Positions 1 through 64,000 of a stretch of DNA of 64,000 nt are shown one piece after another (positions within the stretch are counted from its first letter, which is position 1; each line of letters begins with the position of its first letter). The position numbers and the translations under genes were made by a program. A model generated the notes under the pieces. That model was not told the DNA's origin and did not search any database. It saw nothing but the letters and a program-made list of their open reading frames with translations. The stretch covers positions 93,362 through 157,361 of the forward strand of contig DAHXNI010000024.1 of NCBI GenBank assembly GCA_027365475.1. Reading direction: 5' to 3'. Origin of the DNA: Pseudomonadota bacterium. Its GTDB lineage: Bacteria; Pseudomonadota; Gammaproteobacteria; JAKAQQ01.

Positions 1-75
1 ACCGTTACTCTCGCCATTGCAAAACCCCTGCCGATTGGCCATCATTGCGGCTGCGCTTTAGTCCCCTATCATAGA

Positions 76-705
76 TCATTCTGGGCTTGATGCCAAGAGT
101 TCCCGGATTCGTTGTTCAAGATCCCGGGGGCCAGCAGGCGCAGCATCCGGTTCGTCTAGGATTGCGCGGATTTCCTGAACGGTTCGCTTGATCTCGTCAT
201 TGACCACAACGTGGTTAAAGTCGCGCCAGTGATGAATCTCCCGCGCCGCATCCTTCAAACGCCTGCTCACTTGGTCCTGTGCTTCCGTCTGACGACCACG
301 GAGTCGCCGTTCCAGTTCAGCCTGAGAGGGTGGCAAAAGGAAAATCGTAACTACCGATGGAAGGCGCTCACGCACCTGTCTGGCCCCTTGCCAGTCAATG
401 TCCAAGAGTACCTGACGACCATTTTCCAGTGCACGCATCACCGGTTCTTTCGGTGTTCCGTAATACTGTCCGTATACAGAGGCGTATTCGAGAAAGTCGC
501 CATGCTCGATCGCACCTTCGAACCGCTTGGGAGGCCAAAAGAAATAATCCACTCCGTCACGTTCTGACGGCCTTGGAGGGCGTGTGGTTGCAGAAACAGA
601 AAAGAAAACATGATCTCCGAGTGCCTCGAGCAGCGCTCGAATGATGGTCGTTTTGCCAGTACCGGAGGGTGCGCTCAGGATGAAAACATGTGCATCACTG
701 GTCAT
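76..705 (-). CDS. gmk: guanylate kinase
   Basis: The ORF 76..858 carries the P-loop GTGKTT and aligns along its length with E. coli Gmk from an internal Met (MTSDAHVFILSAPSGTGKTT...). I trimmed the start to the ATG at 703-705; the upstream 50 codons have no Gmk counterpart. Confidence 0.88.
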   Translation of the reverse strand: MTSDAHVFILSAPSGTGKTTIIRALLEALGDHVFFSVSATTRPPRPSERDGVDYFFWPPKRFEGAIEHGDFLEYASVYGQYYGTPKEPVMRALENGRQVLLDIDWQGARQVRERLPSVVTIFLLPPSQAELERRLRGRQTEAQDQVSRRLKDAAREIHHWRDFNHVVVNDEIKRTVQEIRAILDEPDAAPAGPRDLEQRIRELLASSPE

Positions 706-933
706 GCGGGCCTTCCCGTTATCGACCCTCTCAACTGCATCCGATACATCAATAACCTCTACTTCATGTGTGTATGCATAGCTGGAGCATCCACCCGTAC
801 CGCTTCCCCATCCATCCGAACTTGCGCAGGCAACGGCCGTCATCTTGATCCGGGCCACTCGGCATCAATGCATCTGGCACTTGGCCAAGCCATCATCGGG
901 TGCCTGCAACAACCCAGACGAACAGAGGTAAGC

Positions 934-1794
934 CTAACCGATATTCTGCACTTGTTCGCGCATTTGTTCGACAATGACCTTAAGATCGACCATGCGATGG
1001 CTGATTTCGGCATTTTGAATCTTGGCGCTCAGTGTATTCACTTCACGCTGCATTTCCTGCAACAGGAAATCGAGCTTCCGTCCACCCCCCATGCCGGTTT
1101 CCAGTGTGCTGGCCAGAGCAGTCAGATGACTCTCGAGCCGGTCCAGCTCTTCGCTCACATCCGTTTTCTGTACGAGCAGTACGAGTTCCTGCTCCAGGCG
1201 AGCCGGATCCAGATCCAAACGAAATGATTCCATCCGTCGACGCAGACGCACGAGTTGTTCTGCATGGCTCAAGCCAACTTGATGGCGAACCTCGCGTAGA
1301 ATCGCGACCATCTCTGACAGGCGTGTGTTCAACCCGACTCTCAGGCGTTCACCTTCCTCTGCCTGCATGTGTTCCAAATCCACAAGCGCGGCAATAAGGA
1401 GCTCTTGGGCATCACACGCTTGCTTCTCCGGCGCAGTATGCGGCTCTTTCCGCACCAAAACACCTGGCCATTGGAGGAGCGCCAGTGGATCAACGGTCAG
1501 ATTCAAATCCCAATCCTTTCTGATGGCATCGACCCAAGCTCGGATTTCAAAGATCCGCGACCTGCTGATTTGGGTGCCAGAGCCCTCCATTCCAGCGGAA
1601 TCGACCTGCAACTCTGCTTCAATCCGGCCCCGCACGGCTTGCGCCGACAGGATCGATCGAAATTTATTCGCAAACTGTTCAAAGGTCGGTGGTATGCGCA
1701 GCAGAACTTCGCGTGAACGCCCGTTCAAGGACTTGAGGAGCCAGGTCAGATTGACACCCGACCGAGTTGATACCGCTCGCGCATAGCCCGTCAT
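934..1794 (-). CDS. yicC: YicC-family stress-induced protein (putative endoribonuclease)
   Basis: From the internal Met the N-terminus (MTGYARAV...) matches E. coli YicC (MIRSMTAYARRE...). Length is about 286 aa, and the yicC-gmk tandem divergent from rph is the arrangement in Pseudomonas. Confidence 0.75.
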   Translation of the reverse strand: MTGYARAVSTRSGVNLTWLLKSLNGRSREVLLRIPPTFEQFANKFRSILSAQAVRGRIEAELQVDSAGMEGSGTQISRSRIFEIRAWVDAIRKDWDLNLTVDPLALLQWPGVLVRKEPHTAPEKQACDAQELLIAALVDLEHMQAEEGERLRVGLNTRLSEMVAILREVRHQVGLSHAEQLVRLRRRMESFRLDLDPARLEQELVLLVQKTDVSEELDRLESHLTALASTLETGMGGGRKLDFLLQEMQREVNTLSAKIQNAEISHRMVDLKVIVEQMREQVQNIG

Positions 1795-1972
1795 GCTCCG
1801 AAGCGGGGTGGATGGTCTTGCGGATTTGGAAAATGCGCTCATATGGAAACCGGTGGACCAAACGACACAAACCCATTGTATATGGGGGCGGGATTCCTAT
1901 ACCTAGCCACGCTGTACCTTTATACTGATTCCCACTGTCACCGTTGCCGCCTTGGCTTTTCGGAGAATTATC

Positions 1973-2695
1973 ATGCGACCAAGCGGCCGTCAAGCCGATG
2001 AACTGAGACCGATCCAGATTATCCGACGCTATACCAAGCATGCCGAAGGCTCGGTCCTGATTCGCCTTGGAGAAACACATGTCCTTTGTACGGCATCCAT
2101 TGAGGAACGGGTTCCACATTTTCTGCGTGGCAAAAATCGCGGTTGGGTGACTGCTGAGTACGCCATGCTGCCACGTGCCACGCAGACCCGCTCGGAGCGA
2201 GACGGTGTCCGCGGTCGCACCAACTCGCGTGCACAAGAGATTCAAAGATTGATCGGACGATCCTTGCGGGCAGTCGTCGACACAACGGCACTCGGCGAGC
2301 GGACCGTTATTCTAGACTGCGATGTGCTGCAGGCGGATGGGGGTACACGCGTGGCGGCCGTAACGGGTTGTTACGTTGCCCTCGCCGACGCCATTGAGTT
2401 CCTCGTCCGCCACAAGCGCCTTTCCGCTTCTCCGATTCACGGGTCGGTAGCTGCCGTTTCCGTGGGTATTTACCGAGGACAGATCATTTTGGACCTGGAC
2501 TATGCCGAAGACGCAGAAGCCGAAAGCGATGTCAATGTGGTCATGAACGAACTGGGTGCACTCGTGGAAATTCAAGGAACTGCAGAAGGACACGCCTTTC
2601 ATCGCAAAGAACTCGAGCAGATGCTGGATCTGGCTGAACAAGGTACCCGGATCATGCTCCAAGCACAAGCCACAAGCCTCGGGAAACAGGTCTGA
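1973..2695 (+). CDS. rph: ribonuclease PH
   Basis: [14 protein letters not shown]...[26 protein letters not shown] aligns almost residue-for-residue with E. coli RNase PH. The ATG at 1973 is preceded by GGAGAA. Its TGA overlaps the next ATG at 2695. Confidence 0.92.
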
Positions 2696-3369
2696 TGCGA
2701 CTTGTGCTGGCGACCGGAAATCCGGGCAAATGCCGCGAGTTCACGTCGATCGTAAGCACCTGGGGATTCACCGTCGTACCCCAGACAGACATTGGTATCG
2801 AATCACCGACCGAGAACGGAACCACTTTCTACGACAACGCGATGCTCAAAGCTGCCCATGCCCGGCAGCGTTGTACAGATGCCGTTCTCGCGGATGATTC
2901 GGGCCTTGAAGTGGATGCGCTGGGTGGAGCACCAGGAATCAACAGCGCCCGCTATGCGGGTCCGGACACGGATGCATCCGCCAACCTGAATCTGCTTCTG
3001 CGCAACCTATCAGGCACGCCTCTTGAGCAACGGACAGCGCGCTTCCGCTGTATCCTGATTCTCTGGCCTCCGGATCAGGAACTGCCGTTTGTGGCGGAAG
3101 GATCGTGCCGGGGGCGCGTTCTGAATGAGCCACGCGGCAACCGGGGGTTCGGATACGATCCGGTTTTTGAACTGCCGGAACTAGGCCTGACGTTCGGGCA
3201 GATCAGCCCTGAACTTAAGGATCGTTACAGCCACCGTGGACATGCACTGAGGCAGTTGCACCATATTCTCACGAGTTCGGAATGGCATACCCAGCATCCG
3301 GATCTCCTGCCCGATAAGCTCCCCATAGGAATGGAGTCCCCAGAGGATGGACTCCTCACCCATTTTTAA
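2695..3369 (+). CDS. rdgB: dITP/XTP pyrophosphatase (Ham1/RdgB family)
   Basis: [16 protein letters not shown]...ADDSGLEVDALGGAPGINSARYAG...FGYDPVF...SHRGHAL aligns with E. coli RdgB. There is a C-terminal tail of about 25 aa absent from E. coli RdgB. The stop overlaps the pepN stop by 4 nt (convergent). Confidence 0.85.
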   Translation: MRLVLATGNPGKCREFTSIVSTWGFTVVPQTDIGIESPTENGTTFYDNAMLKAAHARQRCTDAVLADDSGLEVDALGGAPGINSARYAGPDTDASANLNLLLRNLSGTPLEQRTARFRCILILWPPDQELPFVAEGSCRGRVLNEPRGNRGFGYDPVFELPELGLTFGQISPELKDRYSHRGHALRQLHHILTSSEWHTQHPDLLPDKLPIGMESPEDGLLTHF

Positions 3370-6017
3370 GCCTGGCTGGCCAATGTGTGCATCAGGATCT
3401 CTTGCACCGCCTGCGAGCGATGGGGCTCGTCTGCCAGGTCACGAATCGTCTTCTCCATGTGCTTTTGCACCGCCGGATTCTCCCATCGCCAAGGGTTGCC
3501 AAATGCCTTGGCCAATCGGGCCGCAACCTGCGGGTTGATGGCATCGATTTTGCGTATCTCCGACGCGAGCAGTTCGTACCCAGCACCTGTCGGATCGTGA
3601 AAGCCAGCTGGATTCAGTTGCGCGAATGCGCCAATCAATGCATATATCCGGTTTGGGTTTCTGCGGTTGAAATGAACGTCGCGAGTCAGTGCTTCCACAT
3701 CCCAGATCGCGTGCGAACGATGTGAAGTTGCTTGCATAGTCAGCCACTTGTCCAGAACCAGCGGGAAACGGTCATAACGCGCGCGGAAATCGTTCATCTC
3801 CGTTTTACGCACAGGATGATCGAGATCGTTGAGAGATAAAAGTGCACCAATACGGTCCGTCAAGTTATCGGAATCCCGATAGGCTCGTTGTGCCCACTCA
3901 ACATAACGGTCGGGATCGCCCCAGACGAGGTAGGACAGTGCCAAGTGTTTGAAGCGTCTGCGGGCCGCATGGTCGATACCATACCGATAAGACTCATGCT
4001 GGCTGCTGAGTTCCAGATAAAGACGGTCCCAAAGATCTCTAAGGTTTTCCCCGATTTCCCTGCGCAATCCGTCACGTACGAGGCGGACCGTGGCTGGATC
4101 AAACGGTCTGATCGACTCACAGAGCCAAAGCTCGTCAGGGAGTGTGAGCAATTCCACCCAAAGCCCCGGATCGGTACATGTACCTTCCAGTAAACGTCTC
4201 CAGGTCTTGAGCAGTGCTTTATCAGAGGGGAGCGTCCGAGCGTTGCGAATTGCTTCACAGCGCGCGCGGATCAACCGCATTACCATTTCCTGGCTCGCTT
4301 CCCAGCGATTCAACCCATCCGGATCGAATTGCATCAAAGTCCTTAGCGAACGATCGGAATGGGCCGTTTTCCAGATCACGGGAGCTGAAAAATCCCGCAG
4401 TCCGGAAATCAGCGGAGGTTCTTGAATTGCATCCAGGACGAAACTTTGCCGGTGTTGTGTCAGATTAAGCACCGCTTCGGTTTCATACTCCTTCCTGCCC
4501 TCCAATCGGAATGTCAACGATCTTCCTTCATCAGATAACAAACCAGTTTTCACAGGAATCCAAAGCGCTCCGTCCGGCTCGGAATCCGAGCGGGGGGCCG
4601 GGATAAACTGGGTCAGTGTGATTCGGAGCCGACGATTCCTATGGTCATAGCGCGAATGGCACTCGATCCGTGGAGTGCCGGAACGGTCGAGCCAGCGCTC
4701 AAAAGGGTGCAGACTTCGGCCATAGGCCTGTTCCATAACCGCTAAGAAATCCTCCAGAGTGACCGTTCGGCCGTCATAGCGTTCGAAATAGAGCTGGAGC
4801 CCCCTGTTGAAGTCCGTTTCACCCAGAATGGTGGCGCACATGCGAATGACTTCCGAACCCTTTTCATAAACCGTGGCCGTATAGAAATTGTCAATCGAGT
4901 GGTAGGCTTGGGGACGAACCGGGTGAGCCAGTGGACCAGCATCTTCCGTGAATTGGTGAGCTCGAAGCGTGCGCACATCCCGGATTCTCCTCACGATCTT
5001 TGCTCCTTGGTGTGCCATAAAGCAGTGCTCGCGGTAAACCGTGAGCCCCTCTTTCAGGGCGAGTTGGAACCAGTCCCGGATCGTGATCCGATTCCCTGTC
5101 CAGTTGTGAAAATATTCGTGCCCCACTACAGCCAGAATGTTTTCATAATCTTGATCGGTCGCTGTTTCCGGATCAGCCAGAATATATTTAGAGTTGAAGA
5201 TATTGAGGGATTTGTTTTCCATCGCGCCCATGTTGAATTCATCAACTGCAACGATATGGTATTGCCCGAGATCGTATTGCCTCCCGAAATACTCTTCGTC
5301 AAACGTCATGGCACACTGAAGGGCCTCCAAGGCAAACTGCCCACGCGGCCAGTTGTGTGGTTCAACGTGGACAGCAAGCGCAACAACTCGCCCAGATTGG
5401 GTTATGAATGTTCCCTCGTGTTGCCGGAAGACTCCCGCGACCAGAGCGAACAGATAACAGGGCTTAGGAAAGGGATCTTCGTATACGGCGTAGTGCCGAC
5501 CTTGCGGAAGCAGCCCTCCGTCCGTACGATTGCCATTGGAGAGCAGGGTAGGTTGCTGCTTCAGATCCGCATGGATTCGCACCTCAAAGCGAGACAGAAT
5601 ATCGGGACGATCGATAAAATACGTAATGCGGCGGAACCCTTGGGCTTCGCATTGGGTGCAGAAGATACCACTCGTCAGATAAAGCCCCGATAGTTCCGTA
5701 TTGTGAGCCGGATCGATTACGACGACAGTCTCAAGGACAAACCGTTCGGGCACATGCGGGATGACCAAGCCTTCGCTGTTCAGCTGGAAATCTTTCGCAT
5801 CGAGAATATGTCCGTTCAGCCGGAGTGAGACCAGCGTCAAGTCCTCACCTTGAAGCACCAAAGGTTCCTCTGCGGAAGCCTCGGAGACCCGTTCAATCTG
5901 GAGTCGGCTCGAAACACAGGTCCGATCAGGGTCAAGATCGAAGTCCAGTCGGATCAACGGGATACGGAATAGGGGTGGGCGATAGTCGCTCAATCGAATG
6001 GGCTCAGAATCAGCCAA
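3366..6017 (-). CDS. pepN: aminopeptidase N (M1 family)
   Basis: 883 aa with the HEYFHNWTGN zinc motif (HExxH-x18-E context), GAMEN as GAMENKSL, and an E. coli PepN-like length. Confidence 0.9.
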   Translation of the reverse strand: MADSEPIRLSDYRPPLFRIPLIRLDFDLDPDRTCVSSRLQIERVSEASAEEPLVLQGEDLTLVSLRLNGHILDAKDFQLNSEGLVIPHVPERFVLETVVVIDPAHNTELSGLYLTSGIFCTQCEAQGFRRITYFIDRPDILSRFEVRIHADLKQQPTLLSNGNRTDGGLLPQGRHYAVYEDPFPKPCYLFALVAGVFRQHEGTFITQSGRVVALAVHVEPHNWPRGQFALEALQCAMTFDEEYFGRQYDLGQYHIVAVDEFNMGAMENKSLNIFNSKYILADPETATDQDYENILAVVGHEYFHNWTGNRITIRDWFQLALKEGLTVYREHCFMAHQGAKIVRRIRDVRTLRAHQFTEDAGPLAHPVRPQAYHSIDNFYTATVYEKGSEVIRMCATILGETDFNRGLQLYFERYDGRTVTLEDFLAVMEQAYGRSLHPFERWLDRSGTPRIECHSRYDHRNRRLRITLTQFIPAPRSDSEPDGALWIPVKTGLLSDEGRSLTFRLEGRKEYETEAVLNLTQHRQSFVLDAIQEPPLISGLRDFSAPVIWKTAHSDRSLRTLMQFDPDGLNRWEASQEMVMRLIRARCEAIRNARTLPSDKALLKTWRRLLEGTCTDPGLWVELLTLPDELWLCESIRPFDPATVRLVRDGLRREIGENLRDLWDRLYLELSSQHESYRYGIDHAARRRFKHLALSYLVWGDPDRYVEWAQRAYRDSDNLTDRIGALLSLNDLDHPVRKTEMNDFRARYDRFPLVLDKWLTMQATSHRSHAIWDVEALTRDVHFNRRNPNRIYALIGAFAQLNPAGFHDPTGAGYELLASEIRKIDAINPQVAARLAKAFGNPWRWENPAVQKHMEKTIRDLADEPHRSQAVQEILMHTLASQA

Positions 6018-6124
6018 GTGTCTTCCCCAAATGCTGAAACTCCCTCATTATAGAGTCAGGCATCTCTTGATTCCCCGGGATCCGGACCGTATTTGTTGAG
6101 AAACCGGAGCCTCGACTTAATTTT

Positions 6125-7354
6125 ATGGCCGCATCCATTCCATGCCAACCCGCTGAAGGCGACTCACCGACCGTGCGAGATGAGTGGGGACTCTACATTC
6201 ATCTGCCCTGGTGCGTCAGAAAATGCCCCTATTGTGATTTCAACTCGCATCGGGCTCCTGAGCACATTCCAGAAATGCGTTACGTGACAGCGCTTTGCCA
6301 TGAGATGGAACAGGCTTCTCCACGCTTCCGGAATCGTCAACTCGTTTCCATCTTTCTGGGTGGTGGCACGCCAAGCCTGTTCAGTCCGGAGGCGATCGAA
6401 CGGATACTGAAGCAGGCCCGAGTGTCCTTTCCCATGACGACCGATGCCGAGATCACGCTTGAAGCCAACCCGGGAACCGCTGAGGCGGAGCGATTCAAAG
6501 GATATCGGAGCGTTGGCGTGACCCGTTTGTCTCTCGGCGTACAAAGCTTTGACGATGAACGGCTGCGGGCGCTGGGTCGGATCCATACGGCCGAACAGGC
6601 CCGCGCGGCTTATCGGATGGGGCGCGACGCAAAATTTCTCGCACTCAATATCGACCTCATGTATGGACTGCCTGGGCAAACTCTTGCGGGGGCACAACGC
6701 GATCTCGCAGAGGCGCTGGATTTTGCGCCCGAACATCTTTCCTACTATCAGCTTACGCTTGAAGCTGGTACGCCATTTTTCCATAATCCCCCCACGCGGC
6801 CAGATGATACGGTACTCGCACGCATCGAAATGGATGCATCGGCGCGATTTGCGGCGACAGGGTACGAACGATACGAGGTATCCGCCTACTCGAAAGGTAT
6901 CTGGAATACCTGTCGTCATAATCTTGGATACTGGCGATACGGCGATTATCTCGGCATCGGCGCTGGTGCGCATAGCAAACTCAGAAATTCGAATGGAATC
7001 TGGCGCCAAGTTCGGACGCGCTTCCCGGCCGGTTATCTCGCTGCAATCGAAGCCAACCAAACAGGATATGAAGAGTGGCGGCTTGAGCACGACGAGATCC
7101 GATTCGAGTTTTTTCTCAATACCTTGAGACTCCGTGAAGGGTTTTCTCCCAATCTTTTTCAGCAGCAGACGGGCGAAAACCTGGCAACGGTTGCCGAAAC
7201 GCTCCAAGAGTTGGCTGATCTCGGCCTGCTTGAAGTCTCTGAGCACAATATCCGCACCACTCAGAGAGGCTATGCAATTCTGGATGATGTCGTGGCTTTC
7301 TTTCTGCCGACGCAAGCAACCGGAATGATCTGGCCCCAAGCGTGCCCAGCCTGA
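6125..7354 (+). CDS. hemW: radical SAM haem chaperone HemW (coproporphyrinogen III oxidase-like)
   Basis: LYIHLPWCVRKCPYCDFNSH is the CxxxCxxC radical-SAM motif, and the N-terminus matches E. coli HemW (LSLYIHIPWCVQKCPYCDFNSHA). Only one ATG is available, about 20 aa upstream of the homology start; a GTG at 6174 is an alternative. Confidence 0.8.
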   Translation: MAASIPCQPAEGDSPTVRDEWGLYIHLPWCVRKCPYCDFNSHRAPEHIPEMRYVTALCHEMEQASPRFRNRQLVSIFLGGGTPSLFSPEAIERILKQARVSFPMTTDAEITLEANPGTAEAERFKGYRSVGVTRLSLGVQSFDDERLRALGRIHTAEQARAAYRMGRDAKFLALNIDLMYGLPGQTLAGAQRDLAEALDFAPEHLSYYQLTLEAGTPFFHNPPTRPDDTVLARIEMDASARFAATGYERYEVSAYSKGIWNTCRHNLGYWRYGDYLGIGAGAHSKLRNSNGIWRQVRTRFPAGYLAAIEANQTGYEEWRLEHDEIRFEFFLNTLRLREGFSPNLFQQQTGENLATVAETLQELADLGLLEVSEHNIRTTQRGYAILDDVVAFFLPTQATGMIWPQACPA

Positions 7355-7495
7355 TTCGGGGATGGAACATCCTGTATACCCGCCCCAAGGGCATTACCAT
7401 CCAATAGCGCCCATACCCGCGATTGGCGGGTTGATATCCGGTTCAAGACAGCCTGAACGACTCGACTTGCAAACCGCGTCCGACACTCGGTGCAA

Positions 7496-7525
7496 TTGCA
7501 TACCCTAATCGGACTGGGTTATGAT
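7496..7525 (+). promoter_or_regulatory. putative sigma70 promoter for rpmE (-35 TTGCAT, 18-nt spacer, -10 TATGAT)
   Basis: TTGCAT at 7496-7501 and TATGAT at 7520-7525, about 40 nt upstream of the rpmE ATG. Confidence 0.35.
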
Positions 7526-7564
7526 AGCAGCCTGTTTCTTGGCACGATGTTGGTCATTGCCACA

Positions 7565-7777
7565 ATGAAAGCGGGAATCCATCCAGAATACGGCGAGATC
7601 TCCGTGACCTGCAGTTGCGGTCATGAGTTCCGCACCCGTTCCACGGTCGGGCATGATCTTCATGTCGAAGTCTGCGCCAACTGTCATCCGTTTTATACGG
7701 GAAAACAAAAACTCGTCGATACTGCTGGAAGGGTCGACAAATTCAGGCGCAAATACGAATCCACCGAGGGGAATTGA
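7565..7777 (+). CDS. rpmE: 50S ribosomal protein L31 (Zn-ribbon type A)
   Basis: [22 protein letters not shown]...[12 protein letters not shown] matches E. coli L31 ([20 protein letters not shown]...CSKCHPFFTGKQ). The ORF-track start at GTG 7490 adds 25 non-homologous residues, so I trimmed to the ATG at 7565. Confidence 0.9.
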
Positions 7778-7910
7778 GCGTTTTCTGATCCATGACTCAG
7801 GAGTTGGAACCAAGGTTTCGCTCTTTGTGGACTGAGACCTGCGCCACCAGCCCCTTGAATCCAGGCCGGGAATCCGTGCGCGATAACGGTTCACTGGGCC
7901 CATACTCGGA

Positions 7911-9239
7911 GTGAGTGCCATGTCAAAGTCAACAACCCAAGCATCCGAACATGAGGAGACCCGGAACCTGACCTTTCCTGTGCGCAGGGGTCACTTGGGC
8001 CCGGCTGTACTGGACATCAATAAACTTTACAGCGAACACGGATTGTTTACGTACGATCCGGGTTTCGTTGCAACGGCCAGTTGTGAAAGTGCAATTACTT
8101 ATATTGATGGAGAAAAAGGTATTCTGCTCTACCGGGGTTACCCCATTGAACAGCTCGCAGAAAAAAGCACCTTTCTCGAAGTCGCCTATCTGCTTCTTTA
8201 CGGAGAGCTGCCCCTCAAGCATGAGCTAGAACGTTTCTTGGATGCCATCCGCCACCATACGTTGATCAACGAGTCCCTGCTGCGGTTTTTCAACGGATTT
8301 CACCATGATGCGCATCCAATGGCGATGCTGACAGGGGTGGTTGGATCTTTGTCCGCGTTCTATCCGGATGCCATGGAGGCGAGAGATCGCAGCCAACAAG
8401 AACTTTTTGCGCAAAGGATCATTGCCAAAATGCCGACCATCGCCGCGGCGGCTTATAAGCATTCGGTCGGGCACCCATTTGTTTACCCCCGAAATGAACT
8501 CGATTATGCGAATAATCTGCTCTACATGCTATTTGCACTACCCACCGCGGATTATGTCGCCAATCCCGTTGCAGCTCAAGCATTGGATCTGCTCTTTGTC
8601 CTGCACGCGGACCATGAACAGAATGCAAGCACATCAACGGTCCGTCTCGCGGGCAGTTCCGGAACCAATCCGTACGCTGCCATTACTGCTGGAATTGGTT
8701 GCCTGTGGGGCCCGGCTCATGGCGGTGCCAATGAGGCGGTCATCAATATGTTGACCGAGATCGCGGACATCAAGAACATTCCTCGCTATGTGGCCCGCGC
8801 CAAGGACAAAAATGACACGTTCCGGCTCATGGGATTCGGCCATCGTGTCTACAAAAATTACGACCCGCGTGCAAAAATCATTCGCAGCATGACGTATAAA
8901 GTCCTCGAAAACCTAGGTCACCGTTCGGATCCTTTACTGGACCTAGCCATGAAGCTTGAAGAAATCGCACTCAAGGATGAGTATTTCATCGAACGCAAGC
9001 TGTATCCGAATGTCGATTTTTATTCCGGCATCATTTATCGTGCACTTGGCATTCCAACCAGCATGTTTACGGTCATGTTCGCGATCGCACGTTCGGTCGG
9101 ATGGGTTGCCCACTGGCAGGAAATGGTCAATGACCCCGAGCAACGACTTGGACGCCCCCGCCAGCTCTACATGGGACCACTCCAGCGGGATTACTTGCAG
9201 ATGAGTCAGCGTGCGGGCAAGGTAGGTTCTGGCATCTGA
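7911..9239 (+). CDS. gltA: citrate synthase (type II)
   Basis: Near full-length alignment to E. coli GltA, including [35 protein letters not shown] and [12 protein letters not shown]. Confidence 0.95.
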
Positions 9240-9868
9240 CTGTGTTCAGCGCACCTTTCTGCCTCCAGGAGTCCTTCAAGTTCACGTAATCCGATTCGTT
9301 GGACAGGGCGTCCGTTCACCGGAGAAAGCGGCGACTGCCGGATATCGTCAGTCTTGAATACGGTCAGATGGACTTCCCATCCGGCCTCTTCGAATCGGTA
9401 AACCGGCAGACTCGGCTCGGCACCCTTGAACCGCAGCCGGCGTTCGGTGAGATCGAAGTCGATCCCAGCATCCAGGAGCTGAAAAGCCACGAGTTCAGGT
9501 GGATCGGCAAAGACGTGCAGATCAATCTCAGCCGCGGTGGGACCCACGGCAGTAAGGGCCCCGCCGGTCAGACGAGATTGGATGGGGAGCAGAAAACGCA
9601 TAACTCCACATGCCACCTGTCTCATTTTCTGGATCTGCTCGCGCGTCAGCCCCGCAGCATACAAGCGTCGTCTTACAGAAAGCGCTTTCTCAATCTCTTG
9701 GTTACTTGGCAGATGCTGTCCGTGCTCCCCTTCGCCAAGCCTCAGAGCCGCTTTTCTCTTGGCACATCCGTAATCGGTCAGCCCCTCCTCGATGAGGATC
9801 CGGGCAGCCTCCTCGGCGATCCGCGCACGCCTAGCGGATGCAGCCCGCAAAGAAAGATTCCTCGACAT
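9206..9868 (-). CDS. hypothetical protein, translationally coupled to ponA; possible minimal nucleotidyltransferase-like motif
   Basis: 220-aa ORF starting 7 nt after the ponA TGA on the same strand. It contains [19 protein letters not shown], which resembles the hG[GS]-x9-13-[DE]h[DE]h pattern of Pol-beta-superfamily nucleotidyltransferases. I recognise no other family. Its 3' end overlaps the gltA 3' end by 34 nt. Confidence 0.45.
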
Positions 9869-9875
9869 GGCGGTA

Positions 9876-12437
9876 TCAAAAAATGTGATGCTTGCGCCGC
9901 TTCAGGGTAGATGGGGGGCAACGTGCGGGGAGTTTACCTACTTCAAAAACCTCAAATAGCGTATCGGGATCCGCAGGTCCGCAGAGCAATCCCGTACGCG
10001 CATCAATACGCGCCGTCACAATACCCGGTGGAGGCACGAAAGGGACATCTGGATAGCGGCTCAACGCAGGTCCCATGAAATCAATCCACATGGGCAGTGC
10101 CGCACGCGCGCCCACTTCGCCATAACCGAGTGTCTTGTTGTCATCACGTCCCACATAGGTCATCACTACCAGATGGGGATCGAACCCGCCAAACCAGCCA
10201 TTGATGTAGTTGTTTGTCGTGCCTGTTTTACCAGCCAGATCGACCCGATGCAACACTTGGGCCGCAACGCCGGTCCCAAACTGGATGACCGATTGCATGA
10301 GACTCGTCGTGAGATAGGCGTTTTGAGCGGTAATCACACGAATAGCCGTGCGAGGGGGTTCATGCGATGGCATTAAAACAGGCCCCAAGTGGGGTGGATT
10401 GGCCGTGATTCGCGCCATGTGATGCACCTTGCTTGAACGCGACGATGAACGCTGCAGTGGATGATGCGGCACCTCGTGTGCACTCCGCTTCGTAGCCGAC
10501 CGGGTGGACATCAATCGCTCACAGCCACTGCAAGCGATATAGGGGTCGGCCACCAGCACCCGCTTACCCGTATTATCTTGGATAATTTTAATGAGATAGG
10601 GCTTGGAAAGGTACCCTCCGTTGGCAAAAACCGCATACCCTCGGGCCATTTGTAACGGCGTGACATCGGCACTGCCTAAAATCAAAGTCAGATCATGGGG
10701 AAGGAGTTTGGGATTAAACCCAAAGCGGTGTACATAATGTAACCCGTAAGAAATGCCGATGTCGGCAAGCACCCGTACTGACACGAGATTGCGCGAATGC
10801 GCCAAAGCGACGCGGAGACGGGTGGGACCGAAAAACCGGTTGGAATAGTTACCGGGGCGCCAGACATTACCCAGCTTCGCATTGCCAACGACGATCGGAG
10901 CATCATTAATGATCGTCGCTGGAGTCATCCCCTTGTGCAACGCTGCTGAATAAAGAAATGGCTTGAACGACGAACCAGGTTGCCGACGCGCTTCGGTGGC
11001 TCGGTCGTAATTGGACAACCCGAATGAAAACCCGCCAACCAGCGCACGAATGGCATCCGTCTTGGGAGCTAGTGCCACAATCGCACCCTCAGCCCACGGA
11101 ATCTGAGCCAGAGTCCACATGCCATTTCCACGGCGCATAATATAAATGACATCCCCCGGACGAAGGACATCCGACGCTGTTTTAGGCAAAGGCGGAAAAT
11201 GCGAGACACCTTGGAAAGGCCGCGCCCAAGACAGCGCAGGCCACGGCAGCTCGATACTTTGGTCATCGATTCGTTTCACCCAGGCCCGTCGACCTACAAC
11301 GCGCGTTACCCAAGCGCGGTGCAACCCGTTTATTTTCTTGATCTTTCTGAGCCATTTCAGGATCTTCGACCGCTGCATTGATTGCGTATCTGGAATCGTA
11401 GCCGCCGGGCCTCGGTAGCCATAGCGTCGACAATACGCCTCCAGCGCGCGGCGCATCGCTTTTTCCGCCAAAAACTCCAGACGGCTGCTGATGGTTGTGA
11501 TCACGCGGTATCCTGCGGTATAGGCTGAGCGTCCGAAATGGGCGCGCATATACTCGCGCACCAACTCAGCCACATAACCCGCATGCAACGCCACCACCGG
11601 TCCGTGCAGGCGGACCCGGACCGGTGCGGCAAGTGCTGCGCGATAGAGTGTGGAGCTGATATAACCCAGCTTGAGCATCCTTCCCAGAACGTAGGCGCGC
11701 CGGGCACGGGCGCGCCGGGCATTCGCGATGGGGTTATCGGCCGAAGGGGCCTGAGGCAACCCGGCGAGAAGCGCCATTTGCGCAAGTGTGAGCTTCTGAA
11801 CGGATACGCCGTAATAGGTACTGGCTGCGGCAGCAACCCCGTATGCATGATTGCCAAAGTAGATTTTGTTGAGATAGAGGGTCAGAATCTTTTCCTTACT
11901 CAATAGGTGCGCAATGCGCATGGCGAGAAAAACTTCGCGGATTTTCCGCAAGTAGGTTTTTTGATGGCCCAGAAAGAAATTGCGTGCAACCTGCATGGTG
12001 ATCGTTCCGCCCCCTTGCGTTTTGCGCCCGGTCAGGAGAAGGTGGATGCTTGCGCGCACCAATCCCTTGATACTGATCCCGGGATGTGAGAAATAATGGG
12101 CATCTTCGGCGGCGAGGAAAGCATCGACCAGAAGCGGAGGGAGCTGGCGGAAGGTGAGCGGCTCACGGCGTTCATTGCCAAACTCTCCGAGGAGGGCTCC
12201 GTCCCGGGTATAAATTTTGAGCGGAGTTTGAAGTTGGATGGTTTTGAGTAACTGAATGGAGGGCAAACTCGGGGCAACATAAAGGTAAACCCCACCTACA
12301 ATCAAGGAGCCGAGACACCCGGCCAGAATGAAAACAACCCATCCCCAGAAAAAAAGACGCCCCCCTTGCATGCCCAACCGCTCCAGGGGGTTGGAGGGCC
12401 GGTGCTCGGAACGACCGGGGTCTGTTGACAGTGCCAT
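9876..12437 (-). CDS. mrcA: penicillin-binding protein 1A (bifunctional glycosyltransferase/transpeptidase)
   Basis: N-terminal TM segment; GT51 motifs (EDAHYFSHPGIS, RKIREV); transpeptidase SxxK (GSSFKPF), SxN and KTGT. Length is about 850 aa. An alternative start at 12371 is possible. Confidence 0.9.
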   Translation of the reverse strand: MALSTDPGRSEHRPSNPLERLGMQGGRLFFWGWVVFILAGCLGSLIVGGVYLYVAPSLPSIQLLKTIQLQTPLKIYTRDGALLGEFGNERREPLTFRQLPPLLVDAFLAAEDAHYFSHPGISIKGLVRASIHLLLTGRKTQGGGTITMQVARNFFLGHQKTYLRKIREVFLAMRIAHLLSKEKILTLYLNKIYFGNHAYGVAAAASTYYGVSVQKLTLAQMALLAGLPQAPSADNPIANARRARARRAYVLGRMLKLGYISSTLYRAALAAPVRVRLHGPVVALHAGYVAELVREYMRAHFGRSAYTAGYRVITTISSRLEFLAEKAMRRALEAYCRRYGYRGPAATIPDTQSMQRSKILKWLRKIKKINGLHRAWVTRVVGRRAWVKRIDDQSIELPWPALSWARPFQGVSHFPPLPKTASDVLRPGDVIYIMRRGNGMWTLAQIPWAEGAIVALAPKTDAIRALVGGFSFGLSNYDRATEARRQPGSSFKPFLYSAALHKGMTPATIINDAPIVVGNAKLGNVWRPGNYSNRFFGPTRLRVALAHSRNLVSVRVLADIGISYGLHYVHRFGFNPKLLPHDLTLILGSADVTPLQMARGYAVFANGGYLSKPYLIKIIQDNTGKRVLVADPYIACSGCERLMSTRSATKRSAHEVPHHPLQRSSSRSSKVHHMARITANPPHLGPVLMPSHEPPRTAIRVITAQNAYLTTSLMQSVIQFGTGVAAQVLHRVDLAGKTGTTNNYINGWFGGFDPHLVVMTYVGRDDNKTLGYGEVGARAALPMWIDFMGPALSRYPDVPFVPPPGIVTARIDARTGLLCGPADPDTLFEVFEVGKLPARCPPSTLKRRKHHIF

Positions 12438-12457
12438 GGGATGCGCTATAGTGACAC

Positions 12458-13588
12458 GTGAAACCTAAGGTGGAGGGGTATATTATCCCTCCAAGGCATA
12501 GATTACTAAAGGGAAATATTGTGCTTCTGAAACCTCGAAAAAAACAACCCCTCCTGCTGGGGATCGACATCAGCTCTTCGGCGATCAAAGTCGTTGAAAT
12601 GTCTGCATCGAACCAAGGTTACAAAATTGAGCATTACGGGGCCGAACCGCTGGCTTCCAATACGATGGCAGACAGGGCCATTGTCGATGTCGAAAGCATC
12701 GGCGAGGCAATACGCCGAGCCGTACGTAAAAGTGGTTCACGTCTCAAGAAAGCCATTGTTGCAGTCGGCGGAGCCCAGATCATCACCAGCACCATTGTAC
12801 TCCCGCGCGACCTCGACGAGCAGGAGATGAGTGAACAAATCGATCTCCAGCTCGATCAGCATATGGCCTTGTCGCGCGATGAGGTCAGCTACGATTTTGA
12901 CGTGATGGGTCCGAACAAGAGTGACCCGACTCAGGTGGATGTTCGGCTCGTCGCAACCCGGCGCGAATATGTCGAAAAACGCCAAGCTGCGCTGGAAATT
13001 GCCGGCTTGAGCGCCGCCATCGTCGACATTGAGACGCATGCTTTGGATCTCGCCAGCCAGCTATTGGAAAATCAGATGCCGAACAGCGGATCTCAGAAAA
13101 TGGTCGCCATCCTGGATTTTGGTGCAACGCTGACCACATTCTGCCTGCGTGATAACCACCAAATGGTTTATACCCGTGACCAGGCCTTTGGGGGAAGGAT
13201 GCTGACCGAAGAAATCATGCGGTTTTACGGCTTGAGCTTCGAGGAAGCCGGCTTGGCCAAACGCAGAGAGGGGTTACCCAAAAGCTATCAAAAGGATGTT
13301 CTTGAACCCTTTATGGACGAAATGGCCAAGCACATTCGGTCGTTTTACCGACAATACCAAGAAACTTCCGGGAGCAACCAGCACCTCGACCAGATCATCC
13401 TATGTGGCGGATGCTCCCAGATCCCGAGCGTTGCAGACTATATCGGAAAACAGTTGTCTATCCCCACAATTCGAGGGAATCCGCTTGAAGGCACGATGTT
13501 GGCTTCTCAGCCCAAAAGCGCCCGGATCGAACAGGATGCCCCGTCTCTGATGATTGCATTGGGGTTGGCCATGAGGAGTTTTCTGTAA
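12458..13588 (+). CDS. pilM: type IV pilus assembly protein PilM
   Basis: LLLGIDISSSAIKVVEMS... has an actin-like ATPase fold typical of PilM. It is first in a pilMNOPQ operon with ATGA overlaps and sits divergent from ponA, as in Pseudomonas. The homology starts near a GTG at 12520 (preceded by AAGGGA), so the true start may be there. Confidence 0.85.
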   Translation: MKPKVEGYIIPPRHRLLKGNIVLLKPRKKQPLLLGIDISSSAIKVVEMSASNQGYKIEHYGAEPLASNTMADRAIVDVESIGEAIRRAVRKSGSRLKKAIVAVGGAQIITSTIVLPRDLDEQEMSEQIDLQLDQHMALSRDEVSYDFDVMGPNKSDPTQVDVRLVATRREYVEKRQAALEIAGLSAAIVDIETHALDLASQLLENQMPNSGSQKMVAILDFGATLTTFCLRDNHQMVYTRDQAFGGRMLTEEIMRFYGLSFEEAGLAKRREGLPKSYQKDVLEPFMDEMAKHIRSFYRQYQETSGSNQHLDQIILCGGCSQIPSVADYIGKQLSIPTIRGNPLEGTMLASQPKSARIEQDAPSLMIALGLAMRSFL

Positions 13589-14184
13589 TGCCGCACATCA
13601 ATCTCCTGCCACACCGGGAACAGGAACGTCAAGCCCGCCAACAACGTTTCAACCGCATCCTGGCCGGTGTTTTTCTGATCTCCATACTTCTCGTCGTCCT
13701 GATCTATATCCAGGTCAGTGGCCTAGTCAGCGATCAAACTGCGCGAAACCGGTATCTCACCAGCCAAATTCAGCGCATCACCGCGCAAATTGGGCAAGTC
13801 AACCATTTGAGAGCCGTTCGTACGCATCTGCTGGACCGAATCAAAATTATCGAACGTCTTCAATCACAAAGGTCTGTACCAGCCCATCTTTTTGATCAGC
13901 TGATCCGGACCATACCAAGCGGTGTCTACCTGATTTCGCTCTCTCAACAACCCAATGGCATCATCACCCTGCGCGGCGTGGCCCAGTCTCCTGCAAAGGT
14001 TTCAAGTTATATGCGGCATATTGCGGATTCCCCCTGGCTGGCTGATCCACAACTCAGCATTGTACGGACGCATAGTGTTGGGCCCCTGCGGAGAAGCGAT
14101 TTTACGGTTCAAACCCACCTCATCGACAAACGTGCCCGTCAAAAACATTTGCCTCATCGTACGTCAAGAGGAGGCCGCCCATGA
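13588..14184 (+). CDS. pilN: type IV pilus assembly protein PilN
   Basis: MPHINLLPHREQERQ... with a single TM after the conserved INLLP motif. The start overlaps the pilM stop (ATGA-type). Confidence 0.8.
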   Translation: MPHINLLPHREQERQARQQRFNRILAGVFLISILLVVLIYIQVSGLVSDQTARNRYLTSQIQRITAQIGQVNHLRAVRTHLLDRIKIIERLQSQRSVPAHLFDQLIRTIPSGVYLISLSQQPNGIITLRGVAQSPAKVSSYMRHIADSPWLADPQLSIVRTHSVGPLRRSDFTVQTHLIDKRARQKHLPHRTSRGGRP

Positions 14185-14822
14185 AGTGGAGCGATCTCAA
14201 TCTCAAGGACTTTGACCTTCGTGACCTGAATTTCAGAGAGTCCGCAAGCTGGCCACCACCGATCAAAATCGTCTTCGGCGGATTAATCGTGGTGATGACT
14301 GTTTTGCTCGGGTATTTTCTGGTGATCAGCGGTGAAATTTCGAATTTGCATCAAGAGCAGCGCCGCGAAGTTCAACTCAAGCAGCAATTCGAGCAGAAAG
14401 CTCTTTTGGCAGCCGCCTTACCAGCTTTCAAGAAGCAGCTGAAAGAGATGCAGCAAACTTATGGTCAACTGCTGCACCAGCTCCCAAGTCGAGATGAAAT
14501 CCCCGTTCTGTTGCGGGACATCTCGACCACGGCTCAGATGGATGGGTTAAAACAGCGATTATTTAAACCCACTTCCCCCCTTCGCAAGAACTTTTATGCA
14601 GAGCAGCCAATTGTGATGGAATATGTCGGGACTTATCATCAACTCGGGAAGTTTGTTGGTGACCTAAGCGCACTTCCGCGCATCGTGACGTTATCCAATA
14701 TCGTCATCAAACCCACGGCAAAGGAATCAAATCTGCTGTCCATGCAAGTGACCGGGGTTACCTATCGCTACCTGCAGCATCGACGCTTCTCTGGCGCATC
14801 TAAGGTAGGAGCTCATCCGTGA
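14181..14822 (+). CDS. pilO: type IV pilus assembly protein PilO
   Basis: Position in the operon, an N-terminal TM followed by a coiled coil, and about 213 aa. Confidence 0.78.
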   Translation: MKWSDLNLKDFDLRDLNFRESASWPPPIKIVFGGLIVVMTVLLGYFLVISGEISNLHQEQRREVQLKQQFEQKALLAAALPAFKKQLKEMQQTYGQLLHQLPSRDEIPVLLRDISTTAQMDGLKQRLFKPTSPLRKNFYAEQPIVMEYVGTYHQLGKFVGDLSALPRIVTLSNIVIKPTAKESNLLSMQVTGVTYRYLQHRRFSGASKVGAHP

Positions 14823-15349
14823 TCCACAATCACCATCTGAGCTTGAAAACGTTGATCCTAGTAGCCACAGCGAGTTTTTTACTCGCAGGCTGCTCCAGCC
14901 CGAATCGTCATCTCAGAGCTTGGGTGCGAAAAATTGAGACCCAACAGCCTAGTCCGCTTGCGCCTATTCCCAAATTGCCGCCTTACAACCCTTACAAATT
15001 CAGAGATGCCAATCTGCGCTCGCCATTTGTACCCGCCATCGCGGCCACTCCGGGCAATGCCATACCCAATCCGAACCGTCCGCGTCAGTATCTAGAGCGA
15101 TTCCCGCTCGACAGTCTGAGTATGGTGGGCACCATGCAAATGCACGGAAGATGGTACGCGCTGGTGAAAGATCCAAATGGACTCATTCATCGTGTCACCT
15201 ACGGAAACTACCTCGGCCAAAATGACGGAAAAATTGTCTCCATCTCTCCCGCGGAAATCGGGCTACGCGAGATCGTGCCGAACGGCACCGGTGGCTGGGT
15301 TGTGGAAAAAGCCTACCTTCCCCTTTCACTGGCCTCGGGGGGCCATTAA
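14819..15349 (+). CDS. pilP: type IV pilus assembly lipoprotein PilP
   Basis: Lipobox LLAGCSS, about 176 aa, and position between pilO and pilQ. Confidence 0.75.
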   Translation: MIHNHHLSLKTLILVATASFLLAGCSSPNRHLRAWVRKIETQQPSPLAPIPKLPPYNPYKFRDANLRSPFVPAIAATPGNAIPNPNRPRQYLERFPLDSLSMVGTMQMHGRWYALVKDPNGLIHRVTYGNYLGQNDGKIVSISPAEIGLREIVPNGTGGWVVEKAYLPLSLASGGH

Positions 15350-15352
15350 GCC

Positions 15353-17485
15353 ATGATGACATGCAAGTTTTCTCCTCGCTCAGACCGTCGTCGCGGCCTG
15401 GTTTTTTTAATCGCGTTCTCCGGACTCACTCTGGCAACGACAGCAGGCGCAAATAGCCTGAAATCGATTACTGCCACCGGATTGCCCGGAAACCGTGTGC
15501 AGCTGGAGTTGCATCTGACCGGTCCCGCGCCGGAAACCCTGAGCTTCAGCGTGAATTCACCCCCTTATATCTCAATCGATTTGCTGAACACCAAATTGAA
15601 AATCAGCCGTGAACGACAGACCGTCGGCATTGGTGCGGTCCGCAACATCAGTCTGGCTCAGGCACAGGGGAGAACGCGTGTCGTTCTGGCCCTCAAGTCC
15701 GTACAGCCCTATCGGCTACTGCATAAGGGCCATGCACTTTTTATAATCGTGGGGCAATCGTCACCTACCCACCAAACGTTCGGACCGGTAAGCCAAACAA
15801 CTGCCTCACCTACTCCTGTAGAACCGCTTGCGCCAGCTATTACTGACATCCGGTTTTCCAGAAGGCCCGGCGGTTCCGGCCAGGTTAAAGTCTACCTTGA
15901 CTCCAAATCCATTGTCGGCAGCGTCCACCAAGTGGGTGATCGCGTCACTGTGACCTTCCCGGGGACCCATCTCCCATCCCGGCTGGAGAAACGTTATATT
16001 GTGACCGAATTCGCTACCCCCATCACGGAGTTCACGGCGCAACAGATCGGGCGGGCGACACGCTTGAGCATTGATGGACACGGGAACTTCGCACAACTTG
16101 CGTTTCAAAGCAACCACCTCTTTTCGGTCGAGCTGAGGCCACTCACCTCACTCCAACAGCGACTGCAAGCACGTAGAACCTTCGTTGGCACCCCGCTCAC
16201 ACTCAATTTCCAGAGTATTCCGGTGCGTGCGGTGCTTCAAATCCTGGCTGATTTCAGCGGCCTGAACATGGTTGTGGCCAACGATGTACATGGTCATATC
16301 ACTCTCAGACTTCACGATGTGCCATGGGATCAGGCGCTGCACATCATCCTAGAGACAGAAGGGCTCGGGATGCGCAAACAGGGCAACGTTGTCATGATTG
16401 CTCCGATTGCCCAACTGGCTTCCCAAGAACAGCAGGAAGCCGCATCAATCAAACAGATGCAGATCCTGGCACCCTTGCATACTGATTACATCGTCATCAA
16501 TTATGCACAGGCAGGTGCTCTAGCATCTCTGATTCAACAACAGAAGCAGTTGCTTGGGACACGCGGCAGTGTCACTGTCGATCCCCGCACGAATACACTG
16601 ATCATCCGGGATACCAACGCGCACCTTGAAGAGGTGCGACGGCTGGTGCATACACTGGATATACCGGTCCGTCAGGTGCTGATCTCTTCACGCATCGTGG
16701 TCGCCACGAACCGATTCTCGCGCAACCTTGGAACCCAGCTCGGCCTAGTTGGTGTACGCCAGACAGGCAACGACAGCCTCATCAGCGTGACTGGAGATGC
16801 AAACGGAAATAACACCATACAACAGTCGGCACTCACGAACTACAACTCGACCGGACTGTTTCAGCCGGTGACATTCCCGGCACTCGCGGATCAACTTGCC
16901 ATCAATAACCCCGCAACTGCACCCGTTGGAACTCTGGCGGTGGGCATTCTGAACTCAAACTATTTGATTAATCTCGAGCTTTCCGCACTGCAATCAGAAG
17001 GGCTGGGGGAAGTGGTCTCATCCCCCAGAGTCATCACCGCGGATGAACAAAAAGCGACGATCGAACAGGGTGTCGAAATCCCCTATCAGGAAGCGGCTTC
17101 AAGTGGCGCCACGGCCATTGCCTTCAAAAAAGCTGTTTTGCGACTTGAGGTGACCCCACAAATCACACCAGACCACCGGATCATCATGAAGCTTGAGGTT
17201 CGGAACGACACCGTCGGTCAAGAAGTCCCAACCGGCACAGGAGGGTTTGTGCCGGCCATTGATACGCGGTCGGTCAAAACACAGGTGCTGGTTAATAACG
17301 GTGATACGGTGGTTCTTGGCGGCATTTATGAAACAAACCGCACCCGAACCATCAGCAAAGTTCCCCTTTTGGGCGATATCCCTTTGATCGGCTGGCTATT
17401 CAGAAATTCGGCGATCACAAACAACAAAGATCAACTGATTGTTTTTGTCACGCCCAAAATTCTCAATCAGGCTCTCACGCATTGA
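15353..17485 (+). CDS. pilQ: type IV pilus secretin PilQ
   Basis: 710 aa with a signal peptide, AMIN-like N-terminal repeats and a C-terminal secretin domain (VPLLGDIPLIGWLF...VFVTPKIL). Confidence 0.9.
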   Translation: MMTCKFSPRSDRRRGLVFLIAFSGLTLATTAGANSLKSITATGLPGNRVQLELHLTGPAPETLSFSVNSPPYISIDLLNTKLKISRERQTVGIGAVRNISLAQAQGRTRVVLALKSVQPYRLLHKGHALFIIVGQSSPTHQTFGPVSQTTASPTPVEPLAPAITDIRFSRRPGGSGQVKVYLDSKSIVGSVHQVGDRVTVTFPGTHLPSRLEKRYIVTEFATPITEFTAQQIGRATRLSIDGHGNFAQLAFQSNHLFSVELRPLTSLQQRLQARRTFVGTPLTLNFQSIPVRAVLQILADFSGLNMVVANDVHGHITLRLHDVPWDQALHIILETEGLGMRKQGNVVMIAPIAQLASQEQQEAASIKQMQILAPLHTDYIVINYAQAGALASLIQQQKQLLGTRGSVTVDPRTNTLIIRDTNAHLEEVRRLVHTLDIPVRQVLISSRIVVATNRFSRNLGTQLGLVGVRQTGNDSLISVTGDANGNNTIQQSALTNYNSTGLFQPVTFPALADQLAINNPATAPVGTLAVGILNSNYLINLELSALQSEGLGEVVSSPRVITADEQKATIEQGVEIPYQEAASSGATAIAFKKAVLRLEVTPQITPDHRIIMKLEVRNDTVGQEVPTGTGGFVPAIDTRSVKTQVLVNNGDTVVLGGIYETNRTRTISKVPLLGDIPLIGWLFRNSAITNNKDQLIVFVTPKILNQALTH

Positions 17486-17529
17486 CGAATCCGTTCAATC
17501 ACTCATTTCAGGGGAATGGAAGCCCCTTT

Positions 17530-17554
17530 CGGGATGTTTAATTGAGACATCCCG
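17530..17554 (+). terminator. stem-loop after pilQ (8-bp stem CGGGATGT/ACATCCCG, 9-nt loop), no U-tract
   Basis: Perfect inverted repeat 45 nt after the pilQ stop. It is not followed by a T-run, so it is more likely an RNA-processing or attenuation hairpin than an intrinsic terminator. Confidence 0.3.
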
Positions 17555-17562
17555 TGCAAAAC

Positions 17563-17591
17563 TGACTGGATGATACGCATAATCCTATAAT
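17563..17591 (+). promoter_or_regulatory. putative sigma70 promoter for aroK-aroB (-35 TGACTG, 17-nt spacer, -10 TATAAT)
   Basis: TATAAT at 17586-17591 with TGACTG 17 nt upstream, about 30 nt before the aroK start. Confidence 0.3.
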
Positions 17592-17622
17592 ACCAACATA
17601 AACAATACAGCATCATGGTACG

Positions 17623-18186
17623 ATGCCGACCATGAATCTTTCCATGACGGAAGTACAAGGCGTGGCATCCAGACGAATCGTCCTGATTGGCCCCATGGCT
17701 TCGGGTAAAACCTCAATCGGGCGCCACCTAGCTGAGTTGCTAGGTTGGCGGTTCACGGACACCGATCAGGTTATCGAGCAGACTTCCGGCGTGGATATCG
17801 CGACTATTTTTGCACTCGAAGGAGAGCTAGGATTCAGAAAACGCGAACATTCTCAGCTAGCCGCATTATCAGGTCAAACAGAGATCGTCATCGCAACCGG
17901 TGGAGGCGCCATCTTGATGCCTGAGAATCACCCATTACTCATCCGGGAAAGCCATATCGTGCTTACGATTGTGTCTCGTAACCGGCAACTCGAACGGGCC
18001 CGTAAACTCAGGAACCGCCCGTTGTTGCACAACAGCGATCCCGAAAAAGTGCTCGAAGAAACCTGGAAAACGCGCCAGTCTCTTTATTATGCGTTGGCCA
18101 ACACAACCATTGACACCACGCTCGGATCGCCTAAAGAACTGGCCGTTCGCTTGCACACGCATCTCACCCATTGTATGGTCTTATGA
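17623..18186 (+). CDS. aroK: shikimate kinase I
   Basis: IVLIGPMASGKTSIGRHLAE matches E. coli AroK ([20 protein letters not shown]). The conserved pilQ-aroK-aroB linkage supports the call. Confidence 0.85.
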   Translation: MPTMNLSMTEVQGVASRRIVLIGPMASGKTSIGRHLAELLGWRFTDTDQVIEQTSGVDIATIFALEGELGFRKREHSQLAALSGQTEIVIATGGGAILMPENHPLLIRESHIVLTIVSRNRQLERARKLRNRPLLHNSDPEKVLEETWKTRQSLYYALANTTIDTTLGSPKELAVRLHTHLTHCMVL

Positions 18187-19301
18187 AACCATTGCAGTGT
18201 AATCTCACACAGTCACTTCGATTGCAGTTACGCGATGGAGAGTCGCGTATTTTCATCCAGCCTGGTGCGTTGCAGAATACACAGCATCTGGATTCATGGA
18301 CAAATGATCGCGATGTTTTTATATTGTGCGACGAAACTGTTGCAAGACTTTATCTCGACCCATTTCTCGAACGATTGCACTCTCGCCGGCAGATCATACA
18401 CCTCATCCCTCCAGGTGAAACTTCCAAAACTATTGAGCAGTATGAGCGCATCACTTGGAACCTAGTCAAACAACATTTTGGACGAGATATGCTACTCATC
18501 GGATTGGGAGGTGGAGTGGTAGGAGATTTAGGCGGTTTCGTCGCAGCGACTTACCATCGTGGCGTTGACTATCTACTTTGCCCAACTACTCTGATCGCAC
18601 AGACAGATGCATCGGTTGGTGGCAAAACGGCTGTAAATCTTCCAGGCGGGAAAAACCTGGTGGGTGCTTTTCATCACCCGCTCCTGGTATACATTGACCC
18701 GCTCGTACTCCGTACCTTGCCGCCTCGAGAACTTCATGCGGGGCTTGCTGAGGTGATCAAGTATGGTGTTGCCCTGGACCCTGAGAATTTTGAATGGCTT
18801 GAAGGCCACTTAGATGGACTGCTCGGATTTGATGCTTTGGATTTACAGGACGCCATTCGGATGGCCCTTACGCTCAAAATAGCGGTAGTGGAAGCTGATC
18901 CTGAAGAACGTCTGGGCCAACGAGCCATTTTGAATCTTGGGCATACTTTCGGGCACGCGATCGAGACGGCTTCCGACTATCGGGTTTTACACGGCGAAGC
19001 AGTTGCCATCGGCATCCTCATGGCAGCCGATCTCTCGTCACGGCTAGGCTGGCTTGATACGACTGCCCGTGACCGAATTCAATCGCTGCTTGAACGGGCT
19101 CACCTTAAACTGACACTTCCATCACTTCGAACAGAGGATCTTCTGCCATATTTCGACCGCGACAAAAAAAATCGCAAGGGCCACTTGAAGCTGGTACTGC
19201 TTGAAGCCCTGGGGAAAGCCGTCTTGGCCGAACGCTTTGACATGACTCACATGATTGACATGCTGAACGACTGGCCGCAAAGCGACTGGTCAATGCACTG
19301 A
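18183..19301 (+). CDS. aroB: 3-dehydroquinate synthase
   Basis: Aligns with E. coli AroB (GGGVVGDLGGFVAATYHRGV, VGGKTAVN, LNLGHTFGHAIE). I chose the ATG at 18183, which overlaps the aroK TGA as ATGA. Confidence 0.9.
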   Translation: MKPLQCNLTQSLRLQLRDGESRIFIQPGALQNTQHLDSWTNDRDVFILCDETVARLYLDPFLERLHSRRQIIHLIPPGETSKTIEQYERITWNLVKQHFGRDMLLIGLGGGVVGDLGGFVAATYHRGVDYLLCPTTLIAQTDASVGGKTAVNLPGGKNLVGAFHHPLLVYIDPLVLRTLPPRELHAGLAEVIKYGVALDPENFEWLEGHLDGLLGFDALDLQDAIRMALTLKIAVVEADPEERLGQRAILNLGHTFGHAIETASDYRVLHGEAVAIGILMAADLSSRLGWLDTTARDRIQSLLERAHLKLTLPSLRTEDLLPYFDRDKKNRKGHLKLVLLEALGKAVLAERFDMTHMIDMLNDWPQSDWSMH

Positions 19302-19330
19302 TCTCGACACGACAAGGGGTCCATGCTACG

Positions 19331-20065
19331 ATGCCAAGCTGCATCATGAAAAAAATTCCCTCGCGTTCGGCTCGCACACGGCTGATCATTGCGCTGGATT
19401 GCCCCAACTACGATGCCGCAAGATCCCTGATCACTCGGTTGGGAAAGTCCGTTGAGATCTATAAAATCGGTCTGGAACTGCTCATGAGTGGTGATTTCTT
19501 TAAAGTTGTTGAATTACTTCACAAAATGGAGAAAGAAGTTTTCGCCGACATCAAGTTTTTTGATGTTCCCGCTACGGTGGCCCGTGCAGTTCGCAATCTG
19601 TCTCAATGGGGAATCACCTTCGCAACAGTGCACGGCAATCAGGCCATGATGGAAGCAGCCAACCAGGAAAAGGGTAACATGCGGCTTCTGGCCGTAACGG
19701 CACTCACGAGTCTCGATCAGGGTGACCTCGAAGATCTCGGTTTTGCATGCACCATTCGAGAGATCGTCATTTCACGCGCACGGCGTGCAATCGAAGCCGG
19801 GCTTGATGGCGTCGTCGCTTCCGGACATGAGATAGAAGAGCTGCGCAAAACTCTAGGCACCAAGTTTCTGATCGTGACACCTGGGATTCGCCCGATCAGC
19901 AATACAATTGAGGACGACCAGAAACGGGTGATTTCTGCACGGGCAGCACTCCTGGCCGGTGCCGACTACCTGGTTGTCGGCCGACCGATCCGGGATGCTC
20001 TGGATCCTCTGCAGGCAGCACACATTTTACAAAACGAAATATCTGAGTTCTTCGCACGTGCCTAG
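19331..20065 (+). CDS. pyrF: orotidine 5'-phosphate decarboxylase
   Basis: LIIALDCPNYDAARSLI...DIKFFDVPATV...LIVTPGIRP are hallmark PyrF motifs. Length is about 235-245 aa. Confidence 0.85.
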   Translation: MPSCIMKKIPSRSARTRLIIALDCPNYDAARSLITRLGKSVEIYKIGLELLMSGDFFKVVELLHKMEKEVFADIKFFDVPATVARAVRNLSQWGITFATVHGNQAMMEAANQEKGNMRLLAVTALTSLDQGDLEDLGFACTIREIVISRARRAIEAGLDGVVASGHEIEELRKTLGTKFLIVTPGIRPISNTIEDDQKRVISARAALLAGADYLVVGRPIRDALDPLQAAHILQNEISEFFARA

Positions 20066-21104
20066 TCCATCTGACCCCTTCAGAGACGCCCTCGCCTACA
20101 AACCAAGCCTTCGTACTCCGGTTTGGCTCATGCGACAAGCTGGCAGATATCTGCCGGAGTATCGTGCAATTCGCGCACAAGCCGGCGATTTCCTCACTCT
20201 TCTCAAAACGCCCAAACTCGCTGTTGAGGTCACGCTTCAACCCATTCGGCGTTTTGATCTAGATGCTGCAATTCTTTTTTCCGATATCCTGACCATTCCC
20301 GATGCGATGGGACTCGAACTCTGCTTCGAGCCCGGCGAAGGGCCCTATTTCAAGCACCCGATCAAGAACCCGCGCAATATCGAGCAACTCGCAGCCTGTG
20401 CTCCCGTCGAACATCTGGAGTATGTCTGGTCCACCATCCATGGCGTCAAATCCGAAATCATGGGTCATAAACCCCTGATTGGATTCTCAGCCAGCCCCTG
20501 GACACTCGCTTGTTACATGATCGGAGAAGGACCGCGGCGTGATTTTGAGGATGCTCTCTGCTGGCTTTACCAGTATCCAACCGAGTTATCCCAGCTTCTT
20601 TCCATCCTTGCGCAGCATATTGGAGATTACCTGATACACCAGATTGATTCTGGCGTGGATGTTGCCATGCTTTTCGACAGCTGGGGAGGAATTCTTCCTT
20701 CTACACACTACGGTGCTTGTGCAATTGAGCCAGTCCGGCAGGTTTTAAATCGCGTTCAGGCGGTACACCCGGATATCCCCACAATTCTCTTTGCACGCGG
20801 GATTGGTTCTCGAATGGAGATGGTCCGGAATCTACCGATTCGCTGTTTAGCTCTGGACAGCACAGTGGACCTGAGTCTAACCCGTCAACTGCTGGGGAAT
20901 AGCTTGGCGCTACAGGGCAACCTCGATCCCCATGTCTTATATGGAACGCATGAAGAAATATCCAAGCAAGTCCATACCTTGATCCAAAGTATGGATGACC
21001 TGACCGGATTTATTTTCAATTTGGGCCATGGCATCCGTCCGGACGTCGATTTCAAAAACGTTGGATTTCTCATCGATTGTGTTCATCAGGAAACTCGCTC
21101 CTGA
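20058..21104 (+). CDS. hemE: uroporphyrinogen decarboxylase
   Basis: [29 protein letters not shown] matches HemE ([23 protein letters not shown]). The ORF-track start at 19959 sits 100 nt inside pyrF. A GTG at 20058 overlapping the pyrF TAG fits the homology boundary. Confidence 0.85.
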   Translation: [348 protein letters not shown]

Positions 21105-21308
21105 TCAGAAAACGATCGCTGCCCATTCCAGCACACGGAGCACCCAGGGAACTCTCGCTTCAGCTCCCCAGGCAAAAAAAACAGTCGCCGCAAATAGAAT
21201 GGTCAGCAGAATCCATGTTGACCGGGTTCCATGCTCAGACATTACCCCGACTTCACCAGGTTCCGAGAGCCCTGATGAGCCATTGTTCCGACCCTTGGCA
21301 CGACCCAT
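21105..21308 (-). CDS. possible small membrane protein (67 aa) downstream of aroE
   Basis: Exactly fills the hemE/aroE convergent gap. GAGGTG lies 6 nt upstream of its ATG. It has a positive N-terminus followed by one hydrophobic helix (WILLTILFAATVFFAW). No homology is recognised. Confidence 0.3.
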   Translation of the reverse strand: MGRAKGRNNGSSGLSEPGEVGVMSEHGTRSTWILLTILFAATVFFAWGAEARVPWVLRVLEWAAIVF

Positions 21309-21317
21309 ATCATCACC

Positions 21318-22157
21318 TCAAAGTGGGTACCTGCTCCTGAACATGGAGTAAACAGGATCTGTCTCACACGGCCAGCCCGTCCAAAGCGTAAAGGCCTCGC
21401 TTGCCTGCTCAATCAACATACCCAGCCCATCAGTGACATGTGAGGCTCCTTGTCTGGCCGCCCAGGTCAAGAATGATCTGGCAGTGGGGCCGTATGAAAT
21501 GTCATACACCCATGGATGACGAGCAAAAACCTGAGTATCTACATCTGGACGCATACCCATCAGTCCTGCCGAAGTTGCATTGATGATCAGATGGAAAGTC
21601 TGGTCAGTCGGCAGTGACCTGAGGTCATAAACCGGCACAGAGTGGCTCCCATAATGCTTTTGCATGCTTTCAACTAACCGCTTTCCTCGTTCGTAATGTC
21701 TCACTCCCAACGTAACATCCAGTGATTCGGCAAGCAGTCGACCGATAATCCCCCGTGCAGCACCTCCGCTCCCGATAACCAGAATCGAGGGATCCCTCTT
21801 TTGGAAACGGTGCCGGACAAACAAATCACGCCAAAATCCCGATCCATCCGTATTGTCCCCCTGCCACCCGTCTGGCGTTGCCGTAAGTACATTCACCGCA
21901 CCGCAGGCCCGTGCTCGTGGACTGATCGAATCACAGAACTCGAGCGACATCTCCTTAAGGGGAATGGTCAGGTTGACACCTCGTATGTTTTGCCCCCGCA
22001 TGATTGCAAGGCGCTCCCTGAGTTCATTCAAATGAGTTTCAACCGGTTCATAGTCAATAGAAATGCCCCGTTGCTCGGCAAAACAGCGGTGAACTCCTGG
22101 TGACAAGCTTTGACTGAGCGGAGCACCAAGCAACCTGCAACGAACTGTCCCCGCCAT
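21318..22157 (-). CDS. aroE: shikimate dehydrogenase
   Basis: Aligns with E. coli AroE (NLTIPLKE, GDNTDGSGF, LVIGSGGAARG, LIINATSAG). The track ORF has 37 extra N-terminal residues, so I trimmed to the internal Met. Confidence 0.85.
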   Translation of the reverse strand: MAGTVRCRLLGAPLSQSLSPGVHRCFAEQRGISIDYEPVETHLNELRERLAIMRGQNIRGVNLTIPLKEMSLEFCDSISPRARACGAVNVLTATPDGWQGDNTDGSGFWRDLFVRHRFQKRDPSILVIGSGGAARGIIGRLLAESLDVTLGVRHYERGKRLVESMQKHYGSHSVPVYDLRSLPTDQTFHLIINATSAGLMGMRPDVDTQVFARHPWVYDISYGPTARSFLTWAARQGASHVTDGLGMLIEQASEAFTLWTGWPCETDPVYSMFRSRYPL

Positions 22158-22195
22158 GGGTACGGGTTCTGTCCGGCTCACATGCTCATCAACTG

Positions 22196-23230
22196 TTACC
22201 TGAGCCACTGGGCCACTCGTGGCGCGAAATATGTCAAAATCGCGTCTGCACCCGCCCGCTTGATGCAAAGCAAAGATTCTTCTATCGATTCTCGCTCTGG
22301 AACCCAGCCTCTTTCGATGGCAGCCTGAAGAACCGCGTACTCCCCACTCACCTGATAGGCGAACGTCGGGACATGAAACCGAGACTTGACCGCGAAGATC
22401 ACGTCCAAATAAGGCAACGCAGGCTTCACCATGACGTAGTCGGCACCTTCCGCGATATCCAATGACACTTCCCGGATCGCCTCGTCACGATTGGCTGGAT
22501 CCATCTGGTAAGTTGTTTTTTCAGAAGTTCCGAGCGCACGAGCCGAACCGATCGCTTCCCGGAACGGTCCATAAAACGACGAAGCATACTTCGCTGCATA
22601 GGCAAGAATCTGGGTTTCGGGATGACACGCCTGCTCCAAAGCCGCTCGGATCGCGCCGATCCGTCCATCCATCATATCGGATGGCGCAACCACATCTACT
22701 CCTGTATCTGCGAGACACAGGGACTGGCGAATCAGAAGTGCAACGGTTTCATCATTGAGAACTCTCCCCCTCTCATCCACGACTCCGTCGTGCCCATGAA
22801 TCGTATAGGGATCCAGAGCGACATCCGCAATAATCCCCAACTCCGGGAAATGTTTTTTAAGTTCGCGCACTGCTCTCGGTATTAGCCCCTTGGGATTCCA
22901 CGCTTCGCTGCCATCCGGCGTCTTGAGCCCAGGTTCAACCACCGGAAATAACGCAATTGCCCCGATTCCTGCCTCCATCCAGATTCCGACCTCACGCAAC
23001 AAGAAATCAATACTCAACCGCTCAACACCCGGCATGCTAGCAATAGGACTACGCCGTCCGTTCCCTTCCGTGACGAAGACGGGGCAGACGAGATCATCGG
23101 CCCCAAGGCGGTTTTCACACACAAGTGCACGCGAAAACGCATGGCTTCGAATGCGGCGCATCCGGGTTCTGGGATAACCTGCTCTATCGGGCAGGCTGCA
23201 GGATTGGTCTCGGGGTGGTTGAACTTTCAT
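22196..23230 (-). CDS. hemB: porphobilinogen synthase (delta-aminolevulinic acid dehydratase)
   Basis: Aligns with E. coli HemB (PFREA, YQVSGEYA, GADAILTYFA). The N-terminus may be about 13 aa shorter than drawn. Confidence 0.9.
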   Translation of the reverse strand: MKVQPPRDQSCSLPDRAGYPRTRMRRIRSHAFSRALVCENRLGADDLVCPVFVTEGNGRRSPIASMPGVERLSIDFLLREVGIWMEAGIGAIALFPVVEPGLKTPDGSEAWNPKGLIPRAVRELKKHFPELGIIADVALDPYTIHGHDGVVDERGRVLNDETVALLIRQSLCLADTGVDVVAPSDMMDGRIGAIRAALEQACHPETQILAYAAKYASSFYGPFREAIGSARALGTSEKTTYQMDPANRDEAIREVSLDIAEGADYVMVKPALPYLDVIFAVKSRFHVPTFAYQVSGEYAVLQAAIERGWVPERESIEESLLCIKRAGADAILTYFAPRVAQWLR

Positions 23231-23397
23231 GTCCGTCCGAAGACGACTTAAGCTATGTATTTTAGCCTTATTTCTGCTGACCCGATGCGAACAGGCAACC
23301 CGACGTAATTACGACACATCTGACACATATCCAGTCAGGATCACGAACAATAGACTGGCGCGCGCAGGGTACAATCAAGATTTTTGAGGATTCGGTC

Positions 23398-24036
23398 ATG
23401 GCAAACACAGGACCCGATCGTTGCCCCTGGCCTGGGATTGAGGACCCGCTCTATACGGCTTATCACGACCATGAATGGGGCGTGCCGGCCCTTGACGATC
23501 AGCGACTTTTTGAAATGCTGGTTCTGGAAACACAACAGGCGGGATTATCATGGCTCACGATACTGAAGCGTCGAGAAAGGTATCGCCTGGCTTTGCGCGG
23601 ATTTGACCCCTGCTATACAGCGACCCTCCAGCCACATGAGGTCGCATCGCTGGCTCAAAACCATAGCCTGTTGCGCCATAGTGGGAAACTGCTCTCGCTG
23701 AGTTCCAATGCGCAAGCGTTTTTAAGAATCGCAGCCCGATATGGCAGTTTTGGATACTTCCTTTGGAGTCAATTTGATTTCACTCCAAAAACACACTCTT
23801 GGAACACGCTTGAGACCATCCCGGCTCAGACCGCAGAATCGGTCGCACTCACCGACATCCTCAAAAAGGCTGGATTCAGTTTTGTCGGACCGGTCATGAT
23901 CTACGCCTATCTCCAAGCGGTCGGAGTTTATAACGATCACTTAGTCTCCTGTTTCCGATATAAATCTTTAAGCGCTGGATCAAGCCAGTCTCTTGCCTTC
24001 AGAAAAAAGGTCCCAAGTTCCCGTTCGGGAACATAA
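23398..24036 (+). CDS. tag: DNA-3-methyladenine glycosylase I
   Basis: DPLYTAYHDHEWGVP...LFEMLVLETQQAGLSWLTILKRRE matches E. coli Tag. The C-terminus runs about 20 aa past the homology end and overlaps the hemF 3' end. Confidence 0.85.
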   Translation: MANTGPDRCPWPGIEDPLYTAYHDHEWGVPALDDQRLFEMLVLETQQAGLSWLTILKRRERYRLALRGFDPCYTATLQPHEVASLAQNHSLLRHSGKLLSLSSNAQAFLRIAARYGSFGYFLWSQFDFTPKTHSWNTLETIPAQTAESVALTDILKKAGFSFVGPVMIYAYLQAVGVYNDHLVSCFRYKSLSAGSSQSLAFRKKVPSSRSGT

Positions 24037-24887
24037 TCCCGATAGCGATCGAGATTGCCCCAGCCAGTCATAGGCGGCAATGACATGAAAATCGAGTCTA
24101 CCCGACCGAGAGACTGAAGTCCAAATAGAGTGCCGCGATCATAAAGAAGGTTGAACTCGACATAACGCCCGCGGCGAAGCAATTGGAACTCTCGTTGTCG
24201 CTTTTCCCAAACATGACTACGGCGTTTTTCGACAATTGGGATATACCCCTCAAGAAACGCATGAACAACATTCGTGACAAAATCGAGCGTCGTTGAAAAA
24301 TCCTCAAGTACCAGGTCATCGAAAAAGATCCCACCGATGCCTCTCTGCTCCTGACGGTGCCTGAGATAAAAATAACGGTCGCACCACTCTTTGAGCCGAG
24401 GGTAAAGATCCTTACCATATGTGCGACAGGCAGCTTCAGCACAAGCGTGCCAATGAACGCAGTCTTCCAAGAATGGATAGTAAGGCGTTAAATCGAATCC
24501 TCCACCAAACCAAAAGCTCGGCAGTATGCCCTTGTGATCGGGAACTCCGATAAACCTGATGTTGGCATGAGTCGCCGGGACATATGGATTGAGGGGATGC
24601 GCGACGACGGATACTCCGATGGCTTCAAACGGTTGACCCTGGAGTTGAGGTCGGGTTTCAACTGCTGCCGTTGGTAATGTTGTACCTCGCACATGCGAGA
24701 AATTGACTCCAGCTTTCTCAAAACACTGTCCATCGAGTAAAAGCCGTGAAAGCCCACCTCCACCTCCGGTATGTTCCCATGCTGTTGACTGAAACCGTTC
24801 ATCCGGTTCATATGCCTCAAGTGCCTGGACGACCTCCACTGCCAGTTTTTCGAAAACACGGTGCACGGTTTCTGAATTGCTCGTCAT
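23937..24887 (-). CDS. hemF: oxygen-dependent coproporphyrinogen III oxidase
   Basis: Near full-length match to E. coli HemF (GGGGLSRLL, GVNFSHV, WFGGGFDLTPYYPF, RGRYVEFNLLYDRGTLFGLQ). Confidence 0.9.
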   Translation of the reverse strand: MTSNSETVHRVFEKLAVEVVQALEAYEPDERFQSTAWEHTGGGGGLSRLLLDGQCFEKAGVNFSHVRGTTLPTAAVETRPQLQGQPFEAIGVSVVAHPLNPYVPATHANIRFIGVPDHKGILPSFWFGGGFDLTPYYPFLEDCVHWHACAEAACRTYGKDLYPRLKEWCDRYFYLRHRQEQRGIGGIFFDDLVLEDFSTTLDFVTNVVHAFLEGYIPIVEKRRSHVWEKRQREFQLLRRGRYVEFNLLYDRGTLFGLQSLGRVDSIFMSLPPMTGWGNLDRYRDYVPERELGTFFLKARDWLDPALKDLYRKQETK

Positions 24888-25489
24888 GATGAGATGTCCA
24901 GCTGTGAACGAATCACACGACCCGTATATGCGTCACGAATTTCGGTTGCCCCCGAAAGAGAACCTACCGGTCCATCAAGAATTCCGTCAACTTGTGAGCC
25001 TAGCGTGGATTCCACAGCTTCCGCCGTACGGGCAGGCTCCTGACCACTGCGATTGGCACTGGTCGACACCAAAGGGTACCCCACTTCACGACACAGCGCT
25101 GCAGCCAATGGATGATCCGTAACTCGAACAGCCAGAGATAGGTGTGCACCGCGCAACCAGACCGGTACGCCTCGCCGTGCAGGGAGAAGCCACGTGACGG
25201 GTCCGGGCCAGCAGTCCAATACGCGGTTCTGTAGGCCTAGCTCCATAGGTTCAACCCAGGGCTGCAGCTGCGCAAAATCCGCTGCGATCAGAATAAGGCC
25301 TTTCTCAACTGGACGTTCCTTGATATGCAAAATACGCAGCACGGCATGCTTGTTGGTTGGGTCGCACCCCAGCCCATATACACCTTCGGTCGGATAGGCA
25401 ACCACCCCTCCCCGGTGAATGGTACGTGCGATCTCATCCAGCTGTGTCGATCGTTTCGATGGCTGTTCCACTCCGCCGCCTTTGATCAA
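24884..25489 (-). CDS. tsaC: L-threonylcarbamoyladenylate synthase (YrdC/TsaC family)
   Basis: About 200 aa YrdC-like fold (AYPTEGVYGLGCDP, VSTSANRSG). Same position as yrdC next to hemF and aroE in Pseudomonas. Confidence 0.8.
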   Translation of the reverse strand: MIKGGGVEQPSKRSTQLDEIARTIHRGGVVAYPTEGVYGLGCDPTNKHAVLRILHIKERPVEKGLILIAADFAQLQPWVEPMELGLQNRVLDCWPGPVTWLLPARRGVPVWLRGAHLSLAVRVTDHPLAAALCREVGYPLVSTSANRSGQEPARTAEAVESTLGSQVDGILDGPVGSLSGATEIRDAYTGRVIRSQLDISS

Positions 25490-25501
25490 CTGCCGCTGCG
25501 G

Positions 25502-27928
25502 TCAGGGCGCAGACGAGCGCTTAGCCTTTGACGGCGACCGTGTTTTAGGTTTGTCCGCGCTTTTCTTGGCACCCGATCCACGCCGTCCGAAACGAGCGGC
25601 GCGACGCAATGGCGCTTGATCCAAAAGCGTCTGACAGATTTGCAATGTGAGTTGAGTTGGTTCCTGATCCTTGGGCACCTTCACATTTTTATGTCCATCC
25701 GTAATATACGGCCCATAGCGACCGTTCAAGATTTCGATACCCCCTTCGAAATGCTGAATCATGCGTTGTGCGAGTCGCTGTTTTTCCTGTACCACCAGCT
25801 CCAGCGCCTGATCAAGCGTCAGAGTCATCGGATCTTGGTCCTTGAGCGAGCAGTATCGGCTTCCATAGCGGAGGTATGGACCGAATCGCCCAATTCCGAC
25901 ACTGAGAGGTTCTCCTTCGGGCGTATCACCCAGCGTTCTGGGCAACTCAAACAGTTTGAGGGCCTCTTCAAGTGCGATGGTCTCTAAACGTTGTCCGGGT
26001 CTGAGGCCGGCAAATTTGGGCTTTTCGGAATCCTCTCGCTGGCCGATCTGGACGAATGGACCGAAACGACCCAAACGCACTGTGACCGGTCTGGAGCTAG
26101 TTGGATCAATCCCCAATTCGCGCGCTTTCACGGCTTGCGCTCGACTGACGTTGGAAGCAATGTCCGCAACGTTTTTCGAAAACGGGTTCCAGAATTCGGA
26201 CAACAACTCCTTCCATTCTTTTTCACCCCGGGATATTTCATCCAGCTCATCTTCCATATGTGCTGTAAACCCATAGTCTACATACCGGGAAAAATGCTCC
26301 GTCAGAAAGCGATTGACCACACGTCCCACGTCGGTTGGAACAAAACGCCGATTGAGAAGTTCGGTATACCCACGTTGACCGAGTGTCTCAATGATCGTCG
26401 CATAGGTGGATGGCCGTCCGATACCATACTCTTCCAGAGTTTTGACGAGAGTCGCTTCACTGTAGCGCGGAGGGGGCTCCGTAAAGTGCTGGATTGATCG
26501 CAGCTCGGACAGTGTCAGCGTTTCTCCAGGTGCCAAGTCGGGCAGAGTACTCCCTTCCTCGGTACCCGCGTCATCATTTGACTCCTGATAGACTTGCATG
26601 AATCCTGGAAATTTGATCGTCGAGCCCGTTGCACGCAACCGACCGAGGTCACCGAGCCCCATCTCAACCTGAACCCCTTCCAAAATAGCAGGCAGCATTT
26701 GAGACGCAACTGTTCGACGCCAAATCAGTTCGTAAACACGGAACTGGTCCCGGTTCAGATGCGCTTTGACGCGCTCGGGTGTTCTCTGGGCAGAGGTCGG
26801 CCGGATGGCCTCATGTGCTTCTTGGGCGTTTTTAGTCTGAGTTTTGTATGTGCGGGGATGTTCCGGAAGGAAGTCGGAAGAGAATCGTTCGCGAATCAGA
26901 TCCCGGATATCCATCAATGCTTCATGGGAAAGCTGCACCGAATCAGTTCTCATGTAGGTGATCAAGCCAACTGCTCCTTCACCCATATCGATCCCTTCAT
27001 AAAGCTGTTGAGCGGTCTGCATGGTCTTGCGTGCGGACAATCCGTATCGGCGTGACATTTCCTGCTGCAGTGTCGATGTGGTGAATGGTGCAGCAGGTTG
27101 CCGCCGCCTCTCTTTCGCTTCCCGCTCCAATACAACGACGTGTCCTGCTGCGGCCGCCCAGAGTGCATTTCGCACTCGCTCGGTTTCTTCAGCATTGGGT
27201 AAGTCGAACTGCCCTAGCTTCTTGCCTTCGAATTGAACCAGACGGGCAACAAACGGCTGCCCTTCTTTCTCAAGTGGCGCTTCCAGCGACCAATATTCCC
27301 GTGGCACAAAGCGCTCGATTTCCTCTTCCCGCTCGACAATCAGACGCAATGCAGGACTCTGCACACGCCCAGCTGATAGACCTCGTCTGATCTTGCGCCA
27401 AAGAAGGGGGGATAAGTTGAACCCGTAGAGGTAATCAAGAGCCCGTCGCGCCTTTTGCGCATTCACCAGTTCCAGAAGGAGCGGACGCGGATGGGCCAGT
27501 GCATCTTGGATGGCGGATTCAGTAATCTCGTGGAACACGACACGTGCCACGGGAATTTCCGGCATGCGCAGGGTTTCAGTTAGAAGCTCACAAAGATGCC
27601 AGGCAATCGCCTCTCCTTCGCGATCGGGGTCCGTCGCGAGCCATAGATGATCCGCTTTTTTAATCGCTCGAGCAATTGCGTCAACGTGCTTGTCATTGCG
27701 TGCAATCGCTGCATAGGAAAGAGCAAACCCCTGATCAGGATTTACGGCACCCGTTCGGGGAATCAGATCCCGAACATGACCATATGAGGCCATAACCTCA
27801 TAATCCGGCCCAAGATATTTTTGAATGGTTCTTGCTTTAGTGGGTGATTCCACCACCACCAAGTTATGAGCAGCGCGACCCTTCCCTTTCGGTTTCAGGC
27901 CTTCCGATGCGGTACGTTTCGTTTTCAA
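25502..27928 (-). CDS. topA: DNA topoisomerase I
   Basis: TOPRIM (LVVVESPTKARTIQKYLG), the active-site Tyr context (GLITYMRTDS), and C-terminal Zn-ribbon/Lys-rich repeats. 808 aa. Confidence 0.95.
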   Translation of the reverse strand: MKTKRTASEGLKPKGKGRAAHNLVVVESPTKARTIQKYLGPDYEVMASYGHVRDLIPRTGAVNPDQGFALSYAAIARNDKHVDAIARAIKKADHLWLATDPDREGEAIAWHLCELLTETLRMPEIPVARVVFHEITESAIQDALAHPRPLLLELVNAQKARRALDYLYGFNLSPLLWRKIRRGLSAGRVQSPALRLIVEREEEIERFVPREYWSLEAPLEKEGQPFVARLVQFEGKKLGQFDLPNAEETERVRNALWAAAAGHVVVLEREAKERRRQPAAPFTTSTLQQEMSRRYGLSARKTMQTAQQLYEGIDMGEGAVGLITYMRTDSVQLSHEALMDIRDLIRERFSSDFLPEHPRTYKTQTKNAQEAHEAIRPTSAQRTPERVKAHLNRDQFRVYELIWRRTVASQMLPAILEGVQVEMGLGDLGRLRATGSTIKFPGFMQVYQESNDDAGTEEGSTLPDLAPGETLTLSELRSIQHFTEPPPRYSEATLVKTLEEYGIGRPSTYATIIETLGQRGYTELLNRRFVPTDVGRVVNRFLTEHFSRYVDYGFTAHMEDELDEISRGEKEWKELLSEFWNPFSKNVADIASNVSRAQAVKARELGIDPTSSRPVTVRLGRFGPFVQIGQREDSEKPKFAGLRPGQRLETIALEEALKLFELPRTLGDTPEGEPLSVGIGRFGPYLRYGSRYCSLKDQDPMTLTLDQALELVVQEKQRLAQRMIQHFEGGIEILNGRYGPYITDGHKNVKVPKDQEPTQLTLQICQTLLDQAPLRRAARFGRRGSGAKKSADKPKTRSPSKAKRSSAP

Positions 27929-28428
27929 TGTAGAACTACCGATGGATCCCGGAATAAAATATCCTCAGCTAGGCTGCAGGCAGTTGACGATCCATATCGC
28001 CCGCGCAGAACAAACAAAATCACCCACTTGAGATCATTGGCATCAACAGGAATAGAGCCCAACGCGCATGCTCTTTCAATCACGATTTCGCGTTGCAGTG
28101 GATTAATGATGCACGCTGCTTCAAGCATGTGAAGCAATCCTCGGCAAGAGATGTTAATACAAGCCATCTCCTCTAATGTATAGATCCGCTGCGACGCAGG
28201 ACCCATTCCATGGGCAGGTTCACTCGGTTCGAAAAACGCATCGGTTGCCATCTCATCAAGATCTCCAAGCCATTGGATAGCGTCCTGTGCGACCTGTTCG
28301 CTAAATCCAGCCGCTTTGAGTCCGGTCACCATGCAGGATGGATCCAGATTCTCCTCGACTTCTCCGTCCAGTTCTGCAAAATGCGTTTCGTACAGAAAAG
28401 CCAGTACGTCAAGAACCCGGTCATTCAT
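27925..28428 (-). CDS. smg: Smg protein (DUF494)
   Basis: Aligns with E. coli Smg (VLDVLAFLYETHF..., DLKWVILFVL). Confidence 0.8.
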   Translation of the reverse strand: MNDRVLDVLAFLYETHFAELDGEVEENLDPSCMVTGLKAAGFSEQVAQDAIQWLGDLDEMATDAFFEPSEPAHGMGPASQRIYTLEEMACINISCRGLLHMLEAACIINPLQREIVIERACALGSIPVDANDLKWVILFVLRGRYGSSTACSLAEDILFRDPSVVLH

Positions 28429-28569
28429 CCGAACATGCCCCTTGGATGCCGCTCATATCCGGCACCTTCACCAGAGTGCATGCTACCCACTTGTGAGAGC
28501 CTTGAGCGGATGCACCTGCAAACCGGAACTCCGATCCTGAACGAGACAGGTGATCATCCATGCCCAGTT

Positions 28570-29907
28570 TCAATCCCATGGACGCGCAACCTTTATGAAT
28601 TTGACATTGCGTGGGTTGATCTGCGGTGATGCAACAGGGGCCAGTACATGGACCTGCCAGTGCTCGGTCATGACCAGGGCATAGCTGAACCGCGCATATG
28701 TCTTGAAAACCAACGCTGTTCCTACCTTGAGTGGCCGGATATGGACATCTCCAGACTCAGACCCAAACACCATCGGATCCTCCAACGATTCACCGGGCCG
28801 AAATATATCAAGCACGTTACCGGACTTCAACCCCGCAATGCGGCCACGATTGATGATCACAATCGCGTATTGTGAAATATCTGGTGAGTTGGGAATCACG
28901 GCAACAATCTGCCCCTGAATGATTTTTGAAGGCAGCGTCGGGTGTATATTGCGCCGAATACCGGCTTGTGAAATAGGGATGAGTCGGTCGCCTTGGTCGA
29001 TCTCGCGATGGGATTGAGTCAGTTCGAAAAGAGCCGGATTGCCGCTTCGAATCAATCGTGCGCGACCGATCTGTTCGATTTCATAGCCCAGCCGGTCACC
29101 CGTCGACGGATCCCGGATTGCACGGAAGACATGAATGACCGCGAAATGCCGGCGAGTTGTAGCGGATAGACCCCGCACATAAACCCGCTCGGGCGACGCA
29201 TCGTAAGGCATTCGACGCACGGATCGCAAAATATAAGGCAAATGTCGGTAGGAATTAGCGCCAATTGCCTCGGTGCGTTGAAAGAATGGGGCGATATCCG
29301 CATATGGAATCACTGCAATTGCACGCCCCAAAGGATGCATGATTATTTTGGGCCGGAGTGTCACAATCGGCAGAGCGGGCTGCACGTGTCTTTGCGCAAG
29401 CAGTGAGCGAAGCCGTCTCAGTGAAGTTGAGGCGACAATACTGCCCCCGCGTTCAATGGTCAACTCACGTCTCCCGTGTTCGTAGCCCAGAAGAATCACA
29501 TCACCCGGATAAATGAGATCTGGGTTCTGGATATTGGAGTTGAGATACCAAATGTCGGGCCAGCGCCACGGACTCCTGAGATATCGTGATGCAATGCCCC
29601 AAAGTGTGTCCCCTGCACGAACCACATAACGAACGGGCACATTTGCGCGAATGATGTTGCGCGCAGAAGGCGGCTTCGGTGGCGATGCCGAGGGTAATGG
29701 CACAACTGGCTTTGCCGATGCAACGGGATGATGCGTAGCAACCACAGGTGTGGCCCGGCTTACGGGCGGCGTGCAACCTGTCAGCACAACCAAGATCCAC
29801 GGAACGACGAGCAACCCTAGTATCGAAAGGCGCGCCGTAGCTGTATATCTCCGCCGACCGCGGTCTGCGTTACAATACGCTTCAGCTTGGTTTATTTGAG
29901 AAAACAT
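28570..29907 (-). CDS. tsaP: LysM-domain lipoprotein, TsaP-like (type IV pilus secretin-associated protein)
   Basis: Lipobox LTGC and a LysM domain (YVVRAGDTLWGIASRY...WPDIWYLN). It is divergent from def-fmt-rsmB, where PA0020/TsaP sits in Pseudomonas. I trimmed the start to the internal Met before the signal peptide; the track start at 30030 overlaps def. Confidence 0.6.
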   Translation of the reverse strand: MFSQINQAEAYCNADRGRRRYTATARLSILGLLVVPWILVVLTGCTPPVSRATPVVATHHPVASAKPVVPLPSASPPKPPSARNIIRANVPVRYVVRAGDTLWGIASRYLRSPWRWPDIWYLNSNIQNPDLIYPGDVILLGYEHGRRELTIERGGSIVASTSLRRLRSLLAQRHVQPALPIVTLRPKIIMHPLGRAIAVIPYADIAPFFQRTEAIGANSYRHLPYILRSVRRMPYDASPERVYVRGLSATTRRHFAVIHVFRAIRDPSTGDRLGYEIEQIGRARLIRSGNPALFELTQSHREIDQGDRLIPISQAGIRRNIHPTLPSKIIQGQIVAVIPNSPDISQYAIVIINRGRIAGLKSGNVLDIFRPGESLEDPMVFGSESGDVHIRPLKVGTALVFKTYARFSYALVMTEHWQVHVLAPVASPQINPRNVKFIKVARPWD

Positions 29908-29987
29908 CGGATTATCCTCAGTCTCTAGTCCAGCCCCAGCCCCCAATGCTATACAGGGGCAAGGCGAAGCGCAACGTCCATCATTAG

Positions 29988-30509
29988 ATGCCCATGGCCA
30001 TCCGACCCATTTTGATCTACCCCGACCCACGCTTGAGAACCCAGGCGCAACCCATTGTTGCTTTCGATTCCACGGTACATGCCCTGATCGAGGATCTTCT
30101 GGAAACCATGTATGCTGCAGATGGCCTGGGACTCGCAGCCACTCAACTTGGTGATAAAAATAGGATTTTTGTCATGGACCTTTCTGATTTGAAACACCAG
30201 CCACAAGTTTTCATCAACCCCGTGATTCTCTCCAGAATCGGACGCCAGAAACGCCAGGAAGGGTGCCTTTCAATCCCCGGAGCCTACGAGGATGTTGTGC
30301 GCGCCGCCCGCATTCACGTCCGCGCACTGGATCGATCCGGCCAATCCATTGAACAATGGTCGGAGGGACTTGAGGCAGTCTGTATCCAGCACGAATTGGA
30401 TCATTTGGATGGCCGTCTGTTCATTGATCATCTTTCCGTTTTGAAACGAGAGAGACTTCTCAAGCGATTCCGGGCCAAGCAGGCCACCGTGTTACCTGTG
30501 ACGACTTAG
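29988..30509 (+). CDS. def: peptide deformylase
   Basis: GLAATQLG, EGCLSIPG and QHELDHL form the Def motif triad. About 170 aa. Confidence 0.9.
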   Translation: MPMAIRPILIYPDPRLRTQAQPIVAFDSTVHALIEDLLETMYAADGLGLAATQLGDKNRIFVMDLSDLKHQPQVFINPVILSRIGRQKRQEGCLSIPGAYEDVVRAARIHVRALDRSGQSIEQWSEGLEAVCIQHELDHLDGRLFIDHLSVLKRERLLKRFRAKQATVLPVTT

Positions 30510-30515
30510 GCCATC

Positions 30516-31442
30516 GTGAGATTCCGAGTTGTTTTTGCCGGTACCCCAGATTTTGCCGTGCCGACGTTCGAAGCACTGCTCAAGACCCATGACGTGGTAG
30601 GCATACTGACTCAACCCGACCGCCCCAAAGGTCGCGGCCAATCGAAACAGCCCACACCCGTTGCCCGATCTGCTCGCCACACCGGTTTCACCCCGTTGAC
30701 TCCAGTCTCACTCGACGACCCAGATACCACCGCTGCAGTCCGTGACCTCAACCCGGATTTCATCGTGGTGGCAGCCTATGGATTGCTGTTCCCCGAAACC
30801 TGGCTACACCTGCCGAACCAGGGCATCCTGAACGTTCATCCTTCGCTCCTGCCACGGTGGAGGGGCGCGTCGCCCATTGAGTACGCCCTGCTGCACGGCG
30901 ACTCCGAAACGGGCATATCGATTCAAGCGCTGATTAAACGACTTGATGCCGGTCCAGTCCTTCGGCAAGTGAGGACGGCCATTTCCGAACGGGAAACCAA
31001 AAGTTCTCTTGAAACGCGACTGGCCGTACTGGGTACAGAAGCCCTTTTGAGTGTCTTGTCGGAGTGGACACAGATCAAACCCGCACATCAGGATGAATCC
31101 CGAGCAACCTATGCGCCCAAGATTACACCCCGAGACACCCGTATTCGCTGGTCTTCATCCGCAACGGCAATTGAACGTCAGATTCGTGCTCTACAGGAAC
31201 AGCCCGGTGCCTGGACCAGCCTGTGTGACCGTCGAGTCAAGATACTGGATGCCCATGTCCTGCCTATTTTTCAGCTTGCGATACCCGGCACCGCCACTTT
31301 TCAAGGCAATAGTGGACTCAAAGTCACAACGGGTCATGGAACCCTTGCGATCGATCGTCTTCAATCCGAAGGCGCGCGACCCTTGCCCGTACAGGAGTGG
31401 ATGCGTGGGATGCGTGAAGTGTCGGGGATTCGACTCATTTGA
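30516..31442 (+). CDS. fmt: methionyl-tRNA formyltransferase
   Basis: MRFRVVFAGTPDFAVP... and HPSLLPRWRGASPI are formyltransferase motifs. It lies directly downstream of def. Confidence 0.9.
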   Translation: MRFRVVFAGTPDFAVPTFEALLKTHDVVGILTQPDRPKGRGQSKQPTPVARSARHTGFTPLTPVSLDDPDTTAAVRDLNPDFIVVAAYGLLFPETWLHLPNQGILNVHPSLLPRWRGASPIEYALLHGDSETGISIQALIKRLDAGPVLRQVRTAISERETKSSLETRLAVLGTEALLSVLSEWTQIKPAHQDESRATYAPKITPRDTRIRWSSSATAIERQIRALQEQPGAWTSLCDRRVKILDAHVLPIFQLAIPGTATFQGNSGLKVTTGHGTLAIDRLQSEGARPLPVQEWMRGMREVSGIRLI

Positions 31443-31443
31443 T

Positions 31444-32751
31444 ATGAACCACTCAAGCTATCCGGATGACTCCAGCCGTGCCCGTGCCGCTTTGGCACTG
31501 AACCAAGTAATCACACAAGGCCAGACCCTCGATGCCATCTGGCAAGAATGGCCGCCTGGACGTGACTCCACTTTTGCTCGGGAGATTGTCTATGGATCCT
31601 TGCGCTATCTTCCTCGATTGAACCTCCTGCTCTCAGTTTTGGCTTCTGAGCGGCCGTCTCCATTACTCGAGTGCTTGTGCATATCGGCCCTCTATCAGCT
31701 ACTCTACCTTCGCGTACCAACACACGCGACCGTGCACGAAAATGTCGCCGCTGCAAAAGTTTTGGGGATGGTGCGCGCTGCTCCCATGGTCAACGCGATT
31801 TTGCGCCGAACTATTCGTGAACGAGATTCTCTGATTCAGACCTTGGAGGCATCAGAGGTTGGACGCTATGCATACCCTCAATGGTGGATCGACGAGGTAA
31901 AAAGTGATTGGCCACAAGAATGGGAGTCACTTCTGGTGGCTGGCAACACACGCGCCCCCATGACACTCCGGATCAATCTTGATCGAATTACGAGAGATAC
32001 TTACCAGAGTGAACTGGCCGCTGCTGGATTCCCGGCGCAGCTCGGGAGCCTCGCTTCTACGGCCATCCGTTTGGACCGACCCTGCGCAACCGATCGCCTG
32101 CCAGGTTTCACAACGGGCTGGGTATCTGTTCAGGATGAGGCAGCACAGCTGGCGGCCCCATTTCTGGATCCCCAGCCTGGCATGCGTGTTCTCGACGCCT
32201 GTTCGGCACCAGGAGGCAAAACTGCGCACCTCCTGGAATATACACGAGGAAACATCTATCTTGATGTGGTCGACAAAGACCCGGAGCGTCTCGAACGCGT
32301 CCGTTCCACAATCAAGCGGATCGGTTACGGTACTGTTCGGCTGATTTCAGCCGACGCTACCCATCCGGAAGATTTTTTTACGGGCGAATGTTATGACCGG
32401 ATCTTGATTGATGCCCCCTGCAGTGGGAGCGGGGTCGTCCGGCGTCACCCAGACATCAAGGTAACCCGGACCCGAGCAGGTGTTGAACGGGCCCAGAAAT
32501 TGCAAGCACAGCTGCTTGAAACCATCTGGCCACTTCTCGGCATTTCGGGCCGTCTGCTGTATGTGACTTGTTCCATATTTGAGCGCGAAAATGACCAGGT
32601 CATCGGCGGTTTTATGGCGCGCCATCCAGATGCGGTTTGTGAACGTTTTCCGAGCAACCCGCTTACAGAAACGAAATTCGGGGTTGCGTGTCAAACGGGT
32701 AGAGGCGATTGCGATGGATTTTACTTCGCACGCCTTCGGAAATCAGGGTAG
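31444..32751 (+). CDS. rsmB: 16S rRNA (cytosine967-C5)-methyltransferase
   Basis: From the internal ATG at 31444 (2 nt after the fmt TGA) it aligns with E. coli RsmB: NusB-like N-terminus, SAM motif DACSAPGGKT, the catalytic DAPCSGSGVVRRHPD, and TCS. The track ORF start at 31051 lies inside fmt. Confidence 0.85.
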   Translation: MNHSSYPDDSSRARAALALNQVITQGQTLDAIWQEWPPGRDSTFAREIVYGSLRYLPRLNLLLSVLASERPSPLLECLCISALYQLLYLRVPTHATVHENVAAAKVLGMVRAAPMVNAILRRTIRERDSLIQTLEASEVGRYAYPQWWIDEVKSDWPQEWESLLVAGNTRAPMTLRINLDRITRDTYQSELAAAGFPAQLGSLASTAIRLDRPCATDRLPGFTTGWVSVQDEAAQLAAPFLDPQPGMRVLDACSAPGGKTAHLLEYTRGNIYLDVVDKDPERLERVRSTIKRIGYGTVRLISADATHPEDFFTGECYDRILIDAPCSGSGVVRRHPDIKVTRTRAGVERAQKLQAQLLETIWPLLGISGRLLYVTCSIFERENDQVIGGFMARHPDAVCERFPSNPLTETKFGVACQTGRGDCDGFYFARLRKSG

Positions 32752-33364
32752 TCTAGAGCCAATGGCGGATATTACACATCGGCAAGCAAGCCACTCATTC
32801 AGGCACACGTTCCTGCGATGGGGGTGTGCGTGCGGGCTGGCGGTCGGCTGCCTAATCGGCGCCCTAGCATGGGGACACTCCCTTACCATCAAGCGTCTCA
32901 CGACGTTTCAGGTTCACGACGTTTATTATCTCCATGTCGGCATGCATGTGCGATTCCCCCCATCGGCACAGCACGCGTTGCAAAGCGGGATTCCGCTCTT
33001 ACTCAAACTCAGAATCCGCGTGGTCCGTCGCAATGCTTGGTTCTGGCAGGGCCCACTCGCTACACTGACCGAGCGTTTCTCAATCCAAGATCATGTCTTG
33101 ACAGAACAGATCGTTGTGCGAGATCTGAACAGTGGCTCGCAATCGTACTTTAGAAACTTTCATACCGCGCTTCGCTCATTGGGCTCGGAGCAGGAGATTC
33201 CGATCATCGATCGCAGCCTGCTTCATCCTGGACATCACTACCGGATACGCGTGAAAGCGATACTGGATATTGAAGATATTCCCTCAAATCTCCGATGGGT
33301 TGCCTGGATTTGGTCGGACTGGCGCACCACTAGTCCATGGCGAACCACATCCATCCGTCCATGA
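32714..33364 (+). CDS. DUF4390-like periplasmic protein
   Basis: Conserved position between rsmB and ntrY, as in many beta/gamma-proteobacteria. It has an N-terminal hydrophobic segment. The start is ambiguous between 32714 and 32762. Confidence 0.55.
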   Translation: MDFTSHAFGNQGSLEPMADITHRQASHSFRHTFLRWGCACGLAVGCLIGALAWGHSLTIKRLTTFQVHDVYYLHVGMHVRFPPSAQHALQSGIPLLLKLRIRVVRRNAWFWQGPLATLTERFSIQDHVLTEQIVVRDLNSGSQSYFRNFHTALRSLGSEQEIPIIDRSLLHPGHHYRIRVKAILDIEDIPSNLRWVAWIWSDWRTTSPWRTTSIRP

Positions 33365-35571
33365 AACGGAAGATTTTCAGGGGAGTATCGGCTCTCGCAG
33401 CCATTCTCTTGGTAGTGAGTCTCTATCTACTGGCCATCACGACACGGAATACCAAGGCTTTCAGCCGACTCCACGATGATCTTTTAATCCTGGTTTTCAT
33501 TTGTGTAATCCTTTTGCTCACGCTCATCACGGTGAACCTGGGTATCCTGATTCGCCAGTTCTGGCGACATGTTCCAGGCGCCAAGCTAACTGCGCGTTTA
33601 TTCGGGTTATTTACCTTGGTTGCCTTCATTCCACTGGTTGTCGTTTATGCTTTTTCTATCCAATTCATCAGCAGAAGCATTGACAGTTGGTTTAATTTGG
33701 ATATTGGTCGCGATCTGCACAACGCTCTCACATTGAGCCGCAGTGCACTGGATCACCGTCTGCATGGGCTTCTGGTCAAAACCCGTCAATCGGCATTGGC
33801 ACTTTCAGGAACCAATGCCCAGTTGATTCCATTTAAACTCTACGGACTCAGATCAAGGGTGGGTGCTTCTAATCTCACCGTTTTCTCATCGGGTGGACGT
33901 ATCATTGCATTCAGTTCATCTGCAACCGTTTCACTCGTTCCACAGAATACAAATCAGCTGTTCTGGCTAGCGGCAGATTCTCGCCGCGCGTATGTCGGGC
34001 TCTCGACACAGAACCACAAACGCCTTTACGCACAGGCTTTGGTACCTTTCGCCAACCCAGTGCCCTGGGGGCAGCCCTTGATCCTACAGGCGTGGTTCAG
34101 GCTGCCCAGACAAGAAAACCGACTAACTTTGGGAGTCCGAGACTCATATGCACGCTATGAAAAACTACGTTTTTTCAGGACACCACTCAAGCTCAGTTTT
34201 ATTCTGACGCTCACTTTGGTGCTGCTGCTGAGTTTACTGGCTGCAGCAAGCGGTGCGCTTTATGCCGCACGTCGGCTCGTTGCGCCGATCCAATCATTAA
34301 TCGAGGGATTTCGATCCGTTGCCCGGGGCGATATGGACGTGCGTCTTCCCGTCTCCAGCTGGGATGATTTAGGTTTCTTAAGCCATTCCTTCAACACCAT
34401 GACGCAGAAACTGGCCGATGCGCAAGCTATGGCGCATCACAGCCAGAGCCAGATTGAGCGCGAGCGTTTTTACTTGGAAACAGTCTTATCCCGTCTGACA
34501 TCAGGTGTCATCGCTCTTGACAATGAACTGAAAGTCAGTATTGCGAACGATTCTGCTGTTGAAACCCTACAGGCTGAGCGACATGAACTACTGGGTCAGC
34601 CCATCGCTGGATTTGCTGCGTGGCACCCCGAACTCAGTGAATTCGTTTCTGCCTGCATTGAAGCCCATCGATCCGCTTCAGCCGAGTTCCAGCGAGAAAT
34701 CGCGATGGGGCAAGGCCTGAATCGGAGAATTCTATTGATGCGCGCAGCTTCTCTGACGATTGGTGAGTTCCATACAAAGGGAACGGTCATTGTGTTTGAC
34801 GATGTCACTTCTCATTTGCAAAGCCAGCGGGATGCCGCCTGGGGAGAGGTCGCTCGCCGGCTGGCTCATGAAATCAAAAACCCCCTGACCCCAATTCAAC
34901 TGGCTGCCGAACGCATTCAACGCCGGTATCAATCGTTACTGGATGCGCCTAACGCCGCTGACCTGGCAGGTCTGACAACAACGATCGTCCAGCAGGTTGA
35001 GGCCATGAAACGAATGGTCAACGCTTTTAGCGAATATGCCAGAAGTCCTGATATCCATATCACGCGCTTTGATCTCAATCACTGCATTAGCGATATTGCT
35101 GAACTTTACCGCGAACAAAGCCCTGCGATCGAAATCGCTCTCCAGCTTTCAGGTGGCCCTCTATGGATTGAAGCGGATCAGCCCAGAATATTGCAGATCT
35201 TGCACAACCTTCTCAAAAACTCCGTTGAAGCTCTTCATGCACTCCCACATGGGAACATTCGGGTGACCACTAGAATGATTTCAGACTCCGAGGAAGTGGA
35301 ACTTTCCATTGAAGATAACGGCGCTGGCTTTTCTCCCGTGATTCTCGAGCATGCGTTTGAGCCTTACGTTACCAGCAAACGCAAAGGAACCGGGTTGGGC
35401 CTTGCGATTGTCAAAAAACTCATTGAGGAATTGGGTGGCTATATCTACTTGGCCAACCGCAACGAGGGTGGCGCCCAAATTACCCTTACCTTGCCCATTA
35501 ATGATCGGGGCCGGGATCGTTCACTTTTGGCACAGGCACGAGGTTACCGCATGCATGGTCAGCAATCATGA
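33337..35571 (+). CDS. ntrY: two-component sensor histidine kinase NtrY
   Basis: Two N-terminal TM regions, a HAMP-like segment, a PAS region, the HisKA H-box (RRLAHEIKNPLTPIQL) and HATPase_c (EDNGAGF, GTGLGLAIVKKL). Confidence 0.8.
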   Translation: MANHIHPSMKRKIFRGVSALAAILLVVSLYLLAITTRNTKAFSRLHDDLLILVFICVILLLTLITVNLGILIRQFWRHVPGAKLTARLFGLFTLVAFIPLVVVYAFSIQFISRSIDSWFNLDIGRDLHNALTLSRSALDHRLHGLLVKTRQSALALSGTNAQLIPFKLYGLRSRVGASNLTVFSSGGRIIAFSSSATVSLVPQNTNQLFWLAADSRRAYVGLSTQNHKRLYAQALVPFANPVPWGQPLILQAWFRLPRQENRLTLGVRDSYARYEKLRFFRTPLKLSFILTLTLVLLLSLLAAASGALYAARRLVAPIQSLIEGFRSVARGDMDVRLPVSSWDDLGFLSHSFNTMTQKLADAQAMAHHSQSQIERERFYLETVLSRLTSGVIALDNELKVSIANDSAVETLQAERHELLGQPIAGFAAWHPELSEFVSACIEAHRSASAEFQREIAMGQGLNRRILLMRAASLTIGEFHTKGTVIVFDDVTSHLQSQRDAAWGEVARRLAHEIKNPLTPIQLAAERIQRRYQSLLDAPNAADLAGLTTTIVQQVEAMKRMVNAFSEYARSPDIHITRFDLNHCISDIAELYREQSPAIEIALQLSGGPLWIEADQPRILQILHNLLKNSVEALHALPHGNIRVTTRMISDSEEVELSIEDNGAGFSPVILEHAFEPYVTSKRKGTGLGLAIVKKLIEELGGYIYLANRNEGGAQITLTLPINDRGRDRSLLAQARGYRMHGQQS

Positions 35572-36875
35572 CGCAAGCCAATGTTCTTGTAGTCGATGAC
35601 GAATCTGATATTCGTCGACTGATCCGGGACATCCTCGTCGAAGAGGGTTACGACGTTTCCGTAGCGGGTACGGCAGCGGAAGCACGAGATTTGCGCAGCC
35701 GTCACAGGTTTGATCTTGTTTTACTTGATATCTGGATGCCTGACACCGATGGGATCTCTCTGCTGACCGAATGGAGCAAGAGTGCTCCGTTGCCAACCAT
35801 CATGATCTCGGGGCATGGGTCGATCGACACAGCCATGGAAGCGAGCCGATATGGGGCAGTTGATTTTCTTGAAAAACCCATATCGATGGCTAAGCTTTTG
35901 CAATCCGTGGAGCACGCGCTTCTCAGCCACACCAGTGTCGCCGTATCGGAATCACCGGAGGTTTCCCGGGGCACTGAACCGATTGGGAAAAGCCCGCTGA
36001 TTCAGCAGTTGCGGCAAACGCTTCTTCGGGTTTCCCAAACTGATTCACCCGTTTTGTTCGTCGGAGAATCTGGTTCGGGTCGCGAACGTTACGCGCGATG
36101 GCTACACCAACTCCGACAAAGGCCTGGGTCATTCGTGAATCTTACGAACCAGATTTTAGATGGGGATCCCTTGCTTTTGGCTGACTCGATTCAACAAGCG
36201 CGCCAAGGAACTCTTTTCTGGTCGGAACTTACGGAGCTAACTGCTTCCGCTCAGCGAGCTACGCGCGATTTAATCAAGGGCGAAAATCAATCCAGTGATA
36301 TGCGGTACATGCTTTCTGCAGCAGCGCTTCCGTCGATACACGCAGATGTGGCCGCAGGAAAAATCAGCCGCCCGCTGTTCGATACGCTGGCCGTCGTCAC
36401 TTTGGATGTTCCTTCCGTGCGGAATTACCGTGAAGATGTTCCCGAGTTACTTCGGCAGACCGTCAACCTGCTGGTCGACACCCGTCATCTTCCATATCGC
36501 CGATTCAGCGTTGCGGCACAGAATCGCCTTCGCAATTACAGTTGGCCCGGCAACCTCAGACAGCTTCAGAACGTTGCCGAACAGCTGCTCGTTACCAGCA
36601 CTGGAGATGAGATTACTTTAGAGGAAGCCGAACAACTTCTCTTACAGGAGAATCCGGATCTTTCGCTGGACTTGCTACAGCAAGACTGGCTTGCTCTTCC
36701 GCTGCGTGAGGCTCGTGAACGATTTGAACGAGGGTATTTCCAGGCGCAGCTCAGGTTATGTGAAGGTCGTATCGGACGGCTGGCCGAGAAAGTAGGGATG
36801 GAACGCACACACCTTTACCGCAAACTCAGACATTTGGGTATTGATCCAACCCGGACCTCAGAAGACAGCGACTAG
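35568..36875 (+). CDS. ntrX: response regulator NtrX (receiver + degenerate AAA+ + HTH)
   Basis: Receiver domain (VLVVDDESDIR...D...LLDIWMPDTDG), Walker A GESGSGRE, and a C-terminal Fis-type HTH. The GAFTGA segment is missing (see findings). Confidence 0.8.
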   Translation: MTQANVLVVDDESDIRRLIRDILVEEGYDVSVAGTAAEARDLRSRHRFDLVLLDIWMPDTDGISLLTEWSKSAPLPTIMISGHGSIDTAMEASRYGAVDFLEKPISMAKLLQSVEHALLSHTSVAVSESPEVSRGTEPIGKSPLIQQLRQTLLRVSQTDSPVLFVGESGSGRERYARWLHQLRQRPGSFVNLTNQILDGDPLLLADSIQQARQGTLFWSELTELTASAQRATRDLIKGENQSSDMRYMLSAAALPSIHADVAAGKISRPLFDTLAVVTLDVPSVRNYREDVPELLRQTVNLLVDTRHLPYRRFSVAAQNRLRNYSWPGNLRQLQNVAEQLLVTSTGDEITLEEAEQLLLQENPDLSLDLLQQDWLALPLREARERFERGYFQAQLRLCEGRIGRLAEKVGMERTHLYRKLRHLGIDPTRTSEDSD

Positions 36876-36901
36876 CCGAAAACAGCAGAACTCGATATGG
36901 T

Positions 36902-37507
36902 TCATGCTGGACGGCTAATCATGTTGAGAAACTCAGCTCGCGTTGTCGCGTTGGTCCTGAAATCCCCCATCATGACTGATGTGACGGTCGCAGCGTGCTG
37001 CTTTTCTACACCTCGCATCATCATACAAAGGTGTTGAGCCTCAATGATGACGCCGACACCCAATGCATTCGTGACTGACATGATTCCATCAGCAATCTGG
37101 CGGGTCAGCTCTTCCTGAACCTGCAACCGTCTCGCATAAACATCCACAATACGTGCAAACTTTGATAACCCGAGAATCTGTCCGTGTGGAAGGTAGGCAA
37201 TGTGGCAGGTCCCGAAGAACGGCAAGAGATGATGTTCGCAGAGCGAATAGAGTTCAATATCCTTGACCACTACCATTTCCTCGATGGTGCTGGGAAACAA
37301 GGCATCATTGACCACCGAATCGATGGATTCTGCATAGCCACGAGTCAGATATTGCAACGCATGTGCTGCGCGTTCGGGTGTGTGCTTTAACCCTGGTCGA
37401 CCAGCGTCTTCTCCCATAACTCTCAGAAGCGTGCGATAAGATTGGATCCACTCTTCCCAGTTGTCGCGCGCTGTCTTGTCTGTATCGAATTCTTTCACGT
37501 GTCGCAC
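36902..37507 (-). CDS. folE: GTP cyclohydrolase I
   Basis: [10 protein letters not shown] and a VTSVMMGDF-like region are FolE-type motifs. 201 aa. Confidence 0.85.
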
Positions 37508-37633
37508 TCCTAAAAGATGATTTCAAGGGCAGCCAATATCATCGGTTTTTACCTTTCCAGGGTAACGGGTTACCTCCTTCCCCACATTTGTGCCACCGTT
37601 AGATACTGAGGCCAGTCGAAGCGGGTGACGGAA

Positions 37634-38083
37634 TCAGCGGATCTGGCTCAGAAACCGATCGAACGCCTGAAGAGTCACACTTGAGACATAGTGCTCGATG
37701 CCTTCTGCATCGGCCTCGGCCGTTTCGATTGGCACTCCCAGCGCCTCCAGTACTTGAACGACAAGCCGGTGGCGCGCACGGACCCGGTCGGCTAGGGCTT
37801 GGCCGGCTTCGGTGAGGAAAACCCCTCGGTAAGGCTTTGCCACTGCAAGCCCTTCCCGTTTGAGTCGATTGATGTTTTTGGTTGCCGTTGGGTGCGAAAC
37901 ACCGAGCCTACGGGCAATATCGATCGGTCGCGCCTCTCCGTTGACTGCCAAGAGATCAGCAATGAGCTCAACATAATCCTCACGCAGAGCGGCCGACTGG
38001 GCGATGCGGGTTTTACTAAAGCGCCGTGCCTGAATAGGCGCAGTGGGTAGTGACCCCAATAACGACTTTGATACACCTGTCAC
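37634..38083 (-). CDS. mntR: manganese-responsive transcriptional regulator (DtxR/MntR family)
   Basis: Strong alignment to E. coli MntR (DYVELIADLL...GEARPIDIARRLGVSHPT, WRGVFLTEAG, RHRLV, DAEGIEHYVS). Confidence 0.85.
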   Translation of the reverse strand: MTGVSKSLLGSLPTAPIQARRFSKTRIAQSAALREDYVELIADLLAVNGEARPIDIARRLGVSHPTATKNINRLKREGLAVAKPYRGVFLTEAGQALADRVRARHRLVVQVLEALGVPIETAEADAEGIEHYVSSVTLQAFDRFLSQIR

Positions 38084-38216
38084 CGTGTGCTACCCCGGTC
38101 AAACATGCTAGATCCGCCGCAAGCATACGCTTCTTCCACCGTCTCCGCTACAGGTCAAGGCACCTTGCGTCCCGACCCGGGGTTCCCGGACACAACCTCC
38201 GCGCCAGTCGTAGGGC

Positions 38217-38258
38217 TTGACATTATGAAGCCAAGGCTTTATATAATAGCCATGGCTA
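38217..38258 (+). promoter_or_regulatory. strong sigma70 promoter (TTGACA-17-TATATA/TATAAT) with an overlapping 12-bp palindrome TAGCCATGGCTA (putative MntR box)
   Basis: TTGACA at 38217-38222 and TATATAAT at 38240-38247. The perfect palindrome at 38247-38258 sits within aATAGCcatgGCTAc, which resembles the E. coli MntR site ATAGC-N4-GCTAT. It lies about 225 nt upstream of the Nramp ATG, in the mntR/mntH divergent region. Confidence 0.45.
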
Positions 38259-38481
38259 CAAACTCGTTCGAACCCATTTTCAAAGATGCTGGACTAGAGC
38301 AGAACGCCAATTATTTTGCTGCACGCCGGACACGGACTTGGCCACGTCGGATTCTTTCTCCGTCGCTTCAGTTTCTTTTATGGTCTCTGCGTGTATATGT
38401 TTTTGTGATGCTGAACGTGGTTGCAATTGAAGTGATGCGGGCGCTGGTCGCTTAAATATGGCTTCACCGGAACGCTAACTC

Positions 38482-39801
38482 GTGCCAGCGCACGAGGACT
38501 ATGATCGTGCCCGAGACCGACGGGCAATCGAGCGGACTCGGATACAGGTAACAGGTTGGCGAGGCGCCCGACTGTTATTTCTGTTAATCGGACCTGGTAT
38601 TCTGACGTTTCTCGGCGAAAACGATGCGCCGAGTATGCTTTCTTACGCGGCGACGGGTGCGCAATTCGGCATTGGCTTTTTTTTACCGTTTGTGGTGTCC
38701 ACTTTCGCGATTGCCTTCGTCATTCAGGAAATGGCTGCAAGAATCGGCACAGCAACAGGCCAAGGTCATGCAAGGCTGATTTTTGCGCGTTTTGGACGGT
38801 TTTGGGGCCATTTTGCGATGACGGACCTTTTCATTGGCAATTTTCTAACCCTTGTTACAGAGTTTATCGGCATTCGTGCTGGGCTTGGATTTTTTGGAGT
38901 TCCACCAGTCGTTGCTGTTGGCGGCAGCATCCTTGTCATCGGCTTGGCGATCTCGACCTCGCGTTATCACACCTGGGAACGGATCACGATGGTGCTCGCA
39001 CTCGGTAATGCGATTTTTCTTCCGGTTGCGTTTCTGGCGCATCCCGATTTTCATGCAATCGGACAAGCCTTACTGAGCTGGAGTCCGCTGCCAGGCGGAT
39101 TTCGTCCCGATGCATTCACCCTCATGATTGCGGATATCGGCGCAACGGTAACTCCCTGGATGTTGTTTTTTCAACAGGGCACTGTGGCTGACAAGGGATT
39201 GACCCCGCGTGAGTTGGCCGGTGCACGATTTGATACGGCGATGGGCGCCGCTCTGGCAGCGATTTTCGGTGTTGCGGCCATCGTGGCCACAGCACCGCTT
39301 TTGTCGCACCGCGTGAGCGCCCCAGCCTTCCAGGCAGCCCAGTTCGCTCAGGCACTCGAACCCTTGATTGGGCATCTTGGAGCCTCATTATTTGCCATTG
39401 GTATTTTTGAGGCTGGACTGGTCGCGGTGATTACCATATCAACCACTTCAGCCTATGCCTTTCATGAGATTCTTGGCGCACCTCACAGCCTGAACACTTC
39501 TCTGAGAGATGGGTGGCGCTTCTATGCTGTTTTACTCGGCTCAGCTGTCATTGCCGGCGGATTCACATTGGTTCCTGGAATGCCGCTTGAGGATATTGTG
39601 ATCCTCGTCAACGTGGTCGCAACACTGGCCATGCCACCGGCACTGCTTTTTCTTCTCGTGCTCGCTAACGATCACGAAATAATGGGTGCCTATCAGAACG
39701 GTTTACTGGCAAATATTGCCGGAATCGGGGTGACTGTGTTTCTCATCGCGTGCGGCCTCGGGTTTACAACAGTCGTCTTATTTCCGCATCTGTTGGGTTG
39801 A
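38482..39801 (+). CDS. mntH: Nramp-family divalent metal transporter with non-canonical metal-site residues
   Basis: 439 aa with about 11 TM segments that align with E. coli MntH. The TM1 motif is DAPS instead of DPGN, and TM6 is GATVTPW instead of GATIMPH. It is divergent from mntR. Confidence 0.8.
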   Translation: MPAHEDYDRARDRRAIERTRIQVTGWRGARLLFLLIGPGILTFLGENDAPSMLSYAATGAQFGIGFFLPFVVSTFAIAFVIQEMAARIGTATGQGHARLIFARFGRFWGHFAMTDLFIGNFLTLVTEFIGIRAGLGFFGVPPVVAVGGSILVIGLAISTSRYHTWERITMVLALGNAIFLPVAFLAHPDFHAIGQALLSWSPLPGGFRPDAFTLMIADIGATVTPWMLFFQQGTVADKGLTPRELAGARFDTAMGAALAAIFGVAAIVATAPLLSHRVSAPAFQAAQFAQALEPLIGHLGASLFAIGIFEAGLVAVITISTTSAYAFHEILGAPHSLNTSLRDGWRFYAVLLGSAVIAGGFTLVPGMPLEDIVILVNVVATLAMPPALLFLLVLANDHEIMGAYQNGLLANIAGIGVTVFLIACGLGFTTVVLFPHLLG

Positions 39802-40033
39802 CGCAAATTGTTGTGACACATCAGCACAAAATCCATCAATTGGACAAACAGTGTCTGACCTGCATACATCATCCTCGCCGGCGAATATCCCTATCCCTGA
39901 ACCCTCGCAGCAAAGTCGCTTGACGCTCAAGCCGAAACCATCCCGAATGCTCCTGAAACATAGGTCAGGCAAGGGTTTGGAACGTTTACCCATCTGCTAA
40001 ACCAGGCAATATGAATCAATGATCAAAAATAGC

Positions 40034-40061
40034 TTGCAAAAAATTAAAATACAGTTATACT
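40034..40061 (+). promoter_or_regulatory. putative sigma70 promoter in an AT-rich island (-35 TTGCAA, 16-nt spacer, -10 TATACT)
   Basis: Lies in an AT-rich stretch of about 100 nt (39995-40098) between mntH and the YtrA-ABC module, about 40 nt upstream of the ORF at 40099, which has a GAGGT RBS. Confidence 0.35.
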
Positions 40062-40098
40062 AGACCATAACAGTATTTCACTTTTTGAGGTTACGAAC

Positions 40099-40470
40099 AT
40101 GTCACTTCTTTTTTCGAAAAGTCGAGTAGCTCCTATAATCCGTGTAAATCAACAAGAAAGCAGCGCCCTCCATCTCCGTGGAGCCTTGGAATCTGTTTTT
40201 TTGTCGGATATAGTTATACTTGATTACAACACCAAACCCGCAGAAACCGAGAATCGCAGAGGGTGGGCTTCATGGAAATCATTATTACCAGCCGGACTTC
40301 TTCTGGGTACGCTCGTTGCCGTTTATTCTGGGGTTTCGGGCATTTTCGGAGCCCCCGACACGGTCTCGATCCATTTCATGGCCTGGGCACTGGCTGTCAC
40401 CGTCATTGCATCACTCCTCGTGAGCGGTGGGTTCCTCGCATTTGCAGCTCGCGAGCTCAGTATCCCCTGA
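40099..40470 (+). CDS. small membrane protein (123 aa, two C-terminal TM helices), first gene of the YtrA/ABC module
   Basis: GAGGT lies 7 nt upstream. The N-terminal 60 aa are soluble; two hydrophobic helices follow (LLPAGLLLGTLVAVYSGVSGIF, MAWALAVTVIASLLVSGGFLAF). GC content is lower than the surrounding DNA. Confidence 0.4.
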   Translation: MSLLFSKSRVAPIIRVNQQESSALHLRGALESVFLSDIVILDYNTKPAETENRRGWASWKSLLPAGLLLGTLVAVYSGVSGIFGAPDTVSIHFMAWALAVTVIASLLVSGGFLAFAARELSIP

Positions 40471-40517
40471 GTGGACAGACCCTGCACCCACATTCCATCC
40501 ACTGAGCGAGACAAACC

Positions 40518-40895
40518 ATGGCACAGCACACAACCTGGGATGACCGCGAACCAATATACCGGCAGTTGCGTGATCGTCTGGCCGCCATGATCCTCGACCA
40601 AAATGTGAAAGAAGGTGATGCGTTACCCTCGGTCCGGAGTATGGCAGCTGATTTCCAGCTGAACCCCCTGACCGTGCTCAAATCCTATCAGGGTCTCGTG
40701 GATGAAGGTGTGATCGAGAAACACCGGGGACTGGGCATGTATCTGGCACCGGGGGGGCGGGAGCGATTGCTCGAACGAGAACGCCGACGGTTTCTCGATC
40801 GCGACTGGCCAACCATCATCCAGACCATTGAACGTCTCGGGCTCGACCCCAAGGCGCTTGTCGACGCTCTTACCACCCAAACGCGGCCGGAGTAA
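40518..40895 (+). CDS. GntR-family transcriptional regulator, YtrA-like mini subfamily
   Basis: 125 aa with an N-terminal winged HTH (PIYRQLRDRLAAMILDQNVKEGDALPSVRSMAADFQLNPLTVLKSYQGLVDEGVIEKHRGLGMYL) and only about 50 aa C-terminal to it, which is the YtrA hallmark. Confidence 0.8.
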   Translation: MAQHTTWDDREPIYRQLRDRLAAMILDQNVKEGDALPSVRSMAADFQLNPLTVLKSYQGLVDEGVIEKHRGLGMYLAPGGRERLLERERRRFLDRDWPTIIQTIERLGLDPKALVDALTTQTRPE

Positions 40896-40900
40896 CTGAT

Positions 40901-41758
40901 ATGCCTGTACTTGTCGAAACAGATGCTTTGACCAAACGATACAAAAACCAGGTGGTTCTTGAAAATGTATCCATCGCGATTGAGGAAGGTTCGATTGTTG
41001 GTCTGCTCGGCCCCAATGGGGCCGGGAAATCAACCTTAATCCAGTGCATCCTGGGACTTCTTGCCTACGAAGGTCAATGCAGGACACTCGGACGGGATCC
41101 GAGACGTTCCCGTCACTTGCTCATGGAAAACACGACCTATGTGCCCGATCAGCTCTGCCTTCCGCTTTGGTTGAGTGTCGAACAGCTCCTTCAGTTCATG
41201 TGCAGCATCCATCCTCGCTTCTCGGAAAGCGAAGCGCGACGCTTCCTCAATCAAACAGAAATCAAGGGCTCATCAAAACTCTACAAACTGTCAAAGGGAA
41301 TGCTGGTTCAACTGCATCTGGCGCTGGCGCTGGCTACAGACAGCCAACTGCTGATCCTGGATGAACCCACACTCGGCCTAGATGTAACTCGGCGCAAGGA
41401 GTTCTGGAAACAAATCATCAACGACTATAGCGATGGGAAACGAACGTTGATCATCGCGACCCACTTGATTCAGGAAGTCGAGCATTTGGTCAGTCACTTG
41501 ATCCTGATAAACCATGGACGAATCACGCTCAACCAATCCATGGATTCTGTTCTGGAGCACTACCAAAGCGTTTTGGCTTTCCCTGGCCGCGCTCAGGATC
41601 TACGCGCCATGAATCCAGTCAAGGAACAGGAGGTATTCGGTCGGACCGTCTTTCTCTTCGAGGGCCGCTCGCCACGGGAACTCGCACAATATGGAGAAAT
41701 CCACCAGACCCATCTGACCGATATATTTGAAGCTGCCACTCAGAGGGACCCTTCATGA
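40901..41758 (+). CDS. ABC transporter ATP-binding protein
   Basis: Walker A GPNGAGKST, signature LSKGMLVQL and Walker B LLILDEPTLGLD. A C-terminal extension of about 80 aa is typical of ABC-2 partner ATPases. Confidence 0.85.
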   Translation: MPVLVETDALTKRYKNQVVLENVSIAIEEGSIVGLLGPNGAGKSTLIQCILGLLAYEGQCRTLGRDPRRSRHLLMENTTYVPDQLCLPLWLSVEQLLQFMCSIHPRFSESEARRFLNQTEIKGSSKLYKLSKGMLVQLHLALALATDSQLLILDEPTLGLDVTRRKEFWKQIINDYSDGKRTLIIATHLIQEVEHLVSHLILINHGRITLNQSMDSVLEHYQSVLAFPGRAQDLRAMNPVKEQEVFGRTVFLFEGRSPRELAQYGEIHQTHLTDIFEAATQRDPS

Positions 41759-42651
41759 ATGTCACCCGATTCGCTGCATTGGTCCGGCGTGAGCTTTGGG
41801 AGCGCCACTGGTTTATTCGACCCTGGCTCATCCTGTCGTGTCTGCTCGTCTTTTTCGGTTTGGTCGGGTTAACTTTGGTGGCGCTCTTCTCAACGACATT
41901 CGAAATCCGGGTGCAAGACTCCGTGACGCATCCGAGTGGAGCCATCCTCTTTCTGGGGCTGGGTACGATTTTCGGTCTGATCCTTCTGCTCCGCATCGCA
42001 AGCTATTTTGCGCATACCCTCCACGATGAACGGATGGATCGAAGCTATGTTTTCTGGAAATCCATTCCGGTTTCAGACACAGCAACGGTGGGCAGCAAGG
42101 TTTTTACGGGTCTTTTCGTCATACCTGTTGTGACCTGGGTCTGCCTCATTGCAACGAGCCTCATCCTGCTTTTCTTTCTCAGTCTGGCCACCAGTTTACT
42201 CGGACACAACTTCTGGGGAAGCTTCTGGGCGCCCGGTTCATTGATATCGACCAGTCTCTACCTGGCGGCTGTGTTTCTCACGCTGCCGCTTTGGTTCTTC
42301 CCGCTTTTGGCATGGTTCTTGCTCTGCTCGGCATGGAGCAGCCCGCGCATCAGAAAAAGCCCCCTTTTCATGGCCCTCGTGATTCCAGCGGCTCTGCTCT
42401 TGCTGGAACCTCTTCTCCTCGGGACTGATCTTTTTGCCTCCTGGCTCGCCAAGCTCTTCACTCCGATCAAACTGATCCTGATGCACACCTACAATCCCCC
42501 CCACTGGAGCTATGGACTCACCATGCCGGTTAGTTGGCTGGATTGGGCCCGTCTCTTCACTCAGCCCGAACTGTGGTGGGGTGGGCTGATTGGCCTCATC
42601 TTCACAGCTCTGGCCGTTTACCTCAGGCACCGCACTGAATCACATCGCTAA
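41755..42651 (+). CDS. ABC-2 type permease (6 TM)
   Basis: Start overlaps the ATPase stop (ATGA). About 6 hydrophobic helices, no soluble domains, 298 aa. Confidence 0.7.
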   Translation: MNVTRFAALVRRELWERHWFIRPWLILSCLLVFFGLVGLTLVALFSTTFEIRVQDSVTHPSGAILFLGLGTIFGLILLLRIASYFAHTLHDERMDRSYVFWKSIPVSDTATVGSKVFTGLFVIPVVTWVCLIATSLILLFFLSLATSLLGHNFWGSFWAPGSLISTSLYLAAVFLTLPLWFFPLLAWFLLCSAWSSPRIRKSPLFMALVIPAALLLLEPLLLGTDLFASWLAKLFTPIKLILMHTYNPPHWSYGLTMPVSWLDWARLFTQPELWWGGLIGLIFTALAVYLRHRTESHR

Positions 42652-42697
42652 GCCCGTTTGGTTGCAGCGTTTATCCATACTCCGTTATGAGGACATT

Positions 42698-43564
42698 CGT
42701 ATGAACCAAGTCACCACTCAACACTTCTATCGCCACGCATTCCTCCTCTTTCTTTTGGCCACGCTGGTGTTGACAACTGCAAAAGGCGCCCCATCCACAG
42801 TACACATCCTGAAGCTCAGTCACACAACGTTGACGCCTGCGGGTATCCAGCTGCTTCAGCTCAAAAACCGGGTTGGAACAGTTGTCTTCCAGGGGTCCCG
42901 AGATCAGATGATTCAGATCCACGCAAAGATCAAACCCCTGAATCATCATGGGGTCTATTTCTTTGGTCTCTTTTCCTGTTGCACTCAACGCTTCCAGAAG
43001 GAAATAGAGACTGCCTCCCTGCTCATCAAACGGAAGAAAACACACACACTCGTCATTTCACTCGATCTGCCACACGACCGCTCTCTCAAACATATCAAAG
43101 TCGATTGGAGCATCGAGGCGCCGGAGGATTTGGGTCTCAAGCTAAGAAATAACGTCGGCCCGATTGATATTCACGACATGGCAGGTACGATTCTTGTACA
43201 CAACAATGTCGGATCAATTGCGATCGGCGAGGCGCGCGCGAATGTAAATGCGAGCGTCAATGTTGGAACCATCTCAATCAGTGGAGCCAGACATTCCGTG
43301 TCGGCTAAAACGAATGTGGGATCGATCCATGTCCTGAGTGCAATAACATCAATCCATCGAATCAACCTCGACACGAATATTGGGACGCTCCATCTCGCAG
43401 GGATGCCCGTACGCGGGGGTTCGGGTTCCACGTCGACCTCGGTTCCCGTGGGTGGAAACTACCGATATACCGGTTCCGGCCGCTATACGATCCGCCTCAA
43501 GGCCAATATCGGAAAAATCGATTTGACACTTTCCGGCTCGCCAACTAAAGGCAGGAACCATTAG
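42698..43564 (+). CDS. secreted beta-helix repeat protein (DUF4097/putative-adhesin-like)
   Basis: GAGGA lies 8 nt upstream of the ATG at 42698. N-terminal signal-like segment (AFLLFLLATLVLTTAKGA). Six tandem repeats of about 20 aa with core (N/T)N(V/I)G-x-I-x-(I/L): NNVGPIDIHD, NNVGSIAIGE, VNVGTISISG, TNVGSIHVLS, TNIGTLHLAG, ANIGKIDLTL. The track start at 42590 overlaps the permease. Confidence 0.65.
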   Translation, partial: RMNQVTTQHFYRHAFLLFLLATLVLTTAKGAPSTVHILKLSHTTLTPAGIQLLQLKNRVGTVVFQGSRDQMIQIHAKIKPLNHHGVYFFGLFSCCTQRFQKEIETASLLIKRKKTHTLVISLDLPHDRSLKHIKVDWSIEAPEDLGLKLRNNVGPIDIHDMAGTILVHNNVGSIAIGEARANVNASVNVGTISISGARHSVSAKTNVGSIHVLSAITSIHRINLDTNIGTLHLAGMPVRGGSGSTSTSVPVGGNYRYTGSGRYTIRLKANIGKIDLTLSGSPTKGRNH

Positions 43565-43591
43565 GCGTTTCGAAATTCAGCACAGCTGCAG

Positions 43592-45607
43592 TCAACCCGG
43601 CATGGTCGAGGGGACGGGCCGAACTCCTTCGATCAGCCGGGTCTCAGCGCGGTCCAAGTCTTCGGGTGTACCGTAAAGAACGAGTGTATCACCGGGCCGC
43701 AACTCTGTTCCAGGAGCCGGCTGCTTGCCGACGATTCCCTCGCGCCTGAGCGCGGTGATCACGCATCCCAACTCTGAAAGTGCCATCTCTTCCAACGTCT
43801 GACCAATTGCTGCGGCATCGGGGCTCAAAATGATATTCCGGAGTTCTTCCCGAAAGGCGTGGACGGTGGAGCGTACAGGCGCTTCTCCACTCCGGAAAAC
43901 CGAACGCAAAAGTGAATAACGGGCTGCACGGACACGCTGAATCTGGTGGAAAATCCGGCTCAGGGGAACACCCAACACATGAAGCAGGGTGGCGGCCAGC
44001 ATCAGGCTCGCTTCGAGCGTTTCAGGAATGACCTCCGTAGCTCCCAAACGCTGTAGCTCGGCGAGATGCATGTCATCCAGGGTTCGCACTAGAATCGGAA
44101 TATCCGCACGCACCGGTCGGACACGGGAGAGGATCTCCATGCTGACTTGTACATCCTGATAAGCGATGACCAGTGCACGCGCATACATGAGTCCTACTCC
44201 TTCGAGCAGGGAGAGATCCGTGGCATCACCGTAATACACCGGATCCCCCGCCTGATGGGCCGCACGTACTCTCGCCAGATCAAGATCAAGGGCAACAAAC
44301 GGAATTCCGTTCTGCTCGAGAAAGCGGGCGAGGTTCTGGCCAACACGTCCATATCCGCAGAGAATCACCTGGTCCCGAAAGGCGGCCGGAACTGGAGGCG
44401 CGAATACCTCGGATAGCTGCTCTCCTGCTGGAGCAGACCGCACATGCAGCCAGCGGAATAATGATCGATTGAAACGGATGAGGAAGGTTCCCACGAGCAG
44501 ACTACCGATGATAATGCCCAGAACGACTTCGCCATCATTCCGATCCGGCCAAACCGATAGCGGCACAAACGCCATGAGGGCCAAGCCAAACTCGCCTACA
44601 GGTGACAGAACAAACGCTGCCCGCCAGGCCGTTTCCCGATCTCGTCCCATCATCCGGCTGACCCCGGCTGTAGTGAGAATTTTTATAGTCAGGACGATCG
44701 CGATGCCCACGGCCACAAGACCTCCATACTGGATCAGGACCGTCGGGTTAAAGAGCATCCCAATCGACACGAAGAACAATCCCAGAAGGACGTCTCGGAA
44801 CGGGCGGATATCCGCTTCCACCTGATGTCGGAACTCGGTTCCCCCGAGAATCATGCCGGCCAAAAAAGCCCCCAGCACAGCCGACATGCCAATCGACTGG
44901 GTTACCATGGCGGCAGTTACGGTTACGAGAAGCACAGATAACGTAAAAAGTTCGGCTGCCTTCCGCTTCGCAACTTCTCGAAACAGTCGATCAACTACAC
45001 CTCTTCCCACAATCCAGAGAAAAACCACGACCAGCGTTCCACGCGCCAGAACCCCGGCAAAAGTGCCCCAAGATTCCCCTATTCCATGGTGCCCCAACCA
45101 AACGGGGGCCAACATGAAAAGTGGAACGGCGAGAAGATCTTGCAGCAGCGACAAAGCCAATGTCAGACGGCCATGCGGCAAGGCCAGTTCGTTTTGCTCA
45201 GATAACTGACGGGCAACCAAAACTGTCGAGGAAAGAGAGAGAACAAACCCGAGGAATACCGCAAGGGGCCAAGACCACCCCAGTATCCGAATCAGGATGC
45301 ATCCTAGCCCGGCCTGAACACCGATCAATGCGAGAGAAAGAATCAGACTATTCTTTCGGATTTCCCGTAGCCGGGTTGGCGAAAACTCAAGTCCCAGCGT
45401 AAACAACAGCAGGATCACTCCCCAGTGCGCAAAGGTACGCACATCGGCGGTGTCGGCAAGCCACGCAAGCCCGTGTGGGCCGAGCAGAATACCGGCCAGA
45501 ACATAGGCCGGGATGAGCGGCAGCGTCAATCGGCGGAATACGGCCGAAAGGGTCACGGCAACCGCAAGGAGCACGACCAGACTCAACAGGACCGGGTTGA
45601 AGATCAC
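43592..45607 (-). CDS. kefC: CPA2-family monovalent cation:proton antiporter with C-terminal RCK (TrkA-N/TrkA-C) domains, KefB/KefC-like
   Basis: A 12-13 TM Na+/H+-exchanger domain followed by the Rossmann motif VILCGYGRVGQNLARFLEQNGIPFVALDLD and a TrkA-C-like tail. 671 aa. Confidence 0.85.
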   Translation of the reverse strand: MIFNPVLLSLVVLLAVAVTLSAVFRRLTLPLIPAYVLAGILLGPHGLAWLADTADVRTFAHWGVILLLFTLGLEFSPTRLREIRKNSLILSLALIGVQAGLGCILIRILGWSWPLAVFLGFVLSLSSTVLVARQLSEQNELALPHGRLTLALSLLQDLLAVPLFMLAPVWLGHHGIGESWGTFAGVLARGTLVVVFLWIVGRGVVDRLFREVAKRKAAELFTLSVLLVTVTAAMVTQSIGMSAVLGAFLAGMILGGTEFRHQVEADIRPFRDVLLGLFFVSIGMLFNPTVLIQYGGLVAVGIAIVLTIKILTTAGVSRMMGRDRETAWRAAFVLSPVGEFGLALMAFVPLSVWPDRNDGEVVLGIIIGSLLVGTFLIRFNRSLFRWLHVRSAPAGEQLSEVFAPPVPAAFRDQVILCGYGRVGQNLARFLEQNGIPFVALDLDLARVRAAHQAGDPVYYGDATDLSLLEGVGLMYARALVIAYQDVQVSMEILSRVRPVRADIPILVRTLDDMHLAELQRLGATEVIPETLEASLMLAATLLHVLGVPLSRIFHQIQRVRAARYSLLRSVFRSGEAPVRSTVHAFREELRNIILSPDAAAIGQTLEEMALSELGCVITALRREGIVGKQPAPGTELRPGDTLVLYGTPEDLDRAETRLIEGVRPVPSTMPG

Positions 45608-45801
45608 GATGCACTCGTCCTCAAGAAAGACTCACACCCCCGTTGGTTCTCCTCTCGGATACACAGCTGCATCCGGGTAGAATGAGGGCACGGCCAGCTT
45701 AACGCGGAATGCGCGGCCCCGAGGTTTGATCTCCAGACTATAATGACCGGATCGGTACCCACCCAGCCCACCACAACTCACGTATCCGGGATACCCAAAC
45801 C

Positions 45802-47754
45802 TTGGTAGACGCATCCCGATCTCCCACAACCGAACCAGCCCCCACCCAGGATAAAACCGCATCACGGACCCAACTGGCCTTCCTCAGCCTGGGTGCTCTG
45901 GGTGTCGTCTACGGGGATATCGGAACCAGTCCACTTTACACACTGCAAGCCTGCTTCATGGGGCAGGCAAGCTTCCCGATTCTCGCGACAAACGTGATCG
46001 GCATCCTGTCTTTGATTCTCTGGACTCTGACCATCACGGTTACCCTCAAGTATGTAATTTTCGTGTTACGGGCGGATAACCAGGGTGAGGGCGGAATTAT
46101 GGCTCTCCTCGCCCAGCTCAATATCCTAGGACCGAATCCGAATCCCCGCGTTCACCGCCGCCGCCGGTGGTGGCTTATCGTCTTGGGGCTTTTGGGAGCA
46201 ACTCTTCTTTACGGGGACGGAATGATTACTCCGGCCATATCGGTACTCAGCGCCATTCAGGGTCTTGATGTCGTGACCCCAGCGCTGAACCGATATATCG
46301 TACCCGCCACCATTCTGGTCTTGATCTTCCTCTTTGCCATTCAAAGACGAGGAACCGGCGACATCAGCAACTGGTTTGGCCCGATCATGACACTCTGGTT
46401 CGCTACCTTGGCACTGTCGGGGCTCGTCGAAATTATCCACCATCCCTTCATTCTGATCGCACTCAATCCCTTGACCGGACTTCGGTTTTTGCTAGAGCAC
46501 CGCTTGGGCGGATTTCTGGTTCTCGGTGCAGTGATTCTTGCGGTCACGGGCGCGGAAGCGCTCTATGCCGATCTCGGACATTTCGGCCGCTCCCCGATCC
46601 GTCTCGCCTGGTTTGCTCTGGTCTTCCCTGGACTCATTCTCAACTATCTTGGGCAGGGCGCACTGCTCCTTCACGACCCACAGGCAATCAGTGCCCCCCT
46701 CTATCAACTGGTCCCCCATTGGGCACTCATACCGACCGTCTTGCTGGCAACAGCTGCCACGGTTATTGCATCCCAGTCGATCATCTCGGGCAGTTTTTCA
46801 CTCATGGGACAGTCCATCCGTCTCAACCAAACGCCCCGATTGAAAATCATTCAAACCTCTCCTGAGAAAAAAGGGCGAATTTATATCCCGGCACTGAACT
46901 GGTTTTTGATGTTCGGCACCATTGGTCTTGTACTCGCCTTTCAAACCAGCAACAACCTTGCTGGCGCCTATGGAGTCGCAATCAGTACATTGATGTGGAT
47001 CACTACCATCTTCCTGATGATGCTGGCTCATCAGAAATGGAAGTGGCATCCGATCAAGGTCGCCGCAGTTCTCGGCGGATTTCTGCTGATCGATACTATT
47101 TTTTGGCTCAGCACACTGACGAAAATCGCAGAGGGGGGCTGGTTCCCGATTCTGATCTCGCTGATCCTCTTTACCCTGATGATGATCTGGTCGAGTGGGC
47201 GTCAAGAGTTGATCACGCGCCTGCAGACCGACATTGAGCCATGGGACGCATTTCTTGCACACCTCGAAGCATCACCTCCGGTTCGCGTACCAGGGACGGC
47301 GATTTATTTCACAGCACCCAATCTCGGCGTCCCGCCCGCACTTGCCAATCAGTTAACTCATCTCAAATGCCTACACGAAAACGTGATCCTTTTGACCGTT
47401 ATCACCGAGGATATCCCCACGGTACACGGCGAAAAGCGTCTCGACATCGAGAATCTAGGCCACAACTTTTTTCATGTGTTCGTTCACTTTGGTTTCATGC
47501 AGAACCAGAATATACCGGTTGCACTGGCAGCCGGAGCCCTGAAAGGAGGGGTTCCCTTTGACCCGCTCCAAGCAACATACTTTATCGGCCGCGAAAGTCT
47601 GATCATTCCGGAACGCGCACCTTGGCCCCGGCTCCCACGCCGGATATTTGCCTTTCTCTCCCGGAATGCCTCGCGGGCAACTGACTTTTATGAGATTCCC
47701 GCGGAACGGGCGGTGGAATTCGGGATCCTGGTCAACCTGACGCCGGATCGTTAA
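45802..47754 (+). CDS. kup: potassium uptake protein Kup (KUP/HAK/KT family)
   Basis: Near full-length alignment to E. coli Kup (GVVYGDIGTSPLYTL, RADNQGEGG, ITPAISVLSAIQGL, PPVRVPGTAIYFT). Confidence 0.9.
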   Translation: MVDASRSPTTEPAPTQDKTASRTQLAFLSLGALGVVYGDIGTSPLYTLQACFMGQASFPILATNVIGILSLILWTLTITVTLKYVIFVLRADNQGEGGIMALLAQLNILGPNPNPRVHRRRRWWLIVLGLLGATLLYGDGMITPAISVLSAIQGLDVVTPALNRYIVPATILVLIFLFAIQRRGTGDISNWFGPIMTLWFATLALSGLVEIIHHPFILIALNPLTGLRFLLEHRLGGFLVLGAVILAVTGAEALYADLGHFGRSPIRLAWFALVFPGLILNYLGQGALLLHDPQAISAPLYQLVPHWALIPTVLLATAATVIASQSIISGSFSLMGQSIRLNQTPRLKIIQTSPEKKGRIYIPALNWFLMFGTIGLVLAFQTSNNLAGAYGVAISTLMWITTIFLMMLAHQKWKWHPIKVAAVLGGFLLIDTIFWLSTLTKIAEGGWFPILISLILFTLMMIWSSGRQELITRLQTDIEPWDAFLAHLEASPPVRVPGTAIYFTAPNLGVPPALANQLTHLKCLHENVILLTVITEDIPTVHGEKRLDIENLGHNFFHVFVHFGFMQNQNIPVALAAGALKGGVPFDPLQATYFIGRESLIIPERAPWPRLPRRIFAFLSRNASRATDFYEIPAERAVEFGILVNLTPDR

Positions 47755-47768
47755 TCGAGGGCAGACAG

Positions 47769-48758
47769 ATGCTATACAGATCTCTGGGTCGATCGGGCCT
47801 CAAACTGAGCGTGCTCTCTCTCGGATCCTGGGTCACTTTTGCCACTCAGGTCGATGAGGCATCCGCTAGGGACCTCATGGCCTGCGCCTTCGAACGGGGT
47901 GTCACTTTTTTTGACAACGCCGAATCCTACGCTTTCGGCGAATCAGAACGCCTCATGGGCCGCGCGATCCAAAAGCTTGGCTGGCCCCGTGACCGGTTCT
48001 GTGTCTCGAGCAAAGCCTTTTTTGGTTCCGTACCCCAACCCATACCGACCCAGCACGGATTGAGCCGCAAGCACCTGGTCGAAGCCTGTCACCAAGCTCT
48101 GTCCCGTCTTCAGGTGGATTATCTTGATCTCTTCTTTTGTCACCGAGCCGACCCGGACACACCGGTCGAGGAAATCGTGACGACCATGCAGCATCTCATT
48201 TATCAGGGGAAAATCCTCTACTGGGGAACGTCGGAATGGCCAGCTGCGTTGATTGAAACAGCATGTCGGGTGGCAGAGTCTCAACACACTGAACCTCCCG
48301 TGATGGAGCAGCCCCAGTACAACCTGTTTGTACGGAAACGGGTCGAAGAAGAATACCGCTCCCTATGCCAAGATTCCGGCATCGGACTCACCACCTGGTC
48401 TCCCCTGGCTTCAGGAGTACTGACCGGCAAGTACGCACCCGGGGAGAGCATTTCGTCTGATGGCGGTCGGTTGCGCCTGCCCGGCTACGAGTGGCTGGCT
48501 GCCCGGCTCAATACCGTGACGGGAACCCGTCAACTCGAGGCATCCCGGAAACTGATCGCGCTCGCCCGTGATCACGGCACAACAGCCAGTCAGCTTGCCA
48601 TTGCGTGGTGTCTCAGCAACCCCCATGTTTCTTCCGTCATTCTTGGTGCCTCCCGTAAAAGCCAGCTTCTTGAAAATTTATCTGCCGTGGACTGGGTGCA
48701 CCGGATGAGCCCAGAACTTACAAAGGAGATCGAAGCGCTCTATCCAGACCCGGAATAG
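47769..48758 (+). CDS. aldo-keto reductase, Kv-beta-like (AKR6-type)
   Basis: Aligns along its full length with mammalian Kv-beta2 from memory (YRSLGRSGLKLSVLSLGSWVTF, LSRKHLVEACHQALSRLQVDYLDL, YWGTSEWPAA, TWSPLASGVLTGKY, QLAIAWCL...SSVILGASR). Starts 14 nt after the kup stop. Confidence 0.85.
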   Translation: MLYRSLGRSGLKLSVLSLGSWVTFATQVDEASARDLMACAFERGVTFFDNAESYAFGESERLMGRAIQKLGWPRDRFCVSSKAFFGSVPQPIPTQHGLSRKHLVEACHQALSRLQVDYLDLFFCHRADPDTPVEEIVTTMQHLIYQGKILYWGTSEWPAALIETACRVAESQHTEPPVMEQPQYNLFVRKRVEEEYRSLCQDSGIGLTTWSPLASGVLTGKYAPGESISSDGGRLRLPGYEWLAARLNTVTGTRQLEASRKLIALARDHGTTASQLAIAWCLSNPHVSSVILGASRKSQLLENLSAVDWVHRMSPELTKEIEALYPDPE

Positions 48759-48832
48759 CGGGTCGGAATGGGCAGCCCCGACTCATCGCACCCCTAGTAC
48801 GGAAGCACCTCTCCAGAGCGGGTTTTCCCTGC

Positions 48833-50488
48833 TTAGGGGCTTGGCTGGGCTTCCGGAGTACTTTCCAGCCCTCGCGAACCCAAGTTCTGAATCTTGCGGG
48901 CACAACGCTCAGCAGCCTCCGCAGGCTGCCCACAATAGAGCGCAAGCACGAGAATCACGACACTGAATGCAGCGAGCAGCCACATACCCGTAAAAAACCC
49001 ATAGTCGCCGAGGCCACCCATCAATCCCCCAGGACCGAGGAGACTGATCATCCAAAGCCCCCCAAAATAAGGAACCAACCACCATGCCTGCTCCCAACCC
49101 AGTTTGGATAGTGGGCCACGGTGTATCAGGAAGTACCATGCCAGATAAACCACCACATAGAGCACGACCAGGCTTAACAGCCACTTGACCACGTCGTAGC
49201 CGGTCCAATAGATGATCCAATTCGCCGCGATGAATGCGACGAGCGAGATGATTTTTGTCAAACGCAGACGAAAGGGGCGCTTGGCATCAGGCAAAACCCT
49301 GCGCAAATGCAGCAGGATGATCGGACCGATACTGTAAGACAGTACTGTGATCAGCGAAACTGCTGACACAAGCTTCTGCCATGACGGAAACGGAAAGAAG
49401 AAAAAGACCCCCACGATGTAGGTCACAATTAGCCCCACCCAGGGTACTCCCTGCCGGTTGAGCTGAATGACCTTCTTCGGGGCATTCCCCATCTCTCCCG
49501 CAGCCATGATGATACGCGGGCTCGCCGTCACATAAATGAATGCGGTGCCTAGCGGGGAGACGATCGCGTCGACATAAAGAATCACCGCCCACCAAAACGC
49601 GCCGACCGCAACCGCGATTGCTGCGAGCGGGCTGAACATGCCGGTGAAATGCAGATTCATCCACCCGTGAGCAATATCCGCCGGTTTCAGGGCCAAAATG
49701 AACGCAACCTGCAACCCGATGTATATGAGCATCGCGATCAGCACGGAACCAATCAGGGCAATCGGAATGTACCGGCTAGGGTTGCGCGTCTCACCAGCCA
49801 GTGCAATCGCCTGCTGAAAACCCAGAAAACTAAAAATGATGCCAGCCGTGGCGACAGCGGTAAAAATCCCGCTGACCGGCGTACTTGAGAGGTGCGCGGA
49901 CAGGTTTCCAGGGTGAAATGAGTAGACCAGCAGAATGACGATCGTTGCGATCGGGATGATCACCTTCCACCAGGTCGCCGCACTGTTGATCGCAATGACC
50001 CATCGGACTGCCAAGAAGTTGAGTGCCACAACAAATGCCAGAAGGAACGCAGCATACACAAACCCATTCGCCGTGAGGAGGCCGGTGTTAGCATGAATCA
50101 TTCCCGGAAGATAGTTGTTGGCATAGGTCAAAACCGCGCTCACTTCAACTGGTGGAACTGATACAAAGGCCAAAAACAAAATCCAGCTCCAGATCTTGCC
50201 CACGAGATCACCATGACTCACATGGGTCATATGAACTAGGGCGCCCGAGTTTGGAAACATGGTCGATAGTTCAGCAAAGACAAACGCCAGAAAAAGAACC
50301 ACCGTTGCTCCGACAATCCAGGACAGGATACTGAATGGTCCGGCCTGGAGCGAAGCATGGAGCGCTCCAAATAGCCAACCGGATCCGATGATGGCTCCCA
50401 GGCTGGCATACAACAATCCGATGACACCTGCATCACGTTTGAGTCTGGTTGGACCAGCCATTTTTATAACCTCCGGGTCTACTATCAA
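48833..50488 (-). CDS. APC-superfamily amino acid permease with a C-terminal extension of about 110 aa
   Basis: About 12 TM with Gly-rich N-terminal helices (LLYASLGAIIGSGWLFGA) typical of the AA-permease_2 fold, plus two more predicted C-terminal helices. An alternative start at 50461 is possible. Confidence 0.78.
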   Translation of the reverse strand: MIVDPEVIKMAGPTRLKRDAGVIGLLYASLGAIIGSGWLFGALHASLQAGPFSILSWIVGATVVLFLAFVFAELSTMFPNSGALVHMTHVSHGDLVGKIWSWILFLAFVSVPPVEVSAVLTYANNYLPGMIHANTGLLTANGFVYAAFLLAFVVALNFLAVRWVIAINSAATWWKVIIPIATIVILLVYSFHPGNLSAHLSSTPVSGIFTAVATAGIIFSFLGFQQAIALAGETRNPSRYIPIALIGSVLIAMLIYIGLQVAFILALKPADIAHGWMNLHFTGMFSPLAAIAVAVGAFWWAVILYVDAIVSPLGTAFIYVTASPRIIMAAGEMGNAPKKVIQLNRQGVPWVGLIVTYIVGVFFFFPFPSWQKLVSAVSLITVLSYSIGPIILLHLRRVLPDAKRPFRLRLTKIISLVAFIAANWIIYWTGYDVVKWLLSLVVLYVVVYLAWYFLIHRGPLSKLGWEQAWWLVPYFGGLWMISLLGPGGLMGGLGDYGFFTGMWLLAAFSVVILVLALYCGQPAEAAERCARKIQNLGSRGLESTPEAQPSP

Positions 50489-50654
50489 AAAAAGGATTGA
50501 ACCTATCTGCCAGTCGTCACGTATACAAAGCCGGTCTCAGTTTCATTTCCGTCTGGTGCTTGCACCGATCCCTTTCCGTGTTCCAATATTCAATCTGAAT
50601 CAGGAGATGACTGCTGGGCTCGTGGCCCCATCCGCCCCCAACTGATCAACCCAC

Positions 50655-51194
50655 TCAGCGCACCCGGGTGACAAAAACCTGCTCCCCATACCCTCGCACT
50701 CTGAAAACATAACCTAGGGGTAGCTTTTTGATTTCGACGCGTGGATTCAAAACAGCAGGTATTCTGAAATAACCAGGGCCAGCTTGAGCCCAAGTTTCAC
50801 CGTTTGTCAGATGAAATCGGGTGGAGCCGGTCCAGCCCCCGAACATTCCCTTGATGTGGCTTTCCATTTTGTCACCCGAGATGGCCGGGCGAGAATGCCG
50901 TGGCAACCCGAACCGCGAAACTGCAGATGGCCGCGTGCGCTGACGGACGCGCGAACCTCGCATTTCACGAGTCATTTGGAGCGTGCTCGACATTTTCTTG
51001 AGGTGATGAGCCAACCAAACCTCAAGAGCCCACCGCTGTGCTTCCGTTAACCGGTCGAGCCCTGCCTGATCATAGGCATCTACGGTCATAAGCTTCTTGA
51101 GGGGAATCCGCGCAGACGGTGTGGGTGTGGGTGTCCGAGCCCATACGTCATGAACGGTTCCCAAGGCGAACACAGATAGAAAAGCGACGCCCAT
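50655..51194 (-). CDS. secreted hypothetical protein (last gene of the cytochrome c4 operon)
   Basis: Signal peptide MGVAFLSVFALGTVHDVWA from an internal Met. The mature protein of about 160 aa has a Pro/Thr linker (TPTPTPS). No recognised family. The longer track ORF overlaps the upstream gene by 8 nt. Confidence 0.4.
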   Translation of the reverse strand: MGVAFLSVFALGTVHDVWARTPTPTPSARIPLKKLMTVDAYDQAGLDRLTEAQRWALEVWLAHHLKKMSSTLQMTREMRGSRVRQRTRPSAVSRFGLPRHSRPAISGDKMESHIKGMFGGWTGSTRFHLTNGETWAQAGPGYFRIPAVLNPRVEIKKLPLGYVFRVRGYGEQVFVTRVR

Positions 51195-51264
51195 CCAGAA
51201 CCGTCGCGAAACCCGGCTGGTGCTATGCCGGTCTACCCGGCATCCCCTTGCTCGCGAGTGGATC

Positions 51265-51699
51265 TCAGCCATGCGGCAAAAAACGTTGGGTCAGAAGGAG
51301 CTGATGATGGGTTTGCATAGCGAAGTGGTGGGCAACTGAGAATGTCACAGCTTTTTCTCCGCTCAGTGCCGAATGCAAGGCAAGTACAAGTTCGAGACGC
51401 ACCCTGCCACTTGCCGGGGCATCCGGAATGGCTCCATGACCAAGCCCCCGGCAGGGATTCCCCGCTCTAGGATCGAATTGACGGCCCCGCACGCCGACCA
51501 AGCAGTTGATGACATGATGCAGATGCAGGTGGATCAGCGCAATACGATGCATATCGACTGCCAGCCCCGCATGGATCGTTGCCACACGAATCTCTGCCCT
51601 GAGATTGACAACATTACGCGCCGAAGCTGCGGGACCCAGCAGGATCAGGGTAGCAACCAACCCCAGCAAGGCAGATCTGATCGAATACGCGGATTTCAT
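51265..51699 (-). CDS. small secreted His-rich protein
   Basis: Signal peptide MKSAYSIRSALLGLVATLILLGPAASA. The mature protein of about 117 aa carries IHLHLHHV plus a later HH pair and two Cys. No family recognised. This is a possible metal-binding periplasmic protein. Confidence 0.4.
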   Translation of the reverse strand: MKSAYSIRSALLGLVATLILLGPAASARNVVNLRAEIRVATIHAGLAVDMHRIALIHLHLHHVINCLVGVRGRQFDPRAGNPCRGLGHGAIPDAPASGRVRLELVLALHSALSGEKAVTFSVAHHFAMQTHHQLLLTQRFLPHG

Positions 51700-51799
51700 A
51701 TGGACTCCCCGAGCTTGTCGATTGCTCGCGACGACTCATTCGTTTCAGCATACCATAGGCACCACGGCACAGGGCTTGCTTTGAGGAACTGCGACTGGG

Positions 51800-52306
51800 T
51801 CAGCGGGTCGGTACCGGAACGGTGTCGACAGCAAGCAGTATGCCGCGAATGGGCTGGCGCGGGCGGGCTGCGATAAAACGCTCAAGCGCTTTGCGTTCAC
51901 GCTGACAGGCCGGGTTCCATGAGGCCCATAACTCTATAAATATCAAACTATTAGTCAATTCATGCTTGAGCAGGTGAGCCACCTCGCGCGGGCTCAGCCA
52001 CCCGGATAGCCGTGACCCGTGAATAGGGATTGGATGGGAAAGCGCACGCGTCAGACTTGGAATCAGATCACGATGATCCCCTGCAAAACGGAAAACCAGA
52101 CGTCCCTTAGAGTCAAACACCCAGAGATCCGGCATCACGATCCCACCTCTTGCACGTAGCATCCGACGGAGTCGATGTGGCGACAGACGAATCACCTTCC
52201 ACGGGGCGACCGGTGCTGCAGCGACCCATCCGACTGTTCCGAAAGCCAGAACTGCGAATAGGACAGCGCGCGGGAAAACCGAACTGGCTTTAAGTGTACT
52301 TAACAT
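51800..52306 (-). CDS. periplasmic thioredoxin-fold protein with degenerate active site (NPAC instead of CxxC)
   Basis: Signal peptide MLSTLKASSVFPRAVLFAVLAFGTVGWVAA. The C-terminal LIFIELWASWNPACQRERKALERFIAARPRQPIRGILLAVDT is a textbook thioredoxin beta1-alpha1-beta2 unit with only one Cys. An earlier VFDSKGRLVFRFAG resembles the thioredoxin C-terminal beta-strands. Confidence 0.5.
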   Translation of the reverse strand: MLSTLKASSVFPRAVLFAVLAFGTVGWVAAAPVAPWKVIRLSPHRLRRMLRARGGIVMPDLWVFDSKGRLVFRFAGDHRDLIPSLTRALSHPIPIHGSRLSGWLSPREVAHLLKHELTNSLIFIELWASWNPACQRERKALERFIAARPRQPIRGILLAVDTVPVPTR

Positions 52307-52364
52307 GTCCGAAGGTGCCTCAGCTGCGGGCCCATAAACTTGTCGCTTCCCATCTATCGGACGT

Positions 52365-53027
52365 CTAGCGTTTCGGAATTTGTCCGAGCGGTCCCTTCTG
52401 ACTGGCGAAATAGTTAGCAATATCGACCATGTCGCGATGCGTCAGGTTCGCTGCCATGGAATTCATGATGGCATTTTTGCGAAGCCCTGTCTGATACTCC
52501 TTAAGTGCCCTCACCAGATAGGAAGGATACTGACCGGCCAGATCAGGGAACTCGGGTGCAACCGCAATCCCGTGCAGGCCGTGACAGGCAGCGCAGGTTG
52601 TGATCATCTTGGCACCGGCCTTGGCCTCGGACCTATTGAAGAGAGGCGTCCGGGGATGAACCTGGTTCCTGAGCGATGCAAAATAGGCAGCGATATCCCG
52701 CAAATCCCGAACCGTCATGCTCTGGGCCTGCGCACGCATGGTTGGGAAGTTGCGGAGATTCTTGCGGTAATCCATCAGCGCATTGAAAAGATATAGACGA
52801 TTCTGTCCGGCAACTTTGGGGACGTTATAAAACGGGTATGTGACTTCGATTCCGCGTAATCCATGACAGCCAATGCAGGTGAACGTCAGCATGCGTCCCC
52901 TGGCGATTTCCGAAAGTCGTCTTGTGGAAACTGCGGCGTGGACGCGTGAGGGAAACACAATGGCCAGTACCAACAGTAACCCGAGTTGAGCCAAGACTCC
53001 GAATCCAGACCAGACTTTTGGTTTCAT
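52365..53027 (-). CDS. dihaem cytochrome c4
   Basis: Signal peptide, then two CxxCH haem sites (CIGCHG and CAACHG) each followed by a Met-containing region. About 220 aa, which is typical of c4. Confidence 0.8.
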   Translation of the reverse strand: MKPKVWSGFGVLAQLGLLLVLAIVFPSRVHAAVSTRRLSEIARGRMLTFTCIGCHGLRGIEVTYPFYNVPKVAGQNRLYLFNALMDYRKNLRNFPTMRAQAQSMTVRDLRDIAAYFASLRNQVHPRTPLFNRSEAKAGAKMITTCAACHGLHGIAVAPEFPDLAGQYPSYLVRALKEYQTGLRKNAIMNSMAANLTHRDMVDIANYFASQKGPLGQIPKR

Positions 53028-53134
53028 GCCCCGAACCTTAATCAGTCAAGCCAAAACGAGTCGGAATGGTAGCAGATTTTCCGGCACACCGCGAGACAAA
53101 AATCCGTGTCTGGCAAGATCCGTCTGCACGGGGC

Positions 53135-54355
53135 TCAGGAAACCTTGCGCACGCTCCGTTCGAGGACCTCAAAAACACGCCGGATCCGCTCTACGGCATC
53201 CTGGAGCTGATCAGCCCGGATGGTGAGGGGTGGAGCCAGCCGGATCACGGTATCATGGGTCTCCTTGCTGAGAATCCCCACATCGAGCAGCCGTTCACAG
53301 ATCGTGCGTGCGGCTACCCGCTCGGAATGTATTTCAATACCGATGAAAAGGCCCCGCCCCCGCACATCACGGATCAGGGAGCTCCGAATGGAACGCAAGG
53401 ACTCGAGGAATTCGCGTCCGAGTTCTGCCGATCGCTCGGCCAGGCCCTCTTCAGTGATGATCTTGAGCGCCTCAAGGCCGACTGCGGCGGCCAGCGGATT
53501 GCCTCCGAATGTGCTGCCATGATCTCCGGGACCGAATACGCGCATCAGTTGGTCCCGGGCCAGAAACAGCGAGACCGGAAGCAAACCGCCACCCAGCGCC
53601 TTGCCGAGAATCAATCCGTCCGGCTTGACGCCCTCGTGGTCACAAGCCAGGAATCGTCCAGTGCGACCCAAACCTGTCTGCACTTCATCCGCGAGAAGCA
53701 GGACCCTGCACTCACGGCAGATTTCCGCACATCGGGCGAGGTAACCATCCGGTGGCAAGACGATGCCGCCTTCTCCCTGAATGGGCTCAACCAGAAACGC
53801 GGCGGTTCTTGTGGTGATGGCTTGCGCCAAAGCATCGGCATCACCATAGGGAATGATTTTTAAGCCTGCCGGGAATGGCCCGAACCCCTTCCGATACTGG
53901 GGCTCACTCGAAAGTCCCACGATGGCAATGCTCCGGCCATGAAAATTGCCTTGACACGCGATGATTTCTGCCTGCCCGTCAGCAACCCCTTTATTGAGGT
54001 ATGCCCATTTACGCGCCGCCTTGAGGGCAGTCTCCACGGCCTCCGTGCCGGTATTCATGGGAAGCGCCCGATCCATACCGGTGAGTTCACAAGCCAACGC
54101 CAGGAAGGGACCCAACTGATCCGTATGGAAGGCTCGCGAGACGACGGCCAGCTTCTGTGCCTGATGGGTCAATACGCTCACGAGACGAGGATTGCAGTGT
54201 CCATGACTCACGGCGGAATAGGCACTCATCATGTCGAGGTAGCGTCGACCCTCGTTATCCCAGACATAAACCCCCTCTCCACGAACCAAGACTACCGGAA
54301 GCGGATGATAGTTGTTCGCCCCGTAGCGATCTTCGAGACTCGGTTCGACCGTCAT
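53135..54355 (-). CDS. rocD: ornithine aminotransferase (class III PLP aminotransferase)
   Basis: Aligns along its full length with B. subtilis RocD from memory (YGANNYHPLPVV, LDMMSAYSAVSHGHCNPRLV, SRAFHTDQLGPF, GKALGGG, ETHDTVIRLAPPL). I trimmed the start to the internal Met. Confidence 0.85.
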   Translation of the reverse strand: MTVEPSLEDRYGANNYHPLPVVLVRGEGVYVWDNEGRRYLDMMSAYSAVSHGHCNPRLVSVLTHQAQKLAVVSRAFHTDQLGPFLALACELTGMDRALPMNTGTEAVETALKAARKWAYLNKGVADGQAEIIACQGNFHGRSIAIVGLSSEPQYRKGFGPFPAGLKIIPYGDADALAQAITTRTAAFLVEPIQGEGGIVLPPDGYLARCAEICRECRVLLLADEVQTGLGRTGRFLACDHEGVKPDGLILGKALGGGLLPVSLFLARDQLMRVFGPGDHGSTFGGNPLAAAVGLEALKIITEEGLAERSAELGREFLESLRSIRSSLIRDVRGRGLFIGIEIHSERVAARTICERLLDVGILSKETHDTVIRLAPPLTIRADQLQDAVERIRRVFEVLERSVRKVS

Positions 54356-54501
54356 GATCACTCCATTTAACGTGAATACAGGCACTGTGAACCGTGAATA
54401 TTCTACTCCAAGATCCACGCCCCGTCTCCTGAGATTGTCTGCCCGATAGGCCAGACTGGTCAGAGGGCTGCAAAAATCCTACAATTCACATCTTCTGGCA
54501 C

Positions 54502-55524
54502 GTGGAACCATCAAGCATGCCTCCATCTCCGTCCAAACCCGTCCGAATCGCCGTCACAGGCGCTGCCGGAAATATTGGGTACGCCCTCCTCTTTCGTTTG
54601 GCATCGGGTGCACTCCTCGGTCCGGATCAGCCCTTGATCCTCCATCTCTTGGAAATACCTCAGGCGCTTCCGGCGCTCTCGGGTGTCGCCATGGAACTCA
54701 CGGATTGTGCTTTTCCCCTGCTCCGAGATCTCAAGCTGAGCGATCAGGCAAGTCAAGCATTTGATGGAGTGGACTACGCCTTCCTCGTCGGTTCGAGACC
54801 ACGTACCCAAGGGATGGAAAGAAAAGATCTTCTCCGCGTCAACGCCGAGATTTTCAAAGCACAGGGACGGGCTCTCAATGAACGCGCTTCGCGTCAGGTC
54901 CGGATTCTCGTAGTTGGCAACCCAGCCAATACCAATGCGCTGATTGCGAGCCGGAACGCACCTGATCTGGCTGAACATCAGTTCAGCAGCATGATGCGCC
55001 TCGACCATAACCGGACCTTGAGCCTCCTGTCCGAAAGAAGTCGCATTCCGGTCGCCGACATTCATCGGGTCACCGTCTGGGGTAACCATTCCTCGACACA
55101 ATTCCCCGATATCGAACAGGCACTCATCGCGGATCGTCCCGCCCTGGAACAGATCGACTCAACTTGGTACCACGATACCCTGATCCCAACGGTCCAACAA
55201 AGAGGAGCAGCCATTATCAAAGCGCGTGGCGCCTCCTCGGCCGCCTCGGCCGCCTCGGCCGCATTGGATCATATGCGCGACTGGATCGTCGGGACGCCCA
55301 AGGGAACCTGGACCAGCATGGGGATTGCTGCAAATGGAGATTACGGAGTTGAACCCGGGATTTTTTTCGGCTACCCGGTCGAATGCCAAGGCGGGGGCCA
55401 CCAGATCGTACAGGGGCTCGCGCTTTCCGAGTTTGCGCGCGCCAAAATCGCTCTCACCGACCGTGAGTTGCGGGAGGAACGGGATGGAGTCCTTGACCTT
55501 CTCCCTTCTTCGTCACGAGGATGA
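54502..55524 (+). CDS. mdh: malate dehydrogenase (LDH-like MDH family)
   Basis: [23 protein letters not shown] is the NAD-binding motif; also [13 protein letters not shown] and [20 protein letters not shown]. An alternative start at 54517 is possible. Confidence 0.9.
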
Positions 55525-56488
55525 TCTTGCCGAAATGCTCCGGATCGTCGATACGAACATGAGCACGACCCGCAGCTTCCAACAGGAAAATGGAATCGAC
55601 AACAGGGCGCAATATCCCGGCTTCGATTTGGGGGAAAACGCATCGCTCGATTGACCGTGCGATGCGTGCTTTGGCAATAGGCTTCTGCGCGCGCAATGTG
55701 GATCCCATGAAAGTAAGCCGCTTATGCAGAAATGGCGCTAAGTCGACCTGCAGGCTGCTGCCCTGCCGGAAGGCAATCTGCACCAACCGACCATCGGGCG
55801 CCAGGAGACCGAGGTTTTTCTCGAAATAGGGACCACCGATCGTATCAAGGATCACATCGAAGCCCCCGTGAGTTGCGCAGAGATGCTGGAGCACTACCCA
55901 AAAATCGCTCCGGGTATACTGAATCACCTCAGTAGCGCCAATTGAGCGCAGAGGCACGGCTTTGTTGGCACTGCCGGTTGTCGTCACCACGTGGCATCCC
56001 AAAGCTGCCGACAGCGCAACCGCCATGGTTCCGATGGCGCCACCTCCGCCATGGATCAAGATCCATTCCCGGGATTTGAGATGGGCCCGAATGCCCAAAT
56101 TGAACCAAACCGTAAACAGTGACTCGGGGAGTCCCGCAGCTTCGATCGCCGTCAGCGTCGCTGGAATGGGTAAGCATTGACCCTCGGGAACAGCCACGTA
56201 TTCCGCATACCCACCCCCGACCACGAGCGCCATCACGCGCTCGTCATAACCGAAGCGGCGTGTCCGGGAGCCGACATCAACGACGCGGCCCATGACCTCG
56301 AGCCCCAAAACATCTGTCGCTCCCGCAGGCGGCGGATAGCGTCCCTCACGCTGCAGGACATCGGGCCGGTTCACCCCCGCTGCCCAGATTTCAATCAAGA
56401 GCTCACGGGGACCGGGCTTGGGAACGGGTGCCACATCCGAGACCAATACCTCAGGCCCGCCTGCTGCACGCGCACGAATAACGGTCAT
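55454..56488 (-). CDS. qor: NADPH:quinone oxidoreductase (zinc-independent MDR family)
   Basis: [15 protein letters not shown]...[17 protein letters not shown] is a GroES-like N-terminus, with a Rossmann motif [13 protein letters not shown], and about 345 aa from the internal Met. The track ORF adds 41 residues. The 3' end overlaps the mdh 3' end by about 70 nt. Confidence 0.75.
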
Positions 56489-56640
56489 CCGATCCGGAAC
56501 ACCAATCGGACGGAGTGTAGCGGGAGATTGGGGTCTTGCATCCGTAATCATGGGCGATACCGTGCCTAAAACGCTTGGGTCTATACTAGATGCTCCCGAG
56601 AGCGGTTGCATCTCGCCAAGCGGGATGTGGGAGCTACGAC

Positions 56641-59115
56641 ATGACTTTTGTGCTGCTGATCTGGATCGTTGCCTTGCTCGTGGGACTAGTTGGCTGCGCC
56701 TTCTTGCGTGTACCGCTTTGGATCACCAGCATCTGGATTGTCATCTGGCTTGGCATCCTGATCAGTTTCCTGCCCAGCCCCGCAACGGTCGGTGTCACAC
56801 TCGTGGGGCTCGCGATACTCGTCCTGATCAACCGCACTCCCCTCCGCAAATCCCTGCTCACCAAACCCCTGCTGCGTGCCTATCGACGGGTACTGCCGAC
56901 CATGTCCACAACGGAGAAGGAGGCGCTTGCTGCCGGCACCGTCTGGTGGGAAGGAGAACTCTTCAGTGGCCGACCGCACTGGTCAAAGCTTCTCAACATT
57001 CCGAAACCCGAGCTCACCTTGGAGGAACGCGCCTTCTTGAGCGGCCCAGTCGAGACGTTATGCGGCATGCTGGATGATTGGAAGATCACTCATGAATGGG
57101 CCGACCTCCCACCAGAGGTCTGGAATTTCCTCAAAACCAACCGTTTTTTTGCATTGATCATACCCAAGTCGTATGGAGGACTCGAATTTTCAAGCTATGC
57201 CCACTCGGAAATACTGCTTCGGATCGCCACCCGTTCCATCACCGCTGCATCTGTGGTTGCCGTTCCCAACTCGCTCGGACCCGCAGAACTTCTTCTGCAC
57301 TATGGAACCACAGAACAGAAGCGTCATTACCTGCCACGACTGGCGCGTGGGGACGAGATTCCCTGCTTCGCACTCACCGGCCCTTATGCAGGCTCAGATG
57401 CGGCATCCATCCCTGACATCGGAATCGTCTGTCGGGGCAGTTGGGATGGGCAAACAGTACTCGGACTGCGGCTTAATTTCGAGAAACGCTACATTACCCT
57501 GGCACCAGTTGCAACGCTCATCGGACTGGCCTTCAAACTTCTGGATCCGGATCATCTTTTAAGCGAACAGGAAGACCGGGGGATTACCTGCGCGCTCATC
57601 CCACGAAACCTCCCCGGCCTTGAAATCGGGTATCGCCATTTCCCGCTCAACATCCCCTTTCAGAATGGGCCGATTCGCGGACGAGATGTGTTCATCCCGT
57701 TGGACCAGATCATTGGCGGGCCCGCTCTGATCGGCCATGGCTGGCGCATGCTCATGGAAAACCTTGCGGCAGGCCGGTCTATTTCATTGCCAGCCCACGC
57801 AACGGGCGCCGCTCAGACCGCCGTTTTGACCACAGGCGCATACGCCCGTATCCGCCGTCAGTTTCATACCCCAATCGGCTGGTTTGAAGGTGTGCAGGAA
57901 ATTCTCGCTCGAATGGGGGGCACACTCTATGCAATGGATGCCGTCCGCACGATGACAGTCGGTGCGAACGATCTCGGTGAGATTCCAGCCGTACCCTCGG
58001 CCATTGTTAAATATCATGTGACCGAGATGGGACGCCAAATTGCATTGGATGCCATAGATATCCATGGCGGGAAGGGAATCATTCTCGGGCCCAAGAACTA
58101 CCTAGGCCGCGGTTTCCAGGCAGCTCCGATCGCCATCACAGTCGAGGGCGCGAATATCCTGACCCGCAATATGATCATCTTCGGTCAAGGCGCCATCCGC
58201 TGTCACCCTTTTGTCCTCAAGGAAATGGAAGCAGCACAAAACCCCGATGGACATGCGGCACTTGCCACTTTTGACCGTGCACTATGGGCACACGTCGGTT
58301 TTTTCCTGAGCAATATGGTGCGCGCATGGACTTTGGGCTTTCATGCGGCTCATGGGGCACAAAGCCCCACCGATGGACCCACACGGAGGTTTTACCAGCA
58401 TCTTGAGCGGTACAGTGCAGCCTTTGCCGTACTTTCGGATGCTGCAATGCTCACGCTGGGTGGCAAACTCAAACGCAAGGAGCGACTTTCGGCTCGCTTG
58501 GGAGACCTGTTGAGTTATTTGTACATCGCCTCAGCCGTACTAAAACGATTCGAGGATGACGGGCGCCCGGTTGCGGATCTGCCACTGGTCGAATGGGCCT
58601 GTCGTCATCTGATTTATCAGTTTCAAGAGCAGGCGCACGATTTCCTAAGGAACTTTCCCAAACGGGGTTTGGCCTTTTTTCTTAGAGCCGTGATTTTTCC
58701 AACGGGGCGAACCTATTCAGCACCGTCTGATCATCTGGGCCGTACCGTCGCTGAACTTCTGACTTCCCCAAATGAAACACGCGCACGCCTCACTTCTGGC
58801 GTGAGCCAAAACGGTCCAGCGGCCCAACCCATCGCCCAGCTGGAGGAAGCACTCACCCTCGCATCCAGCGCCGAACAGCTCGAACACAAGATTCGAGACG
58901 CTCACAGGGAAATCCCGACACGGATCCTGCATGACCTCGAACGGGCACGTTGGGCGAAAGATCAGGACATTCTGACTGCCGACGAATACGCCACACTGGA
59001 GCACTTTTATAGCCTCGTGTCTGAAATCATCTCCGTGGACGCTTTCCCTCCGGATGCACTGGGAACGAAGCCGATACCATTGCCTTGGGGCACCCAAGTT
59101 CTCACCGGTGGCTGA
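56641..59115 (+). CDS. fadE: acyl-CoA dehydrogenase FadE (membrane-anchored, long form)
   Basis: Two N-terminal TM helices followed by an acyl-CoA DH fold, about 825 aa like E. coli FadE. Conserved segments TEKEALAAGTVWWEGELFSG and ALTGPYAGSDAAS are present. Confidence 0.85.
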   Translation: MTFVLLIWIVALLVGLVGCAFLRVPLWITSIWIVIWLGILISFLPSPATVGVTLVGLAILVLINRTPLRKSLLTKPLLRAYRRVLPTMSTTEKEALAAGTVWWEGELFSGRPHWSKLLNIPKPELTLEERAFLSGPVETLCGMLDDWKITHEWADLPPEVWNFLKTNRFFALIIPKSYGGLEFSSYAHSEILLRIATRSITAASVVAVPNSLGPAELLLHYGTTEQKRHYLPRLARGDEIPCFALTGPYAGSDAASIPDIGIVCRGSWDGQTVLGLRLNFEKRYITLAPVATLIGLAFKLLDPDHLLSEQEDRGITCALIPRNLPGLEIGYRHFPLNIPFQNGPIRGRDVFIPLDQIIGGPALIGHGWRMLMENLAAGRSISLPAHATGAAQTAVLTTGAYARIRRQFHTPIGWFEGVQEILARMGGTLYAMDAVRTMTVGANDLGEIPAVPSAIVKYHVTEMGRQIALDAIDIHGGKGIILGPKNYLGRGFQAAPIAITVEGANILTRNMIIFGQGAIRCHPFVLKEMEAAQNPDGHAALATFDRALWAHVGFFLSNMVRAWTLGFHAAHGAQSPTDGPTRRFYQHLERYSAAFAVLSDAAMLTLGGKLKRKERLSARLGDLLSYLYIASAVLKRFEDDGRPVADLPLVEWACRHLIYQFQEQAHDFLRNFPKRGLAFFLRAVIFPTGRTYSAPSDHLGRTVAELLTSPNETRARLTSGVSQNGPAAQPIAQLEEALTLASSAEQLEHKIRDAHREIPTRILHDLERARWAKDQDILTADEYATLEHFYSLVSEIISVDAFPPDALGTKPIPLPWGTQVLTGG

Positions 59116-59789
59116 GCGTCGAAAAGAATCGGTACTGCTCGTATCGCCCAGTCGAAGCCACTCTGCCAGAAGGGGATTCTTTGCATGCGGGCCGAAGACG
59201 CAATGGCGAGATGACAATGCTTGAAATCCGGCCGGCGCTTCAACAGGGAAAAAACGCCCGCTTTCCAGGGGCAAGGTATGGAATCCCGTGAGATCCTCCC
59301 TTCTGGGAACAGACAGACCAGACTCTCCTCAGTGGCACCCAAAAGCGTGCGAAACCCGAAGGGTGCTTTTTCAGAAACCACGACAAATCGGTGCCCCCAA
59401 AGTTGGCACCAGAACCGAATTGCATGAGACCAGAACCAGTGTCGCCCGTAATCTCCGTGAACTGCAAAAAGTGTGGGACGGGTGAGCCATACCGCCAACA
59501 AGGGTCCATCCCATAAACTCCGGTGATCGGCAGTTAACAGGATGGGGCCACCTTGGGGAACCTCACCCGTGACTCGAACCGGCATCAAACGCCATACCAT
59601 TCCGCGCCACGAAATCAGATTCAGAGATCTTGAAATCGCCGCTTGCATTCGTGCCACCGGACCACTTCGTTTGGGTGGTGCCAAACCCTCTCTCACCGGC
59701 ATGTGCTTTCGCCTAACCTCAACGAAATGGAGACCATGGTGGCGGAGCGCATCGGACCGATCAACCCTATTGGGACGCTGATCTGCCAC
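59007..59789 (-). CDS. lysophospholipid (PlsC-family) acyltransferase-like protein
   Basis: HxSxxD block (LLTADHRSLWD) and block III FPEGRIS are present. The composition is Trp/Arg-rich and unusual, and the gene overlaps the fadE 3' end by 108 nt (convergent), so the call is tentative. Confidence 0.5.
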   Translation of the reverse strand: MADQRPNRVDRSDALRHHGLHFVEVRRKHMPVREGLAPPKRSGPVARMQAAISRSLNLISWRGMVWRLMPVRVTGEVPQGGPILLTADHRSLWDGPLLAVWLTRPTLFAVHGDYGRHWFWSHAIRFWCQLWGHRFVVVSEKAPFGFRTLLGATEESLVCLFPEGRISRDSIPCPWKAGVFSLLKRRPDFKHCHLAIASSARMQRIPFWQSGFDWAIRAVPILFDAQPPVRTWVPQGNGIGFVPSASGGKASTEMISDTRL

Positions 59790-60018
59790 GATTCCGTGTC
59801 CTGCGCGCCGCTGTGGGTCTTGAATGACTCAGATACTTGCAGTGCAAGCTCTTGGGGTTCGCGGTTTCAGATTTATGACAGTCACTCCTCATCCGGTCGA
59901 GGCTGGATACACGTTACAGCCCAAAACTTTATACTATCCGGAAGGTCTCACCTTGTAGGCCCGGGTTGCCACTGAGACGTTATCGGGTACCGTGGCAGGC
60001 AACCCCAGGAGATGCACC

Positions 60019-60603
60019 ATGAAGCCCATTCGACTGTTTTCTCTATTGACTCTGCTCTTGGTTCTGGCCGGCTGTGCTTCAACCGTCGGTGTAGAAATCG
60101 AGCGCAACGCGAGTTTTTCCAACCTGAACCGCTTTGCTTGGCTCCCCCCGGGGAGGCAGCCGATCAAGAATCCGATCATCAACAGCGGAATCATCACACA
60201 ACGGGTCAAGCGGGCGTCGATCGAGGTGCTGCAAAATCGTGGTTTTTCGTACCGCAAGAAGCCAGCTCAGGCCCAATTCCTCATTACCTACCACATTATC
60301 AGCCATCGTGAATTCGTGAATAACCAACCGTTTTTCCCTGGAGTCGGATTCGGTTTTCCCTATTATGATGATTATTTCTACCCAGGAGCCGCAATGATGG
60401 TGGGGGGATTCGGTTTCGGATACGGCTATGGGAACGCCTATAGCTACCGCAAGGCCGATCTCATTCTCGACATCATCAGTGCGAAAAATCGCCACCTGAT
60501 CTGGCGCGGCTGGGAATCCCAGATCGTCACACGCAGCAACTTCTCAATGCGGGCCATCTACCATCTGGTCAACCACATTCTGCAGCATTTCCCGCCGCGA
60601 TAG
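60019..60603 (+). CDS. DUF4136-like outer-membrane lipoprotein
   Basis: MKPIRLFSLLTLLLVLAGCAS is signal peptidase II-type. The C-terminal DLILDIISAKNRHLIWRGW recalls the DUF4136 signature. There is a Gly/Tyr-rich internal segment. Confidence 0.55.
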   Translation: MKPIRLFSLLTLLLVLAGCASTVGVEIERNASFSNLNRFAWLPPGRQPIKNPIINSGIITQRVKRASIEVLQNRGFSYRKKPAQAQFLITYHIISHREFVNNQPFFPGVGFGFPYYDDYFYPGAAMMVGGFGFGYGYGNAYSYRKADLILDIISAKNRHLIWRGWESQIVTRSNFSMRAIYHLVNHILQHFPPR

Positions 60604-60654
60604 GCACGGGCCGAAGCTGCAAATTAACCGGCCCGCCATCAATCGGAAAGCGGC

Positions 60655-61671
60655 ATGACCGCGCTTTACACACCCTACTTTGGGTTGCGGGAAGATCCAT
60701 TCGGCATGGCGCCGGATCCCCACTTCCTGTTTCTGAGTCCCCTCCATCAGGAGGGCCTGGCGCACCTGCTCTACGGAGTCACCCAACCGGGAGGATTCAT
60801 AGAATTGTCGGGACCGGTTGGGACGGGGAAAACTACACTCGTCCGTAGTCTTCTGGAACAGCCGCCTGCGGACTTTGAAATCGCATTGATTATCAATCCC
60901 AAACAGACCCCCAAAGCGTTCATCCGTAATCTGCTGCAGGAAATCAAGCCCCAAGCATTGCCCGCCACGAACCGTGCCGATCTGCCGACACTGATCAACC
61001 TCATCAATGATCGCCTGCTTGAAATTTACCGGCAGGGACGTCGGGTCATCTTGATTGTGGACGAGGCGCAGGCGCTACCCATTGAAACCCTTGAACAAAT
61101 CAGGCTACTCACCAATCTCGAAACACGCACCACCAAACTCATGCAGATCATTCTGGTTGGGCAGCCGGAGCTCGACATTCTCCTCGAACGCCCAGAATTG
61201 TCGCCATTGCGGAATCGAATCACTGCCCGTTTCCGGCTCGGCCCGCTTCGCTGCGCTGAAACACAGGCCTACATTCACCATCGCCTGAAGATTGCTGGAC
61301 TGGTCACTCCCCTGTTTACCCCCGCCGCCATGCGATCCATTCACCGGTCTTCTCATGGACTCCCGCGCACCATCAACATCCTCTGCGATCGCGCTTTGCT
61401 CGGTGCATATGTGAAGAGGAGAAGACTCGTTACGCTTTCCTTGGCCAAACAGGCCGCTCACGAGGTCGGAGGTGCTTCAATACCGGTGAGTTGGCTCCGA
61501 CGGACCTTTAACCGTGCAAACTTTTTTATGCTTTTGGGGATTCTGTGTGGGTGTGTCATCTGTCTTCACTTGGTGAACCCAGCTGGCCGGATGCATCCAT
61601 CTGTCGGATATGCACATCCCGGTTTGAGCCAGTCTCACGTTTCGCCAACCCCTGTCCAAGCAGAATTCTGA
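60655..61671 (+). CDS. ExeA/GspA/MshM-like AAA+ ATPase (short form, no periplasmic peptidoglycan-binding domain)
   Basis: YFGLREDPFGMAPDPHFLFLSPLHQEGLAHLLYGV...GGFIELSGPVGTGKTTL is the canonical ExeA N-terminus and Walker A, with Walker B VILIVDEAQ. A single C-terminal TM (FFMLLGILCGCVICL) follows and the ORF ends soon after. Confidence 0.75.
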   Translation: MTALYTPYFGLREDPFGMAPDPHFLFLSPLHQEGLAHLLYGVTQPGGFIELSGPVGTGKTTLVRSLLEQPPADFEIALIINPKQTPKAFIRNLLQEIKPQALPATNRADLPTLINLINDRLLEIYRQGRRVILIVDEAQALPIETLEQIRLLTNLETRTTKLMQIILVGQPELDILLERPELSPLRNRITARFRLGPLRCAETQAYIHHRLKIAGLVTPLFTPAAMRSIHRSSHGLPRTINILCDRALLGAYVKRRRLVTLSLAKQAAHEVGGASIPVSWLRRTFNRANFFMLLGILCGCVICLHLVNPAGRMHPSVGYAHPGLSQSHVSPTPVQAEF

Positions 61672-61680
61672 GCCCGGCAC

Positions 61681-62244
61681 GTGTCAATCATCCTTGATGC
61701 ATTACGCAAAGCCGAGACGGAGCGGAGCCGCCAGGGATCCGGACTCGCGATGCTTGGACCGGACCTCGCGCCCGCGAAGGGATCCCCCTATAAAGTGGCA
61801 GCTGCCGTTTTTGCCGGCTTGGTCGTGGGTATCGCGATAGCACTGCTGGGCATCGCTTTTTTGATTCGCGCACATCCGGGGAAACAGCCCACACACTCGG
61901 TCCATCGCATCACTGCTCCGCCGAAATCTCCTGGTCTGTCAAGCCCTCGGGCACAAGTCCTGCACCCTGCTGTCACGCCACCCAAACACCCGCCTTCTAC
62001 AGTTGTCACAACCCTCCCAGCAGCCCGGCCACCCCCTGTCAGCCAGCATCTCCCAGCGTCTACGGATTGGCAGATCCAGGTTTTCAGCTGGACACCTCGG
62101 CGCGACGACCGCTATGTGGTCATCAACATGCGTCTTTATCGAGCGGGTAACCACCTCCCAGGTGGGGCCCGCCTGCTCGCGATTCAAAGTAACGGACTTC
62201 TGGTCGAATACCAAGGCCACCGCTACTTCGTTCCGCGCCCCTGA
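61681..62244 (+). CDS. GspB-like protein (T2SS/secretin assembly accessory)
   Basis: N-terminal MSIILDALRKAETERSR is the conserved GspB start. One TM follows, then a Pro-rich periplasmic region. It lies immediately downstream of the ExeA-like gene. Confidence 0.55.
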   Translation: MSIILDALRKAETERSRQGSGLAMLGPDLAPAKGSPYKVAAAVFAGLVVGIAIALLGIAFLIRAHPGKQPTHSVHRITAPPKSPGLSSPRAQVLHPAVTPPKHPPSTVVTTLPAARPPPVSQHLPASTDWQIQVFSWTPRRDDRYVVINMRLYRAGNHLPGGARLLAIQSNGLLVEYQGHRYFVPRP

Positions 62245-62542
62245 CCGGTCATGACTTTCGCACCGCGTCCTTTCATCTGCCTGAACCCGAATACTCCCAC
62301 TCCGAACATCCCGGCGGTGATTGGCAACTCGACTTTAAAGTGTGCGGTACCGAGCGCCTCGCCTGTCCATTGAAATCGTGGAAATCTTACGGAAAGAGGG
62401 CATCTTTTCCAGATCATCAGGGGTTGAACAAACCCATTCCGCAAGATCCCAATAGCTGCAGGCCAAAACCTTGCAACAGGGTTGGTGGGCCCCTAAGGAC
62501 AGCGGCCCGGCCCTACACGGAGTTGATCTGGTAATATCGATG

Positions 62543-64000
62543 CAATGATGCGTTCTTTATTGCGCGCCTGCGACCGGAATCGGGCCACCCGCCGGGAAGC
62601 TCTGGGTCTCCTGGCAGCTGGGGCGATGACTGCACAGTTTTTGATTGCCCCGGCTCAAGCCACGCATCACCATACTCAAACCCCGGATACCACTTCAGCA
62701 CCAGCATCTTCCTCGCTCACCCGCTTCCTCAAAACCGAACGGGTACCCTGGCTTCATTTGATCAAGCTCGGGGCAACCCGTACGGGTGCTCCCCTGTCCG
62801 CACTCATCATTGGCCACTCTGCACATCCCCAGCAGACAACGAACAGATCAAGATTGGTCGTTCTGCTCAGCCCCGCCCTTGATCATTCCGGTCATGCGGT
62901 ACGCATTTTTGCCGTTCAACTCATTCGCCAGTGGTTAAAGATGCCAGCGCCTGTGCGCCACCATTTGATGCAGCGGCTGCTTTTAGTTTTCTTTCTGGGT
63001 CGGGGATATCGACCCATGACCCTGGCCAGTGATGCTTTCCATTGGCCTACGGATTTACCCAAACCTTCGAGCACCCATTCACAGAATCTGTTATTGGCAG
63101 AGACTCCAACCACACGGGCCTGGCTCACGCTCTTTGCGCGCTGGCATCCTGCCCTAGTCACTGAAATGATCACCCGTCATTCAGCTGCCTGGCGTGACAA
63201 CTTTCTTTTCGGCGGCACACCAGTCGCCCTGCTTGCACCAAAACTTGCACGACTGACCACACGACTCGTGACTGATGTCCGGACGATCTGGAGACATTCC
63301 CATATTGCAGTCGGCACGTGGATGCAACCACGCAATCCCGAAGATCCCGATTCAGGGGTTCAGACCATCTCGGCCTCGCCCACCCATATCCTCGGGTACA
63401 GCGCCTTAGCAGACGTTCTGGCGGTTCAGTGGATCTGTAATGGCCACACAGCCATTCGCCAGCAAATCCGTCAGATCGCCCAGATGGGTTCGGGCTGGAT
63501 TTCGGTTTTGACTCGTGAAGCCACTCCTCTACTGCGAGCCGAGCATCAACTCGCAACAGAAGCACAAGATCATTACGCGACATTTCGAAAAGGCTTTTCC
63601 ATCCACGAGGTTCTTAAACGCTCATTAGACAGATTTTTACTGAGGACTTACGCGTACAGCGAAACGCTGAGCCCCATCTCCGGTACGGTCTGGATTCGTT
63701 ACGATTGGAACAAGCCGCGCAACTACCTCGTTCCGCGTTATGGCCGGCTTGCAGGTCGTGATTCTCTGCCAGATATTGCTGGCTTCGTGATCCCCGCAGG
63801 TTTCCCCCGGGCGGTCCAAACCCTCCGGATACATGGCATTCAAACCGATGAGATCACCTCATCCATGACACTCAAGATTCGGACTGATCGACTGAGTCAC
63901 ATCCGTTGGAAACGTTCCAAACACAACCCCCTGCCGGTTATTGCCTCATTCGACACTACTCCTGAAATCCGCGAATTCGTCTACCCCCCAGGCTCGGTAT
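62543..64000 (+). CDS. Tat-signal secreted protein of unknown function (5' partial; continues beyond the window)
   Basis: Open frame from the ATG at 62543 to the window end (>485 codons). It is absent from the ORF track because it has no stop in the window. The N-terminus TRREALGLLAAGAMTAQFLIAPAQA is a twin-arginine signal. The protein is Trp/His-rich with no recognised catalytic motif. Confidence 0.5.

Follow-up and report, generated by a model that had tools for sequence, protein, structure and literature searches.

Only three types of metal site have been characterised in the SLC11 family, those of the canonical Nramps, the NRMTs and the NRATs. Their published signatures are DxxN-A/CxxM, DxxG-TxxA/T and DxxN-AxxT, respectively (PMC8806188). 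How SLC11 proteins discriminate Mn2+ and Fe2+ from Mg2+ and Ca2+ is an active question. Recent work describes the majority of Nramp-related groups as still lacking characterisation (PMC12873925), and specificity has been established for only a minority of Nramp-related proteins (PMC13060092). It was by linkage to the M-box that the classic NrmT genes were first defined (PMC4072509). Of the NRMTs, EleNRMT carries Mg2+ as well as Mn2+; H+ coupling was not seen in proteoliposomes, and its T224A mutant lost Mg2+ transport and kept Mn2+ transport (PMC8806188). In SiNRAT, a plant NRAT whose alpha-6 carries AxxT, Mn2+ transport has a Km of about 14 μM, depends on the Thr of that motif and is uncoupled (PMC10115441). 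In B. subtilis, the Nramp-related YcsG (MntG) imports Mn2+ under repression by MntR (PMC10448178), and the M230T mutant of DraNramp is still among the most Mn2+-active variants of that protein (PMC13060092).

The locus described here lies in a 64 kb stretch of DNA, the whole of which was analysed and is called the window below. An earlier note had read one of its genes as that of an MntR-linked Nramp homologue in which both hallmark metal-site motifs are replaced, and had offered two alternatives for it: a Mn2+ transporter with unusual coordination chemistry, or a transporter of different selectivity under MntR control. The features of the locus, in window positions, are as follows.

37634–38083, minus strand: mntR, encoding a Mn2+-sensing DtxR-family repressor and divergent from the operon (NCBIfam NF008273, Pfam and PDB matches)
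38217–38245, plus strand: putative sigma-70 promoter for the operon of small ORF and transporter gene (-35 TTGACA at 38217–38222, 17-bp spacer, -10 TATATA at 38240–38245)
38228–38239, no strand assigned: MntR operator 1, AAGCCAAGGCTT, a WAGCCNNGGCTW site within the -35/-10 spacer
38247–38258, no strand assigned: MntR operator 2, TAGCCATGGCTA, perfectly palindromic and covering both the predicted start of transcription and the small-ORF ATG
38252–38455, plus strand: gene for a small single-pass membrane protein of 67 aa, the first cistron, probably leaderless (linkage, tblastn and HMM)
38482–39801, plus strand: NRMT-like SLC11 transporter gene, 439 aa, GTG start (Pfam Nramp PF01566, E = 8e-59)
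38617–38634, plus strand: unwound metal-site segment of TM1, codons E46-N-D48-A-P-S51, canonically YxDPGN (alignment and AlphaFold helix break)
39142–39159, plus strand: unwound metal-site segment of TM6, codons A221-T-V-T224-P-W226, canonically AxxMPH (alignment and AlphaFold helix break)
39610–39612, plus strand: TM10 codon N377, in place of the metal-contacting Gln (DraNramp Q378, EleNRMT Q379; alignment)

Our preferred reading, to which we give a probability of roughly 60%, is that these features make up a two-gene, MntR-repressed operon for a proton-uncoupled Mn2+ importer of the NRMT-like type and a small accessory membrane protein.

The transporter scores 199.8 bits against PF01566 (cutoff 29.8), covers profile positions 3–356 of 357, and is predicted to have 11 transmembrane helices from its end-to-end alignment with the 11-TM EleNRMT. 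To check the register of TM1 and TM6, it was aligned in MAFFT with E. coli MntH (from NC_000913), DraNramp and EleNRMT. The register used in the earlier note was right, and both segments that it had quoted, LGENDAPSML and GATVTPW, are present in the translated ORF. On TM1, D34-P-G-N37 of E. coli corresponds to D48-A-P-S51 here and to D55-A-G-G58 in EleNRMT; on TM6, G-A-T-I-M-P-H corresponds to G-A221-T-V-T224-P-W226 and to G-T224-T-I-A227-P-W229. The claimed replacements were thus seen exactly: in place of the canonical DPGN and A/CxxMPH, the transporter has DAPS and ATVTPW, with the Asp kept, the Asn changed to Ser51, the Met to Thr224 and the His to Trp226. That NRMTs carry Thr or Ala at the Met position and a substitution at the Asn, as the earlier note had it, also agrees with their published signature (PMC8806188). 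Two further changes had been missed, namely N377 and the acidic E46, which aligns to the position of DraNramp Y54. NRMT-like proteins often have an acidic residue at the latter position; in 58 of 80 it is Asp.

GENDAPS occurs in 118 and GATVTPWM in all of the best 120 homologues, and in a family alignment of 32 sequences (62–78% identity) E46, N47, D48, A49, P50, S51, A221 to W226 and N377 are invariant. Because they are invariant across the family, Ser51 included, the substitutions characterise the family as a whole and are not peculiar to one protein. The resulting signature, DxxS-AxxT-N, matches no published one. An AlphaFold model of the transporter (pLDDT 87.3, pTM 0.88) has helix breaks at residues 47–48 and 223–224, which in the model correspond to the unwound TM1 and TM6 metal-site segments.

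The best PDB sequence match of the transporter was EleNRMT (E = 7e-49), as compared to E-values of about 1e-9 for canonical Nramps. Its model was closest in fold to 7qia/7qji, with a TM-score of 0.85 normalised to the target, and the top 29 PDB fold matches were all SLC11 proteins. The transporter's subclade was monophyletic in 100 of 100 bootstraps, nested within the NRMT-like radiation and never basal to other NRMT-like proteins, in a tree that was made by neighbour-joining only and that gave the exact sister group of the subclade no more than 44 of 100 bootstraps. Against the NCBIfam MntH model NF001923 the protein scored 74.3 bits, far below the cutoff of 430. By sequence and fold, the transporter belongs to the NRMT-like radiation and should not be seen as a modified or diverged canonical MntH; its branch is an uncharacterised one among NRMT-like metal transporters, with a metal site whose ligands are predicted to be all oxygens. 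This placement, like the loss of proton-path residues described next, had gone unremarked in the earlier note.

DraNramp E124, D131, H232, H237, R352 and R353 are replaced in the transporter by F117, L124, W226, Q231, N338 and T339, and the sole proton-path residue kept in TM3, TM6b and TM9 is E127 (DraNramp E134). These replacements mirror those in EleNRMT, and by analogy we count them in favour of uncoupled transport. With EleNRMT and CabNRMT (NrmT; PDB 7QIA; PMC8806188, PMC4072509), its nearest described relatives by sequence and fold, the transporter shares the TM1 Asp and the TM3 Glu, a Trp for the TM6b His, non-titratable proton-path residues and its place in the NRMT-like radiation. It differs from NRMTs in having DxxS-AxxT and a TM10 Asn instead of DxxG-TxxA/T and an alpha-10 Gln, only the Asp and the last Thr fitting the signature; in being linked to MntR operators instead of the M-box riboswitch that controls NrmT; and in its strictly linked small membrane protein, none being mentioned in the NRMT papers (PMC8806188, PMC4072509). 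With the canonical proteins (E. coli MntH, DraNramp, ScaDMT) it has in common PF01566, the LeuT fold, unwound TM1 and TM6 and the conserved Asp, and, with canonical MntH in some proteobacteria, MntR-box control adjoining a divergent mntR and a probable role in Mn2+ uptake. Unlike these proteins, to which it is about 20% identical, it is without DPGN, the Met, both TM6b His residues and the proton-path charges of TM3 and TM9.

YcsG (PMC10448178) resembles the transporter in being non-canonical, Nramp-related and MntR-linked, and serves as a functional precedent for Mn2+ import. It belongs to a separate Nramp-related group, however: it was not found by phmmer at E < 0.01, the YcsG model 9a52 was 19th among the transporter's fold matches at 18% identity, and YcsG sits in a 5-oxoprolinase (pxpABC) operon, whereas no pxp genes lie near the transporter. 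The plant NRATs (SiNRAT, OsNrat1; PMC10115441) share with it the AxxT of alpha-6, in which a Thr replaces the Met as a hard ligand. NRATs are nevertheless a canonical eukaryotic Nramp branch with DPSN and an extra alpha-3 Asp (SiNRAT D140), as compared to DAPS and Thr123 in the transporter, and SiNRAT (8ont) ranked 26th among its fold matches; the common AxxT is convergent.

The divergent neighbour is, as the earlier note had it, a bona fide MntR. Its product scored 196.7 bits against the MntR equivalog NF008273 (cutoff 153), contains the Pfam domains Fe_dep_repress and Fe_dep_repr_C, and found E. coli MntR (2h09, E = 1.4e-30) as its best PDB match. It is identical at the residues aligned to D8, E11, H77, E99, E102 and H103 of B. 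subtilis MntR, which we take to be the six Mn2+ ligands of that protein.

The putative MntR box proved to be real. The WAGCCNNGGCTW pattern occurs twice in the 64 kb, both times at this locus, as compared to 0.23 occurrences expected by chance, and the site is conserved in relatives. The boxes are of the TAGC-N4-GCTA type. Compared with the published consensus (PMC1698941), TAGCCATGGCTA and AAGCCAAGGCTT, together at 38228–38258, represent the E. coli-type MntR operator AACATAGCnnnnGCTATGTT overlapping a promoter, and operator 1 shares its core with AACATAGCAAAGGCTATGTT, the operator of E. coli mntH. In 15 of 15 alphaproteobacterial loci, including ones without an adjacent mntR, an orthologous site (ATGTAGCCAAGGCTACAT, for example) stands at the position of operator 1, and TTGAC lies at an equal distance from the operator in all 15; a second, downstream box is also present in loci L018, L042 and L060. 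The sigma-70 promoter was read by eye from the sequence and its conservation. A consensus promoter scanner did not call this TTGACA-17-TATATA promoter because the -10 hexamer ends in A. One operator falls between the -35 and -10 hexamers and the other covers the start site, a layout characteristic of repression, and MntR is predicted to repress the operon. Mn exporters activated by MntR have their sites upstream of the promoter, and to our knowledge all characterised SLC11 proteins are importers. A reading of the transporter as an exporter was set aside on the geometry of the operators, which overlap the core promoter. The earlier note had also placed the transporter divergently from mntR and behind the box; the divergence and the box hold, but the gene is not directly behind the box, as the 67-aa ORF stands between the operator and the transporter gene.

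No riboswitch, M-box included, was found by Rfam at E ≤ 1 in about 400 bp upstream of the transporter, or at the gathering score in 11 diverse related loci. The lone Rfam match at the locus was a 26.9-bit tRNA-like one beyond mntR, where ARAGORN called no tRNA.

DtxR-family regulators of Mn type flank the transporter gene in at least six other phyla. Among 80 related loci, about 30 have a DtxR-family gene directly upstream, and these belong to Planctomycetota, Verrucomicrobiota, Spirochaetota, Bacillota, Chloroflexota and Acidobacteriaceae. Six DtxR-family regulators from five phyla were scanned; in all six the Mn-type MntR models outscored the Fe-type DtxR model, and one passed the B. subtilis-type MntR cutoff. 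The non-alphaproteobacterial regulators are long DtxR-family proteins with FeoA-like C-terminal domains that score below the MntR equivalog cutoffs, and could therefore sense Fe2+. About half of the 80 loci, those of the Acidiferrales type, have no adjacent regulator, and their conserved promoter element has a loose TTTAG half-site alone in common with the DR2539 operator.

The 67-aa protein encoded ahead of the transporter, also missed in the earlier note, is basic in its N-terminal part and continues with a helix that carries an LLWxLRxYV motif and the invariant Arg47. A homologue was found by tblastn and HMM, adjacent and co-directional, in 78 of the 80 related loci. The other two are contigs that end on that side, so that linkage holds in 78 of 78 informative loci. 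It spans at least seven phyla; the small gene lies upstream of the transporter gene in Alphaproteobacteria and downstream elsewhere, and in Terriglobales operons the two genes abut with no gap. Look-ups starting from the small protein likewise recovered the regulator-Nramp-small gene order. Conservation is at the protein level and not of DNA only, and begins about 20 residues after the ATG at 38252. A longer 122-aa ORF at 38087–38455 (116 aa in the JGI call) was rejected as the true gene, as it would enclose the conserved promoter and operators. In NRMT-like proteins of 530–562 aa, the terminal (C-terminal) helix is homologous to the small protein. The small protein itself gave no Pfam or NCBIfam match, and its family comprises 2,147 clusters, of which every named one is labelled 'hypothetical protein'. 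The small protein had not been described before, and no partner protein for any SLC11-family member is described in the literature searched. Small membrane-protein partners of bacterial ion transporters include KdpF, MgtR/MgtS, MntS and AcrZ. Like these, the protein is single-pass, shorter than 100 aa, encoded beside a transporter and predicted to be co-regulated with it; unlike them it belongs to no Pfam or NCBIfam family, and it has no sequence similarity to them.

Under the preferred reading, the transporter most likely imports manganese, because it lies behind conserved MntR operators. Of the two alternatives in the earlier note, a Mn2+ transporter with unusual coordination chemistry is the better supported, because Mn-type regulators are linked to the subclade in several phyla, a Mg2+ riboswitch is absent, the Thr that EleNRMT needs for Mg2+ is an Ala in the transporter, and an AxxT site supports Mn2+ transport in SiNRAT. 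We consider it improbable that the protein is a true NRMT that imports mainly Mg2+, or Mg2+ and Mn2+ like EleNRMT, with a secondary link to MntR. The close relationship to EleNRMT, the absence of the Met, and the Trp and lost proton path common to both proteins would suit such a role, and since M230T and H232 substitutions open DraNramp to Mg2+, site chemistry alone does not exclude this ion. Three positions of the NRMT signature are nevertheless changed (G to S, T to A and Q to N), the second by the very substitution that abolishes Mg2+ transport in EleNRMT; S51 and T224, bulkier than G and A, should shrink the enlarged cavity proposed to take up hydrated Mg2+; and in place of an M-box there are Mn-type repressors linked in many phyla and operators placed for repression. 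Import of mainly Fe2+, or of Fe2+ and Mn2+, in acidic habitats where Fe2+ is stable and under DtxR/IdeR-like control in most lineages, seems to us similarly doubtful. The window's own regulator is an MntR of the E. coli type that passes the equivalog cutoff and is identical at all six presumed Mn2+ ligands, the operator fits the MntR consensus and not that of Fur or IdeR, all six regulators scanned from other phyla favour the Mn-type models, and on general grounds of coordination chemistry an all-oxygen site without Met or His should suit Mn2+ better than Fe2+. These points weigh against the long regulators with FeoA-like domains, the aconitase and ferritin genes near some related loci, source organisms and samples that are, by name, mostly acidophiles, peat and mine drainage, and the capacity of canonical Nramps to carry Fe2+ as well as Mn2+. 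Transport of Al3+ or of some other hard trivalent or non-transition cation is very unlikely. It is suggested by analogy with NRATs, whose AxxT half-site on alpha-6 is present, by the extra acidic E46 two positions before D48, and by the acidic, Al-rich habitats that it would fit. Al3+ was rejected on residue evidence, the Ser of SiNRAT DPSN being Pro50 and SiNRAT Asp140 (DraNramp T130) being Thr123 in the transporter; in addition, SiNRAT is a low-ranking fold match, an acidic residue at the E46 position is commonplace among NRMT-like proteins, a bacterium would have no evident gain from importing Al3+, and control by MntR is at odds with such a substrate.

Whether the small ORF encodes a subunit is a separate matter. 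In proteoliposomes EleNRMT is active by itself, so transport may not depend on the small protein, whose physical association with the transporter is our inference. The sole in-frame transporter-small protein fusion, in locus L021, is doubtful as Rosetta-stone evidence, being a single case with an awkward topology unless an extra helix is present, and it may stem from an error of assembly; in L066, its relative, the two genes are separated by stop codons. It is accordingly possible, if unlikely, that the ORF has a function of its own, or is a leader peptide or an expression regulator, and that the transporter works alone. A leader peptide is impossible where the small gene stands downstream of the transporter gene. 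Linkage that survives a change of gene order across at least seven phyla, genes that abut, protein-level conservation with an invariant Arg, and homology to the terminal helix of longer single-chain relatives all argue for a protein that acts together with the transporter.

In the operon as we propose it, the small membrane protein gene is followed by the NRMT-like SLC11 transporter gene, and the divergently encoded MntR would repress both at plentiful Mn2+, allowing expression when Mn2+ is scarce. The transporter would most likely import Mn2+ as a proton-uncoupled uniporter. Its predicted metal site consists of hard oxygen ligands only, D48, S51, the backbone carbonyl of A221, T224 and N377, with E46 and E127 nearby, and, unlike that of canonical Nramps, would contain neither a Met thioether nor the Asn. 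Most likely, the small protein would serve as an accessory helix, bound to the transporter within the membrane and with a cytoplasmic N-terminus.

The subclade can be regarded as a natural experiment, in which four co-varying changes (G to S, T to A, A to T and Q to N) have been made on an NRMT scaffold. As the regulator is an independent pointer to Mn2+, the roles of the four positions can be tested by back-mutation. If the small protein is a subunit, it would be new for the SLC11 family and could help to express and study other NRMT-like proteins. More tentatively, this may be the first two-component transporter of the SLC11 type, in which the small protein is obligatory and DxxS-AxxT-N gives uncoupled Mn2+ uptake that excludes Mg2+ and Cd2+. 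Were that so, the single-pass subunit would be a detached version of the terminal helix in longer NRMT-like proteins, and hard ligands alone would take up Mn2+ while keeping out not only Mg2+ but also soft, toxic metals, Cd2+ among them. In acidic habitats rich in metals, where a canonical Nramp would pay for its proton leak, this selectivity would be an advantage. As the family is abundant in bacteria of peat, acidic soil and mine drainage, it probably accounts for a substantial share of manganese acquisition there.

The best-supported reading of the locus is a predicted Mn2+ importer, repressed by MntR and not coupled to protons, with a metal site predicted to be built of oxygen ligands alone and a small membrane protein as its predicted accessory subunit. 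The features concerned, in a window that forms part of contig Ga0257086_100013 of JGI metagenome 3300024473, are:

37634-38083, divergent from the transporter: mntR, whose product passes the E. coli-type MntR equivalog
38217-38222, intergenic between mntR and the small ORF: TTGACA
38228-38239, inside the 17-bp spacer between the two hexamers: predicted MntR operator, AAGCCAAGGCTT
38240-38245, intergenic: TATATA, the -10 hexamer
38247-38258, over the expected transcription start: predicted MntR operator 2, a perfect palindrome, TAGCCATGGCTA
38252-38455, + strand: small protein, a conserved single-pass membrane protein of 67 aa, between the operators and the transporter, missing from the earlier note
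38482-39801, + strand: NRMT-like transporter, 439 aa

The transporter matches the Pfam Nramp model over the whole profile length (E 8e-59) and falls far below the NCBIfam MntH model (74 bits versus a cutoff of 430). It was aligned to E. coli MntH (NC_000913), DraNramp and the Mg2+/Mn2+ uniporter EleNRMT as a check on register. In TM1, D34-P-G-N37 of MntH and D55-A-G-G58 of EleNRMT correspond to D48-A-P-S51, and in TM6, G-A-T-I-M-P-H and G-T224-T-I-A227-P-W correspond to G-A221-T-V-T224-P-W226, which bears out the register and the replacement of both metal-site motifs described from the sequence alone. The helix breaks in an AlphaFold model (pLDDT 87.3, pTM 0.88), at 47-48 in TM1 and 223-224 in TM6, coincide exactly with these motifs. 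Two further changes were absent from the earlier note: the metal-contacting TM10 Gln (DraNramp Q378, EleNRMT Q379) is Asn377, and Glu46 occupies the position of DraNramp Y54. GENDAPS is present in 118 and GATVTPWM in all of the 120 best database matches, and the site residues are all invariant in a 32-member family alignment (62-78% identity).

[quoted passage not shown] The query's family, with DxxS and AxxT, fits none of them. EleNRMT (7qia) is its closest solved relative by sequence (E 7e-49, versus ∼1e-9 for canonical Nramps) and its top fold match (TM-score 0.85, normalised to target). Searched exhaustively, 1.84 billion representatives yielded 220 relatives at E<=1e-30, and across 84 full-length representatives the site columns of the NRMT-like radiation were heterogeneous, comprising DxxG-TxxA, DxxG-NxxA, DxxA-TxxA, DxxS-AxxM, which retains the Met, and the query's D[A/G]PS-ATVTPW-N. 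Neighbour-joining places the query's group among the NRMT-like proteins, monophyletic in 100/100 bootstraps, basal to the others in 0/100, and with a sister grouping supported in only 44/100. The query is a member of an uncharacterised, widespread NRMT-like SLC11 subclade with a new site signature. As a separate observation, ten NRMT-like proteins (P0144, P0147, P0168, P0177, P0181, P0185, P0198, P0203, P0212 and P0249) have the signature DxxS-AxxM-P-W, retaining the 'soft' Met on an NRMT-like scaffold without the TM6b His, and the TM10 Gln is replaced in them by Glu or Met; bootstrapping did not recover them as one clade (4/100).

The DraNramp proton-path positions E124, D131, H232, H237, R352 and R353 are F, L, W, Q, N and T in the query, and E127 (DraNramp E134) is the sole residue of the path retained. 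EleNRMT, which has 11 helices and in which H+ coupling was not seen (PMC8806188), shows the same replacement pattern. YcsG/MntG of B. subtilis, an MntR-repressed Mn2+ importer (PMC10448178), offers a functional precedent, yet belongs to a separate Nramp-related group: it is 18% identical to the query, ranks 19 among fold matches, and was not found by phmmer with the query. Nramp-related groups other than the NRMT-like proteins and MntG are described as entirely uncharacterised in a 2026 preprint (PMC12873925).

Among solved structures, the MntR of the window most resembles E. coli MntR 2h09 (E 1.4e-30), and this match and the equivalog pass uphold the earlier description of a bona fide divergent MntR. 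It is identical at the positions aligned to B. subtilis MntR D8, E11, H77, E99, E102 and H103, which we take to be the Mn2+ ligands. The pattern WAGCCNNGGCTW occurs twice in 64 kb, both times in this intergenic region, versus 0.23 expected, and both sites share the core TAGC-N4-GCTA with the E. coli mntH operator AACATAGCAAAGGCTATGTT and with the published consensus (PMC1698941). The putative MntR box of the earlier note is thereby upheld, as two predicted sites. The small-protein ATG lies inside operator 2, about 7 nt past the -10 hexamer, and the mRNA is therefore probably leaderless. Classic NrmT genes were defined through M-box linkage (PMC4072509), whereas no riboswitch was found in the window or in 11 diverse related loci. 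Between folE and mntR (37508-37591, - strand) lies a tRNA match from Rfam that stays below threshold (26.9 bits versus a gathering score of 29); since ARAGORN finds no tRNA there, it is probably a chance match or a remnant.

In all 15 alphaproteobacterial relatives, TTGAC is followed 7-8 nt on by the same palindrome core, e.g. ATGTAGCCAAGGCTACAT. The arrangement is also present at seven alphaproteobacterial loci (L002, L004, L018, L042, L060, L068 and L071) where no mntR was found in the flanking sequence retrieved. Beyond the Alphaproteobacteria, the gene immediately upstream of the transporter belongs to the DtxR family, in divergent or co-directional orientation, in ∼30 of 80 loci (Planctomycetota, Verrucomicrobiota, Spirochaetota, Bacillota, Chloroflexota and Acidobacteriaceae). 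A Mn-type MntR model outscored the iron DtxR model in all six of these regulators scanned, from five phyla; one Verrucomicrobial regulator passes the B. subtilis-type MntR cutoff, and the long forms fall below equivalog cutoffs. Acidiferrales-type loci have no regulator gene adjoining the transporter; their promoter region is highly conserved among them and contains operator-like blocks, which look like sites for a regulator encoded elsewhere. In these loci (L007-L070), TTGAC-N10-GTTAAGCGTAGTTTAT-N7-AGTTTAGCTAGGTTAAC-N2-3-ATG spans ∼95 to 5 nt ahead of the transporter start codon, and its likeness to the Deinococcus DR2539 site is weak and loose. L007 and its relatives (∼30 loci) also share, some 2.5 kb ahead of the transporter, three genes whose sequence and position are conserved: one of ∼450 aa that is hydrophobic in its N-terminal half, one of ∼110 aa, and one of ∼105 aa on the minus strand. 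They probably reflect lineage synteny and not a functional link.

A homologue of the small protein is adjacent to and co-directional with the transporter in 78 of 80 related loci (tblastn, then HMM), upstream of it in Alphaproteobacteria and downstream of it in every other phylum. The remaining two are contigs cut on the relevant side, and no homologues were found elsewhere within the 80 loci. The gene also accompanies transporters of the sister DGPS subgroup and, in one case, a classic NRMT of DAGG type, and reverse look-up from a small-protein cluster gave a regulator, an Nramp and the small gene, the last two abutting, in 6/6 distinct places listed (plus 13 similar). The protein consists of a basic stretch and then a single hydrophobic helix, with R47 invariant and L46, Y49 and V57 nearly so. 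Neither Pfam nor NCBIfam has a family that matches it, and every named cluster among the 2,147 that a profile search assigned to its family is a 'hypothetical protein'; this partner is previously undescribed. In Verrucomicrobia, a universal stress protein (Usp) domain is fused N-terminal to the module in 201-aa proteins (L052 7530-8135, L072 3324-3929 and L073 7480-8085). The position of this fusion and the basic stretch argue for a cytoplasmic N-terminus, and the fusion suggests that regulatory signals reach the transporter from the cytoplasm.

Five long NRMT-like proteins (P0135, P0141, P0142, P0151 and P0165; 530-562 aa) contain an additional helix followed by a linker and a terminal helix, and would have 13 helices. 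Their terminal helices match the small-protein HMM (E between 1.4e-7 and 3e-4 when 25 sequences were searched), hit the same positions in it, and align with the same invariant Arg. The small protein is therefore a free-standing counterpart of a helix built into the transporter chain of some relatives, which we take as evidence that it binds the transporter. At L021 5842-7569 (Spirochaetota MAG CAVUXE010000044.1) the transporter and the module are in frame with no extra helix between, and in its relative L066 stop codons separate the two genes; the fusion is doubtful and may be real or an assembly or frameshift error.

EleNRMT T224A retains Mn2+ transport and loses Mg2+ transport (PMC8806188), and the query's family has Ala at that position; SiNRAT, a plant NRAT of the AxxT type, is a Mn2+ transporter (Km ∼14 μM) that requires the Thr (PMC10115441). 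DraNramp M230T keeps high Mn2+ activity but also admits Mg2+ (PMC13060092), so the site alone is insufficient against Mg2+, and the case for Mn2+ over Mg2+ is carried by the regulatory evidence. Pro50 and Thr123 stand in place of the Ser and Asp specific to NRATs, which makes Al3+ unlikely. A role in Fe2+ transport is possible, as the type of the long DtxR-like regulators is not firmly assigned and some loci have aconitase or ferritin genes as neighbours. In Terriglobales (L087-L092) the operon runs from a DtxR-like regulator with a FeoA-like domain through the Nramp-like gene to the small protein, and an aconitase gene follows; the sister-clade locus L083 has ferritin nearby. Both are possible hints of an iron link. 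Overall, the earlier note's observation of an altered Nramp site beside mntR is confirmed and its interpretation supported.

Downstream of the transporter, a 123-aa ORF (40099-40470, +), probably a membrane protein and without a Pfam match, precedes a stretch (40518-42651, +) that encodes a regulator of the GntR family, an ABC ATPase and a hydrophobic protein of 298 aa; together these look like a separate small transport operon.

The source names of relatives include Acidiphilium, Acidiferrales, Sulfotelmatobacter, SPRUCE peat, palsa and mine drainage, and, going by organism and sample names alone, would point to a habitat bias. Proton uniport by an Nramp transporter is reported (PMC6888756). 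In such habitats, a transporter without a proton path would avoid the proton leak of canonical Nramps, and loss of the Met may lower the uptake of soft toxic metals.

Follow-up and report, generated by a model that had tools for sequence, protein, structure and literature searches.

Five genes on the forward strand (g1 to g5) lie between two cation-transport loci in the 64,000-nt stretch of DNA analysed here (the window). The first-pass annotation regarded them as an undescribed and horizontally acquired combination of regulator, transporter and beta-helix protein. This raises the question of whether the locus is indeed a new arrangement and an import, or a member of a known operon family.

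Gene content of the locus

The five open reading frames were confirmed on the + strand, with all ends as previously described except the start of g5, whose ATG lies at 42701 rather than at 42698. This start is indicated by the 287-aa database protein P0001, which is 100% identical to g5, and by a GAGGA Shine-Dalgarno sequence 7 nt upstream. The intergenic gaps are 47, 5, -4 and 49 nt, with g3 and g4 overlapping through ATGA, and the neighbourhood comparison showed the same gene order in all four relatives. One of these relatives carries the source label 'mine drainage metagenome', the sole hint at a habitat. Hence, g1 to g5 probably form one operon, for a small membrane protein, a mini-GntR repressor, an ABC-2 exporter and a periplasmic Toastrack protein, in agreement with the single module of YtrA-type repressor, ABC-2 type exporter and DUF4097/Toastrack beta-helix that had been proposed. 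The flanking cation-transport loci were recovered from the Pfam families on record, with an MntR-like regulator and Nramp upstream, and a KefC-like exchanger and Kup downstream; kefC directly follows g5 and is convergent.

The first gene, g1 (40099..40470, +), encodes 123 aa. Its N-terminal tail is under little constraint and, as annotated earlier, it has two C-terminal TM helices, placed by hydropathy at residues 61-79 and 97-115. Its ATG and GAGG Shine-Dalgarno sequence are conserved in the alignment of orthologous loci. Nucleotides 178-369 show the pattern of coding DNA (differences of 0.28/0.12/0.49 at the three codon positions), which is absent from nucleotides 1-87 and 136-177. The below-average GC reported for this gene was borne out (GC 0.505, GC3 0.47, z about -2), while g2 to g5 lie at or above the average. 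No match was found in Pfam, NCBIfam or PADLOC, and only three relatives exist among 1.84 billion representative proteins. Its status as a clade-restricted orphan is new here.

The regulator g2 (40518..40895, +; 125 aa) belongs to the YtrA subfamily of GntR proteins. It matches GntR PF00392 over residues 14-75 (E 1.8e-10), and resembles the mini-GntR structures 3TQN (E 1.5e-35), 3NEU and 4R1H over most or all of its length, with weaker and partial similarity to 2DU9/2EK5 and 6SBS. Both lines of evidence agree with its earlier assignment. The ABC ATPase g3 (40901..41758, +; 285 aa) was likewise confirmed by ABC_tran PF00005 (86.6 bits), and has a C-terminal extension of ~60 aa. Among NCBIfam models, PmtA, GldA and DrrA come closest to it, each under its cut-off, and its nearest PDB sequences are ABCA1/ABCA7 NBDs, Rv1218c, ABCG and NosF. 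The permease g4 (41755..42651, +; 298 aa, about 6 TM) yielded only a sub-threshold Pfam match to ABC2_membrane_5 (E 0.042); its predicted structure has the ABC-2 (type V) fold expected from the first annotation, with PmtD as best fold match and NosY among the top matches.

The last gene, g5 (42701..43564, +; 287 aa), is predicted to encode an exported or membrane-anchored Toastrack (DUF4097-like) single-stranded beta-helix protein, an assignment made by remote homology and predicted fold only. It has no Pfam match at E<=0.1. In a search of 5.8 billion sequences, it matched remote homologues with PF13349 at E 2.7e-7 to 5.5e-5, and NCBI names P0001 'DUF4097 family beta strand repeat-containing protein'. 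A Foldseek search with the AF2 model (pLDDT 76.8) gave 4QRK as best solved structure (E 1.5e-8), followed by 3LYC, 3PET, 4YGU and 4OPW. These matches favour the DUF4097 beta-helix that had been suspected. The protein has an N-terminal hydrophobic helix at residues 13-31, a clade-specific insert with a conserved Cys-Cys pair, and the tandem repeats noted before, with seven N[VI]G motifs and a helix-core spacing of 18/18/18/21 residues.

Promoter and operators

The leader of the operon (39995..40098) has 29.8% GC and holds a promoter, an operator and the ribosome-binding site of g1. It had been singled out as the only markedly AT-rich stretch of the window. Among all 100-nt windows in the 64 kb, those with the least GC do lie at 39954-40160 (minimum 0.27; mean 0.543, sd 0.05), but 19443-19561 also falls below 0.36, as the sole other place. 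From ~40030 to the ATG of g1, the DNA is nearly invariant across five orthologous loci with proteins that are just 57-72% identical. This stretch includes the expected sigma70-like promoter P1 (40034..40061, +), with -35 TTGCAA at 40034-40039, a 16-nt spacer and -10 TATACT at 40056-40061 (9/12 matches). Promoter-like sites in the leader region show no excess over shuffles (3 seen, 2.8 expected). Both P1 hexamers are invariant in the alignment, and the operon of S. maltophilia repeats the geometry as TTGCAC-16-TATAGT within its operator.

Overlapping the -10 hexamer lies operator O1 (40051..40074, +), the palindrome ACAGTTATAC-TAGA-CCATAACAGT and a predicted binding site of the g2 repressor. 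Its core GTTAT-N8-ATAAC occurs once in the window. O1 is the second-best match to the family operator matrix in the 64 kb, with 9.8 bits against a shuffle mean of 6.3, and falls below the best shuffle (12.3). It is kept in the orthologous loci at a position equivalent to that of the family operator. The top match in the entire window is operator O2 (40210-40233, +; ATAGTTATAC-TTGA-TTACAACACC), which exceeds all 50 shuffles with 16.1 bits and lies within the g1 coding sequence, at a centre-to-centre distance of 159 bp from O1. Together with the promoter-like TTGGAA-17-TATAGT, O2 forms a conserved block (40186..40233, +) that is constrained at all three codon positions (differences 0.12/0.09/0.21) between unconstrained flanks. 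Across the family, the palindrome GGTGTTATAG-TTAA-CTACAACACC is the single best matrix match and lies upstream of the GntR gene in 73 of 79 loci; in the commonest layout (43/79), a small ORF sits between operator and GntR. This 24-bp palindromic operator, common to the family and present twice in this window, is new here. The leader is AT-rich because the promoter and operator elements are AT-rich across the whole family.

The AT-rich leader, and the GC content of g1 somewhat below that of the window, had pointed to horizontal acquisition, of a cassette that would serve in export of, or immunity to, a peptide or lipid toxin and had entered between the two cation-transport loci. The nearest NCBIfam models of g2 and g3 (PmtR and PmtA, of a phenol-soluble modulin exporter) and the PmtD fold match of g4 fit that picture. 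However, AT-richness is a family-wide property of these promoters and operators, and all four relatives, with protein identities down to 57%, likewise carry the module between Nramp and KefC. In codon usage, g3 and g5 cannot be told apart from the window (z of 0.07 and 0.16), with +1.7 to +2.0 for g2 and g4. No mobile-element gene occurs among the called genes of the window-identical locus, and of the relatives only the most distant has a DDE_3 transposase upstream. The surroundings contain no gene for a toxin or for biosynthesis, and PADLOC returned nothing specific. PmtR and PmtA score far under their equivalog cut-offs (40 vs 200 and 128 vs 350), and identity with the Pmt system was rejected on these scores. 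A recent transfer is therefore largely refuted, and the acquired cassette is highly improbable; we consider vertical inheritance of the operon in this uncultured gammaproteobacterium, with no recent import, the probable history.

The operon family and its Toastrack sub-type

The permease g4 bears the motif E-R-x-D-R-S-x-x-F-W-K-S-x-P-V-S-D. A search with this motif gave ~600 loci in species-representative genomes, and nearly all of the best 80, which we examined, combine GntR, ABC ATPase and permease, with identities to g2, g3 and g4 of 53-56%, 40-47% and 28-32%. A Toastrack gene adjoins this transporter in only seven of these 80 loci, a rarity that is new here. Its absence from the other 73 rules it out as a core component of the transporter, and the proposal that g5 is the periplasmic partner of the transporter is weakened.

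The order GntR-ABC-permease-Toastrack does occur elsewhere, in two Stenotrophomonas loci (L075, L095) and in Arenimonas (L076). The Stenotrophomonas and Arenimonas proteins are 55/53% (g2), 43/40% (g3) and 30/28% (g4) identical to those of the window, and g5 is tied to these operons only transitively, via the DUF4097 proteins of L027, L045, L069 and L071. Moreover, the arrangement has been published: comparative genomics described an operon of GNTR-HTH, ABC ATPase, permease and TM+Toastrack, optionally followed by DUF2884, mainly in Proteobacteria and Bacteroidetes, with Xanthomonas citri XAC1545 as type (Ravi et al. 2024, mSystems, PMC11237479, main text, Text S2.4/Table S4). The window has the four shared genes in the same order, with the same operator family and promoter geometry, and in S. 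maltophilia a small ORF precedes GntR as g1 precedes g2. In contrast, the window lacks the DUF2884 lipoprotein, which among the three loci checked lies downstream only in the two of Stenotrophomonas, and has a second operator inside g1. Furthermore, g5 has NVGxI instead of GSGD repeats and is too divergent for Pfam DUF4097, and g1, with its two TM helices, has no sequence relationship with the small ORFs found in other clades. The arrangement can thus no longer be called undescribed, and the operon is likely a divergent member of the known and widespread GntR(YtrA/HpaR1-type)-ABC ATPase-ABC-2 permease family, of its Toastrack-carrying sub-type.

The Xanthomonas regulator of this type has been studied. 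HpaR1 of X. campestris (XC_2736) and YtrA of X. citri are YtrA-subfamily GntR proteins that pleiotropically affect virulence, xanthan, motility and stress tolerance (PMC4730234, PMC6430473, PMC7777525). HpaR1 represses itself (PMC4730234), and its deletion in Xcc raised expression of XC_2737 (ABC ATPase), XC_2738, XC_2739 and XC_2740 by 15.0, 13.3, 15.0 and 13.8-fold, respectively (PMC6430473 Table S1). We infer from synteny, rather than an accession match, that XC_2736 is the GntR of this operon, because of its btuE/GSHPx neighbour, the ABC ATPase and three hypothetical genes downstream, and the X. citri architecture of Ravi et al. The 120-aa X. campestris GntR P0203, which is equated with XC_2736 by synteny as well and to which g2 is 55% identical, falls into one 90%-identity cluster with the GntR of the Stenotrophomonas operon, so that g2 appears an orthologue-level relative of the HpaR1-type GntR. 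Derepression of four downstream genes is the regulatory logic proposed for the window, whereas the wider HpaR1 regulon (gum, hrp, engXCA) is plant-pathogen biology and has no counterpart there.

Alternatively, g5 and g1 could be functionally independent passengers, with g5 a Toastrack 'adhesin' or scaffold that shares the transcript of a system complete with GntR, ABC ATPase and permease. Nearly every locus of the family has these three genes, what follows the permease differs between loci (BON, DUF3187, DUF4386, DUF2306, Dps-like, Toastrack), and g1 is an orphan. Yet no fewer than three separate gammaproteobacterial groups have Toastrack beside a permease of this family, derepression in Xcc raises the putative Toastrack gene XC_2739 15-fold along with the ATPase gene, and the small ORF is part of the commonest layout; we regard the passenger reading as unlikely.

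Related systems and proposed mode of action

Several characterized systems resemble the operon in part. In B. subtilis ytrGABCDEF, the repressor YtrA regulates the operon that encodes both it and an ABC transporter, as proposed for the window, the small gene ytrG precedes ytrA, and cell-envelope-active antibiotics induce the operon (PMC7828314). This Gram-positive system differs in having two ATPases, two permeases and a substrate-binding-like protein, with no Toastrack in the operon. The S. aureus pmtR-pmtABCD exporter of phenol-soluble modulins (PMC5080381) also has two ATPases and two permeases, without Toastrack or small leader gene, and no PSM-like genes occur in the window. LiaG, LiaF and YvlB of Firmicute envelope-stress systems share the Toastrack fold class of g5 (as defined in PMC11237479), but their regulators and partner proteins differ, and no PspA/LiaH, LiaI or LiaRS genes lie within 10 kb on either side.

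NosDFY (PDB 7O0Y, 7O17, 7QBA, 7ZNQ) pairs the ABC-2 permease NosY with a beta-helix protein in the periplasm, an analogy that is architectural only. By this model, g5 would dock on the permease and undergo conformational changes powered by ATP hydrolysis of g3/g4, in the manner of NosD on NosFY, and no substrate would be exported. No NosD chain occurs among the listed g5 fold matches, and a nosZ, nosL or nosR context is absent at the locus. NosD is a beta-helix of a class other than Toastrack. Such a mechanotransducer seems improbable.

We propose instead that the operon is self-repressed. A g2 dimer would bind O1, overlapping the -10 of P1, and probably also O2, thereby shutting off g1 to g5; repression of this kind has been shown experimentally only for the Xanthomonas homologue (PMC6430473, PMC4730234). 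[quoted passage not shown] Once expressed, g3 and g4 would form a type V ABC exporter, g5 would be exported as an accessory at the periplasmic face, and g1 may act as a small inner-membrane accessory. By analogy, the envelope-associated role suggested for the module is reasonable.

Gene content and genomic setting of the module

The five + strand genes that the first-pass annotation had grouped as one module (g1-g5; 40099-40470, 40518-40895, 40901-41758, 41755-42651 and 42701-43564) were all located as claimed, except for the start of the fifth gene. The open reading frame proposed for g5 (42698-43564) is present, but its ATG lies at 42701, with a GAGGA Shine-Dalgarno sequence 7 nt upstream; translated from 42701, g5 is the 287-aa database protein P0001. 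The stretch ahead of g1 (39995-40098) is AT-rich (29.8% GC), and the 64 kb reaches its lowest 100-nt GC values there. The sole other spot with a 100-nt GC content below 0.36 (minimum 0.35) is found at 19443-19561, within or beside the ORF at 19331-20065. The near-consensus promoter attributed to the leader, P1, indeed agrees at 9 of 12 positions (TTGCAA-16-TATACT, 40034-40061), but the regional count of such sites does not exceed that in shuffled sequences. Rfam gave no match over the whole window, and hence no riboswitch is indicated in the leader. The expected Pfam assignments held for g2 (GntR) and g3 (ABC_tran), stayed below threshold for g4 and were missing for g1 and g5, which had no match in direct scans of either Pfam or NCBIfam. 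PADLOC, with its models of known anti-phage defence systems, returned generic ABC/AAA similarity for g3 only and nothing for g1, g2, g4 and g5.

Over this stretch, the window has identical counterparts in contigs of 'Gammaproteobacteria bacterium' genomes assembled from metagenomes (JGI 3300024473; GCA_054609815.1), and the source label of one relative reads 'mine drainage metagenome'. Only three close relatives of g5 were found (72, 67 and 57% identity), all with the same five genes in the same order between Nramp and KefC-like genes. Codon usage of g3 and g5 (z of 0.07 and 0.16) was indistinguishable from that of other long ORFs of the window, g2 and g4 scored as a little more 'native' than the mean, and a low value was confined to the short g1 (z of -2). 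Because relatives carry the module in the same slot and its codon usage is window-like, there is no sign of recent acquisition, in contrast to the horizontal origin that had been proposed. The same synteny and codon usage contradict the alternative that the module is an acquired immunity cassette.

In the most distant clade relative (L008 3812-4417, L009 181-786), DDE_3 transposase and Usp genes flank Nramp upstream of the module, which implies that the neighbourhood was rearranged while the module stayed put. Between the mntR-like and Nramp genes of the window lies a small + strand ORF (38087-38455; 116-122 aa) with no Pfam family on record; it is also called in relatives, with 116-117 aa (L001, L005) or 76 aa (L011). 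A functional tie of the module to the flanking Mn and K transporters was considered and set aside, as it is based on the synteny of one narrow clade and other clades have different neighbours.

The transporter, the Toastrack protein and the published operon

The products of g3 and g4 form a predicted ABC-2 (type V) exporter. The ATPase g3 matches PF00005 (ABC_tran; 86.6 bits) as a separate NBD subunit, and its nearest solved NBDs by sequence are of the ABCA, ABCG, Rv1218c and NosF type. For the permease g4, the best Pfam match was ABC2_membrane_5 below the gathering score (E 0.042; 13.8 bits vs a cut-off of 25), and a g4-family sequence profile found no match in the PDB; its predicted structure has the six-helix TMD of the type V fold.

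The fifth protein had been described as a DUF4097 beta-helix. No Pfam family matched g5 at E<=0.1, and PF13349, PF10988 and PF09922 were not matched directly. As direct Pfam and NCBIfam matches were missing, this assignment had to rest on remote homology and fold, and both uphold it. Remote matches of g5 (P0006-P0012) carry PF13349 at E 2.7e-7 to 5.5e-5 (vs 5.8 billion sequences), and related proteins were matched in loci L027, L045, L069 and L071 at E 2e-5 to 3.5e-8, two of which, when scanned, contained Pfam DUF4097 (63.5 bits in L071, 97.3 bits in L027). NCBI names P0001 a DUF4097 family protein. The AF2 model of g5 (pLDDT 76.8) had 4QRK as its best Foldseek match (E 1.5e-8, probability 1.00, TM 0.41/0.53), followed by 3LYC, 3PET, 4YGU and 4OPW; the Toastrack exemplar structures named by Ravi et al. 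(2024; PMC11237479) include 4QRK and 4OPW. A g5-family sequence profile reached 4QRK at E 0.65 only, which is uninformative. At its N-terminus g5 has a hydrophobic helix, and an A-x-G/A motif there is a plausible cleavage site.

Residues 81-94 of g5 (42941-42982, HHGVYFFGLFSCC) form a clade-specific insert with two adjacent cysteines that is kept in all four orthologues. The insert is a gap in other DUF4097 proteins (alignment A2) and has low pLDDT in the model; it may provide a periplasmic disulfide or a metal site.

To place the module in a wider family, we searched a set of genomes, one for each species, for the g4 motif DRS[IY][LV]FWKS, which retrieved at least 600 loci. Those listed are spread over Gammaproteobacteria, Acidobacteriota and some Alphaproteobacteria. 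In the best 80 of these at least 600 loci, GntR and ABC ATPase genes stand beside the permease gene almost everywhere. The encoded proteins share 53-56% (g2), 40-47% (g3) and 28-32% (g4) identity with those of the window. The family permease escapes Pfam thresholds; ABC2_membrane matches were seen at E 5.7e-5 in L075 and as 'weak' in L095.

The arrangement had been considered undescribed. In fact, the same operon is catalogued by Ravi et al. (2024; PMC11237479), and homologous proteins in the order GntR, ABC ATPase, permease and Toastrack (Pfam DUF4097/DUF2807) are encoded in two Stenotrophomonas loci (L075, L095) and one Arenimonas locus (L076). The window shares with the published operon the order GntR, ABC ATPase, multi-TM permease and N-terminally anchored Toastrack protein. 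In contrast to it, no DUF2884 lipoprotein gene follows g5, and a convergent kefC-like gene ends 27 nt downstream; DUF2884 is present in both Stenotrophomonas loci. The comparison with the type operon (XAC1542-1546 of Xanthomonas citri) was made through proxies, namely the Stenotrophomonas and Arenimonas loci and a 120-aa GntR of X. campestris (P0203); our literature search found nothing on XAC1542-1546 under these names. The 'dedicated small membrane protein' is not unprecedented either: in S. maltophilia, an annotated 79-aa ORF with one hydrophobic segment directly before the GntR gene is the positional counterpart of g1, and in B. subtilis ytrG lies ahead of ytrA (PMC7828314). Hence, g1-g5 is a divergent new example of an already catalogued operon architecture. 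The first-pass description of the module itself was accurate and its interpretation stood in part, whereas the claims of novelty and horizontal acquisition fell away.

The regulator and its candidate operators

By its sequence, g2 is a YtrA-type mini-GntR. Its wHTH matches PF00392 at residues 14-75 (E 1.8e-10; 40.7 bits, cut-off 27), and with 125 aa, 50 residues of them beyond the wHTH, it fits the length of the YtrA subfamily (~120-130 aa, with a C-terminal effector/oligomerisation domain of only ~50 residues in two helices; Rigali 2002, summarised in PMC6746942). Among solved mini-GntRs, g2 matched 3TQN (E 1.5e-35, residues 6-115), 3NEU (residues 3-123) and 4R1H (residues 7-114), with weaker, partial matches to 2DU9/2EK5 (residues 12-97) and 6SBS (residues 8-67). 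In the genome, g2 lies beside ABC transporter genes, and two conserved palindromes of the module, O1 and O2, are its predicted binding sites.

A studied regulator of this kind links our module to Xanthomonas. In X. campestris, HpaR1 (XC_2736; PMC8995066) belongs to the YtrA subfamily and represses its own expression (PMC4730234); its X. citri homologue is named YtrA (PMC7777525). RNA-seq of a delta-hpaR1 mutant showed upregulation of XC_2737 ('nodI', an ABC ATPase; 15.02-fold), of the hypothetical genes XC_2738 (13.33-fold), XC_2739 (14.97-fold) and XC_2740 (13.84-fold) and of XC_2741 (2.32-fold), while XC_2735 (btuE) was downregulated 2.91-fold (PMC6430473). In S. maltophilia, the layout is a glutathione-peroxidase gene, small ORF, GntR, ABC, permease, Toastrack, DUF2884 and a 141-aa ORF, which matches the XC_2735-2741 region. 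The GntR of the S. maltophilia operon falls in one 90%-identity cluster with P0203, to which g2 is 55% identical. From the matching layout, the shared cluster and the identity of g2, we conclude by synteny rather than by accession that HpaR1 very probably represses the Xanthomonas form of the operon. Binding and repression have been shown for the Xanthomonas relative of g2 alone (PMC4730234, PMC6430473). GTGT(N15-20)ACAC was dropped as a candidate HpaR1 motif, since it is the Clp site (PMC6430473). As a side observation, 3TQN, a solved GntR of 113 aa, surpasses every other solved mini-GntR by far as a match to g2, and is a possible template for the entire HpaR1-type family.

A palindrome search upstream of GntR genes of the family (loci L012-L094) yielded a 24-bp operator, GGTGTTATAG-TTAA-CTACAACACC, which contains a -10-like TATAGT (consensus GGTGTTATAGTTAACTACAACACC). 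A matrix built from 23 sites was applied to 79 loci. In 73 of these, a single strong site (15-39 bits) was found upstream of GntR; the next-best score was below ~5 in most loci, and in most the site was the sole strong one in ~13 kb. The operator adjoins GntR in 14 loci, lies 140-520 nt ahead of it in 43, where a small ORF would fit and a small one-TM ORF often does intervene, and is further upstream in 16. The S. maltophilia operator includes the -10 of a promoter (TTGCAC-16-TATAGT), and 23 nt separate its end from the small ORF; this is the geometry of P1, O1 and g1 in the window as well. Here, too, P1 has an inverted repeat overlapping its -10, and the entire sequence between the -35 and the start codon of g1 hardly varies among five orthologous loci. 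The two best matrix matches in the 64-kb window both fall in the module: O2 (40210-40233; 16.1 bits), which exceeds all 50 shuffles, and then O1 (40051-40074; 9.8 bits).

The stronger site lies inside g1. This gene encodes two C-terminal TM helices; an exhaustive search of 1.84 billion representative proteins found three relatives only, all from its own clade, and g1 has no similarity to the small ORF of Wenzhouxiangella. A block of 48 nt within g1 (40186-40233) shows conservation at every codon position, synonymous ones included, in four orthologues, and combines a promoter-like TTGGAA-17-TATAGT with O2. A coding signature is absent on either side of this block and clear in the TM region. In each of the four orthologues, the reading frame nevertheless runs uninterrupted from the conserved start codon. 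Translation of g1 therefore probably begins at 40099, and the tail of g1 would contain a regulatory element that acts at the DNA level. With 159 bp between the centres of O1 and O2, O2 might take part in looping with O1 or, alternatively, mark an internal promoter. An operator within the g1 coding sequence would be a neat case of synonymous positions kept under constraint by a regulatory site.

Proposed mechanism and implications

In the joint reading best supported by our analysis, g2 would repress P1 through the predicted site O1 (and O2), an envelope- or membrane-derived cue would lift this repression, and the predicted exporter g3/g4 would export a substrate, with g5 as a periplasmic-side and g1 as a membrane-side accessory. 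Two known systems offer analogies: exported peptides bind the repressor in PmtR/PmtABCD (PMC5080381), and cell-wall antibiotics induce the Ytr operon of B. subtilis (PMC7828314). The module failed the NCBIfam equivalog cut-offs for Pmt (PmtR 40.3 bits vs 200; PmtA 128.4 vs 350). Within 10 kb on each side, neither PspA/LiaH nor LiaI-LiaF-TM nor LiaRS was found among the called genes and Pfam families.

NosY among the top fold matches of g4 raises the question whether the module is instead a NosDFY-like machine, in which ATP hydrolysis relayed through g4 would remodel the g5 beta-helix while g1 and O1/O2 tune expression. The top-50 fold matches listed for g5 include no NosD chain, and no nos genes were found in the neighbourhood of the module. 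Moreover, an HMM from all Toastrack sequences found, run unfiltered at E<=1 against all ORFs of the loci, had matches in just seven of 80 genome loci. Toastrack is thus a minority accessory in the family; depending on the clade, the permease gene is followed by one for a BON-domain, DUF3187, DUF4386, DUF2306, Dps-like or Toastrack protein. Since most family members do without Toastrack, we regard NosDFY-like remodelling as improbable. If it were true, the widespread and functionally opaque Toastrack domain (LiaG, LiaF, YvlB) would gain its first mechanistic function, that of a periplasmic effector or sensor driven by an ABC module.

As a discovery the module matters little: its architecture is already on record, and studies in Xanthomonas have dealt with its regulator. 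A modest by-product is that the Toastrack-ABC-GntR operon, HpaR1/YtrA and a Pfam-invisible ABC-2 permease family of at least 600 loci with a near-universal 24-bp operator are joined, a connection that was not apparent in the literature searched. The same literature gave no function for the transporter or the Toastrack protein in any organism. With these three connected, culturable Xanthomonas and Stenotrophomonas are suggested as the place to learn what the transporter and the Toastrack protein do.
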